From: Escherichia phage 236Ecol005PP
Strand: one strand, 5' to 3'
Sequence record: PP434423.1
Length of the DNA: 64,000 nucleotides
In this document: piece by piece, positions 1-64,000 of the stretch
Layout of the letters: each line of letters begins with the position of its first letter
Numbering within the stretch: the stretch's first letter is position 1
The notes under the pieces: model-generated
Told to the model about the DNA's origin: nothing
Seen by the model: only the letters and a program-made list of their open reading frames with translations
Databases searched by the model: none
Position numbers and translations under genes: made by a program

Positions 1-923
1 TTATCTTTAATTTTAGAAACAACTTTATCACCGGAACTTAATTGTGACAAACAGGTTGGACATAATCCACCTTCGTGATACATATTAATGACTTTATTAT
101 ACGAATCAATTTTTGATTTAATTAAAAATGCTTCTTGACCGATTTTATTAAATGCATCAGTCGGGTCTTCATCCAAAACAATATTAACTAATCTTTCATT
201 AGCTTCTTCTATTTCCGATTTTAACGTTTTAGCTTCTTTCGCCAAATCATCATACATATTCTGCAGACGAGTAAGGTTATCACCAGTTAATTTTTTCTGG
301 CGTTCAACGTTATCATTATATATTTTAATTTGTTGGATAATACTATCTTTTTTAACATCAAGCACTTGGTTTTGTGAATTTAATTCACGTATTAGTGCTT
401 TATTAAGCTTATCCATTTCAGCTAATGTTCCTACCTCAAGCAGGTCTTCCACAAGCTTTCTTCGCGCAGGGGTCGACAAACCCATGAAAGGGGTATACCC
501 TGCTGTACCAAGGACAACAATCTGCTTGAAACTGGCATATGACATTCCGATAAGCTGTTCAAATTCTGCTTGGAAATCTTTACTGCTGGCAGATTCATTA
601 AGACGTGTACCGTTAACGGTGATTTCGAAAACGTTTGGTTTTTGTCCTCTTTTGATATAGTACTTTTTCTCATCATATTCCATCCACAGTTCAACTAAAA
701 GTTCTTTCTTATTTGTGCTGTTTATTAATTGACCTTTCTTTACATCACGAAATGGCTTGCCAAAAAGCCCAAATGTGATGGCTTCTAACATAGTAGACTT
801 ACCACCGCCATTTCGTCCAGTAATAAGAGTTTTTTGAACCTTATCTAGTTGAATGTCAATAGGATTTCCACCTACTGACATTATATTTTGATACCTAACT
901 CGGTTTAGTTTAAAATTCTTCAC
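1..923 (-). CDS. 46: Recombination endonuclease subunit gp46 (Rad50/SbcC-like ATPase), N-terminal ~307 aa; 3' end lies beyond window start
   Basis: Minus frame open from GTG at 921-923 (AGGAA 7 nt upstream) to the window edge; Walker A GRNGGGKST; absent from ORF track because no stop in window. Confidence 0.85.
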   Translation of the reverse strand, partial: MKNFKLNRVRYQNIMSVGGNPIDIQLDKVQKTLITGRNGGGKSTMLEAITFGLFGKPFRDVKKGQLINSTNKKELLVELWMEYDEKKYYIKRGQKPNVFEITVNGTRLNESASSKDFQAEFEQLIGMSYASFKQIVVLGTAGYTPFMGLSTPARRKLVEDLLEVGTLAEMDKLNKALIRELNSQNQVLDVKKDSIIQQIKIYNDNVERQKKLTGDNLTRLQNMYDDLAKEAKTLKSEIEEANERLVNIVLDEDPTDAFNKIGQEAFLIKSKIDSYNKVINMYHEGGLCPTCLSQLSSGDKVVSKIKD

Positions 924-1183
924 AAAAGATTCCTTTTAATGTATCTTTTAGACCATTCTATCATATCATCATAATCTAAAAAGTATTCATCAAATTCAGC
1001 CATGCAAACAACACCTTGCGCTGCTTTTGATGTGATATAAATTATTCCAACATATCTAGAATCTTCTTCGGTGTAATCAATATTTGCTATGAATTCATCA
1101 TTAATGTCAAATGTCGAAAACTTCACAGTATGCATCCTTAATACAAGATACAGCCATATCTTGTAATGATTTAGGTGTGTCAT
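920..1183 (-). CDS. small hypothetical protein between genes 47 and 46 (true start may be internal Met at 1135)
   Basis: ORF track; packed between gp47 and gp46 on same strand; no motif recognised. Confidence 0.4.
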   Translation of the reverse strand: MTHLNHYKIWLYLVLRMHTVKFSTFDINDEFIANIDYTEEDSRYVGIIYITSKAAQGVVCMAEFDEYFLDYDDMIEWSKRYIKRNLL

Positions 1184-1370
1184 TATCTAAAATGTTGAAG
1201 TTAAAAGATACAGCCCAGTCAGTGCAGACCGTAACCTTTTTAATACAATTATCTTCAACTTCTAGCGGTTCAAACCAATATTCAATAATTTCTTTATGCC
1301 CAATATCATCTTTTACTTCGCATTCAAAATGCTGACTCATCATATCATTTTTAAATTCATCAAAAGTCAT
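1107..1370 (-). CDS. small hypothetical protein
   Basis: ORF track; start overlaps gp47 stop (1367-1370); no motif recognised. Confidence 0.45.
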   Translation of the reverse strand: MTFDEFKNDMMSQHFECEVKDDIGHKEIIEYWFEPLEVEDNCIKKVTVCTDWAVSFNFNILDNDTPKSLQDMAVSCIKDAYCEVFDI

Positions 1371-2386
1371 TGTGTTGCCTCTACATATAGCTGATTTGCA
1401 TATTGAATAAGTGCTTCGCGGTCAGAATCAGTGATGTCTGGAATTGCATTAATGTATTCTTCCATCAACGTCTGAAGAGATTGAACTTCAACTTCTTCAC
1501 TATCATCTGACTCGACAGAGTTATCAATCTTTGACACAACTCGTAATGAATGCACAACTTTTTCTAGTTCAGATTCGAACTTCGTTAGATTTTTGTCTAC
1601 TTCAGTTACTATAACACGTACTGATAGATTTGTAAAATCTTTATAGTCAATTTTTCCCTTAAATGGATATTGAATTCGACGATGCCAGGTAGTGTTGTTT
1701 GGAATAAATTCCATTCGTTCTGTTTCTGTATCAAACATCCAGAACCCGCGAGGGTCATTCTCGTCACCTGCAGTTAGTGTCCATGGTGTCCCAATATATC
1801 TGACGTTAGCAGCCTCAGAGATAGTATGGAAGTGACCAGACCACACCTCTTTATAAGTCTTAAGGAAATCAGGTTCAAGACCGTGAGATTTCATTCCTTT
1901 ATAAAAATAAAATCCATTCAGCTCCCAGTGACCAACACAAAAAGAAGCAGATGAAGTTTTGATGTGTTCAAGAATTTCACCAGTATTTTCTTCGCACATC
2001 CAAGGAATTAAATCAATCAAACATCCGTCAAAATCTACTGTAGTAGGCTTATCATATACTTTAACATTAGGATATTTAGCCAAAAGCTCAGTAGAAGCAT
2101 TTGGATGCATTACATTTTTATAGTGGAGATCGTGATTTCCTACAATAGTATGTAATGTGATTCCAGCGGCATCAAGCATTTGAACTATTTCACGAGCAAA
2201 CTCCATAGTTTTATGCGTGATCGCTTTTCGTACATCAAAAATATCACCGTATTGAATCCATGTAGTAATTCCATTTTTCTTAGAATATTCTATCGCTTGT
2301 TTAATTCCATCAATTTGAATACCGCGAATCCATTCATCATCAGCTTTAACGCCTAAATGCCAATCACCCAAGTTTAGTATTTTCAT
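1367..2386 (-). CDS. 47: Recombination nuclease subunit gp47 (Mre11/SbcD-like phosphoesterase)
   Basis: 339 aa; N-terminal LNLGDWHLG phosphoesterase motif I, GNHD motif; paired with Rad50-like gp46 downstream. Confidence 0.9.
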   Translation of the reverse strand: MKILNLGDWHLGVKADDEWIRGIQIDGIKQAIEYSKKNGITTWIQYGDIFDVRKAITHKTMEFAREIVQMLDAAGITLHTIVGNHDLHYKNVMHPNASTELLAKYPNVKVYDKPTTVDFDGCLIDLIPWMCEENTGEILEHIKTSSASFCVGHWELNGFYFYKGMKSHGLEPDFLKTYKEVWSGHFHTISEAANVRYIGTPWTLTAGDENDPRGFWMFDTETERMEFIPNNTTWHRRIQYPFKGKIDYKDFTNLSVRVIVTEVDKNLTKFESELEKVVHSLRVVSKIDNSVESDDSEEVEVQSLQTLMEEYINAIPDITDSDREALIQYANQLYVEATQ

Positions 2387-2987
2387 GGTGTCTTTTCCAT
2401 CCTAATTTAGCTGCTTTTGAAACTAGTTCTTTAATTTTTCCTTTTGTCCATTCAGGACCAGGAGGTTCATGACATAACATTTGCTTAACTCCGTTATTAT
2501 ACCATTTTTTACCTTTATTATGTGATGAAGCTTTAAATTTATTTGACCTTCCTTTTACATAACCTTCTGGAATATACGGTAAAAAGGCAGATTTTCCTGT
2601 TAATGGGTCATGTGAATGTATGTTTCCTTTACAATTATGAGAACCATATAATGGATGATTTTGTCCTTTAATATCTCTTCCAAATGAACCTTTTGGAGCA
2701 GCATATGACATATTAAAGAATAATGGATTTTTAACCGCATTATGCAAACGTTGATAATATAGCTCGCATTTAATAGCTTCTTCGCGCGTATCAAATTCAT
2801 CTAAAATGCATGAATCAAATAAATGTGGGTTATTTGAAAGTTCTTCATTATAAATTTTCTTATACTTTTTAGATAAAACTGATCCATGATAGCCGGCTAA
2901 ATGCCTATCTAAAGATGTAGATCCAATATAAAAAGGAGGAAGTTTATCTCCACTATATATTGTTAAATAAGTTATATATTTTTTCAT
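2364..2987 (-). CDS. putative GIY-YIG homing endonuclease (Seg-like)
   Basis: 207 aa; N-terminal TIY-x9-YIG (LTIYSGDKLPPFYIGSTS), downstream conserved R/E/N positions, basic C-terminal half; 3' end overlaps gene 47 start by 23 nt. Confidence 0.55.
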   Translation of the reverse strand: MKKYITYLTIYSGDKLPPFYIGSTSLDRHLAGYHGSVLSKKYKKIYNEELSNNPHLFDSCILDEFDTREEAIKCELYYQRLHNAVKNPLFFNMSYAAPKGSFGRDIKGQNHPLYGSHNCKGNIHSHDPLTGKSAFLPYIPEGYVKGRSNKFKASSHNKGKKWYNNGVKQMLCHEPPGPEWTKGKIKELVSKAAKLGWKRHHENTKLG

Positions 2988-3145
2988 ATATCAAGAACCG
3001 TCATTGAAATGCAAAATAAAATTATTGAAATAAATCCATCTGGAGTACTAAAGAACCCAATCCAACATGCTCTAGCAAATAGATAAAATGCAAGAAAAAG
3101 TATCACATATCCAAGAAATATCATTATATCAAACTCCATATAAAG

Positions 3146-3163
3146 CTAAAGGGCCGAAGCCCT
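3146..3163 (-). terminator. GC-rich tetraloop hairpin immediately 3' of a-gt stop
   Basis: plus aaagggccgaagcccttt = minus GGGC-UUCG-GCCC stem-loop abutting stop codon at 3164-3166. Confidence 0.4.
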
Positions 3164-4366
3164 TTATTTTGTAATAATGTCAAACTGTTCTTTAAAGCAG
3201 AAGCTTGAATCTTGGTGCTGATACAAAAATTCATAAGCTTTTTCACGTTCACGGTCATAAAGAGCTCGGTCAGATGACAGTTCTTTAATACGTTCGAGTG
3301 TCGATTCCATGTCATTTTCATCAAACCAAATGATACCGCTATCATGCGAGGTCAAAGGAGTATTATCAACACGGAATTTCAAATTATCACCCGTTGATTT
3401 CCAGAAAACAGGAATTGTACCACAAGCACCTAATTCAAGATGAGTATATTCGAGTGAGCGTTGTAAGTATTTCTGGTTAAGTTTACTCAACTGATATCCA
3501 AAGCCAGATTTACTCATTCGTTCAAGCATTTCACTATTAATATAACAATCTAGGATTTGTGCCGGTTGATTCGGCGCGAGATTCATTTTATCAATCTCAC
3601 GATTACCGTAATATTCATGCGGAATACCTTTTTCCTTAATTGCAATAAAAGCAGGGGAACGTTCAAGACCTTCCATTACAGTGGATTTACCAGCAGGTTT
3701 TAAGAATTTTTCATGAAAATCAAACATCTGATAAAAACCTTTCCATGTAGTCGTACGACCAATCCAACGGTTGATGTTCATGTTAATTTCAGAAACATCT
3801 TTCCAATAAGTTGACCGAACCTTCGCAATATCCATAGGAGGCTGAAAATTATATACTGTTGGTGCTTCTTCAATATCATCAAACAGAGAAACAGTTTCTG
3901 GATACCATTCTTTCATCAGAACTTTATTAAAATCACCATTATCAGAATGGCTAAAAATAACATCAGCTCGACGAACAGTTTCTTCTAATCCCAAATTTCG
4001 ACGCAAAGAAAGCACAGAATGATCATGCTGATAAACTACAACACGAATAGAAGGTTTAATATTATCTAAGAGTTTTTTATAGTTATTAATCGTAGCTTCT
4101 TGAACGGAAGTAGCAGGAACAGAATTAATAATTAGAATATCACAATCATTAATCAATTTAAGTGCTTTATCGTATTCTTTAGCTAAAATAACTGGAATTG
4201 AAAATGATTTGTGGTCATGAGAACTTGTACGAGTAAATGATTTATCTTTAGCATAAACCAGAGTTACTTCATGACCATTTTTAATGAACCAATCACGTTG
4301 CTCAAGAGAAAATTTAGTTACGCCGCAACCTTCAAGACCCCGAGCCATAAAAATGCATACTTTCAT
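3164..4366 (-). CDS. a-gt: DNA alpha-glucosyltransferase (HMC-DNA glucosylation)
   Basis: 400 aa, N-terminus MKVCIFMARGLEGCGVTKFSLEQRDWF matches my recollection of T4 a-gt; T4-like position between 47 and 55. Confidence 0.85.
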   Translation of the reverse strand: MKVCIFMARGLEGCGVTKFSLEQRDWFIKNGHEVTLVYAKDKSFTRTSSHDHKSFSIPVILAKEYDKALKLINDCDILIINSVPATSVQEATINNYKKLLDNIKPSIRVVVYQHDHSVLSLRRNLGLEETVRRADVIFSHSDNGDFNKVLMKEWYPETVSLFDDIEEAPTVYNFQPPMDIAKVRSTYWKDVSEINMNINRWIGRTTTWKGFYQMFDFHEKFLKPAGKSTVMEGLERSPAFIAIKEKGIPHEYYGNREIDKMNLAPNQPAQILDCYINSEMLERMSKSGFGYQLSKLNQKYLQRSLEYTHLELGACGTIPVFWKSTGDNLKFRVDNTPLTSHDSGIIWFDENDMESTLERIKELSSDRALYDREREKAYEFLYQHQDSSFCFKEQFDIITK

Positions 4367-4390
4367 TTAATATCCTCATTGTTTTGGTTT

Positions 4391-4414
4391 ATTTTACAAA
4401 AAATTTATAAAGCA
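4391..4414 (-). promoter_or_regulatory. candidate MotA-type middle promoter upstream of a-gt
   Basis: minus strand TTGCTTTA (MotA-box-like) followed 11 nt later by TAAAAT, ~25 nt upstream of a-gt ATG. Confidence 0.3.
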
Positions 4415-4609
4415 ATATAGGAGCAGAAGCTCCTATCCGCATAATACACCATACAGAGGCTCATTAGAGCTTCTAAATTTTATACGTTTATATGTTATAG
4501 TTCCTTCCGCTTTAGCTTTATCATGAGCCTCTTTAAAGCGTCTCATCATTTCCTCTTTAGAGGAACGAATTTTATTATAATCTATTTCAGAAGTCTGGAT
4601 GTTCATCTT

Positions 4610-4816
4610 TCACAGTTGCCACCATTTTTTGACTTGATAAGAATCAACCCACACTTTCATATTAGGGTCTGCTCTTACAATAGGAGGATTAACTTCTTTA
4701 ATTGAACTATCATGGTATTCTTTTTCAGAAATTTTCACACAAAGATGACCATTCAAAGATTCAGTAAATCCTGCATTAATTTTAAGACGCTTGAATTTTA
4801 CGTGTGTAAGCATCAA
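4610..4816 (-). CDS. small hypothetical protein
   Basis: ORF track; tandem minus-strand packing. Confidence 0.4.
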   Translation of the reverse strand: MMLTHVKFKRLKINAGFTESLNGHLCVKISEKEYHDSSIKEVNPPIVRADPNMKVWVDSYQVKKWWQL

Positions 4817-5099
4817 TCATATCCTCAATCTGCGATCTAGTAGTCTTCCAAAGAATACTAATGAGTTCATCGTTATATGGCTGTTTTAGAATATCCCGAC
4901 TTTTCTTGATAGCATATTCGTATTGAGCAAAATTATTGTTTTCAGCTGCAATCTGAGCGTGTTTATAAAGACGGTTCAGTTCGCGCTTATTTTTAGACAA
5001 TAACTTATTTGCTTTTCTTTCTGCTTCAAGACGGTTCTTTTCTTCAATAGAAGAAATAAGCTTTTCCACTTCATCATTAATTTCGGGTTTATCAGTCAT
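4782..5099 (-). CDS. small hypothetical protein (charged, helical)
   Basis: ORF track; 105 aa. Confidence 0.45.
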   Translation of the reverse strand: MTDKPEINDEVEKLISSIEEKNRLEAERKANKLLSKNKRELNRLYKHAQIAAENNNFAQYEYAIKKSRDILKQPYNDELISILWKTTRSQIEDMIDAYTRKIQAS

Positions 5100-5100
5100 A

Positions 5101-5319
5101 TTATTTCTCTAATATAAAATAAAAATCATCATCTGTTAAATGATACCGATAGTTTAATTCTACACCATTAGATTTAAAAGCGGTATCATACGGATTTTCT
5201 GGATCAATATCAATGTCAAGAGCTAAAACTTCCCTGAGATACATTTTAAGTAAATAGGGAATAGCTTCAACTTCAGGTATTTCTTCCAAGAATCCGGAGA
5301 GGTTAATCGTTAGCCTCAT
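5101..5319 (-). CDS. small hypothetical acidic protein
   Basis: ORF track; 72 aa; abuts gene 55 stop. Confidence 0.45.
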
Positions 5320-5860
5320 ATAAAAAATCCAAACTAGGAGAATCGTCTACAACACTTTTCTTTTCAGCCCCTGGTGTTCTATAGGTTGATTCTTCGTAAT
5401 GCGTCATTTTATCGTAGATGTCTTGAATAAAAGTTTCATCTACTAACGCAACCATATCGTCGTCACGACTGTCATAGACATTGTGAACGAAGTAACTATA
5501 TTTCTTTGCAACTTCCTTACGTTCTTTTTTAATACGTTGGACGAATGCATTAAAACAAGCTTGAGTTATATATGCATGCGGGTTTTTATATTTCGTTTCA
5601 TCAAAATTATGAAGCCCCTTAATAGAAGCTTCTATACCATCTGCAATCATTTCTTGTTTCCAAGACTGGGTGTATCCTGAAAAGTTGAAACGTTTAGATA
5701 AGCCTTCTGCAATAAGCATAATGGCTAATCCGATAGTATCATTCTGACGAACTACTTTATTTGGGTCTTTATTATTTGCTAATTCTGTTTTCCAATCAAT
5801 AATAGCTTGTAAAAGCTCTTTATTGTTTACGTAATTATATTTAGGCTTAGTTTCTGACAT
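5303..5860 (-). CDS. 55: Late-transcription sigma factor gp55
   Basis: 185 aa from Met-3 of ORF ([20 protein letters not shown]...), matches T4 gp55 length and N-terminus as recalled. Confidence 0.9.
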
Positions 5861-5938
5861 TTTCACCTCTTAGCTCAATTCATAGATCTATTATATCATA
5901 ATATTTGAAGATCTATCTTAAAGCATAGAGGATATCAG

Positions 5939-6208
5939 TTATCTAAGTAAACAGTATGCTTGGAATACTTTCTCCATCATCTTTTTAAATTCATGAATAT
6001 CTATATAATGATCATTAATATCAGCACGATATAAAAAGTCTAAAAACTTTTTATGGGTGTTAGAATATTTACTTCCAGTTAATTCAGAAACATGGCTTTC
6101 CCAATATCCAACACCAGTCTTATTTGGGAAAAATGAAATTTTCATATATTGGTCAACATAGAAAATACCAAAATTTTCAATAGCAATAGAAATATTAATT
6201 AATTTCAT
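5939..6208 (-). CDS. small hypothetical protein
   Basis: ORF track; 89 aa. Confidence 0.45.
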   Translation of the reverse strand: MKLINISIAIENFGIFYVDQYMKISFFPNKTGVGYWESHVSELTGSKYSNTHKKFLDFLYRADINDHYIDIHEFKKMMEKVFQAYCLLR

Positions 6209-6426
6209 GCATTCATCAACTTAGCCGCTTCAAGAGCTGCATCTAGTGAATCAAATTGGTCAACGTATTCAATCAATTCGCCGTAATTAACATATAACCA
6301 CCATTGGCTAAATTCATACTCAAGGATGAATCCATTTCCTTCAATTTGAGTTAAACCAATGCCATTTGTATTTACTTCATATCCGGCAAGACGCAAATCG
6401 TTAATAAGAGCTTCATTCATATTCAT
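6205..6426 (-). CDS. small hypothetical acidic protein
   Basis: ORF track; 73 aa; start/stop overlaps with neighbours. Confidence 0.45.
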   Translation of the reverse strand: MNMNEALINDLRLAGYEVNTNGIGLTQIEGNGFILEYEFSQWWLYVNYGELIEYVDQFDSLDAALEAAKLMNA

Positions 6427-6749
6427 ACCTTAGTAATTTTCAGATCAGCAAATTTTTTCTTGCGTTGATTTTTCATACGACGAATAGTTTTATCAGAAAT
6501 TTCATGCTTTTGATAAGCTTTAGATTCTACACCAAAAGCTTTAACATCAAATTCTGACAAGATATATTGAACCATCAATTCACGGACAGTATTTCGTCCA
6601 ATCTTCTGATCATTCTGTTTCATCGTCTGATGAAGCTCTTTTTCCCATTTATCCAAAATTTGAGGAGTTACAATATCGCCTTTTTCTAGCAAAGAAACTA
6701 CTTTATCATATGCATAAGAATTGATGGCGTTTTTAATTTGAATAGTCAT
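6423..6749 (-). CDS. small hypothetical basic protein
   Basis: ORF track; 108 aa. Confidence 0.45.
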   Translation of the reverse strand: MTIQIKNAINSYAYDKVVSLLEKGDIVTPQILDKWEKELHQTMKQNDQKIGRNTVRELMVQYILSEFDVKAFGVESKAYQKHEISDKTIRRMKNQRKKKFADLKITKV

Positions 6750-6787
6750 ACATTATCCTCAATTACATTAAAATTTTATTATCCAAA

Positions 6788-6803
6788 AAGGGCCGAAGCC
6801 CTT
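6788..6803 (-). terminator. tetraloop hairpin (GGGC-UUCG-GCCC)
   Basis: plus aagggccgaagccctt overlapping stop of 6802..7002 ORF. Confidence 0.35.
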
Positions 6804-7002
6804 AGCTAAACTTTTTGGCACCCTTCCAGCCTTCGTACATCATTGCGGCTGACATTAATATTGCTCCTGAGCAACTTGAATATTTGTGATTCCAAAACCA
6901 ATTTAGAAAAACTTCGTCATCAATACCTTGAGCTATCATATTTTCAAAGAACTGACGACGAGCTTCAGCAATTCGTTGTGATAATTTAGATTCAGGATTC
7001 AT
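6802..7002 (-). CDS. small hypothetical protein
   Basis: ORF track; 66 aa. Confidence 0.4.
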   Translation of the reverse strand: MNPESKLSQRIAEARRQFFENMIAQGIDDEVFLNWFWNHKYSSCSGAILMSAAMMYEGWKGAKKFS

Positions 7003-7134
7003 TTAAATTTTCCAGTTACCGTTTTCATCAATGAATTTAATCCAGTCATTTACTGACCACTTGGTCGTATCGCCTTTTGGAGCAACATTTAAAGTGTATA
7101 ATCCTTGTTTAAAAAGCATACGTTTGATATTCAT
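7003..7134 (-). CDS. small hypothetical protein (ORF track 7003..7218, trimmed to internal Met to avoid 77-nt overlap)
   Basis: ORF track; start choice uncertain. Confidence 0.3.
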   Translation of the reverse strand: MNIKRMLFKQGLYTLNVAPKGDTTKWSVNDWIKFIDENGNWKI

Positions 7135-7141
7135 ATTTTCC

Positions 7142-7480
7142 TCAGCTGTAACGATAACACTCGTTTGATTTACGTTTAGCAACTCGTTGAGAAGTATTGT
7201 AATCAAAATCATCGTCAATGTAAACTGATTTTTTCAACTTTCTTACTTCACTACGTAATTGACGATTTAGCTCATCTTTAACTTCTGAATCAATGCCTTT
7301 CATTCTACGCCATTTATCAGAGCGAAAAATGTTTTCAACCATATCTTTATGACTTACACCATCAGGAGCTTTACGCTTTCCGAAATAGTCATAATCACGT
7401 ACTTTTAAATCTTTACGACGATACGTTTTACCCATGGAGTTTAATTTCCTTAGCAACTGAACTAAATACAGCACGGTCAC
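7142..7480 (-). CDS. hypothetical basic protein
   Basis: ORF track; 112 aa, Lys/Arg-rich. Confidence 0.45.
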   Translation of the reverse strand: MTVLYLVQLLRKLNSMGKTYRRKDLKVRDYDYFGKRKAPDGVSHKDMVENIFRSDKWRRMKGIDSEVKDELNRQLRSEVRKLKKSVYIDDDFDYNTSQRVAKRKSNECYRYS

Positions 7481-7603
7481 AAATCATGCGTTTGTTCCAT
7501 TTAAGTACAGTATAATGAACATCTAGATCATCTACTGCTGTAACAATAACAATATGTCCGTTAACACGATAATACTGGTCCCTTTTAATCTCTTTATCAA
7601 CCA
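7427..7603 (-). CDS. small hypothetical protein (58 aa, below ORF-track cutoff)
   Basis: ATG at 7601-7603 preceded by GAGGAA SD; sits just downstream of an early promoter. Confidence 0.35.
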
Positions 7604-7634
7604 TATCAATTCCTCAAAGGCAATTCATATGTTA

Positions 7635-7664
7635 ATAATACCACAGTTTGAACTTCTTGTAAAC
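7635..7664 (-). promoter_or_regulatory. T4-type early promoter
   Basis: minus strand GTTTACA -35, 17-nt spacer, TATTAT -10. Confidence 0.45.
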
Positions 7665-7745
7665 AACTTTGTGAAAATTATTTTAGGGAATGATAAGAAG
7701 GGAACGATAGCTTAGAATGGTAATATACAGAATGTGAGAAAGAAA

Positions 7746-7758
7746 GGCCCAGAGGGCC
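7746..7758 (-). terminator. short GC hairpin 3' of nrdH
   Basis: GGCCC-AGA-GGGCC immediately after nrdH stop (7763-7765). Confidence 0.3.
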
Positions 7759-7762
7759 CGTC

Positions 7763-8086
7763 TTAGTCTTCTATGATATCTCTATCATATCCAAGTGAAA
7801 TGAGAGTTTCTTTGAAGTGTTTAATGTTCTTTTGTCTAGAATCATTGATGAAAATGACTGGATAACGAATGTTAAGAGATGTGAATCCAGCTCGTTTAGC
7901 AAGAGATACAATCAGTGGGCGATCATACTCAATCTTACCATTATTTGTAAGAACTTTATAGAAAGTAAAAGGAGCATTGAGCTCCTTTAGAAGTTTTGTA
8001 ACTGATTGACATCCAGGACAACGACCTACTTCATCTGGAATTCCATAGACTTCAATCTTATTCTTTAAGTTCGAGTTTTGTTCCAC
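7763..8086 (-). CDS. nrdH: Glutaredoxin-like protein NrdH
   Basis: CPGC redox motif, KIEVYG beta-1 strand; start assigned to GTG 8084-8086 with AGGAA SD (ORF track 7763..8215 begins at a far-upstream Met overlapping next gene). Confidence 0.65.
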   Translation of the reverse strand: MEQNSNLKNKIEVYGIPDEVGRCPGCQSVTKLLKELNAPFTFYKVLTNNGKIEYDRPLIVSLAKRAGFTSLNIRYPVIFINDSRQKNIKHFKETLISLGYDRDIIED

Positions 8087-8369
8087 GAGAAATAATTCCT
8101 TGATAAGCCCAGTATGGCGGGTTAACAGAATCATCGCCAGAATTTTCTTCAGGAAAATAAACCTGGATAACAAATCCAGATGCATCAAAGGTAAAATAAA
8201 CCGTAGGTAATTCACCTAACAATTCAGCACGGTTATTAATTTCTTCAAGTTCTCGTTCTCGTCCAGCCCAAAAACTAGGATTTAGACTACATTCATAGAA
8301 ATAATAGTCATTACCGAACATATCAAAACCCTTCCAACTCTCTACCACGTACCGCTCAAAACTAATCAT
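8058..8369 (-). CDS. hypothetical protein
   Basis: ORF track; 103 aa. Confidence 0.45.
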   Translation of the reverse strand: MISFERYVVESWKGFDMFGNDYYFYECSLNPSFWAGRERELEEINNRAELLGELPTVYFTFDASGFVIQVYFPEENSGDDSVNPPYWAYQGIISRGTKLELKE

Positions 8370-8371
8370 AA

Positions 8372-8611
8372 TTAAGCCTTTTTATCAAGAACAGCATTCA
8401 GTTTGTTAGTAATTTTATCCAGACGCTCATTAAACTCGCTAGAAGATAAGCCTTTTTCTGGAGAAATTAAGCTAATCACGAAAAATATAGCAATAAAAGG
8501 AATAAGGAAAATAGCTCCAACTGCCATAAACAAAAAGAATGTTACGGTTGTAAGAAAATCAGCTAAACCTTTACGAAATTTATACATATTTACCCTTAAT
8601 TGATTAACCAA
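8372..8611 (-). CDS. small membrane protein (one long hydrophobic helix)
   Basis: ORF track; FLFMAVGAIFLIPFIAIFFVISLI segment. Confidence 0.45.
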   Translation of the reverse strand: MVNQLRVNMYKFRKGLADFLTTVTFFLFMAVGAIFLIPFIAIFFVISLISPEKGLSSSEFNERLDKITNKLNAVLDKKA

Positions 8612-8701
8612 GCATTGATAAGCACTAAACTATACTGCGAATAAAATTCTGGACCAAAATGAAAAATCATATCATTTATAGTGTCCATAATATAATTCAA
8701 T

Positions 8702-9172
8702 TTAATCATGTTTCCACACCCCATCGGTATTTGACCAAAGTCGCTGATTATCTGAACCTCGCCACAGCTTTTTGGTCGGAAGATTTTTCTCATACTTCCC
8801 ATCAATAATAACATCAACATATTTAAGCATTTCTAGTTGTTTAATATCTTCAAACTTATATCCTGTCCACAACCAAATGCTTTTATTCGGATAAAGATTT
8901 TTTACTGTTTGAACAATGCAATGAACAACATCTCGGTTATCAGGATAAAGAGGGTCACCTCCAGTTATAGTTAATCCTTCTATATAATCATTATTCAAAC
9001 ATTCAATTAATTGTTCTAGTGTTTCACCAGTGAATGGAACGCCATTTCTAGCATTCCAAGTACTACGATTATAACAACCTTCACATTTATGCAAACAACC
9101 TGTAACGAAAAGAACGACCCTGCATCCAGGGCCATTCACAAAATCGCAAGGATAAAATCTATCATAATTCAT
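8702..9172 (-). CDS. nrdG: Anaerobic ribonucleotide reductase activating protein (radical SAM)
   Basis: 156 aa; CxxxCxxC radical-SAM cluster motif (GCLHKCEGCYN); directly downstream of nrdD with 4-nt overlap. Confidence 0.9.
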   Translation of the reverse strand: MNYDRFYPCDFVNGPGCRVVLFVTGCLHKCEGCYNRSTWNARNGVPFTGETLEQLIECLNNDYIEGLTITGGDPLYPDNRDVVHCIVQTVKNLYPNKSIWLWTGYKFEDIKQLEMLKYVDVIIDGKYEKNLPTKKLWRGSDNQRLWSNTDGVWKHD

Positions 9173-10460
9173 TGGTGTTTAACCCTATGCATGATTTCTT
9201 TATTTTTGCCGAGATTAAATCCACGTTCGTTCGGATTTCCCAAATAACCACAAGTTCTTCTTATTGTGTTCATCTTTTTAGGATCAGTTTCTCCACAAAT
9301 AGAACAAACAAATCCGTTTTCAGTAGGAGTCATTTCATGAGTGCTTCCACACGTAAAACATTTATCTACTGGCATGTTAACACCAAAATAATCTAAATGT
9401 TGTGCAGCATAATCCCATACAGCCTCAAGACCTTTTAGGTTATTTTTCATATCAGGAAGTTCAACATAAGAAATGTGACCGCCTGTTGCAATGAAATGAT
9501 ACGGGGCTTCGCGAGAAATCTTTTCAAACGGAGTAATATTTTCTTCTACTGAAACGTGGAAACTGTTAGTGTACCAGCCTTTATCAGTAACATCCTTTAC
9601 ACTTCCATATTTTTCTGTATCAAGTTTACAGAAGCGATAGCAAAGGTTTTCAGCAGGAGTAGAATACAAGCTAAAAGCAAAACCGGTTCTTTCAGTCCAC
9701 TGCTTAAGACGAGCATTCATTTTAGTTAAAATTTCCTGTCCAATATCACGACCGACAAGAATATTCAATTCGTGAATACCAATGTATCCTAGGGACACTG
9801 AACTTCTACCGTTTTTAAATAACTCAATTATGTCGTCATCAGGTTTAAGACGAACCCCGAATGCACCTTCTTGGTAAAGAATAGGAGCAACAGTCGCTTT
9901 AACTCCTTTTAAGGAACTAATTCTACACATCAATGCTTCAAAACACAAATCCATTCGTTCATTGAACAATTCGGCAAATTTCTGTTCATTGAACTGTGTT
10001 CCAATATAAGAATCTAATGCAATACGAGGAAGATTCAGTGTTACAACACCAAGATTATTACGTCCATCAAGAATTTCATTACCAGTCGAATCTTTCCATA
10101 CGCCCAAGAAACTACGGCAACCCATTGGAGAAACAGGAATAGATGAACCAGTGATAGCTTTATTGTTCTTAGCTGAAATAATATCAGGATACATTCTTTT
10201 ACTTGCACACTCTAGAGCAAGCTGCTTAATATCATAGTTCGGATCGTCTTTATAAAGATTAACACCTTCTTCAACGAACATAACAAGTTTAGGGAAAATA
10301 GGAGTTATCCCATCACGACCAAGACCTTTAATACGATTTTTCAGAATTGCTTTCTGAATCATTCGTTCAGTCCAGTCAGTTCCCGTACCAAATGTAATTG
10401 TTACAAAAGGCGTTTGTCCGTTAGAGCTGAAAAGTGTATTTACTTCATCATTATATTCAG
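9169..10460 (-). CDS. nrdD: Anaerobic ribonucleotide reductase NrdD, exon 2 (C-terminal part incl. Zn-ribbon CxxC...CxxC)
   Basis: Frame continuous with exon 1 after removal of ~1 kb intron; ORF-track start at 10500 is a TTG inside intron; splice junction placed by U.G/terminal-G rule, +/- a few nt. Confidence 0.8.
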
Positions 10461-10474
10461 CATGAGTCGCAAAT

Positions 10475-10867
10475 TCATGCCCGTTTATATGAAACAACAA
10501 AATTTGGATAGTCCATAGATATGCAACGTTCTTTTATAGTGCTAGGATGAAAATTTAGCGCTTTAGCTGCTTCTATATAAGACGTATACTTAATACCGTC
10601 AACAACCACATATTCAGGAACTTTATGAATAGTAGCCTTAATACTCAAAACAAGAGGATGAGTTTCGACTTCACTTTCAGTGCAATTTAAATATTCCGCT
10701 GCTTTTTTAAAACTTCTAAAAGTTTTATTTTTAAGCTTTATCGATACTTGTTTTTTACTTTTTCGACTATTGATATTATTTTGCACATGTTCCTTAGATC
10801 TTCCGTTTTTAGCATAATATTCAGCTACAGAAGATTTTATATTGTTTTTATGAGATTCGGATAACAC
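10475..10867 (-). CDS. intron ORF, C-terminal part of homing-endonuclease-like protein (DNA-binding tail)
   Basis: 130 aa (GTG start); C-terminal IKYTSYIEAAKALNFHPSTIKERC helix-turn-helix-like motif typical of intron endonucleases; different frame from upstream ORF. Confidence 0.45.
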   Translation of the reverse strand: MLSESHKNNIKSSVAEYYAKNGRSKEHVQNNINSRKSKKQVSIKLKNKTFRSFKKAAEYLNCTESEVETHPLVLSIKATIHKVPEYVVVDGIKYTSYIEAAKALNFHPSTIKERCISMDYPNFVVSYKRA

Positions 10868-10874
10868 TTTACCC

Positions 10875-11246
10875 TTATGAGCATCTCTTAATTTTTGAAT
10901 ATGTTCCTTCAGTATCCGGATGCTTATAAAACTTTTTACCGCCTATGGATTTATTTAAACATTTTTTGCTATAAAAATATTTACGTATGACCTCTTCTTC
11001 ATGTTTTAATGCATCTTTATAACTATCAAATGTTTTTAAAATTATCCATTTAGTAGGTGTATCAGTTTTTAAGCGTTCATTTATATACTTAGATGACGTT
11101 GTGTAAGTTTTCCAGTTTGTGGGCTTGTTTTTAATTGTTCTAAATTTTTTATAACCGATATAAATGTCGCCATTAGAAAACTTAACTAAGTATGTAAATG
11201 CGTCTTTATCTTTTATTTTAGTACAACGTCTTTTTATCCATTTCAT
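10875..11246 (-). CDS. intron ORF, N-terminal part of homing-endonuclease-like protein (GIY-YIG-like)
   Basis: 123 aa; TYL-x8-YIG motif (FTYLVKFSNGDIYIGY); stops 8 nt before next ORF in another frame, suggesting a frameshifted single gene. Confidence 0.45.
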   Translation of the reverse strand: MKWIKRRCTKIKDKDAFTYLVKFSNGDIYIGYKKFRTIKNKPTNWKTYTTSSKYINERLKTDTPTKWIILKTFDSYKDALKHEEEVIRKYFYSKKCLNKSIGGKKFYKHPDTEGTYSKIKRCS

Positions 11247-11494
11247 TGTTTCACCTCGTATTCATAAGATAATCTTATTTATACAAGATGACTGCTGCAT
11301 GTCGCCATGCAGATTAGACTATATCTTCATCTTTCGATGCCGGCCGTTTCGAATAGCATTAGCTTCTATTCTACACCGCTACATTCATCACGGTTAGTCG
11401 TTAGGCATTTAGTTCAAAAGAACATTTAGCACGGGATTGTCTACTAGAGAGGTTCCCCGTTTAGACCGGTTTTACATGAGCCTGAATTAAATTA

Positions 11495-12032
11495 ACTCAT
11501 ACGCCTGGAATGCATCGTATACATCTTTTTCTGTTTTAGATTGGGCATAATTCAATGCATCTGCGATTTGCCATTTTTCCGCGTCCTCAATATGTTTCGC
11601 ATAGGTGCGTTTAACATAAGGAGAAAGTACTTTATCTACATTCGCAAAAGTCGTTCCGCCATATTGATGAGAAGCAACCTGTGCAGTAATTTGTGCCATA
11701 ATTGCAGTAGCAACGCCGATTGATTTAGGGGTTTCAATCTGTGCATTACCGAGCTTAAATCCGTTCTCAAGCATTCCTTTTAAATCTACTAAACAACAAT
11801 TAGTAAATGGAAGAGCAGGGGAATAATCAATATCGTGGAAATGGATAATTCCGCTTTCATGCGCTTTCATAATAAAAGACGGGACCATATTTTTGGCAAT
11901 GTGTTTAGACACAATACCAGCCATAAGGTCCCGTTGAGTTGGAAAAACACGAGAATCTTTATTAGCATTCTCGTTTAAAAGGTCTTTATTAGTTTTATGA
12001 ATCAATCCTTCAATTTCTTTTTCAATTGTCAT
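11495..12032 (-). CDS. nrdD: Anaerobic ribonucleotide reductase NrdD, exon 1
   Basis: 179 codons from ATG 12030-12032; in-frame stop 6 nt into intron. Confidence 0.8.
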
Positions 12033-12502
12033 TTTAAACTCTTTCTAAGCTGCTTCTTAAATGAAGCTATTAATTGTGTTTTAGTGTCAGATTCATTATA
12101 TTCAAATCCTCTTTGAAGCATCTCAGCCATCATTTCCTCTTTTCCTAAACGAGAAAATTCCTTTGATTTATCTCCAACAAAGTTAGGGTGAATATTATTT
12201 TGGGTGTAATCGGATTTTAAATAAGTAAGTAAATTTTCTAACCATTCAAGATAATCAACACCTTGTCCCTTTAAGCCAGAACGATTGAATTTATGCTTCA
12301 TTTGACCTTCTGCAGCATTACAGAGATTACATAGCAACCCACGTACCTTTCCTGCTTTTGGTCCATTTAATTCATGGTCATGGTCAAGGTGATTAGCTTG
12401 AACATCAGGATTTAGTTCTCGTTGGCAAATTAAGCATTTACCGTTTTGTGCATTATAAAATTTTTGTTTTTCTTCTTTGTATAATTTGCCAGTCAATAAC
12501 AT
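12029..12502 (-). CDS. 49: Endonuclease VII (Holliday junction resolvase)
   Basis: 157 aa; CLICQRELNPDVQANHLDHDHELNGPKAGKVRGLLCNLCN Zn-binding/HNH-like core as in T4 gp49. Confidence 0.9.
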   Translation of the reverse strand: MLLTGKLYKEEKQKFYNAQNGKCLICQRELNPDVQANHLDHDHELNGPKAGKVRGLLCNLCNAAEGQMKHKFNRSGLKGQGVDYLEWLENLLTYLKSDYTQNNIHPNFVGDKSKEFSRLGKEEMMAEMLQRGFEYNESDTKTQLIASFKKQLRKSLK

Positions 12503-12546
12503 AATAAAACCCTTACCTTAAATAGATAAGGGTATTTATTATTTTC

Positions 12547-12720
12547 AAGTATTGTAAAACATTCGATGCAATCGCTTATATTGTCGAATCATCTTTTTAG
12601 TAGGACGAGAATAAGTTCCTACACAAGTAGTCATATTAGGGTCTGTAGAATTTCCTTTAATAAAAAGTTTCCAAACCTTACTACCATTTAGCTTTTCAGT
12701 ATAAATCAATTCAGTTTTCA
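12547..12720 (-). CDS. small hypothetical protein (57 aa)
   Basis: ATG 12718-12720 directly after stop of upstream ORF; below ORF-track cutoff. Confidence 0.3.
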
Positions 12721-13182
12721 TTAAAATGCTCGGTCAGAAAAAGAAATTTGAGTTTCAAGCCATTCAATATATTCTGCCGCAGCTTGCATCAAATTTCCTT
12801 CATAACCATCGTTGTTTTCTTGTGCAGCTAATTTAGCTAATGCATATGAAATGCGTTCACCTTGAAAAGCGGCTTTAGGTTTATGAATAGCTTGAACTCG
12901 TTCTACGACTTCTTCAATTTCGCCATTTTCTACTGATTCAGTATTCCACAAGCACCAATACGTAATTGGCTTATCGTAAATGTTAATAATCTTTCCATCA
13001 GAAAGTTCAATTTCAATAATTCCAGTATCAGGTTCTATATCATCTTCACATTCTTTTACAAGTTCACGAACTTTAAAGACAGTACCTGCACTAAGTTCAG
13101 GCCAGTAATTACACAGCCCTTTATCAGCACGATTAATTCTAAACCACTTATCTACTGTAATCATGTCCCATCTCCATATCAA
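12721..13182 (-). CDS. hypothetical protein (153 aa)
   Basis: ORF track; occupies the region where T4 has pin, but identity not established. Confidence 0.45.
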   Translation of the reverse strand: MIWRWDMITVDKWFRINRADKGLCNYWPELSAGTVFKVRELVKECEDDIEPDTGIIEIELSDGKIINIYDKPITYWCLWNTESVENGEIEEVVERVQAIHKPKAAFQGERISYALAKLAAQENNDGYEGNLMQAAAEYIEWLETQISFSDRAF

Positions 13183-13287
13183 TTATGTCATTTATTGTAG
13201 GTTCATTATATACTGTTTCTTCATCAGTGTAAACCGGTTCTTCCGGCTCTGGCTCTACTGTTTCCCATCTAGCCGCCCACCAGGGTT

Positions 13288-13608
13288 TTATAGCGTAATC
13301 CATTCTCGTATTGTCTGAGTTACTACACGTTCACGGGGCTCGACTAATTCAACAGTCGGAACTGCATAATACCAGTCAGAATGGTAAGAACCTGAACGAG
13401 ATTCATTTACGGAAACATGTACGTTATGTTTTGGACTAAAATAAACACACTGCCGATATTGGCATTTGCCGTCTTGCACCCAGTCTTCTATTTCGACAGG
13501 TTTAAGATAATCGGAAAAATCGAAATCATAGTTTTCTGAAAATGCATCATGGTCTTCGATGATTTCACTCAGAACTGCATCAACATCTAATTTATTTTCA
13601 ATAGTCAT
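13288..13608 (-). CDS. hypothetical acidic protein
   Basis: ORF track; 106 aa. Confidence 0.45.
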   Translation of the reverse strand: MTIENKLDVDAVLSEIIEDHDAFSENYDFDFSDYLKPVEIEDWVQDGKCQYRQCVYFSPKHNVHVSVNESRSGSYHSDWYYAVPTVELVEPRERVVTQTIREWITL

Positions 13609-13618
13609 TTGTCACCAC

Positions 13619-13789
13619 TTAATTTCGCAATTTATTAAGTTCTTCATAATCAATCCAGGATTCTAATCCTGATGGCAAATCAGATTCAATTTCCCAAAGA
13701 AGCTCTTCAATTTTCTGAAGACGATCTAATTCTTCAGCTGGAATAGTAACCATTGACGGAGTTCTTGATACACTAATATCATAAATCAT
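13619..13789 (-). CDS. small hypothetical protein (56 aa)
   Basis: ATG 13787-13789; fills gap between flanking ORFs; below ORF-track cutoff. Confidence 0.3.
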   Translation of the reverse strand: MIYDISVSRTPSMVTIPAEELDRLQKIEELLWEIESDLPSGLESWIDYEELNKLRN

Positions 13790-13791
13790 AT

Positions 13792-14007
13792 TTACCCCAG
13801 TTTAACCATGCAATCGCCATATTTCCATTTAGAAATAGACTTTTCACCGTTAGAATAATAAACTTCGAGTTTAGCGCGGCCATTTTTAATTTGAATAACC
13901 TTTGCTGTCATCAAAGTTCCATACCCGTAATAAACTGCAACCTCATCACCTACATATACCGCGCTTCCGCGGTAGTCATGGATATAATCAGTTCCTTCAA
14001 GCATCAT
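13792..14007 (-). CDS. small hypothetical protein
   Basis: ORF track; ATG overlaps nrdC stop. Confidence 0.45.
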   Translation of the reverse strand: MMLEGTDYIHDYRGSAVYVGDEVAVYYGYGTLMTAKVIQIKNGRAKLEVYYSNGEKSISKWKYGDCMVKLG

Positions 14008-14267
14008 TTAAAGTATTCCCGCAATTGGTCAAATCCACCAATATGACTTCCATCAGGAGCAAATACCTGAGGCATCGTCAATCCGGTTTGAGTATCACGA
14101 CCTAGTTTAGTCAGAAGCTCAGCGATTTTCTCATCATCAAAAACACCTTTTTCCGGCATAATATTGATAAATTCAAACGGATGTTTTTTCACAGTCAAGA
14201 GACGTTTTGCATTATCGCAATACACACATTTATGGATGTTGCTATCATAACCATATACTTTAAACAT
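14004..14267 (-). CDS. nrdC: Thioredoxin/glutaredoxin NrdC
   Basis: 87 aa; MFKVYGYDSNIHKCVYCDNAK... with CVYC redox site, near-identical to T4 thioredoxin as recalled. Confidence 0.9.
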   Translation of the reverse strand: MFKVYGYDSNIHKCVYCDNAKRLLTVKKHPFEFINIMPEKGVFDDEKIAELLTKLGRDTQTGLTMPQVFAPDGSHIGGFDQLREYFK

Positions 14268-14268
14268 A

Positions 14269-14511
14269 TTATTCCTTAATTCCTAGTACTTGTTTAAAAG
14301 TCTCGTCGTAATCAAGACTTTGACCTGTTTGTTCTTTATGTTTGTATATAATATCACTTACTTCTGATAGCATATTTTTATATGAACGAGTTAAAGCAGA
14401 TTTAAGCACGCTATATCTATCAGGAAATTTACCGTGTTCATTATAATACGCTATTGCTAATTCACGGACTGCCTTTTCAGCAGTCTCCATATATTCTTTA
14501 CGCTTGGTCAT
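14269..14511 (-). CDS. small hypothetical protein (80 aa from internal Met)
   Basis: ORF track 14269..14670 trimmed to Met avoiding long overlap. Confidence 0.4.
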
Positions 14512-14794
14512 TTTCTTCTCGGTTAAATCGGTGTTTGCAATGACGGCATTTATAACGAAGATTACTAGTCTGCCAATGGACCAATTGAACCTGTTCAGTA
14601 CCGCATTCAGGACAATTAGGAACGTTTTTAGAAGCCCTTTCGCGACGTTCAACCATAGCCATAATAGCATCCCAAGCAGGAGGTTTAAAGTCTAGATCGT
14701 CAGTAACTAGCAGTCCTTTATCAAACCCAGCGCATGGAGTCCATTCAGGAAAATCTGAAGCTTCGGCAATATCTTCTAATAAACGCTTTTTCAT
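14498..14794 (-). CDS. small zinc-ribbon protein
   Basis: 98 aa; CPECG-x17-CRHC four-Cys ribbon at C-terminus. Confidence 0.5.
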
Positions 14795-15717
14795 TTCAGC
14801 ACCTCAATAGCATCACGTAAACCATTTGCTTTGGCGGTTAAAGCCTTAATAACTTTAGTATGCTCTTCAATCTGTTTTTCAACTTCAATCAAACGGGCAC
14901 TGAGATATTCGCGTTCTTCTTTCATAGTATCATTTCCATGATTAGGCTTTGGCGTAGGTTTAAATTTACTAGGGTCCTTTAACTTAATAACAACTTTAGT
15001 TTCAAACAGTGAAAGACCATAATTCGTATTATCATCAAAGGATTCAACTACGTCCATTTTAGACAATAACGTACGAAGATTATAAGTCAAAGAGCGAATC
15101 GTTTTATTATGTTTATTAGCTTCACGCGGTTTCATATATGGAAGATTTTTATATATTTCGTGTGGAGCACAAACAATAATTGACAATTCAAATGGTCCAT
15201 TCTGTGATGATGGAACGAATTTAGCCGTAACCCAATCTTTTACATTTACATTAATAGTACGGTCATCGCCATGACAAAACAGTCTACGAGAATGCTTAAA
15301 AAGCATATTCACATTATTATTAAATTCATGTGAAAACTCACTAGCAAATTTTTCTTTACTATTTTTAGAAAACCATTCTTCTAAATAAGTTCTTTTCACG
15401 TCATTAATAATATTAAATGTAACAACATTAGCATTTGATACATTAGTCTCAATGTAGCTTGGATACATAAATTTTTTAACATTATTAACAGCTATCACAG
15501 AAGATAGTAATCGAGAACGTTTGAACCACTCTAGCAAAGAACCAAGAGAATGTGAATACGCATTTTGTGTATCTTTACAAATATGGTTTTCCCATCCAAT
15601 ATAGTCTAAAAAATCACGAAGAATATTATTGATTACTGCTCTATGTCCTATCTGATAATTACGATGTTTAGTAATAAGACTGTCAAAATAATCAATATAA
15701 TGTTTACGAGTTTTCAT
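14791..15717 (-). CDS. hypothetical protein with C-terminal coiled coil (paralog array member a)
   Basis: 308 aa; MKTR N-terminus; last ~45 aa heptad-like ([42 protein letters not shown]). Confidence 0.55.
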   Translation of the reverse strand: MKTRKHYIDYFDSLITKHRNYQIGHRAVINNILRDFLDYIGWENHICKDTQNAYSHSLGSLLEWFKRSRLLSSVIAVNNVKKFMYPSYIETNVSNANVVTFNIINDVKRTYLEEWFSKNSKEKFASEFSHEFNNNVNMLFKHSRRLFCHGDDRTINVNVKDWVTAKFVPSSQNGPFELSIIVCAPHEIYKNLPYMKPREANKHNKTIRSLTYNLRTLLSKMDVVESFDDNTNYGLSLFETKVVIKLKDPSKFKPTPKPNHGNDTMKEEREYLSARLIEVEKQIEEHTKVIKALTAKANGLRDAIEVLK

Positions 15718-15769
15718 GTTCTTCTCACTTGGTTAATGATTTATACTCCGAGCCATCCTTGGCTTTAAA

Positions 15770-16771
15770 TTACTTAATTAACTGTAAAGCTTGTTCAAGA
15801 CGATCCAGACGATTAACAGATTCTTCCCAAATCCTTTTAGCCTGCTCATATTCTTTCTGTGCTTTATTAGAAATTTCTAGAGCTTCTTTATAAGCTTTTT
15901 CTAATGCAATAACTTCTGGACGAATTTCTACCGGTTCAGGCGAATCATCAAGATTATCCATTAGTTCCTCAAGTGTAGTTTCTTCTTTAGGAGTATTCAC
16001 AATTTCATCACATTTTTGTTGGTAAATTTCTTTATCAGTCGGTGAATAAGCACATTTCACTTCACGAAGACTAACTACAATTTTATATCCTTCCCAACCG
16101 CATATATTCTTAAAAGGATACGTATGAATATTTTCTACTGTTTCCATACAAAGTAATGCGGTTTCTAATTGACGAGTTATAGTGCTAGCAATTGAGAAAA
16201 ATTTATTAATGTTCTTTTGGCTAGTTTCTGGTGTAAAAAATCCATAATTCACAAAAATAGATACTTTATTTTTATCAAGTTCATATTCTTTTATGATAAT
16301 CATATCAGAAGCCAAAGGATGAATTTGACGATAATCACCATAGCATAATTTAGAAGCTGATTTTAGAATTTGCTTTTTGAAAAGTCTGAAATTACTAATC
16401 CAACGACGAGTAAAAATATTCTCAGGGTCTTCTTTATTATTAAGATGATAAGAATTAACATCACCGAACCAATTATATCCTACTACATCTTTGGTTCGTT
16501 TAATTTCTTTCCCAAAATTACCAAGAATATCCCGATTAACCAAATATGAAAGAAGACGAGACTCTTTAAAGGTTTTCTTGATAACATCTTTATCTACACG
16601 ACTAGAAATTTTACGAATTTCATGAATAAATTTAGTAGAAGAAACAATACCTGCATCAACACTATTGAGCCATTGATTGATAATAGAAATAACGCTATTT
16701 TGACCAAACATCGGTATAGCTTTATCATCAATAACACTATTGAATGATTTGATATATTCGTTACGAGTCAT
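15770..16771 (-). CDS. hypothetical protein with C-terminal coiled coil (paralog array member b)
   Basis: ~333 aa from Met-18; RRWISNFRLFKKQILKSASKL motif shared with member c; coiled-coil tail. Confidence 0.55.
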   Translation of the reverse strand: MTRNEYIKSFNSVIDDKAIPMFGQNSVISIINQWLNSVDAGIVSSTKFIHEIRKISSRVDKDVIKKTFKESRLLSYLVNRDILGNFGKEIKRTKDVVGYNWFGDVNSYHLNNKEDPENIFTRRWISNFRLFKKQILKSASKLCYGDYRQIHPLASDMIIIKEYELDKNKVSIFVNYGFFTPETSQKNINKFFSIASTITRQLETALLCMETVENIHTYPFKNICGWEGYKIVVSLREVKCAYSPTDKEIYQQKCDEIVNTPKEETTLEELMDNLDDSPEPVEIRPEVIALEKAYKEALEISNKAQKEYEQAKRIWEESVNRLDRLEQALQLIK

Positions 16772-16828
16772 ATTAATCTCCTCAGTAGAAAGTAAGAACA
16801 TTATACCACATCCTTGTGGCAAAGTAAA

Positions 16829-17857
16829 CTAGTTCAGTGCATTTAGTGCATTGTTCAGTTTAGAACGTTGCTTTGTCAGATTTTGAACCCTTGACTGAGC
16901 TTGTTCTAGCATCTTTTCAGCTTCTAGCACTTCATTAGTTGCTTTAACGAGTTCATCATCTACTGCCTTAAGAGACTTCTCAATCGCATCAGCATGCCAT
17001 TTTTCAACAGGTTTAAGACTCGGATTTTCAGTAGGAAGAAAACTCACTTTATTAAGTTTACATGCATCTATATTGCTTGAGCTATACATCCAAAATTTAG
17101 GATCGTTTGATGAGTAATTGGATAAATTTAAATTTAAGTTATCTTGCACTTCCTGCTTTTTCTCTTGCGTGACTTCGTCCTTTCTCAAAAAATCGTATTT
17201 AAATGAAACGATCATATCAAGTTCATATGTTGTTGTGTCTAATTTAAATCGTTCGAAATGTTGTGAAATCTTAGACTGAACAGCGGCAACAACATCCATA
17301 TACTTAAATGCTTCTGTCAACTGCGATTTAAGGCATTCGCAAATTGAAAGAGAATTTTTTGTATTAGGTTTAAAGCTAATTCGTGCAGTTCTGTTATTTT
17401 CTTTTAATGGTCTTACTTCCATCTGAAGAGTATAACCATCAAATTTCAAGTTCTTTAAGTTAATATCAGAACCTTTTAATCGACTCGCAGTTGATAAAAT
17501 TTGCTTTAATTGTCTACGGAACAGAGCAATAAATCTCCATTCAATACGATAATGATTTGGATTGAAAAATCCAGATGATAAATCGACCTTACTTTGACCA
17601 ACGCCTTGAACAAATAGAGGATTTTTATAATCAATAGTTTTACAGAAATCGGTGAGCTGCTCACGAGCCGTCATTTGTGTAATATACCCTGCTTTATTAA
17701 AATTACGCACCCATTCACTGCTATTCGTATACTTAAAGTGATGAATAACACGATTAACTTTATCAGGGTCTAAATTATTTTCACACAAAAATGTCATAAC
17801 ATCACGAGTATAACTGGCATTACGAACCATATCTTCAATTTGAGAACGAGTTTTCAT
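16829..17857 (-). CDS. hypothetical protein with C-terminal coiled coil (paralog array member c)
   Basis: 342 aa; MKTR N-terminus; EWRFIALFRRQLKQILSTASRL motif; coiled-coil tail. Confidence 0.55.
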   Translation of the reverse strand: MKTRSQIEDMVRNASYTRDVMTFLCENNLDPDKVNRVIHHFKYTNSSEWVRNFNKAGYITQMTAREQLTDFCKTIDYKNPLFVQGVGQSKVDLSSGFFNPNHYRIEWRFIALFRRQLKQILSTASRLKGSDINLKNLKFDGYTLQMEVRPLKENNRTARISFKPNTKNSLSICECLKSQLTEAFKYMDVVAAVQSKISQHFERFKLDTTTYELDMIVSFKYDFLRKDEVTQEKKQEVQDNLNLNLSNYSSNDPKFWMYSSSNIDACKLNKVSFLPTENPSLKPVEKWHADAIEKSLKAVDDELVKATNEVLEAEKMLEQAQSRVQNLTKQRSKLNNALNALN

Positions 17858-17865
17858 GGTGTTCC

Positions 17866-18792
17866 TTAAGATTTAAGTAAATCAACAATTTTAATTAACT
17901 TTTCACGCTCAGATTTAGCTTTACTACTCAATCCAGATAGTCTGAAAATTTCATCGTCATATTGTTGAATAGAAATATTCAGCTCTTCAATCTGCTTATT
18001 AAAATAATCAATTTGTTCAGAATGTTTTTCGTTACTACGAACTGGTACAGGTTTCGTAGGCAATGTAGTTGAACTGGATTCATTCGGGCGATAAATTAAA
18101 ATACAACTTGAACCAATAGGGCATTTTGCACCAGATGAATATTCTAATGTTCCAGCTTCTTTTAAAACTTCAAAAGCTAAACAGAGATGATGCCCCATAT
18201 TAACATAATCTGTAGAGCGAGCTCTGATGTAATAATCATCTCCACGAATACTAAATTTAAAGCATTTAAGGTCTTCTGTATTATTGGTCTTAAAAATCAT
18301 TTGTTTATCTAGACCTTTAGCTAATCGAGCACCTAATGCTAATAATCGTCGTTGATTTTCCCACAAATCCGTTATCATTTGATCGAATGATAATTTTGGC
18401 ATTAGTCGACCATAAAGGTCATATCCTTTATTATAATTACGAAGGATTTCGCTCGCATTAATACGAGACAACGCTCCAATTTTATTAAGGGCTTTCATAA
18501 TGCGATTAGATAAACTCATTCCAGACCCGGTTGTTCGCTGCAAATGTTTTTCTAATCCAAATCCAATATCAACTTTAAACTTATCTAAAATTTCTGCATG
18601 AACATCTTTGTCGATAACATTCAAATCCAAAGTTGGGTTAAATCTATGAAAAAATTTATCTGGCTCTCCACGGCGAAGTACAGTCCATTCATTCATCATT
18701 TTTTTATTAACTAATGATTTAATTACTGCATTGACATTATTAATTACTACTGACATATTTTCCTCACTCAATTTCAATTTTACTAAATACAC
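17866..18792 (-). CDS. hypothetical protein with C-terminal coiled coil (paralog array member d; start may be internal Met ~18756)
   Basis: 308 aa; WENQRRLLALGARLAKGL motif; coiled-coil tail. Confidence 0.5.
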   Translation of the reverse strand: MYLVKLKLSEENMSVVINNVNAVIKSLVNKKMMNEWTVLRRGEPDKFFHRFNPTLDLNVIDKDVHAEILDKFKVDIGFGLEKHLQRTTGSGMSLSNRIMKALNKIGALSRINASEILRNYNKGYDLYGRLMPKLSFDQMITDLWENQRRLLALGARLAKGLDKQMIFKTNNTEDLKCFKFSIRGDDYYIRARSTDYVNMGHHLCLAFEVLKEAGTLEYSSGAKCPIGSSCILIYRPNESSSTTLPTKPVPVRSNEKHSEQIDYFNKQIEELNISIQQYDDEIFRLSGLSSKAKSEREKLIKIVDLLKS

Positions 18793-19171
18793 AGAATATG
18801 ATTGAACAGACTACATAAGCGCCACACACGGATTGAACTAATACCATTCCAAAGAACCAAACAATATTATCAAACAGTGTCTGTTTTACGTCGAAAGGAC
18901 GTAAACTTACAGTAATATTATCACCCTTTTCTATTGAAGAATACATCTCTGGGGAAATATATTCACTAAATCTATAACCGTCTTTGAGTTCATATACGGC
19001 AATAAACGATAAACTAGACCCTTTTCCTTGTGTTCCTGTAATGGTATTAACTACAGTAACATCATAATCTTTATAATGCATATAATCATTAATTGCGTAA
19101 TAACCGTATGCAACTACTACACATAAACAGCATATCAATAAATTCAATCTTTTAATTATCAACTGTTTCAT
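18764..19171 (-). CDS. membrane protein (N- and C-terminal TM helices)
   Basis: 135 aa; LLICCLCVVVAYGYYAI and IVWFFGMVLVQSVCGAYVVCSIIFCVF hydrophobic segments. Confidence 0.5.
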   Translation of the reverse strand: MKQLIIKRLNLLICCLCVVVAYGYYAINDYMHYKDYDVTVVNTITGTQGKGSSLSFIAVYELKDGYRFSEYISPEMYSSIEKGDNITVSLRPFDVKQTLFDNIVWFFGMVLVQSVCGAYVVCSIIFCVFSKIEIE

Positions 19172-19232
19172 AATAATAATAATCTCAATTAAAAGGGCTT
19201 AGAACCATTATACCATCCTTGGTATAAAGCGG

Positions 19233-19760
19233 TTATGCGAGTACCGTCTTTAACCGTTCTTCAAACTTCCGAAGAGTATTTTGGCGTTCAGCTCTTTGCT
19301 TTTTGTAAGTTTCAATACGCTCTGAAATGAGAGTGTATCGTTCATTTACTGATTCTTTCATAAAATCAGGAATTTCACGAGAAGCTTTAATCTCATCAAA
19401 TTTATCAATAACAGCTTGCTCTTCAGCAATTAAGTTATCATACATTAAAATATCTTTCTTGATGAACTCAATATCTTCTTGAGTTACACGAGATAATTTA
19501 GATGCTTTATCCTTTTTGTACTGTTCGTTAGTATCACGAGACCAGTGTAATGTACGATTTTTATTCGTATTCTTGTAAATTTCTACAATACCAATTTCAT
19601 CAATAATAACGATCCAATTCCAACGGGATTTGTAAATTTGTCCTCCATCAACTGTGATTTCACCTCCGATTGAGATGTCGTTAAAGAACTTACTCTGTGC
19701 TTCAGATTTAAATTTACCATCGTTGTAATTTACCAAGTTGAAAATATCTTTAGCGTTCAT
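19233..19760 (-). CDS. hypothetical protein
   Basis: 175 aa; GGAGG SD before ATG; first gene after an early promoter. Confidence 0.5.
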   Translation of the reverse strand: MNAKDIFNLVNYNDGKFKSEAQSKFFNDISIGGEITVDGGQIYKSRWNWIVIIDEIGIVEIYKNTNKNRTLHWSRDTNEQYKKDKASKLSRVTQEDIEFIKKDILMYDNLIAEEQAVIDKFDEIKASREIPDFMKESVNERYTLISERIETYKKQRAERQNTLRKFEERLKTVLA

Positions 19761-19806
19761 TTTGTGTTCCTCCGTAGTTGATAGTTGTATAGTACCACAG
19801 AGGAAC

Positions 19807-19839
19807 AGTCTTGTAAACCACTAAAAGAAACTTCTTTCA
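19807..19839 (-). promoter_or_regulatory. T4-type early promoter
   Basis: minus GTTTACA / 17 nt / TACTATAC followed by conserved leader AACTATCAACTA. Confidence 0.5.
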
Positions 19840-20120
19840 CAATTTTTTCCACTGAACCATGCGCTTACCGCTTTCTTAGTCTTGGGAGCAGTGTTATCCA
19901 TAAACCATTCAAAGGCAGCCTTTTTATGATTCTGGAGGGCTTCTCGGGCTTTAATCTGCTCACGGTCTATTAACACTAACATATGAGCCTTTCTTGTCAC
20001 CATGGGCTTCTTATGATTTTTTGAATACTCCCAGTCATTTGTCCATCGCATTGTTGTTGCGAATTGAAATACAGCTTCTTTAATTTTAGTTTCGTAAATT
20101 TCACGAGCCTTTGAGTATAA
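19821..20120 (-). CDS. hypothetical protein
   Basis: ORF track 19821..20135, start trimmed to Met-6. Confidence 0.4.
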   Translation of the reverse strand, partial: LYSKAREIYETKIKEAVFQFATTMRWTNDWEYSKNHKKPMVTRKAHMLVLIDREQIKAREALQNHKKAAFEWFMDNTAPKTKKAVSAWFSGKNCERSFF

Positions 20121-20206
20121 CATCACTACCTCCATTCACCAGTTTAATTCTAGTCATCTTTTTGATGGCAGTCCATATAATCTATTTCTGAACTGCCTTT
20201 TTTGTC

Positions 20207-20926
20207 TTAGGATTCTTCTAAATGTCTTTTCTGAAAAGTTGATACCATACTACGATACGGTTCATTTGGATATCCGTGTTTTATAGCTTCCTTTGTAAAT
20301 TTTCTCCATCCATATTTAGTTTCTTTCCAAAGCTCGAATAATTCATCTTCATACTGCCATATAGTTAAATGAGAACGCTTTGCAGCTTTAATTCCATTAA
20401 TATGCTTTTCTTTTACTGCAGGATTGCTTAGTTTCTTTTTAATAATATTACTAACTTTTCTAACAAAAACTGGGTCCTTATATCGTTGCGAAGTTTTTAT
20501 TGAAGTGTTTAATTTAACTTCCGGCGTGGATGTAACCTCTTTCATCTTTTTCTTCATATGCTGTATATGATTAGGATTTTTCCATAAATTTATAGAATGC
20601 TTTTTGCATTTTATCCTAGTTTCATCTGCAACCTTTCCTCCTTCACCCCCGTATGACAGGTTAACACAGTTTTTTCCATATTTCAATTTACCTGCCATGA
20701 TATATAATATTTCAGCTTGTACCATTTTATCATAATTATCAAAAACTTCTAAAACCGTTTTTGATAATATGTGGTCATTTGACACTTTTACACGTTCTAT
20801 ATAATTTCCACTACCAACATACGAATCATTGATGTTATTAGTTATATGTCGACCATAATAGTATTTCTTAATACCTGTCTTTAAATTTAATATTTCAGTT
20901 TTATAGATAGTAAAATATTTTTTCAT
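20207..20926 (-). CDS. putative GIY-YIG homing endonuclease (at the slot T4 uses for mobD)
   Basis: 239 aa; N-terminal TIYK-x12-YYYG, YGKNCVN, Lys-rich C-terminal half. Confidence 0.5.
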   Translation of the reverse strand: MKKYFTIYKTEILNLKTGIKKYYYGRHITNNINDSYVGSGNYIERVKVSNDHILSKTVLEVFDNYDKMVQAEILYIMAGKLKYGKNCVNLSYGGEGGKVADETRIKCKKHSINLWKNPNHIQHMKKKMKEVTSTPEVKLNTSIKTSQRYKDPVFVRKVSNIIKKKLSNPAVKEKHINGIKAAKRSHLTIWQYEDELFELWKETKYGWRKFTKEAIKHGYPNEPYRSMVSTFQKRHLEES

Positions 20927-21891
20927 TTTAATAATACCGTTTCAGCAATTTCTTCCCAACCGTTTTTGTCGGTCATAATAAAGTCAGCAAGATAAAGAGC
21001 AGTACGCAGTGAAACATTGCGTAAACGATTAACATTGACTTTCATCCATGATAATGCTTTATAAGTTTCTTCATCAGAAAGACCGCGCTTTTGCATCATG
21101 TCGGTTGAAAGAATAACATCTTCAACCCTGACCATAATTTCTTCATTAGTGTGAACACCCAAATCCAAATAAACTGAGCGGGACACTAATGCTTGTAAGT
21201 GTGGGGCAAGTTTAGTACCACGGTCTAATTCGCGGTCAATGTCAACGTTTGTGATAAAAACAATCGTTCCTTTAAATTCAAACTCACGGTCAATGCCTTT
21301 TTCTTCTAAGTAAGAAGATGCAGTGCTCCAGCAGACTTTACGGGTCTCTCCAGTGTCCAGAGCAGCTTTTAGAAGATTAAGAATGTCCATATCAGAGAAA
21401 ACATCCACATCATCAATCAAAAGGACAGAATTCTCTTCACGATTATTCCAAAGCTGCTCATAAAGACCAATACCAGAGATTTTACCATTAATGCTTTTAT
21501 ATTCAATGTATCCAATATCATTTGCTTTATTTAAAGCTTTATCTAAAGAATACGTTTTACCAATACCTGCTGCGCCAGAGATAATTAATGAACGAATATT
21601 TCCATTAATAATACCATTCGTCATCATTCCCATAACATTAAATCTTTTATTAATGCGGGTTTTCATATCTTCATATGATTCTTTAACTTCTTCAACTTTT
21701 ACACCATCATATGAAATATCTGATTTGTAAACCCAAACACCGCGACGTTTACCGTCAATTTCAACAAAAACTTTACCATCTCCTTGTGCATCTACCGGAG
21801 CATTATCTGGGAACCATTCGCCTAAGAGCTCAAAAGTTCCAGAGATTTCTTTACCGAAGTAGATACCCTTATTGATAGTTACAGTTTTCAT
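20923..21891 (-). CDS. AAA+/P-loop ATPase
   Basis: 322 aa from ATG 21889-21891 (GGAG SD); Walker A LIISGAAGIGKTYSL, Walker B SVLLIDDVD, sensor-like FITN. Confidence 0.6.
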   Translation of the reverse strand: MKTVTINKGIYFGKEISGTFELLGEWFPDNAPVDAQGDGKVFVEIDGKRRGVWVYKSDISYDGVKVEEVKESYEDMKTRINKRFNVMGMMTNGIINGNIRSLIISGAAGIGKTYSLDKALNKANDIGYIEYKSINGKISGIGLYEQLWNNREENSVLLIDDVDVFSDMDILNLLKAALDTGETRKVCWSTASSYLEEKGIDREFEFKGTIVFITNVDIDRELDRGTKLAPHLQALVSRSVYLDLGVHTNEEIMVRVEDVILSTDMMQKRGLSDEETYKALSWMKVNVNRLRNVSLRTALYLADFIMTDKNGWEEIAETVLLK

Positions 21892-21923
21892 TTTATTCTC
21901 CAAATCCGTATCAGTTGATAGTT

Positions 21924-21955
21924 GTATAGTACCATAAAGCTTTATGCTTGTAAAC
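21924..21955 (-). promoter_or_regulatory. T4-type early promoter
   Basis: minus GTTTACA / 17 nt / TACTATAC, same leader as 19807 promoter. Confidence 0.5.
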
Positions 21956-21987
21956 CGTTTTGTGAAAAAATTTTTGAAATAAAAAAA

Positions 21988-22005
21988 GGGAGCCCGAAGG
22001 CTCCC
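21988..22005 (-). terminator. tetraloop hairpin 3' of nucleotidyltransferase gene
   Basis: GGGAGCC-UUCG-GGCUCCC on minus strand, 3 nt after stop. Confidence 0.4.
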
Positions 22006-22007
22006 TA

Positions 22008-23021
22008 TCATTTATAATAACTTCGGTGGTTTTCAAGATAAACCCTCTCAAGGAAGTCATCCCAGAAACCCATGTCTACTTTTTGCTGCATACCGTTCTT
22101 AGAAGCTTCAATGGATGCTGCTTCTACTTGATCGACCACATCTTCCAAAAACTCTTGAACAGTTTTAAATGGGTGTTTACCCAGCTTCACGTCGAGAATA
22201 AATGGAGCGTCTTGAAGTGGATAGACTAAGTCACCAGTTTTGTAAATTTCCAATAGTTGGAGTCCACCACGACAAGCATGACTCAGAGCTTTCCAATCAA
22301 TGCCTTCATTAGCTTCAGCTTTACGAGCACGTTCACCATATTCAGCATCAAGTTTATTCAAAGACTGCTTAAGCTCAATAAGAGAAAGTGTTGTCTGATA
22401 TTTACGACCCAACACAGTGTAGAACGTTTGTGGGCCTGTTTTCTCATGATTATGGAATACCCATTCACAGAATTCGTTTTCTGGAAGACGGTGTTTAATA
22501 TCTTCAACTTTAGTGCGACGTTGTCCTTGTGTTCCATCTTCTCGGTAATCAACCCACTGGTCAGGGATTTGATTAACTACTTTCAATACATCACGTAATG
22601 CGGCCAAACGAGAACCCTTGACACCGTATTTAGAAGCTTGCTTGCGAACATATCCTAAATAGGATTTCATGTTAGTCGTATAAAAACGAGAACGATTGTC
22701 TTGAATAAACTTCCATACATCAGGCAAATCAGATTTAACTACCAGTTCAGGTGGAGTGTGGAGCATATCCAATGCTACAGTTTCACCATCTGCTGCTAAT
22801 TTAAAGAAATACTTAAGACTGTATAGTTCATGGTCAATATCATCTTTAGTGTTTTTAGATGATGTGTTATTAGTGTTTTTACTCATATGCTCTTTAACAT
22901 TTCCGATAAGAATATCGCGAGCAGGAGGAACAAAGATTTCTTTAAAATCTACATCAGATTCTGGAGTAGAAGTTCCATAAAGATGACTACCAAAATAGCT
23001 TTTCATTACTGTTTTCATCAT
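22008..23021 (-). CDS. Pol-beta-superfamily nucleotidyltransferase-fold protein
   Basis: 337 aa; N-terminal FGSHLYGTSTPESDVDF = hG[GS]-x10-DxD signature. Confidence 0.6.
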   Translation of the reverse strand: MMKTVMKSYFGSHLYGTSTPESDVDFKEIFVPPARDILIGNVKEHMSKNTNNTSSKNTKDDIDHELYSLKYFFKLAADGETVALDMLHTPPELVVKSDLPDVWKFIQDNRSRFYTTNMKSYLGYVRKQASKYGVKGSRLAALRDVLKVVNQIPDQWVDYREDGTQGQRRTKVEDIKHRLPENEFCEWVFHNHEKTGPQTFYTVLGRKYQTTLSLIELKQSLNKLDAEYGERARKAEANEGIDWKALSHACRGGLQLLEIYKTGDLVYPLQDAPFILDVKLGKHPFKTVQEFLEDVVDQVEAASIEASKNGMQQKVDMGFWDDFLERVYLENHRSYYK

Positions 23022-23479
23022 TCAGCCTTATATTCAATAACAGGACATACTTTAGCTTTACGCGCTTTTAAAAATTCGACGATAATAGATTTCTTGGGTT
23101 GAATAGGAGGTAAACCTTTATACGCCCTATCAATATTTTCTACATGTAAAGCATAATCCTTTTTCCATTTATAATCTTTATATTTTTCATGCAATTGTGC
23201 AGGAATAACAAATGAACCAATAATAAGTAAAACAAGCAAAATAGCAAGTATAAATGCTGATGGAATAAGAGTCCATAAACTACCAAAAATAAGCCATTTC
23301 TGTATGATTTCTGCACAGATGATAGTTAGACCTGCGAGTATAGTACATCCGAAAAAAGAAACGAAAAATGTAGGAATGACAATAGACCAAAAGTATGCAC
23401 ATAGTGTCTTAGGTCGTTTCCATTCATCATTAAACATTTTGAATAATTTATAGTGCCAAGAGCTTTCATTAATAATCAT
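23018..23479 (-). CDS. polytopic membrane protein
   Basis: 153 aa; three to four hydrophobic helices. Confidence 0.5.
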   Translation of the reverse strand: MIINESSWHYKLFKMFNDEWKRPKTLCAYFWSIVIPTFFVSFFGCTILAGLTIICAEIIQKWLIFGSLWTLIPSAFILAILLVLLIIGSFVIPAQLHEKYKDYKWKKDYALHVENIDRAYKGLPPIQPKKSIIVEFLKARKAKVCPVIEYKAE

Positions 23480-23481
23480 AA

Positions 23482-24003
23482 TTATCCTTTCATTGAAGGT
23501 GTAACAGTTGTTAAATACTTAATCATAGCTTCAGCTTCTGATTTTGATAATGAAATTTCTCCATTGTTTTGACGAATAGAAATAAAATCCGGATGACGGT
23601 CACCACCAGCTTTTAAAATACACATATAAGTATCAGTTTCATCTTCAATATCTGAAATGATTGAAGCAGTTCCGCATGAATGTGGTTTTTGATAAATCAA
23701 TGCAGCTTTTCTTCCACCGTTTGACTGTTCATAAACTTTTAACACATCAAACAAATCGCTTCTTTTATCAATAGCTAAGATGTTGTTTTCATCTTCAATG
23801 TTAAATCCTTCGGATACTTCATAAAGTGTCACCCATAAATCGCCAATATCAATGACAGCATTCACCTTTCCATGATTTTCAAGAGCATTACAAATTTTCT
23901 TGATTTCGTCATAACTCATTTTAATAATATCATCTCCTTGAATAAGGAAGATGTCATTTTTAAATTCAACACGAATTAAACCGCTTTCACTTGAAATAAA
24001 CAT
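23482..24003 (-). CDS. hypothetical protein (paralog of next gene)
   Basis: 173 aa; C-terminus ...SEAEAMIKYLTTVTPSMKG resembles 24010..24576 C-terminus. Confidence 0.5.
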   Translation of the reverse strand: MFISSESGLIRVEFKNDIFLIQGDDIIKMSYDEIKKICNALENHGKVNAVIDIGDLWVTLYEVSEGFNIEDENNILAIDKRSDLFDVLKVYEQSNGGRKAALIYQKPHSCGTASIISDIEDETDTYMCILKAGGDRHPDFISIRQNNGEISLSKSEAEAMIKYLTTVTPSMKG

Positions 24004-24009
24004 ATTTCC

Positions 24010-24576
24010 TCACTTTGAAATCATAGTTGGAATGACAGAATCAAGATAAGTCTTTAGCGCAATAGCTTCGTCTTTGGTAAATGTGACAATATGTGATCGA
24101 AAATCGTCAATTTGGCGAATAGTTAAGACATCTCCATCTTCATAACATTTTGATACGTTTAAAACAGTTTCATCATTCTGATCGCACTGATCGCAAGCGT
24201 TAGTAATAATAGCATTGCAATTTTTGAGCCATTTTAAACTATGTTTTCTTTCATTAGAATAATAAAAATATTTAATCTTAGCTATAAAACTATCCCAATG
24301 AATAACTGATAAACACATTGACTCACTTTTAATATTAAATCCTGGGCATGAAGAATAAAAATGAATTTTATGCTCATCATTGATGCTTACTATTTTATCA
24401 GTATAAGGATATTCAATTTGGGTTAAATGAATGATTTCACTAGGCGTAAAATACAGCATATCGTCTTCTTGCGTCAAACGATACATGTTATTTACTTTTT
24501 CTATAGCCAATTCACCAAAAAGCGGACTAACTTCTAATACTAATCGTTTCATATTGATTCTCTTCGACTCACTCAC
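24010..24576 (-). CDS. hypothetical Cys-rich protein (paralog of previous gene)
   Basis: 188 aa; C-terminus ...DEAIALKTYLDSVIPTMISK. Confidence 0.5.
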   Translation of the reverse strand: MSESKRINMKRLVLEVSPLFGELAIEKVNNMYRLTQEDDMLYFTPSEIIHLTQIEYPYTDKIVSINDEHKIHFYSSCPGFNIKSESMCLSVIHWDSFIAKIKYFYYSNERKHSLKWLKNCNAIITNACDQCDQNDETVLNVSKCYEDGDVLTIRQIDDFRSHIVTFTKDEAIALKTYLDSVIPTMISK

Positions 24577-24711
24577 AATTACATACTCCTTTGAATAATA
24601 TCAATAATGTTGTTCACTAGATTATAAGTAAACATTGGGTGATAATATTGAATCATCACATACACAACAAACAAAATTTTCATTCTCTTCTCCTTGGCAG
24701 TTGACAAGATT

Positions 24712-24740
24712 ACTATATCATAACCTTGCCAACTTGTAAA
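24712..24740 (-). promoter_or_regulatory. T4-type early promoter
   Basis: minus TTTACA / 17 nt / TATAGT. Confidence 0.4.
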
Positions 24741-24906
24741 CCATTAAATGACGTTTTCAATAAAATTCTGAAGCTTTGTGTGAGCATCAACCATGATTTT
24801 CATTTCTTCCTTTGCGAAAGCTGTACCTCTTTCACGAGAAGAATACTCATAGTCAGAAACTGCATTAGCGTATTCTTCAATTAGCTTCATTAAAAACATC
24901 TGCTTT

Positions 24907-25101
24907 TCAGTTTTCACTATTCCACCTAATCATTTCAAGATATTGAACTAACTTAGCTTTGGATTTATCCAAATCCTTTTTAGCTGCTTCTATACCATCG
25001 TACGAATATCCTTCACAATGCTCAACTGCCAATTGGTATGAATCTATTTCAATATCACGTGCTAATTTAATGATTTTTTCAAACTGTTCACGTGTTAGCA
25101 T
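24907..25101 (-). CDS. small hypothetical protein
   Basis: ORF track; 64 aa. Confidence 0.4.
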   Translation of the reverse strand: MLTREQFEKIIKLARDIEIDSYQLAVEHCEGYSYDGIEAAKKDLDKSKAKLVQYLEMIRWNSEN

Positions 25102-25103
25102 AC

Positions 25104-25307
25104 TTAAACTCTCGTATTATGATCGATAATTTCATCAAGAAACATATCTAAAGCTTCTACAGCATTATCAACTTTAGCTTCAAATTCTTCAATACCTTTA
25201 TTTGCAATGCCTGACGAAAACCAAGCAAAGTCACTAAGTTCCTCATCTGCTTTGCGAATTAAAGCTACCAATTCTTTAATTTTATCTGCTTGTTTTATAC
25301 TAATCAT
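25104..25307 (-). CDS. small hypothetical protein
   Basis: ORF track 25104..25343 trimmed to Met-13. Confidence 0.4.
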   Translation of the reverse strand: MISIKQADKIKELVALIRKADEELSDFAWFSSGIANKGIEEFEAKVDNAVEALDMFLDEIIDHNTRV

Positions 25308-25495
25308 TATTCCACCACATATGAAAGAGAGAATATTGCACACGCCATATGAATTGCAGCTTCATCACACATATCATAACGTTTCTTAAGAAGTTCTACA
25401 AGTTCTTCACTAGTAACTTCATCCATGTCGACGAAAAAATCACCATTAATGATGACGTAGATATTTCCTTCTTGATTAAGTGCTTCAATTTTCAT
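25307..25495 (-). CDS. small hypothetical acidic protein
   Basis: ATG 25493-25495 with GAGGAG SD, just downstream of early promoter. Confidence 0.45.
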
Positions 25496-25523
25496 GATGT
25501 TCTCCTCTTTATCCGATGGTTGT

Positions 25524-25553
25524 ATAGTATCACAGCTCAAATGGAAAGTAAAC
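25524..25553 (-). promoter_or_regulatory. T4-type early promoter
   Basis: minus TTTACT / 17 nt / TACTAT. Confidence 0.45.
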
Positions 25554-25569
25554 CGGTAAAATGAAAAAA

Positions 25570-25585
25570 GTCTCCCGAAGGAGAC
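25570..25585 (-). terminator. tetraloop hairpin
   Basis: GUCUCC-UUCG-GGAGAC 5 nt after stop of 25591..25977. Confidence 0.4.
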
Positions 25586-25590
25586 TAATG

Positions 25591-25977
25591 TTATTCGAGG
25601 GAAAGAAGATATTTACTTTGATAAAACATTCCAGTAATATCATCTATCGTGCTTTGAATGGCTGGAGGCATTTCTTTGTAAATGCTGTTAGATTGGTCTA
25701 GTATGCGATCAATCATTTTAATTGTGTCGGTAGGAAGTTTACTGGCATCTGGAATAGAAGGTGTGTATTTTCTACCAGAATACCCCAAATATTGCTCACC
25801 AAATTTATCAATCAAATCTGGCAACTCAGAGAAAATAAAATCGTATGCTTTGTGTCTAGCATAACTTTTAGTTTCAAAATGCGCAGAATGAAAATAAGCT
25901 TGTGCAGCCATTAATAAACCTAAGTATTCATCTGCCTTTGAAGGTTTTCCACTTTGTGAAAAGTCGCTGAATTTCAT
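25591..25977 (-). CDS. hypothetical protein downstream of rI
   Basis: 128 aa; start overlaps rI stop. Confidence 0.55.
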
Positions 25978-26267
25978 TCAGTCTCCAATTTAATGTTCAT
26001 AATTCTAGCGTATGATTGTGCCATCTCCGCGCCTCGTTCTATACATTCAAAATCGGAAGAGCACGGGTCATTTTTATAGGTCGTTCTCATAAAACTATAG
26101 AATTGTTCAGATGATTCTACGCTTTTATTTTCAAAAAGCATATAAACGTGTCTAATACCAGATTCCATAAATTTATCAAAATGAGGATCGACATTCGCTT
26201 CAATCGATGGAGATAAAACAAATGACAATCCTAGCATGGCAAATAGTGCCGTTGCTTTTAAGGCCAT
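25974..26267 (-). CDS. rI: Lysis inhibition regulator RI (antiholin)
   Basis: 97 aa; MALKATALFAMLGLSFVLSPSIEA signal-anchor then periplasmic domain; matches T4 RI as recalled. Confidence 0.9.
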   Translation of the reverse strand: MALKATALFAMLGLSFVLSPSIEANVDPHFDKFMESGIRHVYMLFENKSVESSEQFYSFMRTTYKNDPCSSDFECIERGAEMAQSYARIMNIKLETE

Positions 26268-26279
26268 AAAGGCCTCCTA

Positions 26280-26492
26280 TCATTTTTGCCCTGTATTTAC
26301 TTTATGCCGATGCACGGCCTTAACTTTATCAAGGTATTTTTCAAAATTTCGCAATCTAGTATAGTCTGCCGGAGATTGGTTGAGTGATACTTCTCGACGC
26401 AAAGCTGAAATGATATTTCCAACTTCCCTACGAATTTCATCTAATTGAAGAACAGTAAGATTGCGAAGTTGCTTTTCAGTTAATTGTAGCAT
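26280..26492 (-). CDS. small hypothetical protein
   Basis: ORF track; 70 aa. Confidence 0.45.
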
Positions 26493-26534
26493 ATATACCC
26501 CTTTAGTTAGATAAACCTATTTATAACTTTTGCA

Positions 26535-27116
26535 CTAACCGAGCTTTTTAGTTAATTCATTCCAATGTTTTCTACACAAAGAAACATAAATTTCATCACC
26601 AATACAGATTTGATTACCTTCTTTAACTGGTGTTCCATCTTCCATTAATCGAGCCGTCATAATAGCTTTTTTACCACAATGACAAACTGCTTTTAGTTCA
26701 ATAAGTTTATCTGCAATCGCTAAAAGTTCTTTAGAACCTTCAAATAATTTTCCAGCGAAATCAGTCCTTAGACCATAAGCCATAACAGGAACATTGTATG
26801 TATCGACAATTCGGCTTAATTGATGCACCTGTTCAGTTTTTAAAAACTGGGCTTCATCTACAAATACGCAATGAATATCTTTTTGTGCTTCAGCCCATTT
26901 ATAGAACTCGAAAATATCCATATCATCTGTAATAATATTCGCTTCCTGCTTAATTCCAATGCGAGAAACGACTTCACAGACAGAATCACGAGTATCAATA
27001 GCAGGCTTAAGAACTAATACACTCATTCCACGTTCTTTATAATTATGCGCAGCAGTCAAAAGAGAAGCAGATTTTCCAGCATTCATTGCTGCATAAGTAA
27101 AAATTAAACTCGCCAT
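26535..27116 (-). CDS. tk: Thymidine kinase
   Basis: 193 aa; P-loop AMNAGKS, Zn-ribbon CHCGKKA...C..H; matches T4 Tk. Confidence 0.9.
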   Translation of the reverse strand: MASLIFTYAAMNAGKSASLLTAAHNYKERGMSVLVLKPAIDTRDSVCEVVSRIGIKQEANIITDDMDIFEFYKWAEAQKDIHCVFVDEAQFLKTEQVHQLSRIVDTYNVPVMAYGLRTDFAGKLFEGSKELLAIADKLIELKAVCHCGKKAIMTARLMEDGTPVKEGNQICIGDEIYVSLCRKHWNELTKKLG

Positions 27117-27125
27117 ATCACCTTC

Positions 27126-27332
27126 TTAAAGCGTATTCACATAAGCTATTAATTCGTTTTCTTTCTTATCAAACCGGTCAGCAAATTCTTCTTGCTGTTC
27201 GGGAGATAGCGGGCCGTATTCATCATAAAAGGTGTTTGCTTCTGTATGCTCATCTAGAAGTTCATGGATAAGCTCAAACAATTTATCTTTTTGTTCTTTA
27301 CTCAGACTCATAACCATGTAACCTTTAAGCAA
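27126..27332 (-). CDS. small hypothetical acidic protein
   Basis: ORF track; 68 aa. Confidence 0.45.
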   Translation of the reverse strand: MLKGYMVMSLSKEQKDKLFELIHELLDEHTEANTFYDEYGPLSPEQQEEFADRFDKKENELIAYVNTL

Positions 27333-27520
27333 TATTCTTCTACATGTTGTTTACGACCTTTCTTATCAATAAAGGTATATTCAACGAATGTTCCAATGTA
27401 GTCTTTATCTACATCATGTGGACTATTAATTGGGCATTTAGTGCGGCAAATGCGTTCCCATTGACGAATAATTACTGCTTTGTTTTTAGGATCAAATGGA
27501 TGAGGGTAATGTACTTTCAT
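27308..27520 (-). CDS. small hypothetical protein
   Basis: ORF track; 70 aa. Confidence 0.45.
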   Translation of the reverse strand: MKVHYPHPFDPKNKAVIIRQWERICRTKCPINSPHDVDKDYIGTFVEYTFIDKKGRKQHVEEYCLKVTWL

Positions 27521-27971
27521 AATCCACCACTATTAAATCAATATCAGGAGTAAACATGTCGATTAATTTAGAAACCTTATCCCAATCACCGCCAGCAATA
27601 CCACAACCTATGCGTGGGATGTAAATTACTGGTTTAAACAAAAGGGTCTCTGCCTGTAGATTTAATTCTATCATGCAGTTTACTAAAGCACCATAATCAA
27701 GATTAGGACCTGGTTCGTATTGTGTATACAGATTATAGCATATACCAAATCCCGCAGGACTATGTTTAAAAACAATAGACATATCGCCTAATTTATCACG
27801 AGAACCATATTCAGTAGTGGTTTTATCTATTTCTAAAATTTTAGGATAGGCCCTTGCTAATTGACCCGCTACGCCTGAACCCATAGTATGAAAACAATTG
27901 CATCCATGCGCAATATTTTTACCTTCAGTGAAAAGGGCGACAATATCGCCCTTGATATATTTTACAATCAT
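27492..27971 (-). CDS. Macro-domain protein (ADP-ribose binding/processing fold)
   Basis: 159 aa; IKGDIV...NIAHGCNCFHTMGSGVAGQLARAYP and IGCGIAGGDWD match macro-domain nucleotide-binding loops. Confidence 0.6.
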   Translation of the reverse strand: MIVKYIKGDIVALFTEGKNIAHGCNCFHTMGSGVAGQLARAYPKILEIDKTTTEYGSRDKLGDMSIVFKHSPAGFGICYNLYTQYEPGPNLDYGALVNCMIELNLQAETLLFKPVIYIPRIGCGIAGGDWDKVSKLIDMFTPDIDLIVVDYESTLPSSI

Positions 27972-28309
27972 TTAGTACTCAATCCTCGATTATAAGAATC
28001 TACCAAACGGTCAACCATTGAATGACAAGCGGCTTTATCTTTCTCCTCCGCAACTGAACATTCTAAGGTATTCCACTTTTTAGCATATCGTTTTAATAAA
28101 GTATCGTTCTTGTATCTGCTTGATTTATCTCTTTCTCCGTCTTTATATGCATATATTAATTTCTGCGCAAATTCAGCTTGGCATGCTTTATTTTTCCCAC
28201 AGTAATCTGCCGCAGTGCGATTTACATATTCTCTAATTTCAGTATATGATGTATCTGCTAACGCAGAAAATGAAATTAATCCTATACATAAAACCAAAAT
28301 TTTAGTCAT
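27968..28309 (-). CDS. secreted/periplasmic Cys-containing protein
   Basis: 113 aa; N-terminal signal peptide MTKILVLCIGLISFSALA; four Cys. Confidence 0.5.
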   Translation of the reverse strand: MTKILVLCIGLISFSALADTSYTEIREYVNRTAADYCGKNKACQAEFAQKLIYAYKDGERDKSSRYKNDTLLKRYAKKWNTLECSVAEEKDKAACHSMVDRLVDSYNRGLSTK

Positions 28310-28847
28310 TTACTATTTCCAACAGTTTATTATTTTTAAGGTAGTTAGCCTTTTCTAGGACTTCAGAAGCATATTTAGAACCTGCTTTAACATTCCATCC
28401 CGAATTATAAGAGGATATTGCCTTTCTTATATCTCCCTTATGTATATTTAACCAATAAGAAAGTTCAATGTACGCCCAGGAAGCTGAATTGGACCGTTTA
28501 TTCAACATTCTTTTTATTTCGGCATCGGTCATATTATAACCAAGTTCCTTAACTCTTGCACGCATGGTCGGCAAATAGTTTTGGAACATTCCGTAGGCAT
28601 GATGCTTTGGTTTAGATTTTAAATTAACTCCGGCAGAGCTTTCTTGCCATAAAATAGCAGCCATTATATGACCTAATCCGCTCTTGTGGATATTTTTATG
28701 TGTTTTATATTTTCCATCCTTGGAAAATTGTTCCCCGAATTGATACGCGTAACGCATGTTATCGAGTTGGACATTACTGAAAGTATGCTCGGAGCTATGT
28801 GCCATCATTGAAATGGCCAATAGACCAGCGAGTAGTGCTTTTCTCAT
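28302..28847 (-). CDS. secreted lytic-transglycosylase-like protein (SLT-domain motifs)
   Basis: 181 aa; signal peptide MRKALLAGLLAISMMAHS; ILWQESS...YGMFQ...SSYNSG resembles SLT catalytic motifs. Confidence 0.5.
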   Translation of the reverse strand: MRKALLAGLLAISMMAHSSEHTFSNVQLDNMRYAYQFGEQFSKDGKYKTHKNIHKSGLGHIMAAILWQESSAGVNLKSKPKHHAYGMFQNYLPTMRARVKELGYNMTDAEIKRMLNKRSNSASWAYIELSYWLNIHKGDIRKAISSYNSGWNVKAGSKYASEVLEKANYLKNNKLLEIVND

Positions 28848-28854
28848 GCTTACC

Positions 28855-29316
28855 TCATTGAGTTTTAATTACTGCTTTAGAAGCCTTTCCTGGTAAACGA
28901 CGACTGTTGATAATTGCCATCCTACACTGAAGTGACGGGTCTTTGAACTTCGCATTAGGTTTACAAACTGTAAATCCAAGCCAAAGATTTCCATCTGTGA
29001 TTTCTAAACGTCCAGGACGATATTCAACCCCATCAATAAAATCCTCGTCAATGTCAGGACGCGGAGGCATACTCAGGAATTCATTAACTTCTAAAACATG
29101 GTCTTTTATTTTGTGGAATAATTCAAAAACATATGTCTCATCAATCTCCCGCTGAATTGCACGATCAAGAAGATGCTGAGAATATTTTAGATGAAACGAT
29201 GAGACTCCTGCTGCTTTTGATGCCTCACGAATCTCATTGTTAATTTGACGAAACTCCGACTCAAAGTGACGACGGAGCTTATTTCGACGGATAAAAACTT
29301 CTGTGTTGATAGTCAT
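28855..29316 (-). CDS. regB: Endoribonuclease RegB
   Basis: 153 aa; MTINTEVFIRRNKLRRHFESEF... matches T4 RegB as recalled. Confidence 0.9.
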   Translation of the reverse strand: MTINTEVFIRRNKLRRHFESEFRQINNEIREASKAAGVSSFHLKYSQHLLDRAIQREIDETYVFELFHKIKDHVLEVNEFLSMPPRPDIDEDFIDGVEYRPGRLEITDGNLWLGFTVCKPNAKFKDPSLQCRMAIINSRRLPGKASKAVIKTQ

Positions 29317-29375
29317 GTTATTCTCCTCTTAACTGATAGAAAAATTATACTACAGTCAAGAGGAAAAGTAAACAG

Positions 29376-29654
29376 TTATTCTTTAAATCTAATCAATTTA
29401 TTCATAGACTTTGTAACTTCTGCACGAACCTCATGTAGGTTTTTAAGCTGTTCAAGACGTTGCTCATAGTAAGCAATTTCATCTTCTTCGAGACAGTCCT
29501 GCGAATCTTCTTTAAGATAACGCGCATAGTCCTGGAAAGCTTTACGGACTACTTCCTGGAAGTCATCAAGACTTTGAATTTTCTTAGGAGCAACAGATAC
29601 ACGACGAGGGGCAGTATAATACTCATAACCAAACCCTGCGCTTAATTGAGCCAT
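29376..29654 (-). CDS. small hypothetical protein
   Basis: ORF track 29376..29696 trimmed to Met-15. Confidence 0.4.
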
Positions 29655-29920
29655 TAATATTTTTCCTCTGGTTGGAACACAGCACGACAAGCCCACATAC
29701 TGGCTTCTTTGAGTTTCGTTTTAGCAATAGTTAACTGATCAAGACTTTCAGCATAATTCTTCGCGAATTCACAGTCTTCACAATTATCTAGTGCTTCCCA
29801 GAATTCATCATATAAAGCATCAAAGATAAGTCCTAAACGAACTTCAGCATCTTTGATAGCATTCACTTTACCGATTTTCTCTTCAGTATGTGGCTTATAA
29901 CCCTTAATATCTTCAATCAT
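29654..29920 (-). CDS. small hypothetical acidic protein (second slot after regB)
   Basis: ORF track; 88 aa. Confidence 0.45.
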
Positions 29921-30134
29921 ATTTTACTTCCTCACCAGTACCTAAATCATATTCAACTAAACGAATAGGTTCATGAATGCCATATCCCTGAACAGAAATT
30001 TCTGTCGTAGGATAAATTCCATCAATATCACCCATATTCCATGCTTCATTAAATTGCTGTTCGCCTGAATTACTAAACCACTCGGCGAAAGCATTTAGCA
30101 CATCTTTAGAACCTTCAATAATTATCTTTGCCAT
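29913..30134 (-). CDS. small hypothetical acidic protein
   Basis: ORF track; 73 aa. Confidence 0.45.
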   Translation of the reverse strand: MAKIIIEGSKDVLNAFAEWFSNSGEQQFNEAWNMGDIDGIYPTTEISVQGYGIHEPIRLVEYDLGTGEEVKYD

Positions 30135-30508
30135 TACAGACTCTCAGTAAAGGTACGAGCGATAACGTCGCGCTGCTGTTCCGGAGTCAGAGAGTTAAAG
30201 CGAACTGCATAACCGGATACACGGATGGTCAGCTGCGGATATTTTTCCGGATGCTTAACTGCATCTTCCAGAGTTTCACGACGCAGAACATTAACGTTCA
30301 AGTGTTGACCACCTTCAATTTTAACTGTAGGTTGTGTTTCAATTTCAATTTCACGGGCATGCAAACCGTAGAAAATTTCTGGGTCTACAAAAGAGTCCTC
30401 TTTAAAGGTTTTAGAGACAATAATTCGTGCTTGAATACCGTCTTCAAAATAAATAGTACCTTTATGTGTGCCTTCAAGAATTTGATATGCTTTCATATAA
30501 CCTCTCAA
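30134..30508 (-). CDS. Autonomous glycyl-radical cofactor (GrcA/YfiD-like)
   Basis: 124 aa; C-terminal ...[29 protein letters not shown] glycyl-radical fingerprint (RVSGY). Confidence 0.85.
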
Positions 30509-30834
30509 TTAGAAAATAAATTTATCCAAGATTGCTCTTTAATTAAAAATGGCTCAGAATCATATGCCATTAAACTTTGGGTAATTAGTCCTTTAAAAGG
30601 CCCATCAATAAATTCCATGGTAAAATATGGAATTTTATTCATTAATCTTGCATTAGGAGCAGTGCACAAAACTCTGCATCCTTTGAATACGCCTTTTTGT
30701 AATTTGTATTGCTTAGGATAAAATTCGCTCAAGACGTTGTTATTTGCCAAAATTTCAAAATGATTCACCAATTTATTTTTAATAGTTTTTGGCGAAAAAT
30801 AAAGATATTCGAAAAGTTGCGTGTCTGTCATCAT
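30505..30834 (-). CDS. hypothetical protein
   Basis: ORF track 30505..30885 trimmed to Met-18. Confidence 0.4.
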
Positions 30835-31373
30835 TGCATTCCGATTACGAAAAACTGCGGACGAGTAATACCACCAATGCAACAATTACTATTGCAACAG
30901 TGGTGCACAGTTTCAATATGAATATCGTAAATTTTATCCATATCAGGAGATTTAACAGGCTCATCAATTATATACAAAATCCGCGAAAGCGATAAACCTC
31001 TGAACTTGCTACCTCTATTACCAACAAAACTACGGACAGAATCAGTAAATAAACGGAATCGAATATCATCGCCAGAATAACGAGAAAATTCTTTTTTAAT
31101 GTGGCCCGCAGAAATTTTAGCATAAGATGAAGTATTAGAAAGAACAATAACCGTTCCACCGTCATACAACCAATTAGCAGCAAAGTTAGTCACAGCAGTT
31201 GATTTACCTGATTGTCTGCCGCCATCTAAACGAAGTGTGCAGTATTCTTTAAATAAATGCGGCGAATCAGGTACATAAAATCCACTGTTACAAATTTCTT
31301 CTACTCTAGCATCAGAATGGTGTGTAAAAGCATTCATCAGGGATAGATAAGGACCAGTTAAAAATGTTCTCAT
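30831..31373 (-). CDS. small P-loop NTPase
   Basis: ~180 aa from Met-17; Walker A DGGRQSGKST, Walker B ILYIIDEP. Confidence 0.5.
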   Translation of the reverse strand: MRTFLTGPYLSLMNAFTHHSDARVEEICNSGFYVPDSPHLFKEYCTLRLDGGRQSGKSTAVTNFAANWLYDGGTVIVLSNTSSYAKISAGHIKKEFSRYSGDDIRFRLFTDSVRSFVGNRGSKFRGLSLSRILYIIDEPVKSPDMDKIYDIHIETVHHCCNSNCCIGGITRPQFFVIGMQ

Positions 31374-31530
31374 TTTATTCTCTCTAAATTTGGGCCATTC
31401 CATGGCGCATGAATTGTCCATTTCTGTATTTACCCATTACCGCACTTGGGCTCGACCTTATTACAGGTTGGCGGGAATCCCTCATAGAATCATGAGGTCC
31501 AGGTTGTTCCCATGTTATTTGAATGTAAAT

Positions 31531-31548
31531 AGGCCTAAGTATCGGCCT
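31531..31548 (-). terminator. hairpin 3' of internal-protein gene
   Basis: AGGCC-n8-GGCCU abutting stop at 31551. Confidence 0.3.
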
Positions 31549-31550
31549 TA

Positions 31551-32147
31551 TTAATTACCACGGGCTGCATTAGCAACGGCGTAAGCGTACTGAACATTAG
31601 CGTCTTTAAACGTACCTTTAGAGGTATCTAGTTCTGCCTTAAAGCCGCCTTTAGCCATAACATCGGCAAATTCTTTACGGAAAGCCATTGCATCAAGACC
31701 TTTCCATGATGATTTGTGCTTGGCGAATTCAAGACCAGCGTAGTTGACAGCCTTAGCTAATTTATTATCAATAACCCATTTACCAGCTTTAGGTACAAAT
31801 ACCGGGCCTTTCTGTTTAGAGAATAGTTTTAAATTCCAGCGACGAAGGTCACCGTCAGCTTTAACAAAAGCTGCGTCCAAGTTACTAGCAACAACATCTT
31901 GGATATGGGCAAATTTAAGCCCATCAGCTTCAATATTTAGGTCGTTACGCCAGCGAAGTCCTTCCCAGGCGAAAGCTTTAAAGTCAGAAGCCTTTGTAGC
32001 TAAATAGCGTTCAATAGGAGCTGTTTTAGCGTCAAAGCCGTTTCCTATGCGGTCAACGCCGTTTCCTCGGTAAGTCCACTCATCTTTATTAATGCCTTTA
32101 GCCTTTTCCACAGAAGCTTCAGCGATAAATTCTTTATACGTTTTCAT
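31551..32147 (-). CDS. Internal protein (capsid-targeted), IPIII-like size
   Basis: 198 aa; N-terminal MKTYKEFIAEA capsid-targeting sequence; Lys/Ala-rich body. Confidence 0.6.
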   Translation of the reverse strand: MKTYKEFIAEASVEKAKGINKDEWTYRGNGVDRIGNGFDAKTAPIERYLATKASDFKAFAWEGLRWRNDLNIEADGLKFAHIQDVVASNLDAAFVKADGDLRRWNLKLFSKQKGPVFVPKAGKWVIDNKLAKAVNYAGLEFAKHKSSWKGLDAMAFRKEFADVMAKGGFKAELDTSKGTFKDANVQYAYAVANAARGN

Positions 32148-32186
32148 GTGTTTCCTTGTTTGTTTTGATAGAATAATTATATCATA

Positions 32187-32468
32187 TTAATACTTAAGCG
32201 TAAACTGTTTAAGCTTTACCGCCAGAAATAATTCCGAAGTTGTTAAAATCATATCCAATATCGTCACATCTACTTTAGGGCTTGCTACAACATAAGCAAT
32301 TTCACTACGTTTTGCATAGGTGTTTATTTCTCTACCATCGCCGCCTAGGAAAGAATACCCATTACGTTTTAATGAGCCAAAATCTTCGGCATCACCAACG
32401 AAAGCTTTAACTTTAAATTTGGGGCCTTTGGCATCTGCTTCAGCGATAAATTCTTGATACATTTTCAT
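32187..32468 (-). CDS. Internal protein (capsid-targeted)
   Basis: 93 aa; N-terminal MKMYQEFIAEA capsid-targeting sequence. Confidence 0.55.
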   Translation of the reverse strand: MKMYQEFIAEADAKGPKFKVKAFVGDAEDFGSLKRNGYSFLGGDGREINTYAKRSEIAYVVASPKVDVTILDMILTTSELFLAVKLKQFTLKY

Positions 32469-32474
32469 TTTTCC

Positions 32475-32888
32475 TTAGTAAATTGATTTACCATAGTATT
32501 TGTACCAAGTAGGGCGTTGAGCAATTTTTTCATCTAAGCGAGCTTGACTTATCGCAATGGACGCTTCGGACGGGACATAATTATTACGAAATTCGACAGG
32601 GATGTCGGAAATATCCTGGACAGTCGTGTCCTTGATTTTGAAACCACGTTTCAAACATTCAGCGATTAGCTCGATTTGACGTAAACGTAAAAATTCGAGT
32701 TTGTCGTAAAAGAATGTTACGTGACCTGTGCCTAAGATAAATGTTGGAGAGATTTTAAAATCCTTTACACGTTTACCGTTTTGAACATGTTTACGGACTG
32801 CACCAAATACGCGTGGTAATTCACGATACTCAGCCATAAGATGTTGGTCGGTCAATTCAGAAACAAGTGTTAAATTGATACGGGTCAT
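32475..32888 (-). CDS. denV: Endonuclease V (pyrimidine-dimer DNA glycosylase)
   Basis: 137 aa from [12 protein letters not shown]...; matches T4 DenV as recalled. Confidence 0.9.
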
Positions 32889-32915
32889 AATTTCCTCCAA
32901 GTAGTCGATGAATGT

Positions 32916-32944
32916 ATAGTATCAAAACCCTTGGAGGAAGTAAA
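32916..32944 (-). promoter_or_regulatory. T4-type early promoter upstream of denV
   Basis: minus TTTACT / 17 nt / TACTAT. Confidence 0.45.
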
Positions 32945-32947
32945 CAA

Positions 32948-34188
<1,241 letters not shown>

Positions 34189-34207
<19 letters not shown>

Positions 34208-34551
34208 TCAATCACAAACTCTTTCATTGATTCATTTTCAATATAAGACATGTAGCTATTATATTCTTTTAATTGTATTTTGTAATCCTTTTTTCTTTGC
34301 CAATTTATTTTAAAATTATCATAATGAAAATATAGAATGATACAAAAGAATGAAAATAATGAAATAATTTTAGTATAGCGAAGTTCACTCCAAACTTCTA
34401 TTATATTTACTGTGCCATCGATGTTTAAAATAAGACAGTCAATTAACAATCCAAAAAGACTACCCGCAAGAGCTGCAGCCAACGCCACAGCAAAAATTAA
34501 AAATGACTCAGGAAGCGAATATTTGACTTTATTTAGTTTTGGCTTTTGCAT
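34189..34551 (-). CDS. small membrane protein
   Basis: 120 aa; two hydrophobic helices. Confidence 0.45.
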
Positions 34552-34946
34552 CGTGATTCCTTAACAAATTTCATAATTTCATCAAATTCATACGCAGCAA
34601 GTTTAAGCTGATATTCCTTTTTAATCTTTTTACACTGTGCTTTCCAATCACGTACGCGTTTACGATAATGCCTTCCTTGATACCAGTATCCTACCCAATT
34701 TACAGGTATTAATAAAAGCGGAATTATTAATGGAAGAATTAGCGTTGCTCCAAATATTACACCGGATTCAATATCAGTCATAACGTCTATAACCATTCCA
34801 GCAATTAGCAGAATCACAAATGATACAGCTACCACAGGACCCATTAATACATCAGTAGAAATTATCTGGCGCTTTAGTTCATACTTCACAGGTTTACTTG
34901 GAAGGTATAGTGATGGCTTTGACATATTCTCTACATTCCTTAACAA
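34533..34946 (-). CDS. small membrane protein
   Basis: 137 aa; two hydrophobic helices then basic tail. Confidence 0.45.
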   Translation of the reverse strand: MLRNVENMSKPSLYLPSKPVKYELKRQIISTDVLMGPVVAVSFVILLIAGMVIDVMTDIESGVIFGATLILPLIIPLLLIPVNWVGYWYQGRHYRKRVRDWKAQCKKIKKEYQLKLAAYEFDEIMKFVKESRCKSQN

Positions 34947-35502
34947 ATTTTTCTAATAATAAATCGCTTTCAAAATTAGGATTTTCTACGAATTTATCAA
35001 AAAGATCATCAATAATAGTCAAGATATTCTTTTTACTAAGAATACGCTTATTTTCATATTTTGTTTCAGAGTCAACTATAAGAGTAAAGAAATATTTCTT
35101 TCCCTGAAATTTTACTGTAGTATCAATATAAAATAAATTTGACTTTTGTAAATTACGTCTAAACCCCGCGTCACTTAAACTATAAATGCCAAGATAGTCA
35201 TAATCGTCGTTTAAATAGCATACCGTCCATTCAGGGGAAATGAAATCAGTAAATTCAACATCAAAATCACATGTCAATGAATGAATTGATTCAATACTGT
35301 TAATAAGTATTCCAGGACGTATTAAAGACTTTTTACCTCTATAAAATCTTCCAGAAAGACTTTCGTCAGTTTCATATGAAGACCCCCAATAGTAATTACG
35401 TCCTTCTGCCATACGTTTAAGAGCATTTAGTAATTGGTCTGGAACATCAACATGTCTTTGGAACTCTTCAAACATTGAATTGAAATCATTTTGCATTCTC
35501 AT
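34894..35502 (-). CDS. hypothetical protein
   Basis: ORF track; 202 aa. Confidence 0.5.
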   Translation of the reverse strand: MRMQNDFNSMFEEFQRHVDVPDQLLNALKRMAEGRNYYWGSSYETDESLSGRFYRGKKSLIRPGILINSIESIHSLTCDFDVEFTDFISPEWTVCYLNDDYDYLGIYSLSDAGFRRNLQKSNLFYIDTTVKFQGKKYFFTLIVDSETKYENKRILSKKNILTIIDDLFDKFVENPNFESDLLLEKFVKECREYVKAITIPSK

Positions 35503-35521
35503 TCCTATTTACTCCAGTAAT

Positions 35522-35537
35522 AGGGGCCGAAGCCCCT
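35522..35537 (-). terminator. tetraloop hairpin
   Basis: AGGGGC-UUCG-GCCCCU 5 nt after stop at 35543. Confidence 0.4.
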
Positions 35538-35542
35538 TATCA

Positions 35543-36136
35543 TTATTTCAGAGAATTAATGTATTCCTGAACATCGGCAGAAGTGGTTTCAACCCCAGAA
35601 ATATTACCGTTAAAGGTTTCAACTCGAGCAAGGGTATCTTCAATATCAACCTTAGTTAGCGCTGCGATTTCAACTACATCATCGGCAGTACTAATTCCAA
35701 GGGCATTTGCCGCTCGAGTTTCACGGATATATTCCAATTTAACTGCAAGTTCTTGGCGAGCATCATCTAACTCAACTACTTTCTTGGCGATTTCAATTCG
35801 CATTTCAGCATAACCATCAGCCTTAGTAGTCAACTGCTCAGCTGTTCGACGATATAATAAACCGAGTTTAGCATGCATTGTTACATCTTGACCTTCGGAA
35901 AGAAGCTTGCGAATTTCACGCTCTTTTGATTCGGCTTGTCGATTCTTTTCGATAACAAGTTCACGAATACGCTTTTCTTCATTAATAGATTTAACAGAAG
36001 CAGTTTTTAGATCTTTAATTTTATCAAGTAGTTTTGCTGCTGCAGCAGTATACTGTTCTTCGACAGATAGATTTTTAGCCATAGCAGAACCAAGTTTAGT
36101 GCGAATAAACTCAACAATTTTCTTCAGTGTGTTCAT
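35543..36136 (-). CDS. coiled-coil protein
   Basis: 197 aa; long heptad-rich helices. Confidence 0.5.
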
Positions 36137-36179
36137 AGTATTTCCTTAGGTTAATTGAGATTTAAAATCCATGGGAGTA

Positions 36180-36356
36180 TTATACTCCAAAGAGTTTATA
36201 AACTATTTTAACATCTCCTTTTGCTACTTTATAGCCTTCAGCCCAAGATACAACCGAGTTTTTATCTGAAGATTCAAAGTCAGGCATTGGACTTTCATCA
36301 ATGTTCACACAGTATGTTTCTTCATTTTCGTCAAACCAAATAGTTAAAGTAGTCAT
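36180..36356 (-). CDS. small hypothetical protein (58 aa)
   Basis: ATG 36354-36356 with GGAG SD 7 nt upstream; below ORF-track cutoff. Confidence 0.4.
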   Translation of the reverse strand: MTTLTIWFDENEETYCVNIDESPMPDFESSDKNSVVSWAEGYKVAKGDVKIVYKLFGV

Positions 36357-36424
36357 TTATTTCTCCGCTTCTGTGGTTGTTTTGATAAATCTATAATAAC
36401 ACCGTCCTTGGTGTTTGTATACAC

Positions 36425-36700
36425 TTATTTCATATTATTGAAATATTCTTCTGCGATTTCGTCGTTATCATGGTAAACTTTAGAAGACAGTTTAACATAA
36501 CCTTCAGCAGTGAACATGTTAATCACAACTTTTACAGTATACCACTGACCGTCTTCATTACCCATTACTGCGTAAGTTTCAAACATCGGATGGTCAGGAC
36601 CGATAACTTTAATATCATTCACTGTACGACCGAAATCTTCTGAAACGCATTTCATAAAGAAGTTGAACAGTTCGCCGTAATTATCCATTTCATTCTCCAA
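36425..36700 (-). CDS. small hypothetical acidic protein
   Basis: ORF track; 91 aa; downstream of early promoter. Confidence 0.45.
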   Translation of the reverse strand: MENEMDNYGELFNFFMKCVSEDFGRTVNDIKVIGPDHPMFETYAVMGNEDGQWYTVKVVINMFTAEGYVKLSSKVYHDNDEIAEEYFNNMK

Positions 36701-36731
36701 GTTGTTTTCTGTATCAGTAGTTGATATTGAT

Positions 36732-36760
36732 ATAGTACCATGGAAGAACAGGGATGTAAA
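36732..36760 (-). promoter_or_regulatory. T4-type early promoter
   Basis: minus TTTACA / 17 nt / TACTAT. Confidence 0.45.
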
Positions 36761-36895
36761 CCATTTTGTGAAAAAATTTTTTTAAAAGTTTTAGGGAATT
36801 CTAGGGCAGGGAGGGGCAATTAAAGGATAGGATAATATATTATAAAGGGTAGAAACTAAATGATGCCTAGAGAGGTCCAAAAAGGCCTAGATACT

Positions 36896-36922
36896 AAAAA
36901 GCCCCAACCTTTCGGCTGGGGC
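36896..36922 (-). terminator. strong rho-independent terminator ending the tRNA/small-RNA transcription unit
   Basis: minus GCCCCAGCC-GAAA-GGUUGGGGC followed by UUUUU. Confidence 0.65.
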
Positions 36923-36925
36923 TAA

Positions 36926-37205
36926 GCCTTGCGGCAACCTTGTCGGGGTTCCACCTGCTAAGGCAAGTGTTTGTACGAAACGCCGGGATTTGAACCCGGT
37001 TATTGAGCAGTTGACGCTACTCAATATTTTTAAAAGGCCATATCTCGACCATATCCGAACGTTCCGTCAAAAACGCTACTCGGCTTACGGCAAAGATATT
37101 TCCTCGAATCGATAATTCGGTGCGCCGTTTCTGCTGTGATGTAAGAGGGCATCAATAAACGCAAAGATTATTAACGCAATTCCTTACTCAGGGAACATCA
37201 GTCCG
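36926..37205 (-). ncRNA. candidate structured small RNA(s), tRNA-like (possible counterpart of T4 stable RNAs C/D)
   Basis: ~280 nt with no ORF in any minus frame; contains tRNA T-arm-like CCGGG-UUCAAAU-CCCGG flanked by pairable CGGAACG/CGUUUCG; bounded by terminator. Confidence 0.35.
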
Positions 37206-37210
37206 ACGAC

Positions 37211-37765
37211 TTACCGGTAGCGACCCGGTTTCTCATTTGGTATTTCAAATTGTGTAGATTTAGTATCTAATTTTTTAACTATGGAACTTATGTCATGAAA
37301 GAAAAACCATTCGCCATTTATATGGTCCTGATTATAAATGCTGTGCATATATTTTTCAAGTTCTACTGCATCCTGGGAATATCTAAATGATACTATTTTA
37401 AAACTTTTAAACGGTGAAAATGTATTTGCTGTTATAACTCTAACATCAGGTTCTATACTTCTTCCTATTTTATAATAATTAGGATTTGTAGTATCTACCA
37501 TTATGTATACGAAAGCCTGTCGATAGCTTTTTTCTATATCAAATTCATCTTTAAATTTCAAAAGATTTAGGGCGGCAGTCCTACAAAATACTTTCCATTT
37601 TGACAAGCGTTTGGCTTCAGTCATAGAAAAGAATTTTTTCTTATCTGTTATTTTAAGAAAAGCAACATTTTCAATTAGTTCTTGTGTTATTTCAAAATTA
37701 CCGCGGTATATTAATCCAGCTTTTATAGCCAAATTAATTTGGTCCCAGTCTACATCACTTCTCAT
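37211..37765 (-). CDS. T5orf172/GIY-YIG-like domain protein in tRNA region
   Basis: 184 aa; C-terminal FVYIMVD...NYYKIGRSIEPDVRV...E...H...GEWFFF pattern typical of T5orf172 (MUG113) domain. Confidence 0.5.
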   Translation of the reverse strand: MRSDVDWDQINLAIKAGLIYRGNFEITQELIENVAFLKITDKKKFFSMTEAKRLSKWKVFCRTAALNLLKFKDEFDIEKSYRQAFVYIMVDTTNPNYYKIGRSIEPDVRVITANTFSPFKSFKIVSFRYSQDAVELEKYMHSIYNQDHINGEWFFFHDISSIVKKLDTKSTQFEIPNEKPGRYR

Positions 37766-37785
37766 AATATTATTCTCTCAATAAT

Positions 37786-37862
37786 TTGGCCAGGGTGAAA
37801 GGATTCTAACCTTTAACCTGCGGTTTAGAGGACCGCTACTCTATACAATTGAGTTACACCCC
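37786..37862 (-). tRNA. tRNA-Arg (anticodon UCU), CCA encoded
   Basis: manual cloverleaf: acceptor CGGGGUG/CACCCUG, D ACUC/GAGU, anticodon stem GCGGU/ACCGC loop CCUCUAA, T-arm AAAGG-UUAGAAU-CCUUU. Confidence 0.75.
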
Positions 37863-37987
37863 GTAATTAGTTCACAGCAATACCTACTCCAACAATCAAG
37901 ATGTCTTCACACGAAATTAAGAGAAGAGTGATCAGTTCAACCACTATAATCGCGTCAAGTAGATATTAATGTGACAACTGTCACAAG

Positions 37988-38062
37988 TTTGGCGGACATG
38001 CATGGATTCGAACCATGGACCAATTGATTAACAGTCAACTGCTCTACCACTGAGCTACACAT
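37988..38062 (-). tRNA. tRNA-Asn (anticodon GUU), CCA encoded
   Basis: manual cloverleaf: acceptor GGAUGUG/CAUGUCC, D GCUC-AGUGGUA-GAGC, anticodon loop CUGUUAA, T-arm CAUGG-UUCGAAU-CCAUG. Confidence 0.75.
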
Positions 38063-38066
38063 CCAA

Positions 38067-38153
38067 ATTGGTGGGGAGTGATGGAGTCGAACCACCCGAG
38101 TCGCAATGACAATGGATTTACAGTCCACACCGCTACCTCTACGGGATAACTCC
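38067..38153 (-). tRNA. tRNA-Tyr (anticodon GUA), type II long variable arm, CCA encoded
   Basis: acceptor GGGGAGU/ACUCCCC, anticodon stem GUGGA/UCCAU loop CUGUAAA, variable arm, T-loop UUCGACU. Confidence 0.7.
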
Positions 38154-38165
38154 CCTAATTCGTAA

Positions 38166-38240
38166 TTTGGTGGCCCTGGGTGGAATTGAACCACCATCTG
38201 GCGATTATGAGTCGCTTGCTTGAACCTTCCAGCTACAGGG
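38166..38240 (-). tRNA. tRNA with CAU anticodon (Ile-lysidine type as in T4, or Met)
   Basis: acceptor GGCCCUG/CAGGGCC, anticodon loop CUCAUAA, T-arm GGUGG-UUCAAUU-CCACC. Confidence 0.7.
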
Positions 38241-38241
38241 C

Positions 38242-38317
38242 CTTGGTGCTGATTGACGGAATCGAACCGCCGACCTTCTCATTACAAGTGAGTTGCTCTA
38301 CCTACTGAGCTAAATCA
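38242..38317 (-). tRNA. tRNA-Thr (anticodon UGU)
   Basis: acceptor GCUGAUU/AAUCAGC, D GCUC-AGUAGGUA-GAGC, anticodon loop CUUGUAA, T-loop UUCGAUU; 1 nt from CAU tRNA (dimer). Confidence 0.75.
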
Positions 38318-38323
38318 GCAAAA

Positions 38324-38413
38324 ACTGGCGGAGGCGATAGGATTTGAACCTATGAGTCGCCGGAGCGACTGCCGGTTTTCAAGACCGGTGCATTAAACCA
38401 CTCTGCCACGCCT
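38324..38413 (-). tRNA. tRNA-Ser (anticodon UGA), type II
   Basis: acceptor GGAGGCG/CGCCUCC, anticodon stem CCGGU/ACCGG loop CUUGAAA, long variable arm, T-loop UUCAAAU. Confidence 0.75.
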
Positions 38414-38416
38414 CCA

Positions 38417-38489
38417 GTCTCCGCGGCAGGATTTGAACCTGCGACATTCTGCTCCCAAAGCAGACGCTCTACCAAACTGAGCTACACGG
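38417..38489 (-). tRNA. tRNA-Pro (anticodon UGG), CCA not encoded
   Basis: acceptor CUCCGUG/CGCGGAG, D GCUC-AGUUUGGUA-GAGC, anticodon loop UUUGGGA, T-loop UUCAAAU; 3 nt upstream of tRNA-Ser (dimer). Confidence 0.7.
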
Positions 38490-38499
38490 AGTAAATTAA

Positions 38500-38573
<74 letters not shown>

Positions 38574-38579
38574 GCAAAC

Positions 38580-38666
38580 TTTGGTACGAGAAGTGGGACT
38601 CGAACCCACAAGGAAATCATTCCGCAGCATTTTAAGTGCTGTGCCTTTACCAATTTGACCATTCTC
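38580..38666 (-). tRNA. tRNA-Leu (anticodon UAA), type II
   Basis: acceptor GCGAGAA/UUCUCGU, anticodon stem CAGCA/UGCUG loop CUUAAAA, long variable arm, T-arm GUGGG-UUCGAGU-CCCAC. Confidence 0.75.
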
Positions 38667-38667
38667 G

Positions 38668-38740
38668 CGCTGGGAATAAAGGACTCGAACCTTTGCATCT
38701 AGCAGTCAAAGTGCTATGCCTTATCAACTTGGCTAATTCC
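38668..38740 (-). tRNA. tRNA-Gln (anticodon UUG), CCA not encoded
   Basis: acceptor UGGGAAU/AUUCCCA, anticodon stem UAGCA/UGCUA loop CUUUGAC, T-arm AAAGG-UUCGAGU-CCUUU; 1 nt upstream of tRNA-Leu (dimer). Confidence 0.7.
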
Positions 38741-38839
38741 CAATTATTAACAAAGGCTCTCAAGCAAGAACCCTTGATGATAGAGGGTATTAATCAGTGC
38801 GATATGAGTTAATAATAACAAATAATTCTTAAAGCATAT

Positions 38840-39127
38840 TTACCATTTATGATAATACATGTTTACGATGCATTCAAGACCCAAAGGATTCTTGAAAATA
38901 TCATATTCAAGAGGACCTTTTTCTGTTTCAATAAAGAAATCAAAATTTACTGTATTAAATTTACGGTCTTCCTTCACTAATTTAACTTGAGAAGATGAAC
39001 GGTCAATGTAAACCTTTTCAACTTCAAAACATGTTAAAATGCCATAATCGTCAATCAAGGCTTTAGCCGCGTCTTGATCATATTTATATCCATTTTCAAT
39101 GGATGATACTTTCGCATAAAGAATCAT
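38840..39127 (-). CDS. hypothetical protein
   Basis: ORF track; 95 aa; first ORF upstream of tRNA array. Confidence 0.45.
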   Translation of the reverse strand: MILYAKVSSIENGYKYDQDAAKALIDDYGILTCFEVEKVYIDRSSSQVKLVKEDRKFNTVNFDFFIETEKGPLEYDIFKNPLGLECIVNMYYHKW

Positions 39128-39129
39128 TA

Positions 39130-39519
39130 TCAGCCTTCATCAACAATAGTATGCGTATTGGCATTTACGATTTGCCACCAATCAAAGCGATTAGAACCAT
39201 AATCTGGTTTGTTTTCATTTTCTTTGATAATGTCACGAAGTTCATCTTCAGTAGCGGCTTTCGCGATTAAATCAGCATATCCACCACGAGGATAATAATT
39301 ATCACCTGCAAAAAGTAAAAAGTTTGGTTTAATGTCATTGAACTCTTCAAGAGTAATAACTTTTCCTGACGGTTGAACAATCTCTACATATTTATACCCC
39401 AATTTTTGAGCAGCATCTACTGCTTCAAGCAAAGTATCATGAGCCCATCCAATTTGACAACCTGGCTTTTCAGATGGATTAGCCTGATAATCCGCATACA
39501 CTTTGTACATTCTATTCAC
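39130..39519 (-). CDS. hypothetical protein
   Basis: ORF track; 129 aa. Confidence 0.5.
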   Translation of the reverse strand: MNRMYKVYADYQANPSEKPGCQIGWAHDTLLEAVDAAQKLGYKYVEIVQPSGKVITLEEFNDIKPNFLLFAGDNYYPRGGYADLIAKAATEDELRDIIKENENKPDYGSNRFDWWQIVNANTHTIVDEG

Positions 39520-39697
39520 CTTTAGAAATTTTATCCATAACGATAGCGATTAAACCAATTAAAAATGCTACTACAAGTGAAAACACATTTTCTGCTGTAG
39601 TTAATAATCCGCATATAAATCCAACAAACATTGAAAAACTAAAAGCGGAAGCAGAAATTGCAATAGCAACATTTCGAATTAATTCACAACGTTTCAT
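39512..39697 (-). CDS. small membrane protein
   Basis: 61 aa; two hydrophobic segments. Confidence 0.45.
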   Translation of the reverse strand: MKRCELIRNVAIAISASAFSFSMFVGFICGLLTTAENVFSLVVAFLIGLIAIVMDKISKGE

Positions 39698-39725
39698 TTT
39701 ATTCTCCTCTGTAGTTGATAGGGTA

Positions 39726-39754
39726 ATAGTATCACTACCCTATCTAAAAGTAAA
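39726..39754 (-). promoter_or_regulatory. T4-type early promoter (33-nt module repeated at 40107)
   Basis: minus TTTACT / 17 nt / TACTAT; plus-strand string taatagtatcactaccctatctaaaagtaaact recurs. Confidence 0.5.
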
Positions 39755-39767
39755 CTGTTTTTATAAA

Positions 39768-40076
39768 CTATTTTATTCCGCGTGATGCAATTGTATTCTG
39801 TCGTTTAGCACCAGTTTGTTTAAAGTCATGATTGTCGATTTGATCGGTACGAGCAACTCCGAATGATGATTTAATCTTAGCTTTAGATCCTTTAGTTATA
39901 GAAATAAACATCTCGGAAGCCCCTTTCTTAAAGTCCGAAGCAATTACTTCAACACCGTTCTTAGCAAGTGACTTCAGAATTGCCTCCGCGTATTCATCGT
40001 CAAGACTCGCCTGAGTATTAATAACGAATGTCTTTGGCGCAGCCGCTTCATTGATAAATTCTTTAAATGTTTTCAT
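39768..40076 (-). CDS. Internal protein (capsid-targeted), second copy-slot next to ipI locus
   Basis: 102 aa; N-terminal MKTFKEFINEA capsid-targeting sequence; own early promoter. Confidence 0.55.
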   Translation of the reverse strand: MKTFKEFINEAAAPKTFVINTQASLDDEYAEAILKSLAKNGVEVIASDFKKGASEMFISITKGSKAKIKSSFGVARTDQIDNHDFKQTGAKRQNTIASRGIK

Positions 40077-40106
40077 TTTATTTTCCTAATTAATTTTGAT
40101 GAGATA

Positions 40107-40135
40107 ATAGTATCACTACCCTATCTAAAAGTAAA
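40107..40135 (-). promoter_or_regulatory. T4-type early promoter (repeat of 39726 module)
   Basis: identical 33-nt core to 39724-39756. Confidence 0.5.
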
Positions 40136-40136
40136 C

Positions 40137-40409
40137 TCATTTTAAATAAATTGCGTATTTTTTATAGCCACCAGGCTCGTGTCGAAGACCCCTATCATTA
40201 GCAAAACGCTCAATGTTGTTAATTTGATTCTGGTCAAGTTCAGAGATGTCAAACACGAAATAGTTACGTTTGTTACCAACTGTTACATAGTCAGTTAAAT
40301 CAATACCATATAGGTAATTGATGTCAGCAATCATAGTCTTGACAGCTTTGCTAATTTTTACTTTTTCGTTAAAAGTAGCTTCATTGATAAATTCTTTAAA
40401 TGTTTTCAT
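40137..40409 (-). CDS. Internal protein at the ipI position (capsid-targeted)
   Basis: 90 aa; MKTFKEFINEA capsid-targeting sequence; adjacent to 57B as ipI is in T4, but body sequence does not match what I recall of T4 IPI. Confidence 0.55.
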   Translation of the reverse strand: MKTFKEFINEATFNEKVKISKAVKTMIADINYLYGIDLTDYVTVGNKRNYFVFDISELDQNQINNIERFANDRGLRHEPGGYKKYAIYLK

Positions 40410-40442
40410 TTTATCCTATCACTCATTTGTTTTGATATGGTA

Positions 40443-40471
40443 ATAGTATCACAACTAAAACCCTGTGTAAA
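40443..40471 (-). promoter_or_regulatory. T4-type early promoter
   Basis: minus TTTACA / 17 nt / TACTAT(TA). Confidence 0.45.
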
Positions 40472-40484
40472 TAACTTTGTGAAA

Positions 40485-41181
<697 letters not shown>

Positions 41182-41182
<1 letters not shown>

Positions 41183-41907
41183 TATAGTACCTTTAGTGTA
41201 TTTTTAATTTTAGAAAAAAGTTCTTCAAGAGAACCATCGTTTGTAATTACTAAATCGCCATCACGAATTGGCAATCCAGCTTCTGTAATATGAGTATCAT
41301 TGGATTTTTGACCAGGACGAACTACATGAATTACTGTAGCACCCATCGCCCTAGCCGCATCCATTTCATGATCTTGACGAGTATCAGGAACGATATAATA
41401 ATCATAACCTGAGTTAAATTTATCAAGATAATCTAAAGCAAATAATTTTACCCAATACATGCGGTCGAAGTTATTAACAATCAAATCCGTACCTAGGGCT
41501 TGCATCAGACGACGGACTGACCATTGATCTTCAATATTATTTATAACGTCAGCAATCTTGTTAAATGCTACGAAAGTAACTGATTCTTTTCCTTCGTCAT
41601 CAAAAACAAACACGCCTTTAATTGGGCTTTTACTATTAAGATAGCAAAATGCTTGTTCCATAATCGTAATTACTTCTAATTTAGTCAGATTCAAATTAGT
41701 CTCACGATCATAGTCAATTCCTTCAAACTCTTTACGAGTTAAACAAGGATAGTCAGTGTTTGCTGCAAATACGCCCCATGCATAAGCCAATGCATCTTTA
41801 ATAGGACCAGCAAGTTGATATTTAACTGCAGAATAATTATTCATGATAAAATCTGCAGTAGTATCTTTTCCACTACGCTTTACACCGCTTAAAAAGATTA
41901 GTTTCAT
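41182..41907 (-). CDS. 1: Deoxynucleoside monophosphate kinase gp1
   Basis: 241 aa; P-loop GVKRSGKDT; T4 order 57A-1-3-2-4. Confidence 0.9.
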
Positions 41908-41956
41908 ATGTTTCTCCTCAAATTTAGTTAAGATTATAACACATGAAACTTAAGCA

Positions 41957-42487
41957 TTAAACTTCTGCTATAATTTTACCATCTTTTTCTACTTGAAAAT
42001 ACGTATAAGGAATCGTTGCTGTACATACTAAAGCTGGGTCTGAATCTTCTGTGTAGCTAAATTCTACTTCAGACAGGTCAGAAACCCAAGGCTTATAAAA
42101 ATTTATTGACATCACGATTTCAGTTTTACTATTATCTAAAATGTAAAGCGTAATGTATTCAGGACCTGTTTTTTGGGCAGTATTTTCGCCTGTAAGATAG
42201 TTACTAGTTCCTAACATCCATTCATACATTCCTATCCACGACTTAAGCTCTTCATCAACTATAAATCTCACGATGAGTGGGTCGTACTCAAATGTAACAC
42301 CTGGACGTTGTGCTCTGCCCAGTCCAAACGGCCCAGTCACGGTATCAGTAACAGGTATCCTAATTCCCGGAATAGGAACTGACTGAGCATTTAAAGTAAA
42401 AGCAGATGTAGTATTACTATGCGGTATTGATACTACAAAGTTAGTTGTATTTGCTTGGTTAAAAATTTGTTGTAGTGCTTGCGACAT
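41957..42487 (-). CDS. 3: Tail sheath stabiliser / tail completion protein gp3
   Basis: 176 aa from internal Met (MSQALQQIF...) matching T4 gp3 length; ORF track extends 27 codons upstream. Confidence 0.75.
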   Translation of the reverse strand: MSQALQQIFNQANTTNFVVSIPHSNTTSAFTLNAQSVPIPGIRIPVTDTVTGPFGLGRAQRPGVTFEYDPLIVRFIVDEELKSWIGMYEWMLGTSNYLTGENTAQKTGPEYITLYILDNSKTEIVMSINFYKPWVSDLSEVEFSYTEDSDPALVCTATIPYTYFQVEKDGKIIAEV

Positions 42488-42593
42488 ATATTCCTCATAA
42501 TGCTTCATAAATGTTGGTGGTATAATGGGTCTAAGTCCCTTCCATTCAATTCCAATTAGAACAAACAATAGAAAAGAATGGAAGATAATAGAA

Positions 42594-43418
42594 TTAGATA
42601 TTTGACCAGACTTTGTTTGCAGAGAAACGTTTTCCTTTTGAAACGAACTGCTGAAGTGGCATTAACACAACGTTCGCCCAGTCTTTCGGGGCGATTTCAA
42701 CAAGGCTACCCATAATATTACCAGGTATATATGCCTTAATCATTTGGTCTGCACCCCTAAATCCTTTCACTTGACTCCAATCAATTTTTAATTTCGTTTT
42801 ATTAGTAATAGTAGGTGTATTTGAATATTGCTTTAAAAGCTCTTCTAGAAATTGCTGACGAGCTTTAGGTGGAATATAGTGCAAGTTTAATCCGTACATT
42901 AAATTATGCTTACCTAAACCAAGGTAAATTATCAAAGGAAATTTATCCCAGTAAGGAAGAGTTTCTTTGTGTTTAGCATCGTAAGCAAAAGCATATATTC
43001 GTCCCGGCTGCGGGCGAACAACTTTATGTCCTTTTACTTGCTTAATAGTTTCAGCAAACCACTTTCTGGTTTTATTATTAATTGCTGCACCTTCATTACG
43101 AATTTTATCACGCAACGTTTGCCTGAATGAATTTATCATAAGCAGTTGTCTTTCTTGCTTATTGAGTTTATTCATTGGTTTTGATTCAAGCTTTTGAATC
43201 TTTTCAGCCGTTTTAATTCCTGAAGCATATTTTGACATTGCCGAAGTAAACGTAGAATATTTAATTCCTCTTTCTTCAGCAAATTGCTTTCCTGTCATTC
43301 CTTTTGCTTTGGCCTTTTTGTATTCAAGACCTATCTGAATCCATTTCTTTTCGTTTAATGATTGCTTAACCTTTGGAACTTGGGGAGTGCTTTCATTAAT
43401 TATTTGAAAAATAGCCAT
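42594..43418 (-). CDS. 2: DNA end-protector protein gp2
   Basis: 274 aa, T4 length and position. Confidence 0.85.
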
Positions 43419-43870
43419 TATGCCCCCTTAAAGCCAAGAGCTCGTAATCCATCTTCTGTTAGAATTCTAAATTTTATTCCACGCTTTTCAGCTAAAGCTT
43501 GAGCTGCTTTCCATTTATCAGTATTAACGGAATATGTATAAATTTCATTCATAAATCTTTTCTTCGCTGCAGTTGTTAGATGTGCCGGTTTAACTGGTGG
43601 TTGTGTTTCTTTTTTAGGTTTTATTTCAATAAAAAATTCTTGCCCAGAAGAATCTTTCATCCAAATATCCATGAAGTATCTACGTTTTTTCCCTTCTGCA
43701 TTACAAAAATAAGGAATTACTGCTGTTTCACTACCCCATGCAATAATTTCTGGATTTTTATCTAACCATTCAAAAAAGAATTTTTCCCAATTTGATCTAT
43801 ACGTAATTTTTTTAGGGTCACCTCTATATTTTGATATATTTTTAGGAACCCATTTTCCAGAATATGCCAT
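43418..43870 (-). CDS. 4: Head completion protein gp4
   Basis: 150 aa, T4 length and position; ATG overlaps gp2. Confidence 0.85.
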
Positions 43871-43881
43871 TGGATTCTCCT

Positions 43882-43889
43882 TATAAATA
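43882..43889 (+). promoter_or_regulatory. late promoter (TATAAATA) for gene 53
   Basis: exact TATAAATA 29 nt upstream of gene 53 ATG. Confidence 0.6.
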
Positions 43890-43896
43890 TATTATC

Positions 43897-43904
43897 TATT
43901 TATA
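43897..43904 (-). promoter_or_regulatory. late promoter (TATAAATA) for gene 4
   Basis: exact TATAAATA on minus strand 27 nt upstream of gene 4 ATG; divergent with previous. Confidence 0.55.
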
Positions 43905-43917
43905 AACAGGAGGGCCC

Positions 43918-44508
43918 ATGCTCTTTACATTTTTTGATCCGATTGAATATGCGGCCAAAACGGTGAATAAAAACGCGCCGACTATTCCTATGACAGATAT
44001 TTTTAGAAACTATAAAGACTATTTTAAACGCGCTCTTGCGGGATACCGCTTACGTACTTATTATATTAAAGGTTCACCACGCCCAGAAGAATTAGCAAAT
44101 GCTATATATGGAAATCCGCAGTTGTATTGGGTTTTATTGATGTGTAATGATAATTATGATCCGTATTATGGATGGATTACTTCGCAAGAAGCTGCTTATC
44201 AAGCATCTATACAAAAATACAAAAACGTAGGTGGAGACCAAATAGTATATCATGTAAATGAAAACGGTGAAAAATTTTATAATTTAATATCATACGATGA
44301 TAATCCATATGTTTGGTATGACAAAGGCGATAAAGCTAGAAAATATCCTCAATATGAAGGAGCACTTGCTGCGGTCGATACGTATGAAGCTGCTGTTCTT
44401 GAAAATGAAAAACTTCGTCAAATAAAAATAATAGCAAAATCAGACATCAATTCATTTATGAACGACCTTATACGTATAATGGAGAAATCTTATGGAAATG
44501 ATAAGTAA
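43918..44508 (+). CDS. 53: Baseplate wedge protein gp53
   Basis: 196 aa, T4 length/order. Confidence 0.9.
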   Translation: MLFTFFDPIEYAAKTVNKNAPTIPMTDIFRNYKDYFKRALAGYRLRTYYIKGSPRPEELANAIYGNPQLYWVLLMCNDNYDPYYGWITSQEAAYQASIQKYKNVGGDQIVYHVNENGEKFYNLISYDDNPYVWYDKGDKARKYPQYEGALAAVDTYEAAVLENEKLRQIKIIAKSDINSFMNDLIRIMEKSYGNDK

Positions 44509-46219
44509 TAACCTTAATTGGTTTGTTGGTGTTGTTGAAGATAGAATGGACCCATTAAAATTAGGTCGTGTTCGTGTTCGTGTGGTTGGTCTGCATCCAC
44601 CTCAAAGAGCGCAAGGCGACGTAATGGGTATTCCAACAGATAAATTACCATGGATGTCAGTTATTCAACCTATAACTTCTGCAGCAATGTCTGGAATTGG
44701 AGGCTCCGTTACTGGTCCGGTAGAAGGAACTAGAGTTTATGGTCATTTTTTAGACAAATGGAAAACTAATGGAATTGTCCTTGGCACGTATGGTGGAATA
44801 GTTCGCGAAAAGCCTAATAGACTTGAAGGATTTTCTGACCCGACTGGACAGTATCCTAGACGTCTAGGAAATGATACTAACGTATTAAACCAAGGCGGAG
44901 AAGTAGGATATGATTCGTCTTCTAATATTATCCAAGATAGTAATTTAGATACTGCGATAAATCCTGATGATAGACCACTATCAGAGATTCCAACTGATGA
45001 TAATCCAAATATGTCAATGGCTGAAATGCTTCGCCGTGATGAAGGATTAAGACTAAAAGTCTATTGGGATACAGAAGGATATCCGACAATTGGTATTGGT
45101 CATCTTATCATGAAGCAGCCAGTTCGTGATATGAACCAAATTAATAAAGTTTTATCAAAACAAGTTGGTCGTGAAATTACCGGAAATCCAGGTTCTATTA
45201 CAATGGAAGAAGCGGTAAATTTATTTGAACGCGATTTGGCTGATATGCAACGTGACATTAAATCACATTCTAAAGTTGGCCCAGTTTGGCAAGCAGTTAA
45301 TCGTTCTCGTCAAATGGCATTAGAAAATATGGCATTTCAGATGGGTGTTGGCGGTGTAGCTAAATTTAACACAATGTTAACTGCTATGTTAGCCGGAGAT
45401 TGGGAAAAGGCATATAAAGCTGGTCGTGATTCATTGTGGTATCAACAAACAAAAGGCCGTGCATCTCGTGTTACCATGATTATTCTTACAGGGAATTTGG
45501 AATCATACGGCATTGAAGTGAAAACACCGGCTAGGTCTTTGTCAGCAATGGCTGCTACTGTAGCAAAGTCTTCTGATCCAGCTGACCCTCCTATTCCGAA
45601 TGATTCGAGAATTTTATTCAAAGAACCTGTTTCTTCATATAAAGGTGAATATCCGTATGTTCACACAATGGAAACTGAAAGCGGTCATATTCAGGAATTT
45701 GACGATACCCCGGGACAAGAACGATACAGATTAGTTCATCCGACTGGAACATATGAGGAAGTATCACCGTCAGGAAGAAGAACAAGAAAAACTGTTGACA
45801 ATTTGTATGATATAACAAATGCTGATGGTAATTTTTTGGTAGCTGGCGATAAAAAGACTAACGTCGGTGGATCAGAAATTTATTACAACATGGATAATCG
45901 TCTCCACCAAATAGATGGAAGCAATACAATATTTGTGCGTGGCGATGAAACTAAGACGGTTGAAGGTAATGGAACTATCCTAGTCAAAGGTAATGTTACT
46001 ATTGTAGTTGAAGGTAATGCTGACATTACAGTTAAAGGGGATGCTACCACTTTAGTTGAAGGAAATCAGACTAATACAGTAAATGGAAATCTTTCTTGGA
46101 AAGTTGCTGGGACAGTTGATTGGGACGTTGGTGGTGATTGGACAGAAAAAATGGCATCTATGAGTTCTATTTCATCTGGTCAATACACAATTGATGGATC
46201 GAGGATTGACATTGGCTAA
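44492..46219 (+). CDS. 5: Baseplate hub/tail lysozyme gp5 (central spike)
   Basis: 575 aa; MEMISNNLNWFVGVVED...; internal lysozyme domain (RRDEGLRLKVYWDTEGYPTIGIGHL) and C-terminal VxGxxxxx beta-helix repeats. Confidence 0.95.
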   Translation: MEMISNNLNWFVGVVEDRMDPLKLGRVRVRVVGLHPPQRAQGDVMGIPTDKLPWMSVIQPITSAAMSGIGGSVTGPVEGTRVYGHFLDKWKTNGIVLGTYGGIVREKPNRLEGFSDPTGQYPRRLGNDTNVLNQGGEVGYDSSSNIIQDSNLDTAINPDDRPLSEIPTDDNPNMSMAEMLRRDEGLRLKVYWDTEGYPTIGIGHLIMKQPVRDMNQINKVLSKQVGREITGNPGSITMEEAVNLFERDLADMQRDIKSHSKVGPVWQAVNRSRQMALENMAFQMGVGGVAKFNTMLTAMLAGDWEKAYKAGRDSLWYQQTKGRASRVTMIILTGNLESYGIEVKTPARSLSAMAATVAKSSDPADPPIPNDSRILFKEPVSSYKGEYPYVHTMETESGHIQEFDDTPGQERYRLVHPTGTYEEVSPSGRRTRKTVDNLYDITNADGNFLVAGDKKTNVGGSEIYYNMDNRLHQIDGSNTIFVRGDETKTVEGNGTILVKGNVTIVVEGNADITVKGDATTLVEGNQTNTVNGNLSWKVAGTVDWDVGGDWTEKMASMSSISSGQYTIDGSRIDIG

Positions 46220-46748
46220 TATACTTCCAATGAGCGCTGATTTAGGAGAATCCATGGAAGGTTCTTCTATCGACGTCACCTTTACCGCTCAATTAGAAAC
46301 AGGTGAAACGTTAGTATCTATAAATATAACTAGTTACGAAGAAACTCCTGGGGTTTTAGTAGAAGAAAATCGTTTATATGGAACGTATGAATCTGTGTTT
46401 GGATTTGGAAATGATGCGTTGAAATATCGTTTAGATAATGAATTTAAAACCGCTGCTTCATGGGAAGACCTTCCAACTGATTCTAATACTCAGTTATATC
46501 TATGGAAAGCTCCTCAAAACCTCCAGAAGACATTCACTTACGAAGTAACATTAATATATGACTACCAAGAACAAGGTGAATCTGGAGGTTCTGGCAGTAA
46601 TTCTAGGTCATCTTTTGATACTACTGAACCAACGAATCCTCCAGCTCCAATAAGAAAAACTCTTGTTAAAAATTATACAAAAACTATAGTTGGAAATTGG
46701 AGTCGTTGGGCTAATAAATTGAGAAGCTACGTGTATGAGAGGCCATAA
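46191..46748 (+). CDS. 5.1: gp5.1-like protein (start uncertain)
   Basis: ORF track; position between 5 and PAAR gene; Gly/Ser-rich segment. Confidence 0.5.
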   Translation: MMDRGLTLANILPMSADLGESMEGSSIDVTFTAQLETGETLVSINITSYEETPGVLVEENRLYGTYESVFGFGNDALKYRLDNEFKTAASWEDLPTDSNTQLYLWKAPQNLQKTFTYEVTLIYDYQEQGESGGSGSNSRSSFDTTEPTNPPAPIRKTLVKNYTKTIVGNWSRWANKLRSYVYERP

Positions 46749-47042
46749 ATGTCAGGATTAAGTTATGATAAGTGTGTTACTGCCGGCCATGAAGCATGGC
46801 CTCCAACAGTTGTGAATGCTACACAAAGTAAAGTATTCACTGGAGGAATTGCTGTTCTCGTAGCAGGTGATCCAATTACAGAACATACAGAAATTAAAAA
46901 GCCATATGAAACACATGGCGGAGTGACACAACCTAGAACTTCTAAGGTATATGTCACTGGAAAGAAAGCTGTTCAAATGGCTGATACAATATCATGCGGT
47001 GATACAGTGGCTCAGGCATCATCTAAAGTATTCATTAAATAG
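46749..47042 (+). CDS. 5.4: PAAR-repeat spike tip protein gp5.4
   Basis: 97 aa; PAAR-like repeats. Confidence 0.8.
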
Positions 47043-47050
47043 GATTTAAA

Positions 47051-49033
47051 ATGGCAAATACCCCTGTAAATTATCAATTAACAAGAACAGCAAATGCTAT
47101 TCCCGAGATATTCGTCGGGGGTACATTTGCTGAAATAAAACAAAACCTCATTGAATGGCTTAATGGCCAAAATGAATTTTTGGATTATGATTTTGAAGGC
47201 TCAAGATTAAACGTTCTGTGCGACCTTTTGGCTTATAATACATTATACATTCAGCAGTTTGGTAATGCTGCCTTGTACGAAAGCTTTATGCGTACTGCTA
47301 ATTTGCGTAGTTCAGTAGTTCAAGCTGCACAAGATAATGGATATTTACCTACTTCAAAATCAGCTGCTCAAACTGAAATTATGCTAACTTGTACAGACGC
47401 ATTGAATAGAAATTACATTACTATTCCTCGTGGTACTCGCTTTTTAGCATATGCAAAAGATACTTCCGTTAATCCTTACAACTTTGTATCTACCGAAGAT
47501 GTTATTGCTATTCGCGATAAAAATAACCAATATTTTCCGCGTTTAAAATTAGCCCAGGGACGTATAGTAAGAACTGAAATCATTTATGATAAATTAACAC
47601 CTATTATCATTTATGACAAAAATATAGATAGAAACCAAGTTAAACTATACGTTGATGGAGCAGAATGGATTAACTGGACAAGAAAGTCAATGGTTCATGC
47701 TGGTTCTACATCAACAATTTACTACATGCGTGAAACTATTGATGGAAATACTGAGTTTTATTTTGGTGAAGGTGAGATTTCTGTTAATGCGGCAGAAGGA
47801 GCATTGACTGCTAATTATATTGGAGGTCTTAAACCTACTCAGAACTCTACGATTGTTATTGAGTACATCAGTACTAACGGTGCAGATGCGAATGGTGCAG
47901 TCGGATTTTCATATGCAGATACATTAACAAATATAACTGTCATCAACATTAATGAAAATCCAAACGATGACCCAGATTTTGTTGGGGCAGATGGCGGCGG
48001 CGATCCAGAAGATATTGAGCGTATTCGCGAATTGGGTACTATTAAACGCGAAACCCAGCAACGCTGCGTAACTGCAACTGACTATGATACATTCGTTTCA
48101 GAGAGATTTGGTTCTATTATTCAAGCAGTTCAGACGTTCACTGATTCTACTAAACCTGGTTATGCATTTATTGCTGCTAAACCTAAATCAGGTCTGTATT
48201 TAACTACCGTACAGCGCGAAGATATTAAAAATTATCTCAAAGACTATAATTTAGCTCCTATTACGCCATCAATTATTTCTCCTAATTATCTTTTTATTAA
48301 GACTAATTTAAAAGTCACATATGCTTTAAATAAGCTGCAAGAATCCGAACAGTGGCTCGAAGGTCAAATAATTGATAAAATTGATCGTTATTATACCGAA
48401 GATGTAGAAATTTTTAACTCGTCTTTCGCTAAATCTAAGATGTTGACATATGTAGATGATGCAGATCATTCTATCATTGGTTCATCAGCGACAATTCAAA
48501 TTGTTCGTGAAGTACAAAACTTCTATAAAACGCCTGAAGCAGGTATTAAATACAATAATCAAATAAAAGATCGTTCTATGGAATCTAATACGTTTTCATT
48601 TAATTCCGGACGAAAGGTTGTAAATCCTGATACTGGTTTAGAAGAAGATGTATTATATGACGTTCGCATAGTATCAACAGACCGAGATTCTAAAGGAATT
48701 GGTAAAGTTATTATTGGTCCATTTGCTTCTGGCGATGTTACAGAAAATGAAAACATTCAGCCGTATACAGGCAACGATTTTAACAAATTAGCAAATTCTG
48801 ATGGACGCGACAAATACTATGTTATCGGTGAAATAAATTATCCAGCTGATGTGATTTACTGGAATATCGCTAAAATTAATTTAACATCTGAAAAATTTGA
48901 AGTTCAGACCATTGAATTATATTCTGACCCAACAGATGATGTTATTTTTACTCGCGACGGTTCACTGATTGTATTTGAAAATGACTTACGTCCACAATAC
49001 TTAACTATCGATTTGGAGCCTATATCACAATGA
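47051..49033 (+). CDS. 6: Baseplate wedge protein gp6
   Basis: 660 aa, T4 length/order. Confidence 0.9.
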   Translation: MANTPVNYQLTRTANAIPEIFVGGTFAEIKQNLIEWLNGQNEFLDYDFEGSRLNVLCDLLAYNTLYIQQFGNAALYESFMRTANLRSSVVQAAQDNGYLPTSKSAAQTEIMLTCTDALNRNYITIPRGTRFLAYAKDTSVNPYNFVSTEDVIAIRDKNNQYFPRLKLAQGRIVRTEIIYDKLTPIIIYDKNIDRNQVKLYVDGAEWINWTRKSMVHAGSTSTIYYMRETIDGNTEFYFGEGEISVNAAEGALTANYIGGLKPTQNSTIVIEYISTNGADANGAVGFSYADTLTNITVININENPNDDPDFVGADGGGDPEDIERIRELGTIKRETQQRCVTATDYDTFVSERFGSIIQAVQTFTDSTKPGYAFIAAKPKSGLYLTTVQREDIKNYLKDYNLAPITPSIISPNYLFIKTNLKVTYALNKLQESEQWLEGQIIDKIDRYYTEDVEIFNSSFAKSKMLTYVDDADHSIIGSSATIQIVREVQNFYKTPEAGIKYNNQIKDRSMESNTFSFNSGRKVVNPDTGLEEDVLYDVRIVSTDRDSKGIGKVIIGPFASGDVTENENIQPYTGNDFNKLANSDGRDKYYVIGEINYPADVIYWNIAKINLTSEKFEVQTIELYSDPTDDVIFTRDGSLIVFENDLRPQYLTIDLEPISQ

Positions 49034-52000
49034 CAGTAAAAGCACCTTCAGTCACTAGTCTCAGAATTTCCAAGTTATCCGCAAATCAGGTGCAAGTACG
49101 CTGGGATGACGTTGGTGCTAATTTCTACTATTTTGTAGAAATCGCTGAGACAAAAACAAACTCGGGGGAAAATCTCCCGAGTAATCAATACAGATGGATT
49201 AACTTAGGATATACTGCAAATAACAGCTTCTTTTTTGATGATGCTGACCCATTGACATCATACGTTATTAGAGTAGCTACAGCTGCACAAGATTTTGAGC
49301 AGTCTGATTGGATTTATACCGAAGAGTTTGAAACTTTTGCTACAAATGCTTATACATTTCAAAACATGATTGAAATGCAATTAGCCAATAAATTCATTCA
49401 GGAAAAATTTACTCTTAATAATTCTGATTATGTCAATTTTAATAATGACACTATAATGGCTGCATTGATGAATGAATCATTTCAGTTCAGCCCGTCATAT
49501 GTTGATGTTTCATCAATAAGTAATTTTATTATTGGTGAAAATGAGTATCATGAAATACAAGGTTCTATTCAGCAAGTATGTAAGGATATTAACCGAGTTT
49601 ATTTGATGGAATCAGAAGGGATTCTATACCTTTTTGAGCGCTATCAACCTGTAGTTAAAGTATCCAATGATAAAGGACAAACTTGGAAAGCTGTAAAGCT
49701 CTTCAATGACCGCGTAGGATATCCTTTATCTAAGACAGTATATTACCAATCTGCTAACACAACATACGTTCTAGGATACGACAAGATTTTCTATGGCCGC
49801 AAATCGACTGATGTTAGATGGTCAGCTGATGATGTCAGATTTAGTTCTCAGGATATAACATTTGCTAAACTTGGCGACCAATTACATTTAGGATTTGATG
49901 TAGAAATTTTTGCCACTTACGCAACTTTACCAGCTAATGTATACCGTATTGCAGAAGCTATTACTTGCACCGATGATTACATTTACGTTGTCGCCAGAGA
50001 CAAAGTTAGATACATAAAAACGAGTAATGCACCTATAGATTCTGATCCATTATCTCCGACATATTCGGAAAGACTTTTTGAACCTGATACAATGACTATA
50101 ACCGGAAATCCTAAAGCAGTATGCTATAAAATGGATTCTGTCGGTGATAAAGTTTTTGCTCTTATTATTGGTGAAGTTGAAACATTAAATGCTAATCCTA
50201 GAACATCAAAAATAATTGATTCTGCTGATAAAGGAATATATGTTTTAAATCACGACACAAAAACGTGGAAAAGAGTTTTTGGCAATACTGAAGAAGAAAG
50301 AAGACGTATTCAACCAGGGTATGCGAATATGTCAACTGATGGCAAATTAGTTTCTCTATCATCGAGTAATTTTAAATTTTTAAGTGATAATGTTGTTAAT
50401 GACCCTGAAACTACAGCAAAATATCAGTTAATCGGTGCTGTTAAATATGAATTTCCTCGTGAATGGTTAGCTGATAAGCATTATCATATGATGGCATTTA
50501 TAGCAGATGAAAAGTCTGATTGGGAAACTTTTACTCCTCAGCCGATGAAATACTATGCAGAACCATTCTTTAACTGGTCTAAAAAATCTAACACACGTTG
50601 TTGGATAAACAACTCTGATAGGGTTGTAGTAGTTTATGCTGATTTAAAATACACTAAAGTTATAGAAAATATTCCGGAAACATCACCAGATAGATTAGTT
50701 CATGAATATTGGGATGATGGCGATTGTACTATAGTAATGCCAAATGTTAAATTCACTGGATTTAAAAAATATGCATCTGGGATGCTTTTCTATAAAGCCT
50801 CTGGCGAAATAATTTCTTACTATGATTTTAACTATCGTGTTAGAGACACTGTCGAAATTATTTGGAAGCCAACTGAAGTATTTTTAAAAGCATTTTTACA
50901 AAACCAAGAGCATGAAACCCCTTGGTCGCCTGAAGAAGAGCGTGGATTAGCTGACCCTGATTTAAGACCATTGATTGGCACAATGATGCCTGATTCTTAT
51001 TTGTTACAGGATTCGAATTTTGAGGCATTTTGCGAAGCATATATTCAGTATCTTTCTGATGGATATGGAACCCAGTATAATAATTTACGAAATTTAATTC
51101 GTAACAAATATCCACGAGAAGAGCATGCGTGGGAGTATTTGTGGTCAGAGATATATAAAAGAAACATTTATTTAAATGCTGACAAACGTGATGCTGTTGC
51201 AAGATTTTTCGAATCACGTAGCTATGATTTTTATTCTACTAAAGGAATTGAAGCATCATACAAATTTCTTTTTAAAGTTCTTTATAATGAAGAGGTTGAA
51301 ATTGAAATTGAATCTGGGGCTGGTACTGAATATGATATAATCGTTCAATCTGATTCTTTGACTGAAGACTTAGTAGGACAAACGATTTATACAGCTACAG
51401 GAAGATGTAATGTTACTTATATAGAAAGAAGCTATTCTAATGGTAAATTGCAATGGACCGTAACTATTCATAATCTTTTGGGAAGATTGATTGCTGGTCA
51501 AGAAGTTAAAGCAGAAAGACTTCCTAGTTTTGAAGGCGAAATTATTCGTGGGGTTAAAGGAAAGGATTTGCTTCAAAATAATATAGACTATATTAATAGA
51601 AGTCGATCATATTATGTAATGAAAATTAAATCCAATTTACCTTCTTCCCGCTGGAAATCTGACGTTATTCGTTTTGTTCATCCAGTAGGATTTGGATTTA
51701 TAGCAATTACCCTTTTAACGATGTTTATTAATGTTGGTTTAACTCTTAAACATACAGAGACCATAATTAATAAATACAAAAACTATAAATGGGATTCTGG
51801 ATTGCCTACTGAATATGCTGATAGAGTAGCTAAATTAACTCCAACCGGTGAAATTGAGCATGATTCGGTAACAGGCGAAGCAATTTATGAGCCTGGCCCA
51901 ATGGCTGGTGTAGAATATCCTCTTCCTGATGACTATAATGCTGAAAATAACAATTCAATATTTCAAGGTCAATTGCCGTCTGAACGACGCAAATTAATGA

Positions 52001-52128
52001 GTCCTCTATTTGACGCATCTGGAACAACATTTGCACAATTTAGGGATTTAGTTAATAAACGTCTAAAAGATAATATAGGAAATCCAAGAGACCCTGAAAA
52101 TCCAACACAGGTTAAAATAGATGAATGA
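49030..52128 (+). CDS. 7: Baseplate wedge protein gp7
   Basis: 1032 aa, T4 length/order. Confidence 0.9.
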   Translation: MTVKAPSVTSLRISKLSANQVQVRWDDVGANFYYFVEIAETKTNSGENLPSNQYRWINLGYTANNSFFFDDADPLTSYVIRVATAAQDFEQSDWIYTEEFETFATNAYTFQNMIEMQLANKFIQEKFTLNNSDYVNFNNDTIMAALMNESFQFSPSYVDVSSISNFIIGENEYHEIQGSIQQVCKDINRVYLMESEGILYLFERYQPVVKVSNDKGQTWKAVKLFNDRVGYPLSKTVYYQSANTTYVLGYDKIFYGRKSTDVRWSADDVRFSSQDITFAKLGDQLHLGFDVEIFATYATLPANVYRIAEAITCTDDYIYVVARDKVRYIKTSNAPIDSDPLSPTYSERLFEPDTMTITGNPKAVCYKMDSVGDKVFALIIGEVETLNANPRTSKIIDSADKGIYVLNHDTKTWKRVFGNTEEERRRIQPGYANMSTDGKLVSLSSSNFKFLSDNVVNDPETTAKYQLIGAVKYEFPREWLADKHYHMMAFIADEKSDWETFTPQPMKYYAEPFFNWSKKSNTRCWINNSDRVVVVYADLKYTKVIENIPETSPDRLVHEYWDDGDCTIVMPNVKFTGFKKYASGMLFYKASGEIISYYDFNYRVRDTVEIIWKPTEVFLKAFLQNQEHETPWSPEEERGLADPDLRPLIGTMMPDSYLLQDSNFEAFCEAYIQYLSDGYGTQYNNLRNLIRNKYPREEHAWEYLWSEIYKRNIYLNADKRDAVARFFESRSYDFYSTKGIEASYKFLFKVLYNEEVEIEIESGAGTEYDIIVQSDSLTEDLVGQTIYTATGRCNVTYIERSYSNGKLQWTVTIHNLLGRLIAGQEVKAERLPSFEGEIIRGVKGKDLLQNNIDYINRSRSYYVMKIKSNLPSSRWKSDVIRFVHPVGFGFIAITLLTMFINVGLTLKHTETIINKYKNYKWDSGLPTEYADRVAKLTPTGEIEHDSVTGEAIYEPGPMAGVEYPLPDDYNAENNNSIFQGQLPSERRKLMSPLFDASGTTFAQFRDLVNKRLKDNIGNPRDPENPTQVKIDE

Positions 52129-53125
52129 TTCAAGTGTTATCTATCGTGCGATAGTTACTTCAAAATTTAGAACAGAAAAAATGTTGAATTTTTATAATTC
52201 AATTGGAAGTGGTCCGGATAAAAACACTATCTTTATCACATTTGGAAGATCAGAACCGTGGTCATCAAATGAAAATGAGGTGGGCTTTGCTCCACCTTAT
52301 CCTACCGATTCCGTATTAGGTGTAACTGACATGTGGACTCATATGATGGGAACCGTAAAGGTTCTTCCATCTATGCTTGATGCAGTTATTCCTCGTAGAG
52401 ATTGGGGAGATACTAGATATCCGGATCCATACACATTTAGAATTAACGATATTGTAGTGTGTAACTCAGCTCCTTACAATGCTACTGAATCAGGCGCAGG
52501 CTGGTTAGTATATCGTTGTTTAGATGTTCCTGATACCGGAATGTGTTCAATAGCATCTTTAACTGATAAAGATGAATGCCTTAAGTTAGGTGGAAAATGG
52601 ACTCCTTCTGTTAGGTCAATGACTCCTCCTGAAGGTCGAGGAGACGCGGAAGGAACAATCGAACCCGGCGACGGATATGTTTGGGAATATCTTTTTGAGA
52701 TTCCGCCTGATGTATCTATAAATAGATGCACGAATGAATATATCGTGGTTCCTTGGCCTGAGGAATTAAAAGAAGACCCGGCTAGATGGGGGTATGAAGA
52801 TAATCTCACTTGGCAACAAGATGATTTTGGATTAATTTACCGTGTTAAGGCAAATACTATCCGTTTTAAAGCATATTTAGATTCAGTTTATTTTCCTGAG
52901 GCTGCATTGCCGGGAAATAAAGGATTTAGACAAATATCAATAATCACGAATCCTCTTGAAGCTAAAGCTCATCCAAATGACCCAAACGTTAAAGCTGAAA
53001 AGGATTATTATGATCCGGAAGATTTAATGAGGCATTCGGGCGAAATGATTTATATGGAAAATAGGCCACCTATTATCATGGCAATGGATCAAACAGAAGA
53101 AATCAATATTCTGTTTACATTTTAA
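52121..53125 (+). CDS. 8: Baseplate wedge protein gp8
   Basis: 334 aa, T4 length/order. Confidence 0.9.
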   Translation: MNDSSVIYRAIVTSKFRTEKMLNFYNSIGSGPDKNTIFITFGRSEPWSSNENEVGFAPPYPTDSVLGVTDMWTHMMGTVKVLPSMLDAVIPRRDWGDTRYPDPYTFRINDIVVCNSAPYNATESGAGWLVYRCLDVPDTGMCSIASLTDKDECLKLGGKWTPSVRSMTPPEGRGDAEGTIEPGDGYVWEYLFEIPPDVSINRCTNEYIVVPWPEELKEDPARWGYEDNLTWQQDDFGLIYRVKANTIRFKAYLDSVYFPEAALPGNKGFRQISIITNPLEAKAHPNDPNVKAEKDYYDPEDLMRHSGEMIYMENRPPIIMAMDQTEEINILFTF

Positions 53126-53130
53126 CTTAA

Positions 53131-53153
53131 GGGAGCCCATGGGCTCCCTTTTT
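53131..53153 (+). terminator. rho-independent terminator after gene 8
   Basis: GGGAGCC-CAUG-GGCUCCC followed by UUUUU. Confidence 0.65.
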
Positions 53154-53156
53154 CTT

Positions 53157-53164
53157 TATAAATA
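53157..53164 (+). promoter_or_regulatory. late promoter (TATAAATA) for gene 9
   Basis: exact TATAAATA 25 nt upstream of gene 9 ATG. Confidence 0.6.
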
Positions 53165-53188
53165 CTATAAACTCATAAGGAAACCGCT

Positions 53189-54055
53189 ATGTTCATTCAA
53201 GAACCAAAGAAATTGATTGATACCGGCGAAATTGGTAACGCTTCTACTGGTGATATCTTATTCGACGGTGGTAATAAAATTAATAGTGATTTTAACGCAA
53301 TTTATAATGCGTTTGGCGATCAACGTAAAATGGCAGTAGCAAATGGAACTGGAGCAGATGGCCAAATTATCCATGCTACTGGATATTATCAAAAACACTC
53401 TATTGCAGAGTACGCAACTCCAGTAAAAGTTGGCACTAGGCATGATATTGATACCTCTACTGTAGGTGTTAAAGTTATCATTGAAAGAGGCGAACTTGGT
53501 GACTGCGTTGAATTTATTAACTCAAATGGATCTATATCAGTTACTAATCCTTTAACGATTCAAGCAATTGATTCAATTAAAGGTGTTTCGGGTAATTTAG
53601 TAGTAACTAGCCCATACAGTAAAGTAACTTTACGCTGTATTTCATCTGATAATTCTACATCGGTTTGGAATTATTCTATTGAAAGCATGTTTGGACAAAA
53701 GGAATCACCAGCTGAAGGTACATGGAATATTTCTACATCCGGATCAGTTAATATTCCACTATTTCATCGCACTGAATACAATATGGCTAAATTGCTAGTT
53801 ACATGCCAATCAGTAGATGGAAGAAAAATTAAAACAGCAGAAATAAATATTCTTGTGGATACTGTTAATTCAGAGGTCATTTCTTCTGAATATGCTGTCA
53901 TGCGAGTTGGGAATGAAACCGAAGAAGACGAAATCGCTAATATTGCATTTAGTATTAAAGAAAATTATGTAACGGCGACTATAAGTTCTCCAACTGTCGG
54001 TATGAGAGCAGCAGTTAAAGTTATCGCTACGCAGAAAATCGGGGTGGCTCAATAA
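53189..54055 (+). CDS. 9: Baseplate wedge/long-tail-fibre socket protein gp9
   Basis: 288 aa, T4 length/order. Confidence 0.9.
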   Translation: MFIQEPKKLIDTGEIGNASTGDILFDGGNKINSDFNAIYNAFGDQRKMAVANGTGADGQIIHATGYYQKHSIAEYATPVKVGTRHDIDTSTVGVKVIIERGELGDCVEFINSNGSISVTNPLTIQAIDSIKGVSGNLVVTSPYSKVTLRCISSDNSTSVWNYSIESMFGQKESPAEGTWNISTSGSVNIPLFHRTEYNMAKLLVTCQSVDGRKIKTAEINILVDTVNSEVISSEYAVMRVGNETEEDEIANIAFSIKENYVTATISSPTVGMRAAVKVIATQKIGVAQ

Positions 54056-55863
54056 TGAAACAAAATATTAATATCGGTAATGTTGTTGATGATGGTACCG
54101 GTGACTACCTGCGTAAAGGTGGTATAAAAATAAATGAAAACTTTGATGAGCTTTATTATGAGCTCGGTGATGGAGATGTTCCATATTCAGCCGGTGCCTG
54201 GAAAACTTATGATGCTTCATCTGGCCAAACACTAAAAGCTGAGTGGGGAAAATCATACGCTATTAATACCTCTTCTGGAAGAGTAACTATAAATCTTCCA
54301 AAAGGAACTGTCAATGATTACAACAAGGTAATTAGAGCTAGAGACGTATTTGCTACATGGAACGTCAACCCAGTTACATTAGTAGCTGCTTCCGGCGATA
54401 CGATTAAAGGGTCTGCAGTACCAGTTGAAATTAATGTTCAATTCAGCGATTTGGAATTAGTGTATTGCGCCCCAGGACGTTGGGAATATGTCAAAAATAA
54501 GCAAATTGACAAAATTACCAGTTCAGACATTAGTAATGTAGCTCGTAAAGAATTTTTAGTCGAAGTCCAAGGACAAACAGACTTTTTAGATGTTTTCCGT
54601 GGAACTAGTTATAATGTAAATAACATCAGAGTAAAACATCGTGGTAACGAATTGTACTACGGCGATGTATTTAGTGAAAACAGCGATTTTGGCTCTCCGG
54701 GCGAAAACGAAGGTGAATTAGTTCCTCTTGATGGATTTAATATTCGATTAAGACAGCCTTGTAATATTGGTGATACTGTTCAAATTGAAACATTTATGGA
54801 TGGCGTATCACAGTGGAGAAGTTCATATACAAGACGTCAAATTAGAGTGTTAGATTCAAAATTAACGTCAAAAACTTCTTTAGAAGGAAGCATTTACGTT
54901 ACTGATTTATCAACAATGAAATCAATTCCGTTTTCAGCTTTTGGATTAATTCCAGGTGAACCTATTAATCCTAATTCTCTCGAGGTCCGTTTTAATGGAA
55001 TTTTACAAGAATTGGCTGGAACAGTTGGAATGCCATTATTTCATTGCGTTGGTGCCGATTCAGACGATGAAGTAGAATGCTCTGTTTTAGGTGGAACTTG
55101 GGAACAGTCTCATACCGACTATTCAGTTGAAACTGATGAAAACGGCATACCAGAAACATTGCACTTCGATAGAGTATTTGAGCACGGCGACATTATTAAT
55201 ATCACTTGGTTTAATAATGATTTAGGTACATTATTAACAAAAGATGAGATTATTGATGAAACTGATAATCTCTATGTATCGCAAGGACCAGGAGTAGATA
55301 TTTCCGGTGATGTAAATTTAACAGACTTCGATAAAATTGGTTGGCCAAATGTAGAAGCAGTTCAATCCTATCAACGTGAATTTAATGCTGTTTCAAATAT
55401 CTTTGATACGATTTATCCTATTGGAACTATATATGAAAACGCTGTTAATCCAAATAACCCTGTTACATATATGGGATTCGGCTCATGGAAATTATTTGGG
55501 CAAGGAAAAGTTTTAGTTGGATGGAATGAAGATATTTCGGACCCTAACTTTGCTTTAAATAACAACGATTTAGATTCGGGCGGAAATCCTTCACATACTG
55601 CAGGCGGAACAGGTGGTTCTACTTCTGTTACATTGGAAAATGCTAATCTTCCTGCAACTGAGACAGATGAAGAAGTTCTAATAGTTGATGAAAATGGATC
55701 AGTCATTGTTGGTGGATGTCAATACGATCCAGATGAATCTGGTCCAGTTTACACGAAATACCGTGAAGCTAAAGCATCTACTAACTCTACTCACACTCCG
55801 CCAACATCAATAACTAACATTCAACCATATATTACAGTTTATCGTTGGATAAGGATTGCATAA
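54055..55863 (+). CDS. 10: Baseplate wedge protein gp10
   Basis: 602 aa, T4 length/order. Confidence 0.9.
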
Positions 55864-56522
55864 TGAGTTTACTTAATAATAAAGCGGGAGTTATTTCCCG
55901 CTTAGCCGATTTTCTTGGTTTTAGACCTAAAACTGGCGACATCGATGTAATGAATCGTCAATCAGTTGGGTCAGTGACAATTTCTCAATTAGCGAAAGGA
56001 TTTTATGAACCAAACGTAGAATCAGCTATTAATGACGTTCATAATTTTTCTATAAAAGACGTTGGTACAATTATTACTAATAAAACTGGTGTTTCTCCTG
56101 AGGGTGTTTCTCAAACTGATTATTGGGCATTTTCGGGAACTGTAACAGATGATTCGCTTCCTCCTGGTTCTCCTGTTACTGTATTAGTATTCGGTCTTCC
56201 AGTTTCAGCAACAACCGGAATGACAGCTATTGAGTTTGTCGCCAAAGTTCGTGTTGCACTGCAAGAAGCTATTGCGTCATTTACTGCTATCAATTCATAT
56301 AAAGACCATCCAACCGATGGTAGTAAATTAGAAGTTACTTATTTAGATAATCAGAAACATGTATTAAGCACATATTCCACATATGGAATAACTATTTCCC
56401 AAGAAATTATTTCAGAATCTAAGCCTGGATATGGCACATGGAATTTGCTTGGTGCACAAACTGTAACTTTAGATAATCAGCAAACTCCGATAGTACTTTA
56501 TCATTTTGAGAGAACAGCATGA
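55863..56522 (+). CDS. 11: Baseplate wedge protein gp11 (short-fibre attachment)
   Basis: 219 aa from ATG overlapping gp10 stop (TAATG); ORF track begins 6 codons upstream. Confidence 0.85.
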
Positions 56523-58102
56523 GTAATAATACATACCAACACGTTTCTAATGAATCTCGCTATGTAAAATTTGATCCAACTGGCACAAATTTTCCAGCAG
56601 AGATTACTGATGTTCAGGCTGCTATAGCAGCCATTTCTCCTGCTGGTGTAAATGGAGTTCCTGACGCATCATCAACAACAAAGGGAATTTTATTTCTTGC
56701 CACTGAACAGGAAGTTATCGACGGAACTGATAATACCAAAGCAGTTACACCAGCAACGTTGGCAACAAGATTATCTTATCCAAACGCAACTGAAACTGTT
56801 TACGGATTAACAAGATATTCAACCAATGATGAAGCGATTGCTGGAGTTAATAATGAATCTTCTATAACTCCTGCTAAATTTACTGTTGCCCTTAATAATG
56901 CCTTTGAAACTCGTGTTTCAACTGAATCAAAGAATGGAGTTATTAAAATTTCATCTCTACCGCAAGCATTAGCTGGCGCAGATGATACTACTGCAATGAC
57001 TCCATTAAAAACGCAGCAGTTAGCTATTAAACTAATTGCGCAAATCGCTCCTTCTGAATCCACAGCTACCGAATCGGCCCAAGGTGTTGTTCAATTAGCG
57101 ACAGTAGCTCAAGTTCGTCAAGGAACTTTAAGAGAAGGCTATGCAATTTCTCCTTATACGCTAATGAATTCTACTGCTACTGAAGAATATAAAGGCGTAA
57201 TTAAATTAGGAACACAATCAGAAGTTAACTCGAATAATGCTTCTGTTGCGGTTACTGGTGCAACTCTTAATGGTCGTGGTTCTACAACGTCAATGAGAGG
57301 CGTAGTTAAATTAACTACAACCGCCGGCTCACAGAGTGGAGGTGATGCTTCATCAGCACTAGCTTGGAATGCTGACGTTATCCACCAAAGAGGTGGTCAA
57401 ACGATTAATGGAACACTTCGCATTAATAATACGCTTACAATAGCTTCAGGTGGAGCAAATATTACCGGAACAGTTAACATGACCGGTGGTTATATTCAGG
57501 GTAAGCGTGTTGTAACACAGAATGAAATAGATAGAACTATTCCTGTCGGAGCTATTATGATGTGGGCGGCTGATAGCCTTCCTAGTGATGCTTGGCGCTT
57601 TTGTCATGGCGGAACTGTTTCAGCGTCGGATTGCCCATTATATGCTTCTAGAATTGGAACAAGATACGGCGGAAGCTCATCAAATCCTGGATTACCTGAT
57701 ATGCGTGGCCTTTTTGTTCGCGGCTCTGGTCGCGGCTCTCACTTAACAAATCCAAATGTTAATGGTAATGACCAATTTGGTAAGCCTAGATTAGGTGTAG
57801 GTTGTACTGGTGGATATGTTGGCGAAGTGCAAAAACAGCAGATGTCTTATCATAAACACGCTGGCGGATTCGGCGAGTCAGATGATTCTGGAGCATTTGG
57901 TAATACCCGTAGATCAAATTTTGTTGGTACACGTAAAGGACTTGACTGGGATAACCATTCATACTTCACCAATGATGGATATGAAATCGACCCAGCATCA
58001 CAACGAAATTCCAAATATACACTAAATCGTCCTGAATTAATTGGAAATGAAACACGTCCATGGAACATTTCTTTAAACTACATAATTAAGGTAAAAGAAT
58101 GA
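56519..58102 (+). CDS. 12: Short tail fibre gp12
   Basis: 527 aa, T4 length/order. Confidence 0.9.
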
Positions 58103-59562
58103 CAGATATTGTACTGAATGACTTACCATTCGTTGACGGCCCTCCTGCAGAGGGCCAGAGCCGCATTTCCTGGATTAAAAACGGCGAAGAAATATTAGGA
58201 GCTGACACACAGTATGGAAGTGAAGGCTCAATGAATAGACCTACAGTTTCTGTACTAAGAAATGTTGAAGTTCTTGATAAAAACATTGGAATACTTAAAA
58301 CATCTTTAGAATCCGCGAATAGTGATATTAAAACAATTCAGGGCATCTTAGATGTATCTGGTGATATTGAAGCTTTGGCCCAAATAAGTATCAATAAAAA
58401 GGATATTTCTGACCTTAAAACGCTAACCAGTGAACATACAGAAATATTAAATGGAACTAATAGTACAGTTGACAGCATTCTTGCTGATATTGGTCCATTT
58501 AACTCCGAGGCTAACTCTGTATACAGAACGATCAGAAATGATTTACTGTGGATAAAGCGTGAACTTGGACAATACACAGGCCAAGATATTAATGGTCTTC
58601 CTGTTGTAGGAAATCCTAGCACAGGAATGAAGCATCGCATTATTAATAATACTGATGTCATCACTTCACAGGGAATACGTTTAAGCGAATTAGAAACAAA
58701 ATTTATTGAATCTGATGTAGGTTCTTTAACTATTGAAGTTGGTAATCTCCGTGAAGAGCTTGGACCTAAACCACCGTCATTTTCACAAAACGTTTACAGC
58801 CGCTTAAATGAAATTGACACTAAACAGACAACAGTTGAGTCTGACATTAGTGCTATTAAGACCTCAATAGGATATCCAGGAAATAATTCGATTATTACGA
58901 GTGTTAATACAAACACTGATAATATTGCATCTATTAATTTAGAGCTAAATCAAAGTGGAGGTATTAAACAGCGTTTAACCGTTATTGAAACTTCTATTGG
59001 TTCAGATGATATTCCTTCGAGTATTAAAGGCCAAATCAAAGATAATACAACTTCAATCGAAGCTCTAAATGGAATCGTCGGTGAAAACACTTCATCCGGT
59101 TTAAGAGCGAATGTTTCGTGGTTAAACCAAATTGTTGGAACTGATTCTAGCGGTGGACAACCTTCTCCTCCTGGGTCTCTTTTAAACCGAGTTTCTACAA
59201 TTGAAACTTCTGTTTCAAGCTTGAACAACGATGTTCAGAACCTACAAGTAGAGATTGGTAATAACAGCACAGGAATTAAAGGGCAAGTTGTAGCGTTAAA
59301 TACCTTAGTAAATGGAACTAATCCAAACGGTTCAACTGTCGAAGAACGTGGATTAACCAATTCAATAAAAGCTAACGAAACTAACATTGCATCAGTTACA
59401 CAAGAAGTGAATACAGCCAAAGGTAGTATATCTTCTCTGCAAGGTGATGTTCAAGCTCTACAAGAAGCAGGTTATATTCCTGAAGCTCCAAAAGATGGCC
59501 AAGCTTACGTTCGTAAAGACGGCGAATGGGTATTACTTTCTACCTTTTTATCACCAGCATAA
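58099..59562 (+). CDS. wac: Fibritin (whisker antigen control)
   Basis: 487 aa; long coiled-coil; C-terminal foldon [27 protein letters not shown]. Confidence 0.95.
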
Positions 59563-59565
59563 CAT

Positions 59566-59581
59566 GGGGCCGCAAGGCCCC
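59566..59581 (+). terminator. hairpin after wac
   Basis: GGGGCC-GCAA-GGCCCC 4 nt after wac stop; no U-run. Confidence 0.4.
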
Positions 59582-59594
59582 AAAGGATTTTTAA

Positions 59595-61296
<1,702 letters not shown>

Positions 61297-61337
61297 TAAA
61301 TATTATAAACTAATTAAAGCCCAGATTAGGAGAAATC

Positions 61338-64000
<2,663 letters not shown>

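What the first reader, a model, noticed from the sequence alone, without database searches (positions are those of the whole stretch)
2364..2987. GIY-YIG endonuclease-like gene wedged between a-gt and gene 47, overlapping the gene 47 start
The 207-aa ORF has a GIY-YIG head (LTIYSGDKLPPFYIGSTS with downstream R, E, N positions) and a basic tail, like free-standing Seg endonucleases. Its last 23 nt overlap the gene 47 start. I do not recall a homing endonuclease at this junction in T4, so this may be a mobile insertion specific to this phage lineage, and its cleavage target could lie in a-gt or gene 47 of endonuclease-free relatives.
Basis: partly seen in the sequence, partly recalled or inferred. 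Interest (0 to 1): 0.45.

Follow-up and report, generated by a model that had tools for sequence, protein, structure and literature searches.

The report
Seg-like homing endonuclease beside gene 47
The ORF is a real, intact, selfish "homing endonuclease" gene of the GIY-YIG/Seg type, inserted just upstream of recombination gene 47 in about one in seven T4-type phages; it is an uncharacterised member of a well-known class, not a new kind of element.

Summary
Window 2364..2987 (minus strand) encodes a 207-aa protein whose last 23 nt overlap the start of gene 47. It is a clean 601-bp insertion relative to T4. It lies between the small ORF 47.1 and gene 47, not directly against a-gt.

About 70 of roughly 520 Tequatrovirus genomes carry the gene, always at this site. 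Homologues sit immediately upstream of gene 47 in at least five other genera, including genera that lack a-gt. Intact copies are under strong purifying selection (dN/dS 0.05–0.10). Frameshifted, internally deleted and precisely lost copies also exist.

The only fixed differences between occupied and ordinary empty alleles are the insertion and four silent changes in gene 47 codons 3–6. This points to a target at the 47.1/47 junction or the gene 47 5' end. That target is inferred, not shown.

Verdict: an ordinary but neat free-standing homing endonuclease, unnamed and untested. It is a new member of a known kind, and many database records mislabel it "HNH endonuclease".

The parts
2364..2987 (-). 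Free-standing GIY-YIG (Seg-like) homing endonuclease gene, 207 aa, intact
   Evidence: ORF. PHROG 10820 at 3.7e-93. 99.5% identical protein in phages LYE-01 and SH-1. dN/dS 0.05-0.10.
2688..2987 (-). N-terminal GIY-YIG catalytic domain (about residues 1-100)
2367..2687 (-). C-terminal presumed DNA-binding region: one NUMOD3-like GxNHPLYG motif, then two beta-hairpin repeats (…NG…P-x-G-W/Y-x-K-G-R) shared with T4 SegE
   Evidence: Family profile against SegE scores 42 bits over both domains; BLASTP gives 28% identity over 196 aa. The model shows hairpins at residues 123-136 and 161-172, pLDDT about 82-89. DNA binding is inferred.
2380..2980 (.). 601-bp insertion relative to T4 and other endonuclease-free phages; the boundaries are ambiguous within a 7-nt repeat
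   Evidence: Pairwise and multiple alignments.
2380..2386 (-). 7-nt direct repeat ATGAAAA (coding strand), here the gene 47 start. The second copy is at 2981-2987, the endonuclease start.
   Evidence: Endonuclease-free 'scar' alleles are consistent with deletion between the two copies.
2981..2987 (-). Second copy of the ATGAAAA repeat. The endonuclease start codon takes over the ATGA stop/start overlap with 47.1 that gene 47 has in T4.
2369..2378 (-). Four silent substitutions in gene 47 codons 3-6 (ATA CTA AAC TTG here; ATT TTA AAT TTA in T4-type empty alleles). They lie within the 23-nt overlap.
   Evidence: These are the only sites with no shared allele between 7 occupied and 8 empty genomes across about 6 kb. 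All full-length occupied junction hits are >=98% identical. Six IMG/VR Tequatrovirus empty alleles carry the T4 type.
1367..2386 (-). Gene 47 (Mre11/SbcD-like recombination nuclease subunit), the neighbour and probable target gene. Its 5' 290 nt carry the 'A' haplotype that is linked to the endonuclease.
2984..3139 (-). 47.1 homologue (small predicted membrane protein). Its stop overlaps the endonuclease start (ATGA).
   Evidence: PHROG 6693 at 7e-31; T4 annotation.
3147..3166 (-). Conserved GC-rich hairpin with a UUCG loop between a-gt and 47.1, annotated as a terminator in phages fPS-90 and fPS-65
   Evidence: It is present whether or not the endonuclease is there.
3164..4366 (-). a-gt (DNA alpha-glucosyltransferase), the upstream gene of the same transcription direction
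   Evidence: Pfam AGT at 4.6e-257.
4373..4419 (-). Pattern match to a MotA-box middle promoter upstream of a-gt; the likely source of the transcript that carries the promoterless endonuclease cassette
   Evidence: Regex match only. No late promoter (TATAAATA) occurs in 2200-4700, and sigma-70-like matches in the cassette do not exceed chance (8 found, 11.8 expected).

Best explanation
The ORF is a functional, free-standing GIY-YIG homing endonuclease gene of the T4 Seg type; its closest T4 relative is SegE. It is a promoterless 601-bp cassette inserted exactly at the 47.1/47 stop-start overlap. It takes over the translational coupling to 47.1 that gene 47 has in T4, and it carries the gene 47 start codon inside its own last 23 nt.

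Proposed mechanism, inferred by analogy with SegE, SegF and SegG. In a cell co-infected with an endonuclease-free relative, the enzyme cuts the empty allele at or near the 47.1/47 junction or the first codons of gene 47. This region lies next to the codons for the conserved GDWH metallophosphoesterase motif. Double-strand-break repair from the occupied genome then copies the cassette and flanking gene 47 markers into the recipient. The carrier's own allele would be protected by the insertion itself, by the four recoded wobble positions in gene 47 codons 3-6, or by both.

Shown here: gene identity, fold, homology, the precise insertion, sporadic distribution, conserved linkage to gene 47, purifying selection, and the existence of decayed and lost copies. 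Inferred: nuclease activity, the target location, and immunity through recoding. The confidence given (0.78) is for the identity as an active Seg-type homing endonuclease; the junction-proximal target on its own I put at about 0.5.

For: Mobile-element signature. The insertion relative to T4 is a clean 601 bp. The gene is present in about 68-73 of about 500-560 Tequatrovirus records, always at this site. Decayed copies exist: ZCEC15 has a +1 frameshift at window position 2504 (ESh16 likewise aligns in two pieces; not inspected), KNP1 and KNP5 have a 125-bp internal deletion, and KPV15 is fragmented. Eight phages have no endonuclease but carry the endonuclease-type codons.

Linkage to gene 47 rather than to the upstream neighbour. 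Homologues lie directly upstream of gene 47 in SEA1, KPV15, IME08, LC53 and avDM2. The 23-nt overlap with gene 47 recurs in SEA1 and avDM2; IME08 overlaps by 14 nt.

Function is retained: dN/dS is 0.05-0.10 at dS up to 0.17.

Target inference. The four silent changes at 2369-2378 are the only fixed differences between occupied and ordinary empty alleles. The same four codons are recoded in Dhakavirus occupied alleles (IME08, QL01) relative to six empty ones. All occupied genomes carry one of two gene 47 5' haplotypes. SegE, the closest characterised relative, cuts in the intergenic region where segE is inserted (PMC2330249).
Against: No biochemical or genetic test exists. Pfam GIY-YIG scores just below its gathering cut-off (21.4 against 22.6 bits). 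No PDB sequence match was found. The position aligned near I-TevI Arg27 is R/K/N across the family; the experimentally active Seg proteins share this feature.

The recoding-as-immunity idea fails in one of the three genera tested: Gelderlandvirus SEA1 (occupied) has the same gene 47 start as the empty relatives L047, L051, L062 and L063. The four changes lie entirely inside the endonuclease's own 3' coding end, so they may simply be cassette-borne sequence. The 'A' haplotype linked to the endonuclease is also found in about 190 empty genomes, including T4 and RB3, so it is not diagnostic of co-conversion.
Confidence: 0.78

Rival explanations
1. It is a homing endonuclease, but the cleavage site is not at the insertion junction. 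It lies elsewhere in gene 47, for example in one of the two dimorphic patches at window 2106-2163 or 2312-2330, or in a neighbouring gene. SegF and SegG cut hundreds of bp from their genes in this way.
For: Free-standing T4 endonucleases often cut far from their insertion site (PMC2988022). Every occupied genome has the 'A' version of both patches, and about half of Tequatroviruses have 'B'. In Gelderlandvirus the junction-proximal codons do not differ between occupied and empty alleles.
Against: About 190 empty genomes also have haplotype A, so they would all have to be immune. The patches are not fixed differences. SegE, the closest relative, cuts at its own insertion region. The recoded codons recur in a second genus.
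Confidence: 0.25
2. It is a domesticated nuclease kept for a benefit to the phage, such as excluding competing phages or their markers, or regulating or coupling gene 47 expression. It would not be a purely selfish element.
For: Purifying selection is strong. The gene 47 start and translation-initiation region are embedded in the ORF, so most deletions would damage an essential gene. Homologues are kept at this site across six genera.
Against: About 87% of Tequatroviruses do without it. Precise losses are viable. Frameshifted and deleted copies persist in viable phages. Purifying selection is also expected for an actively homing element. This reading overlaps with the main one rather than excluding it.
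Confidence: 0.1
3. It is an inactive relic: a decaying endonuclease gene that no longer cuts DNA.
For: The Pfam score is below threshold. The Arg27-equivalent position is variable. Degenerate copies exist in some phages.
Against: The ORF is intact in the window and in about 60 other phages. dN/dS is 0.05-0.10. Y7, Y20, E75 and N92 are conserved. The fold is confidently predicted.
Confidence: 0.05
4. It is an HNH endonuclease, as RefSeq and PHROG-derived annotations label it.
For: PHROG 10820 is described as 'HNH endonuclease', and many RefSeq records copy this label.
Against: Pfam finds no HNH family at E <= 1 and only GIY-YIG. The predicted fold matches GIY-YIG nucleases. The GIY/YIG/E/N motifs are conserved. 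The label is an annotation error.
Confidence: 0.01

Closest known systems
T4 SegE (free-standing GIY-YIG homing endonuclease inserted upstream of uvsW)
   Same: Almost the same length (205 against 207 aa). Same two-domain layout: a Seg-type GIY-YIG head with the GY(L/H)GS block, and a tail with two '…NG…P-x-G-F/W-x-K-G-R' repeats. The family profile matches at 42 bits over the full length, and BLASTP gives 28% identity over 196 aa. It is also a promoter-poor cassette inserted just upstream of a conserved DNA-metabolism gene in the same orientation. SegE cuts in the empty intergenic site of phages that lack it and homes with flanking co-conversion (PMC2330249).
   Different: A different locus and presumably a different target (47.1/47 rather than hoc.1/uvsW). 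Sequence similarity is only distant. This gene overlaps its downstream gene by 23 nt and carries that gene's start codon. No biochemistry exists for it.
T4 SegA, SegB, SegC, SegD, SegF and SegG
   Same: Free-standing GIY-YIG genes between conserved genes, sporadic among close relatives. They share the N-terminal signature, and the I-TevI Arg27 segment cannot be aligned in any of them. SegF and SegG cause localised marker exclusion by cutting the neighbouring essential gene (PMC2988022).
   Different: Similarity is weak (profile scores of 20 bits or less). Their C-terminal regions differ, with NUMOD3 repeats in several.
I-TevI (td intron GIY-YIG endonuclease)
   Different: I-TevI is intron-encoded and has a zinc finger plus a helix-turn-helix tail. 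This protein is free-standing, has neither by Pfam, and lacks an alignable Arg27 segment.
PHROG 10820 / GenBank 'homing endonuclease' proteins (e.g. Klebsiella phage KP185, Serratia phage LC53, BASEL phages)
   Same: This is the same protein family. The window's protein is a member at E = 3.7e-93. Depositors already call some members 'homing endonuclease'.
   Different: The labels are inconsistent ('HNH endonuclease', 'hypothetical protein'). I found no paper that names the family, its gene 47 linkage or its target.

Membership tests
GIY-YIG nuclease superfamily | GIY and YIG motifs on the first two beta-strands | tested here: met
   YITYLT (Y7) and FYIGST (Y20, I21, G22) are nearly invariant in 41 homologues. 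They align to I-TevI GIY and YVG. The model has strands at residues 4-11 and 19-25.
GIY-YIG nuclease superfamily | Catalytic Glu (I-TevI E75) and Asn (I-TevI N90) | tested here: met
   E75 and N92 are invariant in 41 sequences and align to I-TevI E75 and N90.
GIY-YIG nuclease superfamily | Conserved Arg after the YIG strand (I-TevI R27) | tested here: inconclusive
   This protein has R28, but the column is R/K/N across the family. In the alignment with I-TevI this segment is a gap in all T4 Seg proteins as well. The model coordinates could not be inspected.
GIY-YIG nuclease superfamily | Pfam PF01541 gathering score | tested here: not met
   21.4 bits against a cut-off of 22.6, E = 3.2e-4. 17 of 41 relatives match at E <= 0.01. 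Borderline, so fold evidence was used instead.
GIY-YIG nuclease superfamily | GIY-YIG three-dimensional fold | tested here: met
T4 Seg-type free-standing homing endonucleases | Stand-alone ORF between conserved phage genes, not inside an intron or intein | tested here: met
   It lies between 47.1 and 47.
T4 Seg-type free-standing homing endonucleases | Seg N-terminal signature YIG-x(6-9)-[DN]-G-Y-[MLH]-G-S | tested here: met
   In the alignment with SegA-G, this protein's AGYHGS aligns with DGYMGSG or DGYLGSG in SegA-E; SegF and SegG diverge at this block.
T4 Seg-type free-standing homing endonucleases | Detectable homology to a characterised Seg protein beyond the catalytic motif | tested here: met
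   SegE: profile score 42 bits over residues 2-199; BLASTP 28% identity over 196 aa, pairwise E = 2e-5.
T4 Seg-type free-standing homing endonucleases | Presence/absence polymorphism with precise boundaries among close relatives | tested here: met
   A 601-bp indel, present in about 13% of Tequatroviruses and absent from T4, T2, T6, RB3, RB14, RB32 and RB51.
T4 Seg-type free-standing homing endonucleases | Site-specific double-strand cleavage of the empty allele, and biased inheritance in mixed infection | not testable with these tools
   Requires in-vitro cleavage assays and phage crosses.
HNH endonucleases (database label) | HNH / beta-beta-alpha-metal motif | tested here: not met
   No HNH Pfam family at E <= 1. 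The fold is GIY-YIG.
NUMOD3-containing endonucleases | Pfam NUMOD3 (PF07460) repeats in the tail | tested here: not met
   Not detected in this protein, although 20 of 41 relatives that share the head domain have it. Only one degenerate GxNHPLYG motif remains.

The most novel reading that the evidence does not exclude
The family is a gene-47-specific homing endonuclease lineage that has tracked the Mre11-like gene across at least six genera of T4-type phages. It would do so with a built-in immunity device: its own 3' coding end overlaps and recodes the first codons of the target gene, so every copy arrives with a pre-immunised target. Specificity would co-diverge with genus-specific wobble patterns. 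In support, the Tequatrovirus occupied allele ATGAAAATACTAAAC equals the Dhakavirus empty allele, and the reverse is nearly true. The rare endonuclease-free 'scar' alleles would then be resistant empty sites, so that all stages of the invade, decay, lose and re-invade cycle are visible in one dataset.
Probability: 0.3. Interest if true: 0.5.

Novelty: new member of a known kind. Interest (0 to 1): 0.3.

Why it matters
Free-standing homing endonucleases drive localised marker exclusion and mosaicism in T4-type phages. Only some of the seven T4 Seg enzymes have been characterised.

This gene adds an uncharacterised, apparently active Seg-type enzyme linked to gene 47, the phage's Mre11-like nuclease subunit. 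The gp46/47 complex is required for recombination and host-DNA degradation (T4 annotation).

Hundreds of sequenced relatives carry occupied, decayed, precisely emptied and never-occupied alleles. The locus is therefore a convenient natural system for testing how such elements choose targets, protect their own genome and cycle through populations.

There are two practical points. Many RefSeq records label the protein "HNH endonuclease", which is wrong. Therapeutic T4-like phage cocktails that mix carriers and non-carriers should be expected to exchange this region.

Tried and rejected
1. PDB sequence searches, with the single protein and with a 41-sequence profile, found nothing relevant. Fold comparison was needed instead.

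2. The 'HNH endonuclease' label is rejected.

3. a-gt as the target is rejected. SEA1, IME08, LC53 and avDM2 have no a-gt next to the gene, yet they keep it directly upstream of gene 47.

4. A promoter inside the cassette. Sigma-70-like matches do not exceed chance (8 found, 11.8 expected), there is no T4 late-promoter box in 2200-4700, and the only MotA-box match is upstream of a-gt. The cassette is treated as promoterless.

5. Whether the four silent changes compensate for RNA structure around the gene 47 start in its new context. MFE was -10.6 against -11.3 kcal/mol and mean unpaired probability 0.65 against 0.56. The difference is too small to interpret.

6. Generality of the recoding. It is replicated in Dhakavirus but not in Gelderlandvirus, so it is reported as unresolved.

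7. High divergence between occupied and empty genomes in the first 290 nt of gene 47 (dxy 0.12). At first this looked like a co-conversion tract. A database-wide count showed a pre-existing roughly 50:50 dimorphism, also present in empty genomes such as T4 and RB3. It is therefore only weak evidence.

8. IMG/VR scans added few Tequatrovirus loci: six, all empty.
Full report
**Observation.** The ORF listing gives an ATG-initiated ORF at window 2364..2987 on the minus strand, 207 aa. One detail needs correcting. A 51-aa ORF at 2984..3139, the homologue of T4 47.1 (PHROG 6693), lies between the endonuclease and a-gt (3164..4366; Pfam AGT 4.6e-257). Its stop codon overlaps the endonuclease start as ATGA.

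**Comparison with T4.** The order in T4 is 47 / 47.1 / a-gt / mobB, with 47.1 and 47 overlapping by ATGA and nothing between them. Aligning window 1367-4366 to T4 gives a single 601-bp gap at window 2380-2980. The same 7 nt, ATGAAAA on the coding strand, occur at both ends (2380-2386 and 2981-2987). The endonuclease therefore starts with the same seven bases as gene 47. It inherits the coupling to 47.1 that gene 47 has in T4, and the gene 47 start now lies inside the endonuclease's last codons (…W K R H H E N T K L G *).

**What the protein is.**
- Pfam finds only GIY-YIG, just under its cut-off (21.4 against 22.6 bits, E = 3.2e-4).
- PHROG 10820 matches at 3.7e-93. Its label, 'HNH endonuclease', is copied into many RefSeq records.
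- An AlphaFold model built on 41 homologues has pLDDT >90 over residues 1-95.
- The BFVD matches that carry a description are GIY-YIG, NUMOD, Seg-like, homing or intron endonucleases, apart from two labelled only 'Uncharacterized protein'; about a quarter of the 50 listed have no description.
- No HNH family is detected, so the HNH label is an annotation error.

**Conserved residues.** Across the 41 homologues, Y33, S39, F57, A71, E75 and N92 are invariant. Y7, Y20, I21 and G22 are nearly so. I extracted SegA-G and I-TevI from the T4 record and aligned them with the family. Y7, Y20, E75 and N92 fall in the columns of I-TevI Y6, Y17, E75 and N90. The block G-Y-H-G-S matches the D-G-Y-M/L-G-S-G block found in SegA, B, C, D and E; SegF and SegG diverge there. 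The I-TevI Arg27 segment is a gap in every Seg protein as well as in this family. The variable R/K/N at position 28 is therefore a Seg-wide feature and not evidence of inactivity.

**Relationship to SegE.** A profile of the family scores 42 bits against SegE over residues 2-199, covering both domains. BLASTP gives 28% identity over 196 aa. The shared tail contains two '…NG…P-x-G-(W/F/Y)-x-K-G-R' repeats, which the model folds as beta-hairpins. SegG scores 20 bits, and the other Seg proteins score less.

**Distribution.**
- DNA of the ORF is found at more than 95% identity in 68 phage records.
- The occupied junction (window 2340-2440) is covered in 73 records.
- The T4-type locus is found in about 500-560 Tequatrovirus records.
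- About 13% therefore carry the gene, always at this site.
- T4, T2, T6, RB3, RB14, RB32 and RB51 lack it.

**Homologues in other genera.** Homologues at 50-80% protein identity lie immediately upstream of gene 47 in five other genera:

| Phage | Genus | State |
|---|---|---|
| SEA1 | Gelderlandvirus | 23-nt overlap with gene 47 |
| KPV15 | Jiaodavirus | frameshifted fragments |
| IME08, QL01 | Dhakavirus | 14-nt overlap |
| LC53 | Winklervirus | no overlap |
| avDM2 | Biquartavirus | 23-nt overlap |

The upstream neighbour differs among these genera (a-gt, 47.1, a-gt.2-like ORFs). The constant partner is gene 47. More distant paralogues that share only the head domain sit at other loci.

**Evolutionary state.** Intact copies from six phages differ at up to 19 synonymous but only 0-7 non-synonymous sites. 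For pairs with appreciable divergence, dN/dS is 0.05-0.10 at dS up to 0.17. This indicates a working protein. Other stages of decay also occur:
- ZCEC15 has a +1 frameshift at window position 2504. ESh16 also aligns in two pieces, but I did not fetch its sequence.
- KNP1 and KNP5 have a 125-bp internal deletion.
- KPV15 is fragmented.
- Eight phages have no endonuclease but carry the endonuclease-type gene 47 start joined directly to 47.1: SHFML-26, BCPEco_001, BCPSen_003, Ec_YwIITB1, PBM-1, UGKSEcP1, UGKSEcP2 and EPIMAM01.

SHFML-26 and BCPEco_001 share the flanking haplotype of the occupied phage REP1. This is most simply explained by precise deletion between the two ATGAAAA copies, although an ancestral pre-insertion allele cannot be excluded.

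**Where it probably cuts.** In an alignment of 7 occupied and 8 ordinary empty genomes over about 6 kb, only four sites have no allele in common: 2369, 2372, 2377 and 2378. All four are silent third positions of gene 47 codons 3-6. Occupied genomes read ATA CTA AAC TTG and empty ones read ATT TTA AAT TTA.

Every full-length occupied junction hit is at least 98% identical to the window. None therefore carries the T4-type codons. Six further empty Tequatrovirus loci from IMG/VR carry the T4 type. Because an endonuclease must distinguish its own genome from the target, the recognition or cleavage site most likely spans the 47.1/47 junction and the first codons of gene 47. This region sits just upstream of the codons for the conserved GDWH motif.

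SegE, the closest characterised relative, likewise cuts in the empty intergenic site where segE is inserted (PMC2330249).

The pattern repeats in Dhakavirus. Occupied IME08 and QL01 read ATT CTT AAT ACG, and six empty relatives read ATA (C/T)TA AAC AC(A/T). The Tequatrovirus occupied sequence equals the Dhakavirus empty one, which would fit diverged specificities.

There are three caveats:
- Gelderlandvirus does not replicate the pattern. SEA1 (occupied) has the same start as the empty relatives.
- The four changes lie wholly within the endonuclease's own 3' end, so they may simply be cassette sequence.
- Some Seg enzymes cut far from their genes (PMC2988022).

**The gene 47 haplotype.** The first 290 nt of gene 47 show high divergence between occupied and empty genomes (dxy 0.12 against about 0.03 on the 47.1/a-gt side). 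This reflects a dimorphism with two patches, at 2106-2163 and 2312-2330. It splits Tequatroviruses about 261:261. All occupied genomes have version A, but so do about 190 empty ones, including T4 and RB3. This is compatible with co-conversion but does not demonstrate it.

**Expression.** No late-promoter box occurs in 2200-4700. Sigma-70-like matches do not exceed chance. The only MotA-box match is upstream of a-gt. The cassette therefore appears promoterless, as reported for several T4 seg and mob genes (PMC2988022). It would be read from the a-gt/47.1 transcript. Folding the gene 47 initiation region with either codon set gave no meaningful difference.

**Literature.** Searches found reviews and tables of seg-like genes in T4 relatives (PMC2988022, PMC2993671). 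None describes an endonuclease at the 47.1/47 junction or names this family. Some depositors already annotate members as 'homing endonuclease'.

**Verdict.** The gene is best explained as an active, free-standing Seg-type homing endonuclease whose homing site is at the 5' end of gene 47. It is widespread but sporadic, not lineage-specific. It is a new, uncharacterised member of a well-known class. Interest is modest. The locus offers a good natural experiment on self-immunity and the life cycle of homing endonucleases.

Noticed in passing
window 20207-20926 (minus strand): A second, unrelated Seg-like GIY-YIG ORF (239 aa, YYYGRH…DSYVGSG). It matches T4 SegA, SegB and SegE at about 1e-10 in a local phmmer search. 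It lies directly downstream of a 362-aa ORF (20923-22011). This may be another free-standing homing endonuclease in this phage.
   Followed up: partly
L013 (T6) 432-1286; also L010 (LYE-01), L024 (SHFML-26), L025 (BCPEco_001); RB51 (L016) has the same extra spacing but no CDS annotated there: An 855-nt ORF annotated 'homing endonuclease' lies between genes 46 and 46.1 in some Tequatroviruses. It is absent from the window and from T4, and it is a second presence/absence element only about 1.5 kb from the finding. Its presence does not track the gene 47 endonuclease: LYE-01 has both, T6 has only this one, and the window has only the other.
   Followed up: no
window 4367-4432, compared with L001 (T4) 11886-12680: T4 mobB (an HNH homing endonuclease between a-gt and a-gt.2) is absent from the window and from every other relative fetched. 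The a-gt neighbourhood thus has three independent endonuclease insertion sites across Tequatroviruses.
   Followed up: no
window 2106-2163 and 2312-2330 (gene 47 codons about 75-94 and 19-25): There is a sharp two-allele dimorphism in the 5' third of gene 47. It is partly non-synonymous (WIRGIQIDG against WVQSIQLDG) and splits about 261:261 among Tequatrovirus records. KNP1 is mosaic between the two versions. The origin and significance are unknown.
   Followed up: partly
window 3137-3139: A window-specific A (G in every other phage aligned) creates an upstream in-frame ATG. The 47.1 ORF is therefore listed as 51 aa, against 46 aa in T4. This is probably not the start that is used.
   Followed up: no
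RefSeq records such as NC_055723, NC_054911 and NC_054916; PHROG 10820: This GIY-YIG family is systematically labelled 'HNH endonuclease' in PHROG-derived and RefSeq annotation.
   Followed up: yes
L045, L048, L050 (IMG/VR contigs of about 170 kb, gp47 about 72% identical): A different genus of T4-like phages has exactly the T4-type nucleotide sequence ATGAAAATTTTAAATTTAGGTGATTGG at the gene 47 start, while the downstream codons differ. The putative target sequence is thus conserved at the nucleotide level across genera.
   Followed up: no
PV654520.1 (H66): A record named 'Pseudomonas phage vB_PSGBLB0006' (host P. aeruginosa) carries this Tequatrovirus locus at 96% identity. This is probably a mislabelled or contaminated record.
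   Followed up: no

What the first reader, a model, noticed from the sequence alone, without database searches (positions are those of the whole stretch)
10461..11494. nrdD group I intron carrying an endonuclease gene split into two frames
NrdD is only continuous if ~1034 nt are removed. The exon-1 end AUGAGU can pair with GCUCAU 12 nt into the intron (U.G at the splice site) and the intron ends in G, giving a ~609-aa NrdD. Inside are two ORFs in different frames separated by 8 nt: the first has a GIY-YIG-like N-terminus (TYL-x8-YIG), the second a C-terminal DNA-binding-type tail. Together (~253 aa) they look like one homing endonuclease broken by a frameshift, i.e. a decaying or frameshift-dependent intron endonuclease. 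T4's nrdD intron endonuclease is usually described as HNH-type and truncated, so the GIY-YIG-like head here may indicate a different endonuclease lineage.
Basis: partly seen in the sequence, partly recalled or inferred. Interest (0 to 1): 0.5.

Follow-up and report, generated by a model that had tools for sequence, protein, structure and literature searches.

The report
T4-type nrdD intron, frameshifted homing endonuclease
This is the well-known self-splicing intron of the T4-like phage anaerobic ribonucleotide reductase gene, here in a diverged sister lineage of T4's own intron, and its homing-endonuclease gene is broken by one extra G, so it is an ordinary, slightly decayed mobile intron.

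Summary
The window is a Tequatrovirus (T4-like) genome. Its nrdD gene (minus strand) is interrupted by a group I intron (Rfam RF00028, 70.9 bits, E=1e-17).

The 3' boundary is wrong by 12 in-frame nt. Intron-less alleles (629 records) and the T4 NrdD crystal-structure sequence put the junction at GAGU|AUGAAG. The intron is therefore 10449-11494 (1046 nt) and NrdD is 605 aa, not ~609.

The two internal ORFs are the two halves of one I-TevII-family GIY-YIG/NUMOD homing endonuclease. They are colinear with T4 I-TevII at 56% amino-acid identity. One extra G (10906/10907) splits them. That G is absent from about 40 near-identical phage introns that encode an intact 256-aa protein, and it was not found in any other sequence searched. 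It is a private lesion or a sequencing error, not programmed frameshifting.

The ribozyme shows 12 compensatory pair changes against T4 and none broken, so splicing is probably intact. Low interest: a new member of a known kind.

The parts
11495..12032 (-). nrdD exon 1 (538 nt), ending ...GCG UAU GAG U
   Evidence: ORF list. Pfam NRDD, profile positions 1-141. Junction fixed by intron-less alleles and by the PDB 1h78 sequence.
10449..11494 (-). Group I intron, 1046 nt, of the T4 sunY/nrdD type: starts UAAUUUAAUUCAGGCUCAUG and ends ...CUGAAUAUAAUG
   Evidence: Boundaries come from the base-level alignment to intron-less nrdD and from the full-length 579/579-nt matches of the exon-only query in 629 records. 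Colinear with the T4 intron at 64% nt identity.
11295..11494 (-). Ribozyme core (P1 3' strand through P9), entirely upstream of the ORF
   Evidence: Rfam RF00028, 70.9 bits, E=1.2e-17, model positions 1-253. Compared with T4, 12 of 50 predicted pairs carry compensatory double changes and none is broken. No differences from phage N2 in this stretch.
11476..11481 (-). Internal guide sequence GCUCAU, pairing with the exon-1 end AUGAGU (P1, U.G at the 5' splice site)
   Evidence: 6/6 pairing. Intron-containing alleles have GAGU where intron-less alleles have GAAU.
11276..11283 (-). TATAAATA, a T4 late-promoter-type motif about 30 nt upstream of the endonuclease ATG
   Evidence: Read directly from the sequence. 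Same position as in T4. The regulatory scheme is described for I-TevII in PMC2988022. Function is inferred.
11251..11291 (-). Hairpin that sequesters the endonuclease ribosome-binding site (GAGGUG, 11252-11257)
   Evidence: MFE -17.8 kcal/mol, z = -4.19, 0 of 200 shuffles fold as well. Analogous to the T4 I-TevII arrangement (PMC2988022).
10875..11246 (-). ORF1, 123 aa: the GIY-YIG catalytic domain of the I-TevII-like endonuclease (residues 1-113 are genuine, the last 10 are out of frame)
   Evidence: Pfam SegE_GIY-YIG, 30.1 bits against a cutoff of 25. PHROG 314, profile positions 164-275. Aligns to the T4 I-TevII N-terminus.
10906..10907 (-). Site of the single extra G (GAAGGAA against GAAGAA) that breaks the endonuclease frame after codon 113
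   Evidence: Alignments to N2, F1, T4 and U5. It is the only indel against N2 between 10300 and 11700. 40 relatives encode an uninterrupted 256-aa ORF.
10475..10867 (-). ORF2 as listed (130 aa from a GTG). The homologous reading frame actually continues from 10905. It encodes the NUMOD-type linker and DNA-binding half of the endonuclease.
   Evidence: Pfam NUMOD1, 24.4 bits against a cutoff of 22.8. PHROG 314, profile positions 295-381. Colinear with T4 I-TevII residues about 114-256.
10459..10481 (-).
   Evidence: Folds of the window and T4 tails give the same hairpin at the same position. Four of the 7 pairs differ on both sides between the two lineages (by inspection). Inverted repeat reported.
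10449..10449 (-). Terminal G of the intron (omega-G), the true 3' splice site
9169..10448 (-). nrdD exon 2 (1280 nt including the stop), starting AU GAA GUA AAU
   Evidence: Pfam NRDD and Gly_radical. The spliced product is 605 aa and aligns 1-605 to T4 NrdD 1h78 with an identical junction ...AYEYEVNT....

Best explanation
A 1046-nt self-splicing group I intron (10449-11494, minus strand) sits in nrdD at exactly the site of the phage T4 nrdD (sunY) intron. It is a diverged sister lineage of that intron.

Splicing. The exon-1 end AUGAGU pairs with the guide sequence GCUCAU (P1, U.G). The catalytic core occupies the first ~200 nt. The endonuclease gene lies 3' of P9. A conserved terminal hairpin plus 10 nt presents G10449. 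Ligation gives GAGU|AUGAAG and a 605-aa NrdD.

Endonuclease gene. The intron carries an I-TevII-family homing endonuclease gene: an N-terminal GIY-YIG nuclease domain followed by a NUMOD-type DNA-binding region. It has a late-promoter motif and a hairpin that sequesters the ribosome-binding site, as in T4. In this genome one extra G after codon 113 uncouples the nuclease domain from the DNA-binding region, so the enzyme is predicted to be dead for homing. The ribozyme is untouched, so NrdD is still made.

Shown: intron identity, boundaries, homology, the lesion, and structural covariation.
Inferred: splicing competence, loss of endonuclease activity, and that the extra G is biological rather than a sequencing error.
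For: - Rfam group I match, 70.9 bits, E=1e-17.
- Intron-less alleles define the boundaries.
- The spliced protein is 605 aa and matches PDB 1h78 across the junction.
- Colinear alignment with the T4 intron at the same site.
- 12 of 50 core pairs are compensatory and none is broken. The terminal hairpin is conserved with 4 of 7 pairs changed on both sides.
- The repaired ORF is 56% identical to T4 I-TevII over its full length.
- Pfam GIY-YIG and NUMOD1. The same PHROG is hit consecutively by the two ORFs.
- The extra G is absent from 40 intact relatives.
- Hairpin over the ribosome-binding site, z = -4.2.
- The intron differs from N2 by 1 substitution plus the G, while the exons are 92-98% identical and the surrounding 14 kb about 95%. 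This fits recent homing-type spread.
- Independent lesions in other carriers fit the usual decay of homing-endonuclease genes: F1/FN +A, 215Ecol030PP with an internal deletion of roughly 570 nt, U5 -2 nt.
Against: - No RNA data, so splicing and the exact 3' site are inferred from homology.
- The extra G cannot be told apart from an assembly or sequencing error. The frameshifted product is on record nowhere else, and the mutant 36-mer is absent from the viral and metagenome contig collections.
- An in-frame alternative G at 10461 has a stronger potential P10 (6 bp against 4 bp).
- Fold-level confirmation of the GIY-YIG domain failed (low-confidence model).
Confidence: 0.85

Rival explanations
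1. The extra G is a sequencing or assembly error. The real phage encodes an intact 256-aa I-TevII-like endonuclease and a fully mobile intron.
For: The lesion is a single-base length difference (G to GG). It is unique among about 44 records of this intron lineage. It is absent from every other collection searched. Apart from it, the ORF differs from the intact relatives by a single amino acid (repaired protein 99.6% identical over 256 aa; one nucleotide substitution against N2).
Against: GG is not a long homopolymer, the context where such errors concentrate. Real independent frame-breaking lesions do occur in this gene in other phages. No read data are available either way.
Confidence: 0.3
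2. Programmed +1 ribosomal frameshifting joins the two ORFs, so the endonuclease is frameshift-dependent rather than dead.
For: The two frames overlap over about 25 codons. A +1 shift anywhere between the upstream +1-frame stop and the ORF1 stop would yield a near-full-length protein (reading).
Against: About 40 near-identical introns and the T4 lineage encode the protein in one frame, so the configuration is not conserved. No recognisable +1 shift site (for example CUU UGA with an upstream SD) is present in the overlap, by inspection. The insertion is private.
Confidence: 0.02
3. The intron ends at G10461, as the reader proposed (1034 nt), giving a 609-aa NrdD with SEYND in place of Y. Alternatively, this site is used alongside the canonical one.
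For: G10461 is in frame and is preceded by AU like the true site. It is followed by CUGAAU, which can form a 6-bp P10 with AUUCAG directly next to the guide sequence, against 4 bp at the true site.
Against: 629 intron-less alleles and the T4 NrdD protein lack these 12 nt / 4 aa. G10461 is base-paired inside a hairpin conserved by covariation with T4. T4 has an A at the corresponding position.
Confidence: 0.05
4. The endonuclease belongs to a different family or lineage from T4's nrdD intron enzyme.
For: It is clearly diverged from T4 I-TevII (56% aa, 63% nt in the ORF). The two types form discrete groups with nothing in between in the phage collection.
Against: T4 I-TevII is itself GIY-YIG (PMC2988022). 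The two proteins are colinear end to end, with E=2e-101. No HNH domain is detected. The intron RNA and the insertion site are homologous.
Confidence: 0.03

Closest known systems
Phage T4 nrdD (sunY) group IA intron with I-TevII
   Same: Same host gene and the identical insertion site (GAGU|AUGAAG). Same architecture: core first, ORF 3' of P9, then a terminal hairpin, 10 nt and G. Same P1 guide sequence GCUCAU. Same late-promoter motif and hairpin over the ribosome-binding site. Homologous GIY-YIG/NUMOD endonuclease.
   Different: Only 64% nt identity overall (core 71%, ORF 63%), although the exons are more than 92% identical. 1046 nt against 1033 nt. The protein is 56% identical and 256 aa against 258 aa. 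Here the ORF is frameshifted by +1 G.
The same intron lineage in about 44 GenBank/RefSeq Tequatrovirus records (e.g. Escherichia phage N2, Shigella phage JK45, HY03, SHSML-52-1), annotated 'homing endonuclease' or 'intron-associated endonuclease 2'
   Same: 99.2-99.7% nt identity across the ORF and 98.2-99.4% across the 1351-nt intron-plus-exon-edges query. Same boundaries.
   Different: These records encode an intact 256-aa ORF. The window alone has the extra G at 10906/10907.
Decayed intron endonuclease genes in T-even phages: T4 I-TevIII (nrdB, deleted HNH gene) and the phage U5 nrdD intron (T4-type I-TevII with a 2-nt deletion)
   Same: A splicing-competent intron is retained while the homing-endonuclease gene is inactivated (PMC2988022 and PMC1865063; U5 alignment).
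   Different: I-TevIII belongs to a different family (HNH) and sits in a different gene. The U5 lesion is in the T4-type lineage and at a different position.
I-TevI (T4 td intron, GIY-YIG)
   Same: Two-domain design: an N-terminal GIY-YIG nuclease tethered by a linker to a C-terminal minor-groove DNA-binding domain. Late-promoter and hairpin control of expression (PMC2988022).
   Different: No detectable sequence match in the PDB search, which holds the I-TevI domains. Different target gene.

Membership tests
Group I intron (Rfam RF00028) | Covariance-model score above the curated gathering threshold | tested here: met
   70.9 bits against 50, E=1.2e-17, full model 1-253. The whole-window scan with default filters missed it.
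Group I intron (Rfam RF00028) | P1 helix between the 5' exon end and the internal guide sequence, with U.G at the 5' splice site | tested here: met
   AUGAGU with GCUCAU, 6/6 pairs, the last being U.G.
Group I intron (Rfam RF00028) | Terminal guanosine at the 3' boundary defined independently of the RNA model | tested here: met
   Intron-less alleles place the boundary after ...AAUG (G10449).
Group I intron (Rfam RF00028) | Core helices maintained by compensatory substitutions | tested here: met
   12 of 50 pairs changed on both sides against T4, none broken. Only two lineages were available, so the phylogenetic depth is small.
Group I intron (Rfam RF00028) | Self-splicing activity | not testable with these tools
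   Needs in vitro transcription with GTP, or RT-PCR from infected cells.
T4 nrdD (sunY) intron orthologue | Same insertion site in nrdD | tested here: met
   Alignments to T4, U5 and intron-less alleles. The junction matches the PDB T4 NrdD sequence.
T4 nrdD (sunY) intron orthologue | Colinear sequence homology across the core, the ORF and the 3' tail | tested here: met
   64% identity over 1053 aligned columns with 27 gap columns.
GIY-YIG homing endonuclease, I-TevII family | GIY-YIG catalytic domain | tested here: met
   Pfam PF19835 SegE_GIY-YIG, 30.1 bits against a cutoff of 25. The motif reads FTY-x9-YIG in the sequence.
GIY-YIG homing endonuclease, I-TevII family | Full-length homology to I-TevII | tested here: met
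   BLASTP of the repaired ORF against T4 I-TevII: 144/257 identical, E=2e-101, 2 gaps.
GIY-YIG homing endonuclease, I-TevII family | C-terminal NUMOD/HTH-type DNA-binding modules | tested here: met
   NUMOD1, 24.4 bits against a cutoff of 22.8.
GIY-YIG homing endonuclease, I-TevII family | Uninterrupted reading frame joining the nuclease and DNA-binding domains | tested here: not met
   A +1 G after codon 113. The locus is therefore a homologue of I-TevII, but as sequenced it is a pseudogene or split gene.
GIY-YIG homing endonuclease, I-TevII family | GIY-YIG fold | tested here: inconclusive
   The single-sequence AlphaFold model has mean pLDDT 63. The order of elements (beta-beta-alpha-beta-alpha-alpha) is compatible, but Foldseek against the PDB gave no match with E<=0.001.
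GIY-YIG homing endonuclease, I-TevII family | Site-specific cleavage of intron-less nrdD, and homing | not testable with these tools
   Needs cleavage assays or phage crosses.
HNH homing endonuclease (I-TevIII-like) | HNH / beta-beta-alpha-Me domain | tested here: not met
   No HNH family among the Pfam hits at E<=0.1 for either ORF or for the repaired protein.
Programmed ribosomal frameshift gene | Two-frame arrangement conserved among homologues | tested here: not met
   40 relatives at >=99% identity and all T4-type genes are in a single frame. The frameshift product was not found elsewhere.

The most novel reading that the evidence does not exclude
The extra G is genuine and the split gene is still used. 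For example, the NUMOD/HTH half could be translated on its own from the GTG at 10867 (an AAGGG lies 4 nt upstream) and act as a sequence-specific DNA-binding protein: an autorepressor at the intron promoter, or a protector of the homing site. Or the free GIY-YIG domain and the DNA-binding half could reassemble as a two-piece nuclease. A related reading is that the in-frame G10461, with its 6-bp P10, serves as a minor alternative 3' splice site and gives a NrdD isoform 4 aa longer.
Probability: 0.04. Interest if true: 0.5.

Novelty: new member of a known kind. Interest (0 to 1): 0.15.

Why it matters
For annotation, the results give the correct nrdD join: complement(join(9169..10448, 11495..12032)), 605 aa. 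The GenBank records inspected here (N2, F1, 215Ecol030PP, F27) annotate nrdD as two separate CDSs, and several also label the endonuclease 'hypothetical protein'.

Biologically it is a textbook case of the homing-endonuclease life cycle. An old intron lineage (64% identical to T4's) is spreading almost unchanged (over 99% identical) among phages whose flanking DNA is only about 95% identical. Sporadic independent knock-outs of the endonuclease occur while the ribozyme stays intact.

The existence of two deeply diverged intron and I-TevII lineages at one site offers a natural pair for studying the co-evolution of ribozyme structure and endonuclease specificity. This goes beyond the finding as given and is only mildly surprising.

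Tried and rejected
- The whole-window Rfam scan at gathering thresholds found only tRNAs and missed the intron. The region-restricted scan found it.
- Megablast with the ORF did not retrieve T4. This first suggested T4 was missing from the collection. It is present, and simply too diverged for megablast.
- A first guess at a 'T4-like' 3' site at 10470, read off the alignment by eye, was rejected once the T4 intron length and the intron-less alleles were used.
- A PDB sequence search with the repaired endonuclease gave no hits even at E<=10.
- A single-sequence AlphaFold model of ORF1 (pLDDT 63) followed by Foldseek against the PDB gave no significant match, so it was not used.
- The similarity between the sequence upstream of the ORF and the homing site (the Loizos/Edgell 'operator' idea) is 16/24 with a 10-nt exact run, but 85 of 500 shuffles do as well, so it is not significant alone.
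- RNAalifold on the MAFFT alignment of the 3' tails mis-registered the hairpin. Separate folds resolved it.
- Exact 36-mer scans: the mutant allele is absent from the viral and metagenome contigs. The wild-type allele is absent from the viral contigs and present once in the metagenome contigs, on a contig with an intact 256-aa ORF. This is a weak control.
- Literature: no paper in the searchable library describes this second nrdD intron lineage. The Sandegren & Sjoberg 2004 survey is not held, so prior description cannot be excluded.
- The programmed-frameshift and HNH readings were rejected (see the rival explanations).

Full report
**Context.** The window is a T4-like (Tequatrovirus) phage genome. 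Around the finding, the minus strand carries endonuclease VII (gp49, 12029-12502), two NrdD-matching ORFs (11487-12032 and 9169-10500) and nrdG (8702-9172). The closest deposited genomes are only about 95% identical over 14 kb, so the source genome itself is not in the phage collection.

**Is there a group I intron?** Yes. A whole-window Rfam scan at gathering thresholds reported only tRNAs. The same library run on 10300-11650 gave Intron_gpI at 11295-11530 (minus strand), 70.9 bits against a gathering score of 50, E=1.2e-17, covering the whole model.

**Where are the boundaries?** The 5' boundary (11495|11494) is right. The 3' boundary is not.
- An exon-only query built with the junction GAGT|ATGAAG matched 629 phage records end to end, 579 nt to 579 nt.
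- A base-level alignment to two intron-less alleles shows ...TATGAAT|ATGAAGTAAATAC....
- The inserted element is therefore 10449-11494 (1046 nt), ending in G10449, and the spliced NrdD is 605 aa.
- That product aligns 1-605 to the crystallised T4 NrdD (PDB 1h78, 605 aa), with an identical ...DAFQAYEYEVNTLF... across the junction.
- The same arithmetic on T4 reproduces its 1033-nt intron.
- G10461 has an AU before it and a 6-bp potential P10 (CUGAAU/AUUCAG), against 4 bp at the true site.
- However, it is a paired base inside a 7-bp terminal hairpin (10459-10481). T4 has the same hairpin at the same position, also followed by exactly 10 nt and the terminal G, and 4 of the 7 pairs differ on both sides between the two lineages. 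T4 has no G at the corresponding position.
- I therefore treat 10461 as, at most, a cryptic site.

**What is the intron?** It is colinear with the T4 nrdD (sunY) intron at the same insertion site, but diverged: 64% nt identity overall, 71% in the core and 63% in the ORF. The exons are more than 92% identical. Between the two lineages, 12 of 50 predicted core pairs carry compensatory double substitutions and none is broken, so the ribozyme has been kept under structural selection. As in T4, the ORF lies 3' of P9.

A TATAAATA late-promoter motif (11276-11283) and a stable hairpin (11251-11291; -17.8 kcal/mol, z = -4.2) that buries the GAGGUG ribosome-binding site precede the ATG. [quoted passage not shown] The function of these elements here is inferred.

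**What are the two ORFs?**
- ORF1 (10875-11246, 123 aa) matches the Pfam GIY-YIG family PF19835 above its cutoff.
- ORF2 (10475-10867, 130 aa) matches NUMOD1.
- Both hit PHROG 314 ('homing endonuclease') at consecutive profile positions, 164-275 and 295-381.
- Alignment to near-identical introns shows that the only cause of the split is one extra G: ACTGAAGGAACAT against ACTGAAGAACAT, at window C10906/C10907.
- This is 36-39 nt upstream of the inter-ORF gap, not 'near 10870'.
- Removing the G gives a 256-aa protein that is 56% identical to T4 I-TevII (258 aa) end to end, with 2 gaps and E=2e-101.
- The two ORFs are therefore halves of one I-TevII-family endonuclease. The frameshift cuts between the nuclease domain and the NUMOD-type linker and DNA-binding region.

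T4's nrdD intron encodes I-TevII, an active GIY-YIG enzyme. The HNH enzyme inactivated by a deletion is I-TevIII, in the nrdB intron (T4 RefSeq annotation; PMC2988022 Table 1; PMC1865063). No HNH domain is detectable here. The 'different endonuclease lineage' idea fails at the family level. What is true is that this is a distinct sub-lineage of I-TevII.

**Distribution.** tblastn with the repaired protein found 44 phage records at 95% identity or more (this lineage, including RefSeq/GenBank duplicates). About 25 further records match over essentially the full length at 55.6-57.1% identity and are the T4 type (T4 strains, RB59, PST, fPS-2, U5...). The next relatives are only 31-34% identical, and only over the GIY-YIG domain. 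Together with 629 intron-less records, roughly 90% of T4-like nrdD genes in the collection lack the intron.

Within this lineage the ORF is 99.2-99.7% identical between phages. Against N2, the whole intron differs by one substitution plus the G, while the flanking exons are 92-98% identical. This is the expected signature of recent homing-type spread of an old element.

**Is the frameshift special?** No.
- Forty relatives encode the protein in one frame.
- The frameshifted ORF1 product is not on record in the large gene-position index.
- The mutant 36-mer is absent from the viral and metagenome contig collections. The wild-type 36-mer occurs once in the metagenome contigs, on a contig with an intact 256-aa ORF.
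- The overlap region contains no recognisable +1 shift site (by inspection).

Programmed frameshifting is therefore rejected. The G is either a private mutation or a sequencing error, and I cannot tell which. I put it at about 2:1 in favour of a real mutation, because GG is not a long homopolymer and because independent lesions exist in other carriers:
- F1/FN have an extra A in an A-run.
- 215Ecol030PP has lost roughly 570 nt of the ORF interior.
- U5 (T4-type lineage) has a 2-nt deletion.
- F27 has lost an A at codon 5, but an in-frame second ATG rescues the frame.

**Mechanistic conclusion.** Splicing should proceed normally and yield functional NrdD. This is inferred: the core shows no differences from intact relatives and is supported by covariation. 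As sequenced, the endonuclease is separated into a free GIY-YIG domain with a 10-residue out-of-frame tail and an untranslated, or separately translated, DNA-binding half. It should therefore no longer drive homing. This is inferred by analogy with the two-domain GIY-YIG enzymes reviewed in PMC2988022. The intron could still spread passively, or in trans during co-infection.

**Dead ends.** The PDB sequence search for the endonuclease, the AlphaFold/Foldseek test and the homing-site-like 'operator' similarity (16/24, not significant) added nothing.

**Verdict.** The object is an ordinary member of a classic system. Interest is low.

Noticed in passing
window 10449-10461 and 11482-11487: An in-frame alternative 3' splice-site candidate (G10461) has a 6-bp potential P10 (CUGAAU with AUUCAG, directly next to the guide sequence), against 4 bp for the true site. 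If used, it would add 4 aa to NrdD. However, it lies inside a conserved hairpin.
   Followed up: partly
window 11495-11498 compared with L004/L006 (intron-less alleles): Intron-containing alleles (this lineage and T4) read GAGT at the exon-1 end, while the intron-less alleles examined read GAAT. Both encode Glu. The G is the base that pairs with the C of the guide sequence in P1, so the exon looks co-adapted or co-converted with the intron.
   Followed up: partly
window 8702-9172: nrdG follows nrdD directly (the nrdD stop overlaps the nrdG start). T4 has the free-standing HNH gene mobC between them, and phage N2 has an 831-nt 'homing endonuclease' there. This junction is a variable homing-endonuclease slot and is empty here.
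   Followed up: no
L005 (PP328843.1, phage 215Ecol030PP) 600-1080; L002 (F1); L008 (F27); L007 (U5): Independent lesions of the intron endonuclease gene in other phages: an internal deletion of roughly 570 nt (215Ecol030PP), +A in an A-run (F1/FN), -A at codon 5 rescued by a second ATG (F27), and a 2-nt deletion in the T4-type gene of U5.
   Followed up: partly
window 37790-38742 (minus strand): A cluster of 10 tRNA matches. One is weak (38074-38153, 30.2 bits against a gathering score of 29). T4 itself is usually credited with 8 tRNAs (from memory).
   Followed up: no
window 1-64000 (method): Rfam cmscan with default filters on the full 64-kb window missed a 70.9-bit group I intron that the region-restricted scan found. 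ORF-bearing introns can be lost in whole-window scans.
   Followed up: yes
window 11246-11269: The sequence just upstream of the endonuclease ATG (TCTTATGAATACGAGGTGAAACAA) shares 16 of 24 positions, including a 10-nt exact run, with the intron-less homing site. It is identical between T4 and this lineage over TATGAATACGAGGTGAAAC. This fits the published operator / ancestral-invasion-site idea, but is not statistically significant in my shuffle test.
   Followed up: partly
window 12400-12800 and 13000-13150 compared with L001 (phage N2): Identity to N2 drops to 38-77% upstream of gene 49 (the pin/49.1 region), against 96-100% on either side. This is a mosaic replacement unrelated to the intron.
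   Followed up: no

What the first reader, a model, noticed from the sequence alone, without database searches (positions are those of the whole stretch)
14791..18792. Tandem array of four ~300-350 aa paralog-like genes, each ending in a coiled coil
Four consecutive minus-strand genes (308, ~333, 342 and 308 aa) each end in a ~45-residue heptad-rich helix. Members b and c share a clear internal motif (RRWISNFRLFKKQILKSASKL versus EWRFIALFRRQLKQILSTASRL), and d has a weaker version (WENQRRLLALGARLAKGL); a and c both start MKTR. The pattern suggests an expanded, diversifying family, which in phages often marks host-interaction or anti-defence functions. Membership of a is the weakest.
Basis: seen in the sequence. 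Interest (0 to 1): 0.5.

Follow-up and report, generated by a model that had tools for sequence, protein, structure and literature searches.

The report
T4 nrdC.3–nrdC.6 paralog gene array
Four neighbouring early genes of a T4-like phage (nrdC.3 to nrdC.6) are very diverged copies of one ancestral gene; one of them, nrdC.5, is already known to neutralise the bacterial Dsr1 immune protein, so the other three are good but untested candidates for further anti-immunity factors.

Summary
The window is a Tequatrovirus (T4-like) genome. The four genes are nrdC.3, nrdC.4, nrdC.5 and nrdC.6, each 95-98% identical to its T4 counterpart.

- nrdC.3 and nrdC.4 are the clearest pair (hhalign probability 98%, same PHROG).
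- nrdC.4 and nrdC.5 are linked by profiles (E 1e-5; controls score far lower).
- nrdC.6 has no direct sequence link. It joins through single-copy relatives in other Straboviridae (E 1.8e-7) and through AlphaFold models with the same order of secondary-structure elements and eight shared Foldseek neighbours.

All four share one architecture: a helical bundle plus a beta-beta-alpha-beta-beta sandwich, a proline-rich linker, and a terminal amphipathic helix of about 45-50 residues.

Copy number rises from 1 (distant genera) to 3 (two groups of coliphages outside Tequatrovirus) to 4 (Tequatrovirus).

The genes evolve 3-20 times faster at the protein level than flanking core genes, but dN/dS stays below 1.

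T4 nrdC.5 is published as overcoming the Dsr1 sirtuin defence. Anti-defence roles for the other three, and direct binding as the mechanism, are inferred.

The parts
14791..15717 (-). nrdC.3 (member a), 308 aa; a duplicate of nrdC.4 found only in Tequatrovirus among the loci sampled
   Evidence: ORF; 95% identical to T4 NrdC.3; phrog_1435 at E 7e-101; hhalign against the nrdC.4 family gives probability 98%, E 4.5e-14; absent from loci L007-L015; two mosaic alleles at 61% identity
15770..16771 (-). nrdC.4 (member b), 333 aa from ATG 16771
   Evidence: ORF; Shine-Dalgarno GAGGAG before the ATG; 97% identical to T4 NrdC.4; relatives carry PF26897; AlphaFold model with pLDDT 83
16800..16828 (-). 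sigma-70 (T4 early-type) promoter-like site, GTTTAC-17-TGgTATAAT, just upstream of nrdC.4
   Evidence: This is a consensus match only: promoter-like sites are not enriched in the region as a whole
16829..17857 (-). nrdC.5 (member c), 342 aa; ortholog of the T4 protein that overcomes Dsr1
   Evidence: ORF; Pfam DUF7235 (PF23882) at E 7.9e-121; 95% identical to T4 NrdC.5; function of the T4 protein from PMC9391042
17866..18756 (-). nrdC.6 (member d), 296 aa from ATG 18756
   Evidence: ORF; start site; relatives carry PF26899; AlphaFold model with pLDDT 78; linked to the family through the family-E profile (probability 94%, E 1.8e-7) and shared Foldseek neighbours
14794..14934 (-). C-terminal amphipathic heptad helix of nrdC.3 (about residues 262-308)
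   Evidence: heptad analysis; 80% identical between the two alleles, against 40-55% in the middle of the protein
15776..15919 (-). C-terminal helix of nrdC.4 (residues 285-332)
   Evidence: model; 58-75% identical across genera, against 28-51% for the N-domain; dN/dS 0.04
16832..16999 (-). C-terminal heptad helix of nrdC.5 (about residues 287-342)
   Evidence: 15 of 16 a/d positions are hydrophobic; aligned to the terminal helices of family E
17872..18030 (-). C-terminal helices of nrdC.6 (residues 243-272 and 278-295)
   Evidence: model; 52-71% identical across genera; dN/dS 0.04
16514..16570 (-). a second shared block in nrdC.4 (residues 68-86, FKESRLLSYLVNRDILGNF)
   Evidence: same column as c 53-71 and d 90-108 in the profile alignments
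17645..17701 (-). the second shared block in nrdC.5 (residues 53-71, FNKAGYITQMTAREQLTDF)
18433..18489 (-). the second shared block in nrdC.6 (residues 90-108, LNKIGALSRINASEILRNY)

Best explanation
The four genes are the early accessory genes nrdC.3, nrdC.4, nrdC.5 and nrdC.6 of a Tequatrovirus. They are very diverged tandem duplicates of one ancestral gene, which is single-copy next to nrdC in the more distant Straboviridae sampled. Each protein has a variable N-terminal globular part (a helical bundle followed by a beta-beta-alpha-beta-beta sandwich), a disordered proline-rich linker, and a C-terminal amphipathic helix of about 45-50 residues. In nrdC.4 and nrdC.6 that helix is clearly more conserved than the rest of the protein. 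Shown by others for the T4 ortholog: nrdC.5 is sufficient in trans to let a deletion mutant infect cells carrying the Dsr1 sirtuin (NAD-depleting) defence. Inferred here: the family is a set of early-made immune antagonists. The fast-evolving N-domain of each paralog binds a different host defence protein, and the conserved terminal helix mediates oligomerisation or docking, which would add avidity against oligomeric defence proteins. Duplication and allele swapping would then widen the range of defences covered.
For: Identity: the region is 92-97% identical at the DNA level to hundreds of Tequatrovirus genomes and is annotated nrdC.3-nrdC.6.

Homology:
- A-B: hhalign probability 98%, E 4.5e-14; both proteins are in phrog_1435.
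- B-C: E 1.1e-5, score 45, against reversed controls of 12-18; they are reciprocal best non-self HMM hits among 131 window ORFs.
- Family-E profile: against D, probability 94%, E 1.8e-7, score 58; against C, 82%, E 9.9e-6, score 47; against B, E 4e-4, score 36. The maximum over 56 negative and reversed comparisons was 26. All alignments are in one register.
- An independent PHROG network joins phrog_1435, 26858, 33957, 23608 and 31182.

Structure: the b and d models (pLDDT 83 and 78) have the same order of secondary-structure elements. They share eight Foldseek neighbours of 304-346 aa from other T4-like phages, at E 3e-8 to 2e-3. One of these, fHe-Yen9-01 gp111, is also a member of family E.

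Expansion: 1 copy in Karamvirus, Klebsiella phage Roth79 and Citrobacter phage Ursula; 3 in L007-L015; 4 in Tequatrovirus.

Rapid evolution: identity between these phage groups is 20-28% for c and 39-51% for b and d, against 80-88% for gp49 and NrdC. dN/dS is 0.12-0.28, against 0.01-0.06 in the flanks. nrdC.3 alleles are mosaic.

Conserved terminal helix.

Function: T4 nrdC.5 restores plating on dsr1-carrying cells (PMC9391042), and the window protein is 95% identical to it. There is an early-type promoter-like site before nrdC.4.
Against: - No function is known for nrdC.3, nrdC.4 or nrdC.6. Their anti-defence role is extrapolated from one paralog that shares no more than about 25% identity with them.
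- The mechanism of nrdC.5 is unpublished in the literature I could search. Direct binding and coiled-coil oligomerisation are inferences; no multimer or complex prediction could be run.
- nrdC.6 has no significant direct sequence link to a, b or c (hhalign probability 2% or less). Its Foldseek TM-scores to the shared neighbours are only 0.4-0.5.
- No model of c or a was made.
- dN/dS is well below 1, so positive selection was not demonstrated.
- In family C the terminal helix is not more conserved than the N-domain across these phage groups.
- The d family has many invariant polar residues, which could point to a catalytic or ligand-binding site rather than a pure binder.
Confidence: 0.6

Rival explanations
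1. The paralogs are subunits of one hetero-oligomeric early complex, held together by their C-terminal helices, and carry out a single function together rather than each targeting a different host defence.
For: All four are adjacent and on one strand. The d-to-c gap is 8 nt. All four end in a similar L-x-x-[AIV]-[LIV]-x-[ALV]-[LI]-[KN] tail. The terminal helices of b and d are under much stronger constraint than the N-domains.
Against: nrdC.5 alone, expressed from a plasmid, restored infection of the deletion clone on Dsr1-carrying cells, although the text found does not say which other nrdC genes that clone had lost. Copy number varies from 1 to 4 between phage groups. Reference T4 carries an nrdC.6 without the terminal helix. 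A natural nrdC.5-nrdC.3 fusion lacking nrdC.4 occurs on contigs up to 167 kb long, about whole-genome size.
Confidence: 0.15
2. Only nrdC.3, nrdC.4 and nrdC.5 are homologous. nrdC.6 is an unrelated gene that has converged on a similar size and a C-terminal helix.
For: Direct profile comparisons of D with A, B or C are no better than the controls (scores 16-23 against 12-18). HMM searches with the D N-domain find nothing in the window. Pfam and PHROGs keep nrdC.6 as a separate family.
Against: The family-E profile matches D over 210 columns (E 1.8e-7) and, in the same register, matches C and B. The N-domain-only comparison still gives E 4e-5. The b and d models have the same order of elements and eight shared Foldseek neighbours. 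In the loci from other coliphage groups (L007-L015) d is always the first gene of the conserved d-c-b array.
Confidence: 0.1
3. The family has a housekeeping role in phage nucleotide or DNA metabolism, as the widespread GenBank label 'thioredoxin' suggests, or is a virion component related to tail-terminator proteins.
Confidence: 0.05

Closest known systems
T4 NrdC.5 (Pfam DUF7235, PF23882), which counteracts E. coli ECOR17 Dsr1 (Srikant et al., eLife 2022, PMC9391042)
   Same: Member c is its ortholog: 95% identity over the full length, the same position in the genome, and a Pfam hit at E 7.9e-121. Members a, b and d share its architecture and are distant homologs.
   Different: The activity was shown for the T4 protein, not for this phage's allele. 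The paralogs share no more than about 25% identity with it and have no known target. Pfam and PHROGs file them as separate families (PF26897, PF26899; phrog_1435, 2351, 2257).
DSAD1, the anti-DSR2 protein of SPbeta-like Bacillus phages (PMC10973363, PMC11087589)
   Same: It is a phage-encoded protein that neutralises a SIR2-domain NADase defence. DSAD1 inhibits DSR2 (abstracts listed). That it does so by binding DSR2 directly is from my own knowledge, and direct binding is the model proposed here for NrdC.5 and Dsr1.
   Different: No sequence or fold relationship was found or tested. The target is different (DSR2, not Dsr1). DSAD1 is not known to me as part of a tandem paralog array.
The T4 anti-toxin island dmd-tifA-adfA (PMC9391042)
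   Same: It is a cluster of early, non-essential T4 genes that each disarm a different host defence, with homologs that vary between T4-like phages.
   Different: Those genes are small and are not described as related to one another. Here the neighbours are paralogs of about 300 aa with a common domain plan.
Tail-terminator (lambda gpU-like, DUF3168) and RNA polymerase alpha-NTD/Rpb11-like alpha/beta sandwiches

Membership tests
T4 nrdC.3-nrdC.6 gene set (Tequatrovirus) | Orthology in sequence and position to T4 nrdC.3, .4, .5 and .6, between nrdC.2 and nrdC.7 | tested here: met
   95%, 97%, 95% and 98% protein identity to the T4 proteins; same gene order as in T4 and RB51
DUF7235 / NrdC.5 (PF23882) | Pfam model match above the gathering score | tested here: met
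   Member c scores 403.6 bits against a cut-off of 30, E 7.9e-121, over the full length. Members a, b and d do not match
DUF7235 / NrdC.5 (PF23882) | Ability to overcome the Dsr1 defence | not testable with these tools
   Shown for the T4 protein only (PMC9391042)
PF26897 (NrdC.3/NrdC.4 family) | Sequence membership | tested here: met
   All 64 relatives of b carry a precomputed PF26897 hit. The nrdC.5-nrdC.3 fusion protein P0056, whose C-terminal half is nrdC.3, also carries it. a and b both match phrog_1435. The model is not in the local Pfam copy, so a and b were not scanned against it directly
PF26899 (NrdC.6 family) | Sequence membership | tested here: met
   All 105 relatives of d carry a precomputed PF26899 hit; d matches phrog_2257 at E 2.5e-151
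One superfamily containing all four genes | Significant profile-profile similarity outside the terminal helix, in one consistent register | tested here: met
   With the C-terminal helix of the a-d profiles removed: A-B E 2.3e-13; B-C E 1.1e-5; E-D E 4.2e-5; E-C E 7e-4; E-B E 1.1e-3. Controls score 26 or less. Direct D against A, B or C: not met
One superfamily containing all four genes | Same fold | tested here: inconclusive
   The b and d models have the same order of elements and eight shared Foldseek neighbours. No pairwise superposition could be run, and a and c were not modelled
Coiled-coil proteins | Long C-terminal helix with heptad a/d hydrophobic periodicity | tested here: met
   79-94% hydrophobic residues at a/d positions over 49-56 residues in all four; helices in the b and d models. 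Actual oligomerisation could not be tested
Thioredoxin/glutaredoxin (the GenBank label on many orthologs) | Thioredoxin-fold domain | tested here: not met
   No thioredoxin or glutaredoxin family in Pfam at E up to 0.1; the models are not thioredoxin-like
Tail terminator (gpU-like) | Close structural match over the whole domain | tested here: not met
Known defence-system proteins (PADLOC) | HMM match | tested here: not met
   Only a BrxC match at E 0.008 on the terminal helix of b, which is not meaningful

The most novel reading that the evidence does not exclude
The family is a modular anti-immunity platform. A constrained C-terminal helix would act as a common oligomerisation or docking handle. 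A swappable, hypervariable N-terminal cassette has a beta-beta-alpha-beta-beta sandwich that faintly resembles phage tail-terminator proteins. That cassette would act as an early-expressed decoy for host pattern-recognition sensors that normally detect conserved late structural proteins; for example, the TPR sensor of Dsr1 is reported to recognise major capsid proteins (PMC12803255). Each paralog or allele would blind a different sensor.
Probability: 0.1. Interest if true: 0.75.

Novelty: new member of a known kind. Interest (0 to 1): 0.45.

Why it matters
nrdC.5 is one of the few known antagonists of SIR2-type NAD-depleting defences, and its mechanism is unknown. Showing that its three neighbours are diverged paralogs has several uses. 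It joins three separate Pfam families and about ten PHROG families across Straboviridae into one superfamily. It gives three concrete anti-defence candidates in the best-studied phage. It provides a domain map (variable head, conserved terminal helix, mosaic alleles) for designing binding, truncation and domain-swap experiments. It also documents stepwise gene-family expansion (1, then 3, then 4 copies) of a counter-defence gene.

Tried and rejected
- Pairwise BLAST among the four proteins: only a-b is significant (E 3e-5). b-c, c-d and the rest are not.
- Direct hhalign of D against A, B or C, with or without secondary structure from the models: not significant.
- HMMER profile of the nrdC.3/4 family against 1.84 billion representative proteins: only 9 hits, none from the c or d families and no cellular homologs.
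- The search for related loci with single intermediate proteins: only near-identical loci or nothing.
- PADLOC: nothing meaningful.
- Rfam on 14000-19500: no RNA family.
- DNA repeats within the array: only short matches of 19-23 nt, so the duplications are old.
- nrdC.8, which also ends in a charged helix: no profile link, so it was rejected as a fifth member.
- Klebsiella phage VAC66 ORF72 (321 aa): belongs to a different PHROG and was excluded.
- Slopekvirus and Krischvirus loci: no family member within 9 kb of nrdC.
- Taxonomy look-ups of the VR25 and IME281 phages failed on name format, so L007-L015 are described by phage name only.
- Literature: only four papers in the searchable library mention these gene names (three listed), and none describes the paralogy or a mechanism.
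Full report
**What the region is.** The 4-kb stretch matches 502 phage records by megablast, and 461 of them cover at least 80% of it. Nearly all are T4-like coliphages, mostly at 90-97% identity. In RB51 and in T4 itself the four genes are annotated nrdC.3, nrdC.4, nrdC.5 and nrdC.6. They lie between nrdC.2 and nrdC.7, in the early accessory region flanked by gene 49 and nrdC on one side and nrdC.10 and nrdC.11 on the other. The window proteins are 95%, 97%, 95% and 98% identical to the T4 proteins. The window's NrdC.5 is 100% identical to that of Escherichia phage 236Ecol005PP.

**Checking the observation.** The ORFs are as described, with two refinements.
- nrdC.4 starts at ATG 16771. The ATG is preceded by GAGGAG and by a T4 early-type promoter-like site, GTTTAC-17-TGgTATAAT, at 16828-16800.
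- nrdC.6 most likely starts at ATG 18756 (296 aa), which is preceded by GAGGAAAAT. The GTG at 18792 would overlap nrdC.7.

All four proteins end with a proline-rich linker followed by a charged stretch free of proline. In that stretch 79-94% of heptad a/d positions are hydrophobic, and the tails are similar: [37 protein letters not shown]. AlphaFold models built on alignments of 24-26 sequences show helix 285-332 in NrdC.4 (mean pLDDT 83) and helices 243-272 plus 278-295 in NrdC.6 (mean pLDDT 78).

**Are they paralogs?**
- Pairwise BLAST supports only a-b (24% identity over 273 residues, E 3e-5).
- I built family alignments from database relatives and from 14 related loci, then compared profiles.
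- A-B gives probability 98%, E 4.5e-14. B-C gives probability 69-82% and E 1e-5 to 4.5e-5 over 144 columns (b 68-222 against c 53-203). Reversed-profile controls score 12-18, against 45 for the real comparison.
- Among 131 window ORFs, the B N-domain HMM finds a (E 4.7e-16) and then c (E 0.0037), with the next ORF at E 0.4. The C HMM's best non-self hit is b.
- PHROGs independently puts a and b in phrog_1435, and both b and c weakly hit phrog_26858.
- So a is the best-supported member, not the weakest.

**Placing nrdC.6.** Direct profile comparisons of D with A, B or C are at control level. Two independent lines place it in the family.

Foldseek searches against BFVD with each model share eight neighbours among their top hits. 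These are uncharacterised proteins of 304-346 aa from T4-like phages of Enterobacter, Pectobacterium, Acinetobacter, Klebsiella, Serratia and Yersinia, at E 3e-8 to 2e-3, 12-16% identity, and TM about 0.4-0.5 for most.

*Sequence, through intermediates.* I fetched the nrdC neighbourhood of other Straboviridae. Several carry a single gene of about 313-355 aa with a C-terminal heptad helix: a Karamvirus of Enterobacter and one of Aeromonas, Citrobacter phage Ursula, Klebsiella phage Roth79, and Yersinia phage fHe-Yen9-01. These genes are related to one another (BLAST E 4e-4 to 8e-8). A five-sequence profile of this "family E" gives:

| Compared with | Probability | E-value | Score | Columns |
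|---|---|---|---|---|
| D | 94% | 1.8e-7 | 58 | 210 |
| C | 82% | 9.9e-6 | 47 | 236 |
| B | 34% | 4e-4 | 36 | 266 |

With the C-terminal helix of the a-d profiles removed, E-D still gives E 4e-5. Fifty-two comparisons with 13 unrelated window proteins of similar size, plus four reversed profiles, never exceed a score of 26.

All alignments share one register, with four collinear blocks:
- K-x-[GS]-...-L-x-[DN]-[FY] (b 68-86, c 53-71, d 90-108).
- A Q-L-x-x-A-[LF] helix after the first hairpin.
- The terminal helix.

One family-E member, fHe-Yen9-01 gp111 (313 aa), is also a Foldseek hit of both models. The Klebsiella member hits phrog_23608, 31182, 33957, 26858 and 1435, which independently ties these families together. 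I conclude that the four genes belong to one highly diverged superfamily, which Pfam (PF26897, PF23882, PF26899) and PHROGs currently split. My confidence in this is about 0.85.

**Expansion and rate of evolution.**
- Copy number: 1 in Karamvirus, Roth79 and Ursula; 2 in fHe-Yen9-01, not adjacent; 3 in nine IMG/VR loci (L007-L015), in the order d-c-b.
- Copy number is 4 in Tequatrovirus, where nrdC.3 is an extra copy of the nrdC.4 type.
- No member lies within 9 kb of nrdC in a Slopekvirus or a Krischvirus.
- Between Tequatrovirus and L007-L015, NrdC.5 keeps only 20-28% identity and NrdC.4 and NrdC.6 keep 39-51%. NrdC.8 keeps 67-70%, and gp49 and NrdC mostly 80-88%.
- Within Tequatrovirus, dN/dS is 0.28, 0.19, 0.19 and 0.12 for a to d, against 0.01-0.06 for genes 49, nrdC, nrdC.8 and nrdC.9. 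This means relaxed or partly diversifying evolution, not gene-wide positive selection.
- nrdC.3 exists as two mosaic alleles. The first 70 residues are about 95-100% identical, residues 80-270 about 40-55%, and the terminal helix about 80%.
- In B and D the terminal helix is markedly more conserved than the N-domain: 52-75% against 28-53% identity across genera, and dN/dS 0.04 against 0.12-0.20.
- No DNA-level repeats remain between the copies.

**Function.** T4 nrdC.5 is described as an uncharacterised early gene. Expressed from a plasmid, it restored plating of an evolved T4 deletion clone on MG1655 carrying ECOR17 dsr1. Deleting dsr1 in ECOR17 had the same effect (PMC9391042). Dsr1 is a SIR2-domain defence protein thought to deplete NAD+. 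A 2026 preprint reports that its TPR sensor recognises phage major capsid proteins (PMC12803255). I found no paper describing the mechanism of NrdC.5, the paralogy, or any function for nrdC.3, nrdC.4 or nrdC.6.

**Proposed mechanism.**
- *Shown:* the identity of the genes, their homology, the shared architecture, the expansion, the fast evolution, and the conserved terminal helix.
- *Published, for the T4 ortholog:* anti-Dsr1 activity of NrdC.5.
- *Inferred:* the proteins are early-made antagonists of host immunity. The variable N-domain would bind a host defence protein (Dsr1 in the case of NrdC.5), and the terminal helix would drive oligomerisation or docking. The paralogs and alleles would cover different targets.

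The main rival is that the paralogs assemble through their helices into one complex with a single function. That nrdC.5 alone was sufficient in trans, the variable copy number, the helix-less nrdC.6 in reference T4, and a natural nrdC.5-nrdC.3 fusion lacking nrdC.4 all argue against an obligate complex, but they do not exclude it.

**Verdict.** However, the genes are well-known T4 ORFs, and the anti-defence role of one member is already published. What is new is modest:
- the four genes, together with single-copy genes in other Straboviridae, are unified into one superfamily with a defined domain plan;
- three paralogs are nominated as anti-defence candidates.

Noticed in passing
L031 (T4 NC_000866) 9067-9894, compared with window 17866-18756: Reference T4 nrdC.6 is only 275 aa. 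It matches the window protein (98% identity) up to about residue 259 and then reads a frameshifted tail (...QIEELIFLFNNMMMKFSDYLD*). Laboratory T4 therefore lacks the conserved C-terminal helix of this protein.
   Followed up: partly
protein P0056; corresponds to window about 17054-17422 joined to about 14791-15309: A 299-aa protein seen on three contigs (longest 167 kb) is an in-frame fusion of NrdC.5 residues about 146-268 to the second-allele NrdC.3 from residue about 137. This is a natural deletion that removes nrdC.4 and parts of both neighbours. The junction is not in homologous register.
   Followed up: partly
window 14791-15717, compared with L002, L005 and L006: nrdC.3 occurs as two alleles in Tequatrovirus at 61% identity overall. 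The N-terminal 70 residues and the C-terminal helix are conserved and the central 190 residues are hypervariable. This looks like cassette replacement by recombination.
   Followed up: yes
window 20207-20926 (-): A 239-aa seg-like GIY-YIG homing-endonuclease ORF lies between nrdC.9 and nrdC.10. At 99% identity it is present only in RB51 and L003, with a 31% match in L009; the other loci lack it. It is probably a mobile insertion.
   Followed up: partly
L016:4779-5570, L017:5353-6141, L018:4837-5610, L028:5236-6012, L030:5852-6634, L029:2772-3548: In genera with a single family member, a conserved gene of about 257-263 aa (C-terminus ...KTHAFFKRPSKV) sits a short way upstream of it: adjacent in Roth79 and Ursula, one or two small genes away in the two Karamvirus loci, and about 1.5 kb away in fHe-Yen9-01. 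A gene of similar size (258 aa, sequence not compared) is also annotated in a Krischvirus that lacks the family near nrdC. No counterpart was noticed in the window's array.
   Followed up: no
window 19233-19760 (-), nrdC.8: The 175-aa NrdC.8 also ends in a long charged helix, and a 175-aa Klebsiella phage protein is a weak Foldseek hit of both models (E 0.02 and 0.19). Profile comparison with the four families showed no relationship.
   Followed up: yes
window 14498-14794 (-), nrdC.2: NrdC.2, which gives only weak, sub-threshold zinc-ribbon hits in Pfam, is unusually variable among Tequatrovirus genomes: 64-96% identity, where its neighbours are 94-99%.
   Followed up: no
window 15706-15724 and 17846-17864: The translation-start regions of nrdC.3 and nrdC.5 share 17 of 19 bases (GAA.A.CATGAAAACTCGT). 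This is the DNA basis of the shared MKTR start. It is too short to tell homology from chance.
   Followed up: partly

What the first reader, a model, noticed from the sequence alone, without database searches (positions are those of the whole stretch)
20207..20926. Second free-standing GIY-YIG-like endonuclease gene
The 239-aa ORF has TIYK-x12-YYYG, a YGKNCVN element and a Lys-rich tail. It sits downstream of the ATPase/nucleotidyltransferase pair, at the slot T4 uses for mobD, which I recall as HNH-type. A different endonuclease family at the same slot would be an example of endonuclease gene replacement.
Basis: partly seen in the sequence, partly recalled or inferred. Interest (0 to 1): 0.4.

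Follow-up and report, generated by a model that had tools for sequence, protein, structure and literature searches.

The report
Seg-type homing endonuclease after nrdC.10
This is an ordinary, already-annotated selfish "homing endonuclease" gene of T4-like phages (GIY-YIG/Seg type) sitting just after the phage gene nrdC.10, not in the slot where T4 keeps mobD, so it is not a case of one endonuclease replacing another.

Summary
The window is a Tequatrovirus, about 97% identical to RB32, T6 and AR1. The ORF is the orthologue (99% aa) of RB32ORF093c, annotated [quoted passage not shown].

The synteny claim is wrong. T4 mobD lies upstream of nrdC.11. This gene lies between nrdC.10 and nrdC.9, where T4 has only a short spacer. 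At least 14 phage records carry both mobD and this gene.

Additional findings:
- The gene is a presence/absence cassette, found in about 66 of roughly 500 Tequatrovirus records.
- It has exact boundaries, an ATGA overlap with nrdC.10, and brings a recoded last six codons of nrdC.10.
- Diverged relatives (44-47% aa) occupy the same slot in three other lineages.
- The likely homing site is therefore the 3' end of nrdC.10. This is inferred, not shown.
- Its C-terminal region is homologous to that of HNH-type MobD.

Verdict: known kind, low interest.

The parts
20207..20926 (-). Free-standing Seg-type GIY-YIG homing endonuclease gene (239 aa); orthologue of RB32ORF093c and T6 KMB99_gp092
20636..20926 (-). 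GIY-YIG catalytic domain (residues about 1-97): Y8, Y23-x-G25, H27, D34, Y36-x-G38-S39-G40, E72, N89, G93-G94
20378..20626 (-). Lys-rich linker of five short helices (residues about 101-183), four of which read as ~17-residue NUMOD3-like repeats (NPNHIQH.., TPEVKLN.., DPVFVRK.., NPAVKEKH..); presumed DNA-binding 'beads on a string'
   Evidence: Model helices H101-116, 118-132, 135-150, 152-166 and 169-182. 33 of 93 homologues hit Pfam NUMOD3, but the window protein itself does not. 23% Lys. Aligns to the T4 MobD repeats.
20219..20371 (-). C-terminal ~50-aa helical module (W-x-Y-x-E-L-x-x-L-W ... F ... G-Y-P-x-x-x-Y ... F), shared with HNH-type MobD and present 1-3 times in other Seg-like proteins; no Pfam model
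20923..20943 (-). Recoded last six codons plus stop of nrdC.10 (GAA ACG GTA TTA TTA AAA TGA = ETVLLK*) that travels with the cassette. The stop overlaps the endonuclease start (ATGA). Probable self-immunity patch and site of the homing target in genomes lacking the gene.
   Evidence: Genomes without the gene have GAG GTT ACT CTT CTG AAA TAA (EVTLLK*). There is no other fixed difference in about 1 kb on either side. The same patch and ATGA overlap occur in the diverged metagenomic lineage L015.
20923..21891 (-). nrdC.10 (AAA-type ATPase, 322 aa from MKTVTINKG); host gene whose 3' end abuts the cassette
   Evidence: RB32 annotation. PHROG 1250 and weak AAA Pfam hits.
22008..23021 (-). nrdC.11 nucleotidyltransferase (RlaP family)
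   Evidence: Pfam PF10127 at 3.6e-11 and PHROG 388.
21987..22006 (-). Intrinsic-terminator-like hairpin after nrdC.11
   Evidence: A terminator is annotated at the equivalent place in phage G28.
21926..21954 (-). Sigma-70-like promoter (TTTACA-17-TACTAT with TG) in front of nrdC.10; probable source of the transcript that carries the promoterless endonuclease gene
   Evidence: Consensus scan only. No late-promoter TATAAATA within about 5 kb of the gene.
19821..20135 (-). nrdC.9 (DUF7203), the downstream neighbour
   Evidence: Pfam PF23833 at 3.3e-15. RB32 annotation.
23018..23479 (-). 153-aa ORF with long hydrophobic stretches (RB32 orthologue RB32ORF096c; T6 orthologue annotated 'membrane protein') occupying the true mobD slot in this phage
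   Evidence: RB32 note 'replaces mobD'. T6 annotation. T4 mobD position.

Best explanation
The ORF is a free-standing Seg-family GIY-YIG homing endonuclease gene. It is a promoterless cassette inserted immediately after the stop codon of nrdC.10 in a T6/RB32-like Tequatrovirus.

Shown:
- The N-terminal ~97 residues have the GIY-YIG fold and every residue that is invariant in the SegB/SegC subfamily.
- The rest of the protein is a lysine-rich string of short NUMOD3-like helices followed by a ~50-residue helical module, which is the usual modular DNA-binding tail of phage homing endonucleases.
- The gene is present or absent among otherwise ~97-99% identical phages, with identical boundaries.
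- Its ATG overlaps the nrdC.10 stop codon (ATGA).
- The cassette replaces the last six codons of nrdC.10 with differently coded, nearly synonymous ones.

Inferred mechanism: the gene is transcribed with nrdC.10 and translated at a low level by coupling. In a mixed infection the enzyme binds and cuts the 3' end of nrdC.10, or the adjacent spacer, in a co-infecting phage that lacks the gene. By analogy with SegB and I-TevI this would be a double-strand break with 2-nt 3' overhangs. Repair from the gene-carrying genome then copies in the cassette and its recoded patch. The recoded patch and the insertion itself make the carrier immune.
For: Identity: 97% DNA identity to RB32, T6 and AR1 across the region. 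99% aa identity to RB32ORF093c, annotated 'similar to seg'.

Fold and family:
- BLASTP to T4 SegB 9e-13.
- An HMM of 93 homologues scores SegB 5e-59, SegC 1e-45 and I-TevII 5e-16.
- 43 of 93 homologues hit Pfam SegE_GIY-YIG, 30 hit GIY-YIG and 33 hit NUMOD3.
- The profile hits the I-TevI catalytic domain 1LN0 with motifs in register.
- BFVD returns Seg-like endonucleases.

Mobility:
- About 66 records carry the gene at >=95% identity, against about 495 with near-identical flanks.
- Boundaries are identical in 6 carrier and 5 non-carrier genomes, the nrdC.10 end is recoded, and there is no other fixed flank difference.
- Decayed copies exist in RB3 (frameshift), AR1 (truncated) and P0004, as expected for a homing-endonuclease life cycle.
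- Relatives at 44-47% aa identity sit directly 3' of nrdC.10 orthologues (74-79% identical) in Jiaodavirus and in two metagenomic lineages. All keep the catalytic residues.
- In Jiaodavirus, 7 records carry the gene and about 136 lack it. In the near-isogenic pair AM_K5/AM_K2 the only differences near the junction are the cassette and the last codons of nrdC.10; otherwise there is one mismatch downstream and a few at the end of the alignment.

Characterised paralogue: SegB makes 2-nt 3' overhang breaks and homes with 94% inheritance (PMC2330249).
Against: No biochemical or genetic test of this protein was found in the literature searched.

The protein itself does not reach any Pfam or NCBIfam GIY-YIG model. 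Foldseek against PDB found nothing.

The canonical GIY-YIG arginine (R27 of I-TevI) has no invariant counterpart in this Seg subfamily, although active SegB shares that trait.

The target site is inferred only from sequence comparison. The recoded patch could simply be donor sequence co-converted with the cassette, with the real cleavage site elsewhere. Free-standing endonucleases often cut hundreds of bases away.

No own promoter, clear Shine-Dalgarno sequence or regulatory hairpin was found, so expression is assumed rather than shown.
Confidence: 0.75

Rival explanations
1. One reading: a GIY-YIG gene has replaced the HNH gene mobD at the same genomic slot (endonuclease gene replacement).
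For: T4 mobD is HNH-type (PMC2988022 Table 1). This window lacks mobD. The two proteins share a homologous C-terminal region.
Against: mobD lies upstream of nrdC.11. This gene lies downstream of nrdC.10, about 2 kb away. The mobD slot here holds a different 153-aa ORF. At least 14 records carry both genes, and both single-gene arrangements were seen as well.
Confidence: 0.02
2. The gene is intact but no longer homes. [quoted passage not shown]
For: The title of Sokolov et al. [quoted passage not shown] The abstract of PMC13096335 reports SegB promoting amplification of anti-defence loci in T6. The gene has no promoter or strong ribosome-binding site of its own. It is retained at only about 13% frequency in Tequatrovirus and about 5% in Jiaodavirus.
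Against: The sharp presence/absence pattern with identical junctions, the near-isogenic AM_K5/AM_K2 pair, fidelity to one insertion site across four diverged lineages, and conservation of all catalytic residues at 44-47% overall identity are what active homing predicts. Frameshifted and truncated copies show there is no strong host-level selection to keep it.
Confidence: 0.2
3. It is an HNH-type or other non-GIY-YIG protein, or has no nuclease domain, and the quoted motifs are chance resemblances.
For: No direct Pfam or NCBIfam GIY-YIG hit for the protein itself. Foldseek against PDB was negative. The C-terminal half resembles HNH-type MobD.
Against: The similarity to MobD covers only residues 133-231, not the MobD HNH region (residues about 28-50). 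The N-terminus aligns to SegB, SegC and I-TevII. The model's best structural matches are GIY-YIG nucleases.
Confidence: 0.03

Closest known systems
RB32ORF093c / T6 KMB99_gp092 (UniProt A0A346FJH7) / RB14, RB33, RB68 orthologues: 'putative site-specific intron-like DNA endonuclease, similar to seg'
   Same: Same gene: 98.7-99.6% aa identity, same position between nrdC.10 and nrdC.9, same length.
   Different: Nothing substantive. AR1 and RB68 label it 'segE', which is a misnomer: T4 segE lies between inh and uvsW (PMC2988022 Table 1).
T4 SegB (characterised GIY-YIG homing endonuclease in the tRNA cluster)
   Same: Same GIY-YIG subfamily signature (Y...YxGxH-T...D-Y-GSG...E...N-L-x-x-GG). It has NUMOD3-type repeats after the catalytic domain and is a free-standing gene (PMC2330249).
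   Different: Only about 27% identity over 171 residues. The insertion site and target differ. The spacer between the GIY and YIG tyrosines is 14 residues here, against 10 in SegB and I-TevI. SegB lacks the C-terminal W..LW..GYP module.
I-TevI (intron-encoded GIY-YIG endonuclease; structures 1LN0/1MK0)
   Different: 18% identity. Not intron-encoded. No zinc finger. The loop and helix carrying I-TevI R27 are replaced by the H27...D34-Y36-G38-S39-G40 segment.
T4 MobD (HNH-type free-standing endonuclease, nrdC.11/mobD.1 slot)
   Same: Homologous C-terminal ~100 residues: P-x-V-K-E-K-H-type repeats plus the terminal W..LW..GYP..Y module (BLASTP 9e-07, HMM 1e-16). Located in the same 4-kb neighbourhood.
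   Different: Different catalytic domain (HNH versus GIY-YIG), different insertion site, and independent presence/absence.
SegH/Hef versus mobC/mobE (Sandegren et al. 2005, known cases of endonuclease gene replacement)
   Same: Free-standing endonuclease genes that vary between T-even phages.
   Different: In those cases a different endonuclease occupies the same slot. Here the slot is distinct from mobD's and both genes can be present together. The comparison rests on the paper's title as cited in PMC10055350; the paper itself was not read.

Membership tests
GIY-YIG nuclease superfamily | 'GIY' motif tyrosine in strand beta-1 | tested here: met
   T6-I7-Y8. Tyr in 89 of 91 homologues that have a residue at this column. 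Aligns to I-TevI Y6.
GIY-YIG nuclease superfamily | 'YIG' motif (Tyr-x-Gly) in strand beta-2, about 10-11 residues after GIY | tested here: met
   Y23-Y24-G25. Y23 in 91/93 and G25 in 92/93. The spacer is 14 residues, longer than the canonical 10-11, because of two 2-residue insertions that a minority of homologues share.
GIY-YIG nuclease superfamily | Conserved catalytic arginine after YIG (R27 in I-TevI) | tested here: inconclusive
   No invariant Arg in this subfamily. H27 is present in 90/93. Basic residues are common but not fixed at positions 44, 45, 48 and 49. The protein has R26 and R45. Active SegB shares this pattern (PMC2330249). Model coordinates could not be superposed residue by residue with the tools available.
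GIY-YIG nuclease superfamily | Metal-binding glutamate (E75 in I-TevI) | tested here: met
   E72 is invariant in 93/93 and aligns with I-TevI E75.
GIY-YIG nuclease superfamily | Conserved asparagine (N90 in I-TevI) | tested here: met
   N89 is invariant in 93/93 and aligns with I-TevI N90.
GIY-YIG nuclease superfamily | beta-beta-alpha-beta-alpha core fold | tested here: met
GIY-YIG nuclease superfamily | Match to curated family models (Pfam PF01541 / PF19835) | tested here: not met
   The protein itself gives no hit at E<=1 in Pfam and none at E<=10 in NCBIfam. Membership is reached only transitively: 43 and 30 of its 93 homologues match PF19835 and PF01541 respectively.
Seg-type free-standing homing endonucleases of T4-like phages | Gene lies between, not within, conserved phage genes and is not in an intron | tested here: met
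   Between nrdC.10 and nrdC.9. No Rfam family anywhere near it.
Seg-type free-standing homing endonucleases of T4-like phages | Presence/absence polymorphism among close relatives, with defined junctions | tested here: met
   for Tequatrovirus. for Jiaodavirus.
Seg-type free-standing homing endonucleases of T4-like phages | Site-specific cleavage of the allele lacking the gene, and super-Mendelian inheritance in mixed infection | not testable with these tools
   Needs enzyme assays and phage crosses. Only indirect support is available: the recoded nrdC.10 end and site fidelity across four lineages.
HNH (Mob-type) homing endonucleases | HNH / beta-beta-alpha-metal catalytic motif | tested here: not met
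   No HNH hit. The similarity to MobD is confined to the non-catalytic C-terminal region, residues 133-231. MobD's own HNH motif is at residues 28-50.

The most novel reading that the evidence does not exclude
This endonuclease belongs to a clade that is faithful to one site, the last codons of nrdC.10. It has kept that association across at least four diverged Tevenvirinae lineages. It carries its own recoded copy of the nrdC.10 3' end as a built-in immunity patch. Its DNA-recognition tail uses an undescribed ~50-residue module (W..LW..GYP..Y; no Pfam model) that has been exchanged between GIY-YIG (Seg) and HNH (MobD/MobE-like) endonucleases. That would give a natural example of one DNA-binding module serving two nuclease chemistries.
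Probability: 0.45. Interest if true: 0.35.

Novelty: already known. Interest (0 to 1): 0.18.

Why it matters
It matters little in itself. The gene is a routine, already-annotated member of the large repertoire of selfish endonuclease genes in T-even phages. The useful outcomes are three:
- A corrected map. The gene is not in the mobD slot and nothing was replaced.
- A concrete, testable prediction of the homing site: the last ~20 nt of nrdC.10 plus the following spacer in genomes lacking the gene.
- The note that a still-unmodelled C-terminal module is shared between Seg-type and Mob-type enzymes. This may interest people who engineer modular GIY-YIG nucleases or build domain databases.

Tried and rejected
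1. Mutual exclusivity of mobD and this gene, which would have suggested competing endonucleases with a shared DNA-binding tail and the same target. I searched with a synthetic 'both present' haplotype. Fourteen records cover it at 100%, so this is rejected.

2. Direct family assignment of the single sequence. Pfam (E<=1) and NCBIfam (E<=10) gave no GIY-YIG hit. phmmer against PDB gave only a spurious hit.

3. Single-sequence AlphaFold gave pLDDT 39.6 and was unusable. Using the 93-sequence alignment fixed this.

5. The word-indexed homologue search returned only 2 proteins. The exhaustive HMMER search returned 1410.

6. I looked for a promoter or regulatory hairpin belonging to the gene. There is no T4 late promoter TATAAATA within about 5 kb, sigma-70-like matches are only generic, and there is no significant RNA structure over the start codon (z=-1.5). 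The 9-bp hairpin downstream (z=-3.3) lies in spacer sequence that genomes lacking the gene also have, so it is not part of the cassette.

7. I looked for fixed protective polymorphisms in the flanks, the usual signature of a distant cleavage site. None exists within about 1 kb apart from the recoded patch.

8. Literature searches for nrdC.9, nrdC.10 and ORF093c found no characterisation of this gene.

9. The Rfam scan found no intron or other RNA family near the gene.

Full report
**Observation.** The ORF listing gives an ATG-initiated 239-aa ORF at 20207..20926 on the minus strand. It is embedded in an uninterrupted run of minus-strand genes. The quoted elements are present: TIYK at residue 6, YYYG at residue 22 (twelve residues between them) and YGKNCVN at residue 83. 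The 'Lys-rich tail' is really a Lys-rich middle: residues 98-185 are 23% K, whereas the last 54 residues are 11% K.

**What the window is.** A 4.1-kb stretch around the ORF is 97-98% identical to many Tequatrovirus genomes, including SH-1, RB32, T6, AR1 and RB14. In RB32 the orthologous ORF (99.2% aa) is RB32ORF093c, annotated 'putative site-specific intron-like DNA endonuclease; similar to seg'. T6 calls it 'DNA endonuclease'. AR1 and RB68 call it 'segE', which is a mislabel because T4 segE sits between inh and uvsW (PMC2988022, Table 1). The gene is therefore already in public annotation. I found no paper that characterises it.

**Is it GIY-YIG?**

Direct scans were negative:
- Pfam at E<=1 and NCBIfam at E<=10 gave no nuclease hit.
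- phmmer against PDB gave nothing meaningful.
- PHROGs gave phrog_314 'homing endonuclease' at 2.6e-30.

An exhaustive HMMER search found 1410 homologues at E<=1e-3. I aligned the window protein with 92 of the best (alignment A2, 93 sequences):
- Of the 93 sequences, 43 match Pfam SegE_GIY-YIG (PF19835), 30 match GIY-YIG (PF01541) and 33 match NUMOD3.
- The profile built from them scores T4 SegB at 5e-59, SegC at 1e-45 and I-TevII at 5e-16.
- Pairwise BLASTP of the window protein to SegB gives 9e-13.
- The same profile aligns residues 6-87 to the I-TevI catalytic domain 1LN0 (E=0.026). The IY, YxG, E and N positions are in register.
- Columns Y36, G38, E72 and N89 are invariant. Y8, Y23, G25, H27, D34, S39, G40, G93 and G94 are >=90% conserved. 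The window protein has all of them.

Structure prediction agrees:
- A single-sequence AlphaFold model was useless (pLDDT 39.6).
- With the alignment the model reached pLDDT 95.1.
- Foldseek against PDB found nothing.
- BFVD returned the T6 orthologue and dozens of Seg-like endonucleases.

The one canonical feature I could not place is the catalytic arginine. This Seg subfamily has H27 nearly invariant and no invariant Arg. Experimentally active SegB shares that pattern (PMC2330249).

**Synteny.** Transcription runs from high to low coordinates.
- In T4 the order is mobD.1 - mobD - nrdC.11 - nrdC.10 - nrdC.9. PMC2988022 Table 1 gives the mobD insertion site as 'nrdC.11/mobD.1'.
- In the window the order is RB32ORF097c-like - a 153-aa ORF (23018-23479, whose RB32 orthologue is annotated 'replaces mobD') - nrdC.11 (22008-23021) - nrdC.10 (20923-21891) - this gene - nrdC.9 (19821-20135).
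- The gene therefore occupies the nrdC.10/nrdC.9 junction, where T4 has only a short spacer.

To test whether the two endonuclease genes nevertheless exclude each other, I searched with a synthetic haplotype carrying both. Fourteen records match it end to end: RB3, RB5, RB6, RB7, RB9, RB10, Lv5cm, pSe_SNUABM_01, FL08, FL12, F25 and PTE-Eco15. Both single-gene arrangements were also seen. These are independent insertions, not a replacement.

**Anatomy of the insertion.** I aligned six carrier genomes (the window, RB32, Lv5cm, RB3, AR1, T6) with five non-carriers (T4, Pu-Krd-SF6, G28, KFS-EC3, CM8).
- All carriers share identical junctions.
- Non-carriers end nrdC.10 with GAG GTT ACT CTT CTG AAA TAA (..EIAEVTLLK*), followed by about 17 nt of spacer.
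- Carriers end it with GAA ACG GTA TTA TTA AAA TGA (..EIAETVLLK*). The TGA overlaps the endonuclease ATG (ATGA).
- Homology resumes at the endonuclease stop codon (..CTAAGACAAAAAGGCAG).
- Nine of these 21 nucleotides differ while the peptide is almost unchanged, in flanks that are otherwise 97-99% identical.
- No other fixed carrier/non-carrier difference exists within about 1 kb on either side.
- T4 itself has two 1-nt indels in this same short stretch, giving ..TGYSSEINS*.

Decayed copies exist: RB3 is split into 160- and 97-aa ORFs, AR1 is truncated to 166 aa, and a 104-aa frameshifted version exists in metagenomes (P0004). About 66 phage records carry the gene at >=95% identity, against about 495 with near-identical flanks.

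**Same slot in other lineages.**
- The nearest non-Tequatrovirus homologue (46.6% aa) is in Klebsiella Jiaodavirus AM_K5. It lies 8 nt after the nrdC.10 orthologue, which is 74% identical to the window's.
- In Jiaodavirus, 7 records have the gene and about 136 lack it.
- AM_K5 and AM_K2 have nearly identical flanks (one search gives 99.9% identity). Near the junction they differ only by the cassette and by the last codons of nrdC.10: ACA ATG CTG AAA TAA versus ACC CAA CTC CGT GGA TAA.
- Two metagenomic lineages (L015, L017) again have a 44% identical homologue directly 3' of nrdC.10.
- In L015 the gene caller missed the true start. The full 240-aa ORF overlaps nrdC.10 by ATGA and is preceded by the same ETVLLK patch (GAA ACG GTT TTA TTA AAA TGA) as in the window.
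- The four endonuclease lineages are 44-65% identical to each other. Their nrdC.10 hosts are 74-79% identical. All four keep the catalytic residues.

**Mechanism.** What is shown is the fold, the conserved residues, the cassette structure, the site fidelity and the decay products. What is inferred is that the enzyme recognises the conserved 3' end of nrdC.10 and the adjacent spacer in genomes lacking the gene, makes a double-strand break, and is copied in by recombinational repair together with its recoded patch. The patch and the insertion would destroy the site in carriers. The characterised paralogue SegB makes 2-nt 3' overhang breaks and is inherited by 94% of progeny (PMC2330249).

Expression is probably from the nrdC.10 transcript:
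- A terminator-like hairpin follows nrdC.11 (22006-21987).
- A sigma-70-like promoter precedes nrdC.10 (21954-21926).
- No late promoter is nearby.
- No ribosome-binding-site hairpin is evident.
- The ATGA overlap suggests translational coupling.

Promoterless cassettes are common among T4 seg and mob genes (PMC2988022).

The main caveat is that the recoded patch may be co-converted donor sequence, with the true cut site elsewhere. The main rival reading is an intact but non-homing or co-opted nuclease, as reported for SegD and, recently, for SegB.

**C-terminal half.**
- The model shows five short helices between residues 101 and 182, then four more to residue 238.
- Residues 133-231 align to the C-terminal part of HNH-type T4 MobD (BLASTP 9e-07; profile 1e-16). 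The alignment covers the P-x-V-K-E-K-H repeats and a terminal ~50-residue module (W.Y.EL..LW....F...A...GYP..Y..MV..F).
- That module has no Pfam model.
- It occurs one to three times in other Seg-like proteins.
- It is found by tblastn in genes annotated mobD, 'HNH endonuclease' and mobE in other T4-like phages.
- Sharing of NUMOD-type modules between endonuclease families is an established idea (PMC2988022; PMC2330249). This is therefore an instance of a known principle, although this particular module seems undescribed.

**Verdict.** The family assignment is correct and the synteny interpretation is refuted. The feature is an already-annotated, uncharacterised Seg-type homing endonuclease gene. 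Interest is low. The modest new points are the predicted target and immunity patch at the end of nrdC.10, the fidelity to that slot across four lineages, and the tail module shared with MobD.

Noticed in passing
window 10475-11246 (-), inside nrdD (exons about 11487-12032 and 9169-10500): nrdD is interrupted by about 1 kb that carries an I-TevII-like gene. It is only 54% aa identical to T4 I-TevII and is split by a frameshift into a GIY-YIG ORF (10875-11246) and a NUMOD1/HTH ORF (10475-10867). A late-promoter TATAAATA lies just upstream at 11276-11283. Rfam did not call a group I intron at the gathering threshold.
   Followed up: partly
window 2364-2987 (-): Another free-standing GIY-YIG-like ORF (207 aa; Pfam GIY-YIG E=3e-4, just under the cut-off) lies between gene 47 (1367-2386) and alpha-glucosyltransferase (3164-4366).
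   Followed up: partly
window 23018-23479 (-): A 153-aa ORF with long hydrophobic stretches occupies the place where T4 has mobD. The RB32 annotation of its orthologue says 'replaces mobD' and the T6 orthologue is annotated 'membrane protein'. Function unknown.
   Followed up: no
L002 10330-10385 (T4 NC_000866, about 54330-54385): T4's own nrdC.10 3' end differs from other genomes lacking the endonuclease gene by two 1-nt indels within the ~30-nt putative target, which changes the C-terminus to TGYSSEINS*. It could be a resistance allele or a repair scar.
   Followed up: no
window 37790-38742 (-): Ten tRNA genes lie in one tight cluster with no gap large enough for a segB-like gene, unlike T4, where segB sits between tRNA-Arg and tRNA-Ile.
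   Followed up: no
window 20147-20200 (-): A conserved 9-bp-stem hairpin (GGCAGUUCA...UGGACUGCC; z=-3.3) and a sigma-70-like promoter (TGGACT-17-TAGAAT) lie in the spacer upstream of nrdC.9. Genomes with and without the endonuclease gene both have them.
   Followed up: partly
L011 2664-3073 (Shigella phage CM8) and window 21892-22007: The nrdC.11-nrdC.10 spacer is another variable spot. CM8 has two extra small ORFs there (a DUF4031 protein and a 49-aa ORF), and sequence variation peaks at window 21900-22000.
   Followed up: no
L015 2872-3594: The metagenome gene call P0002 (197 aa) starts at an internal Met. The real ORF is 240 aa and includes the GIY-YIG domain, so the database entry is N-terminally truncated by annotation, not by biology.
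   Followed up: yes
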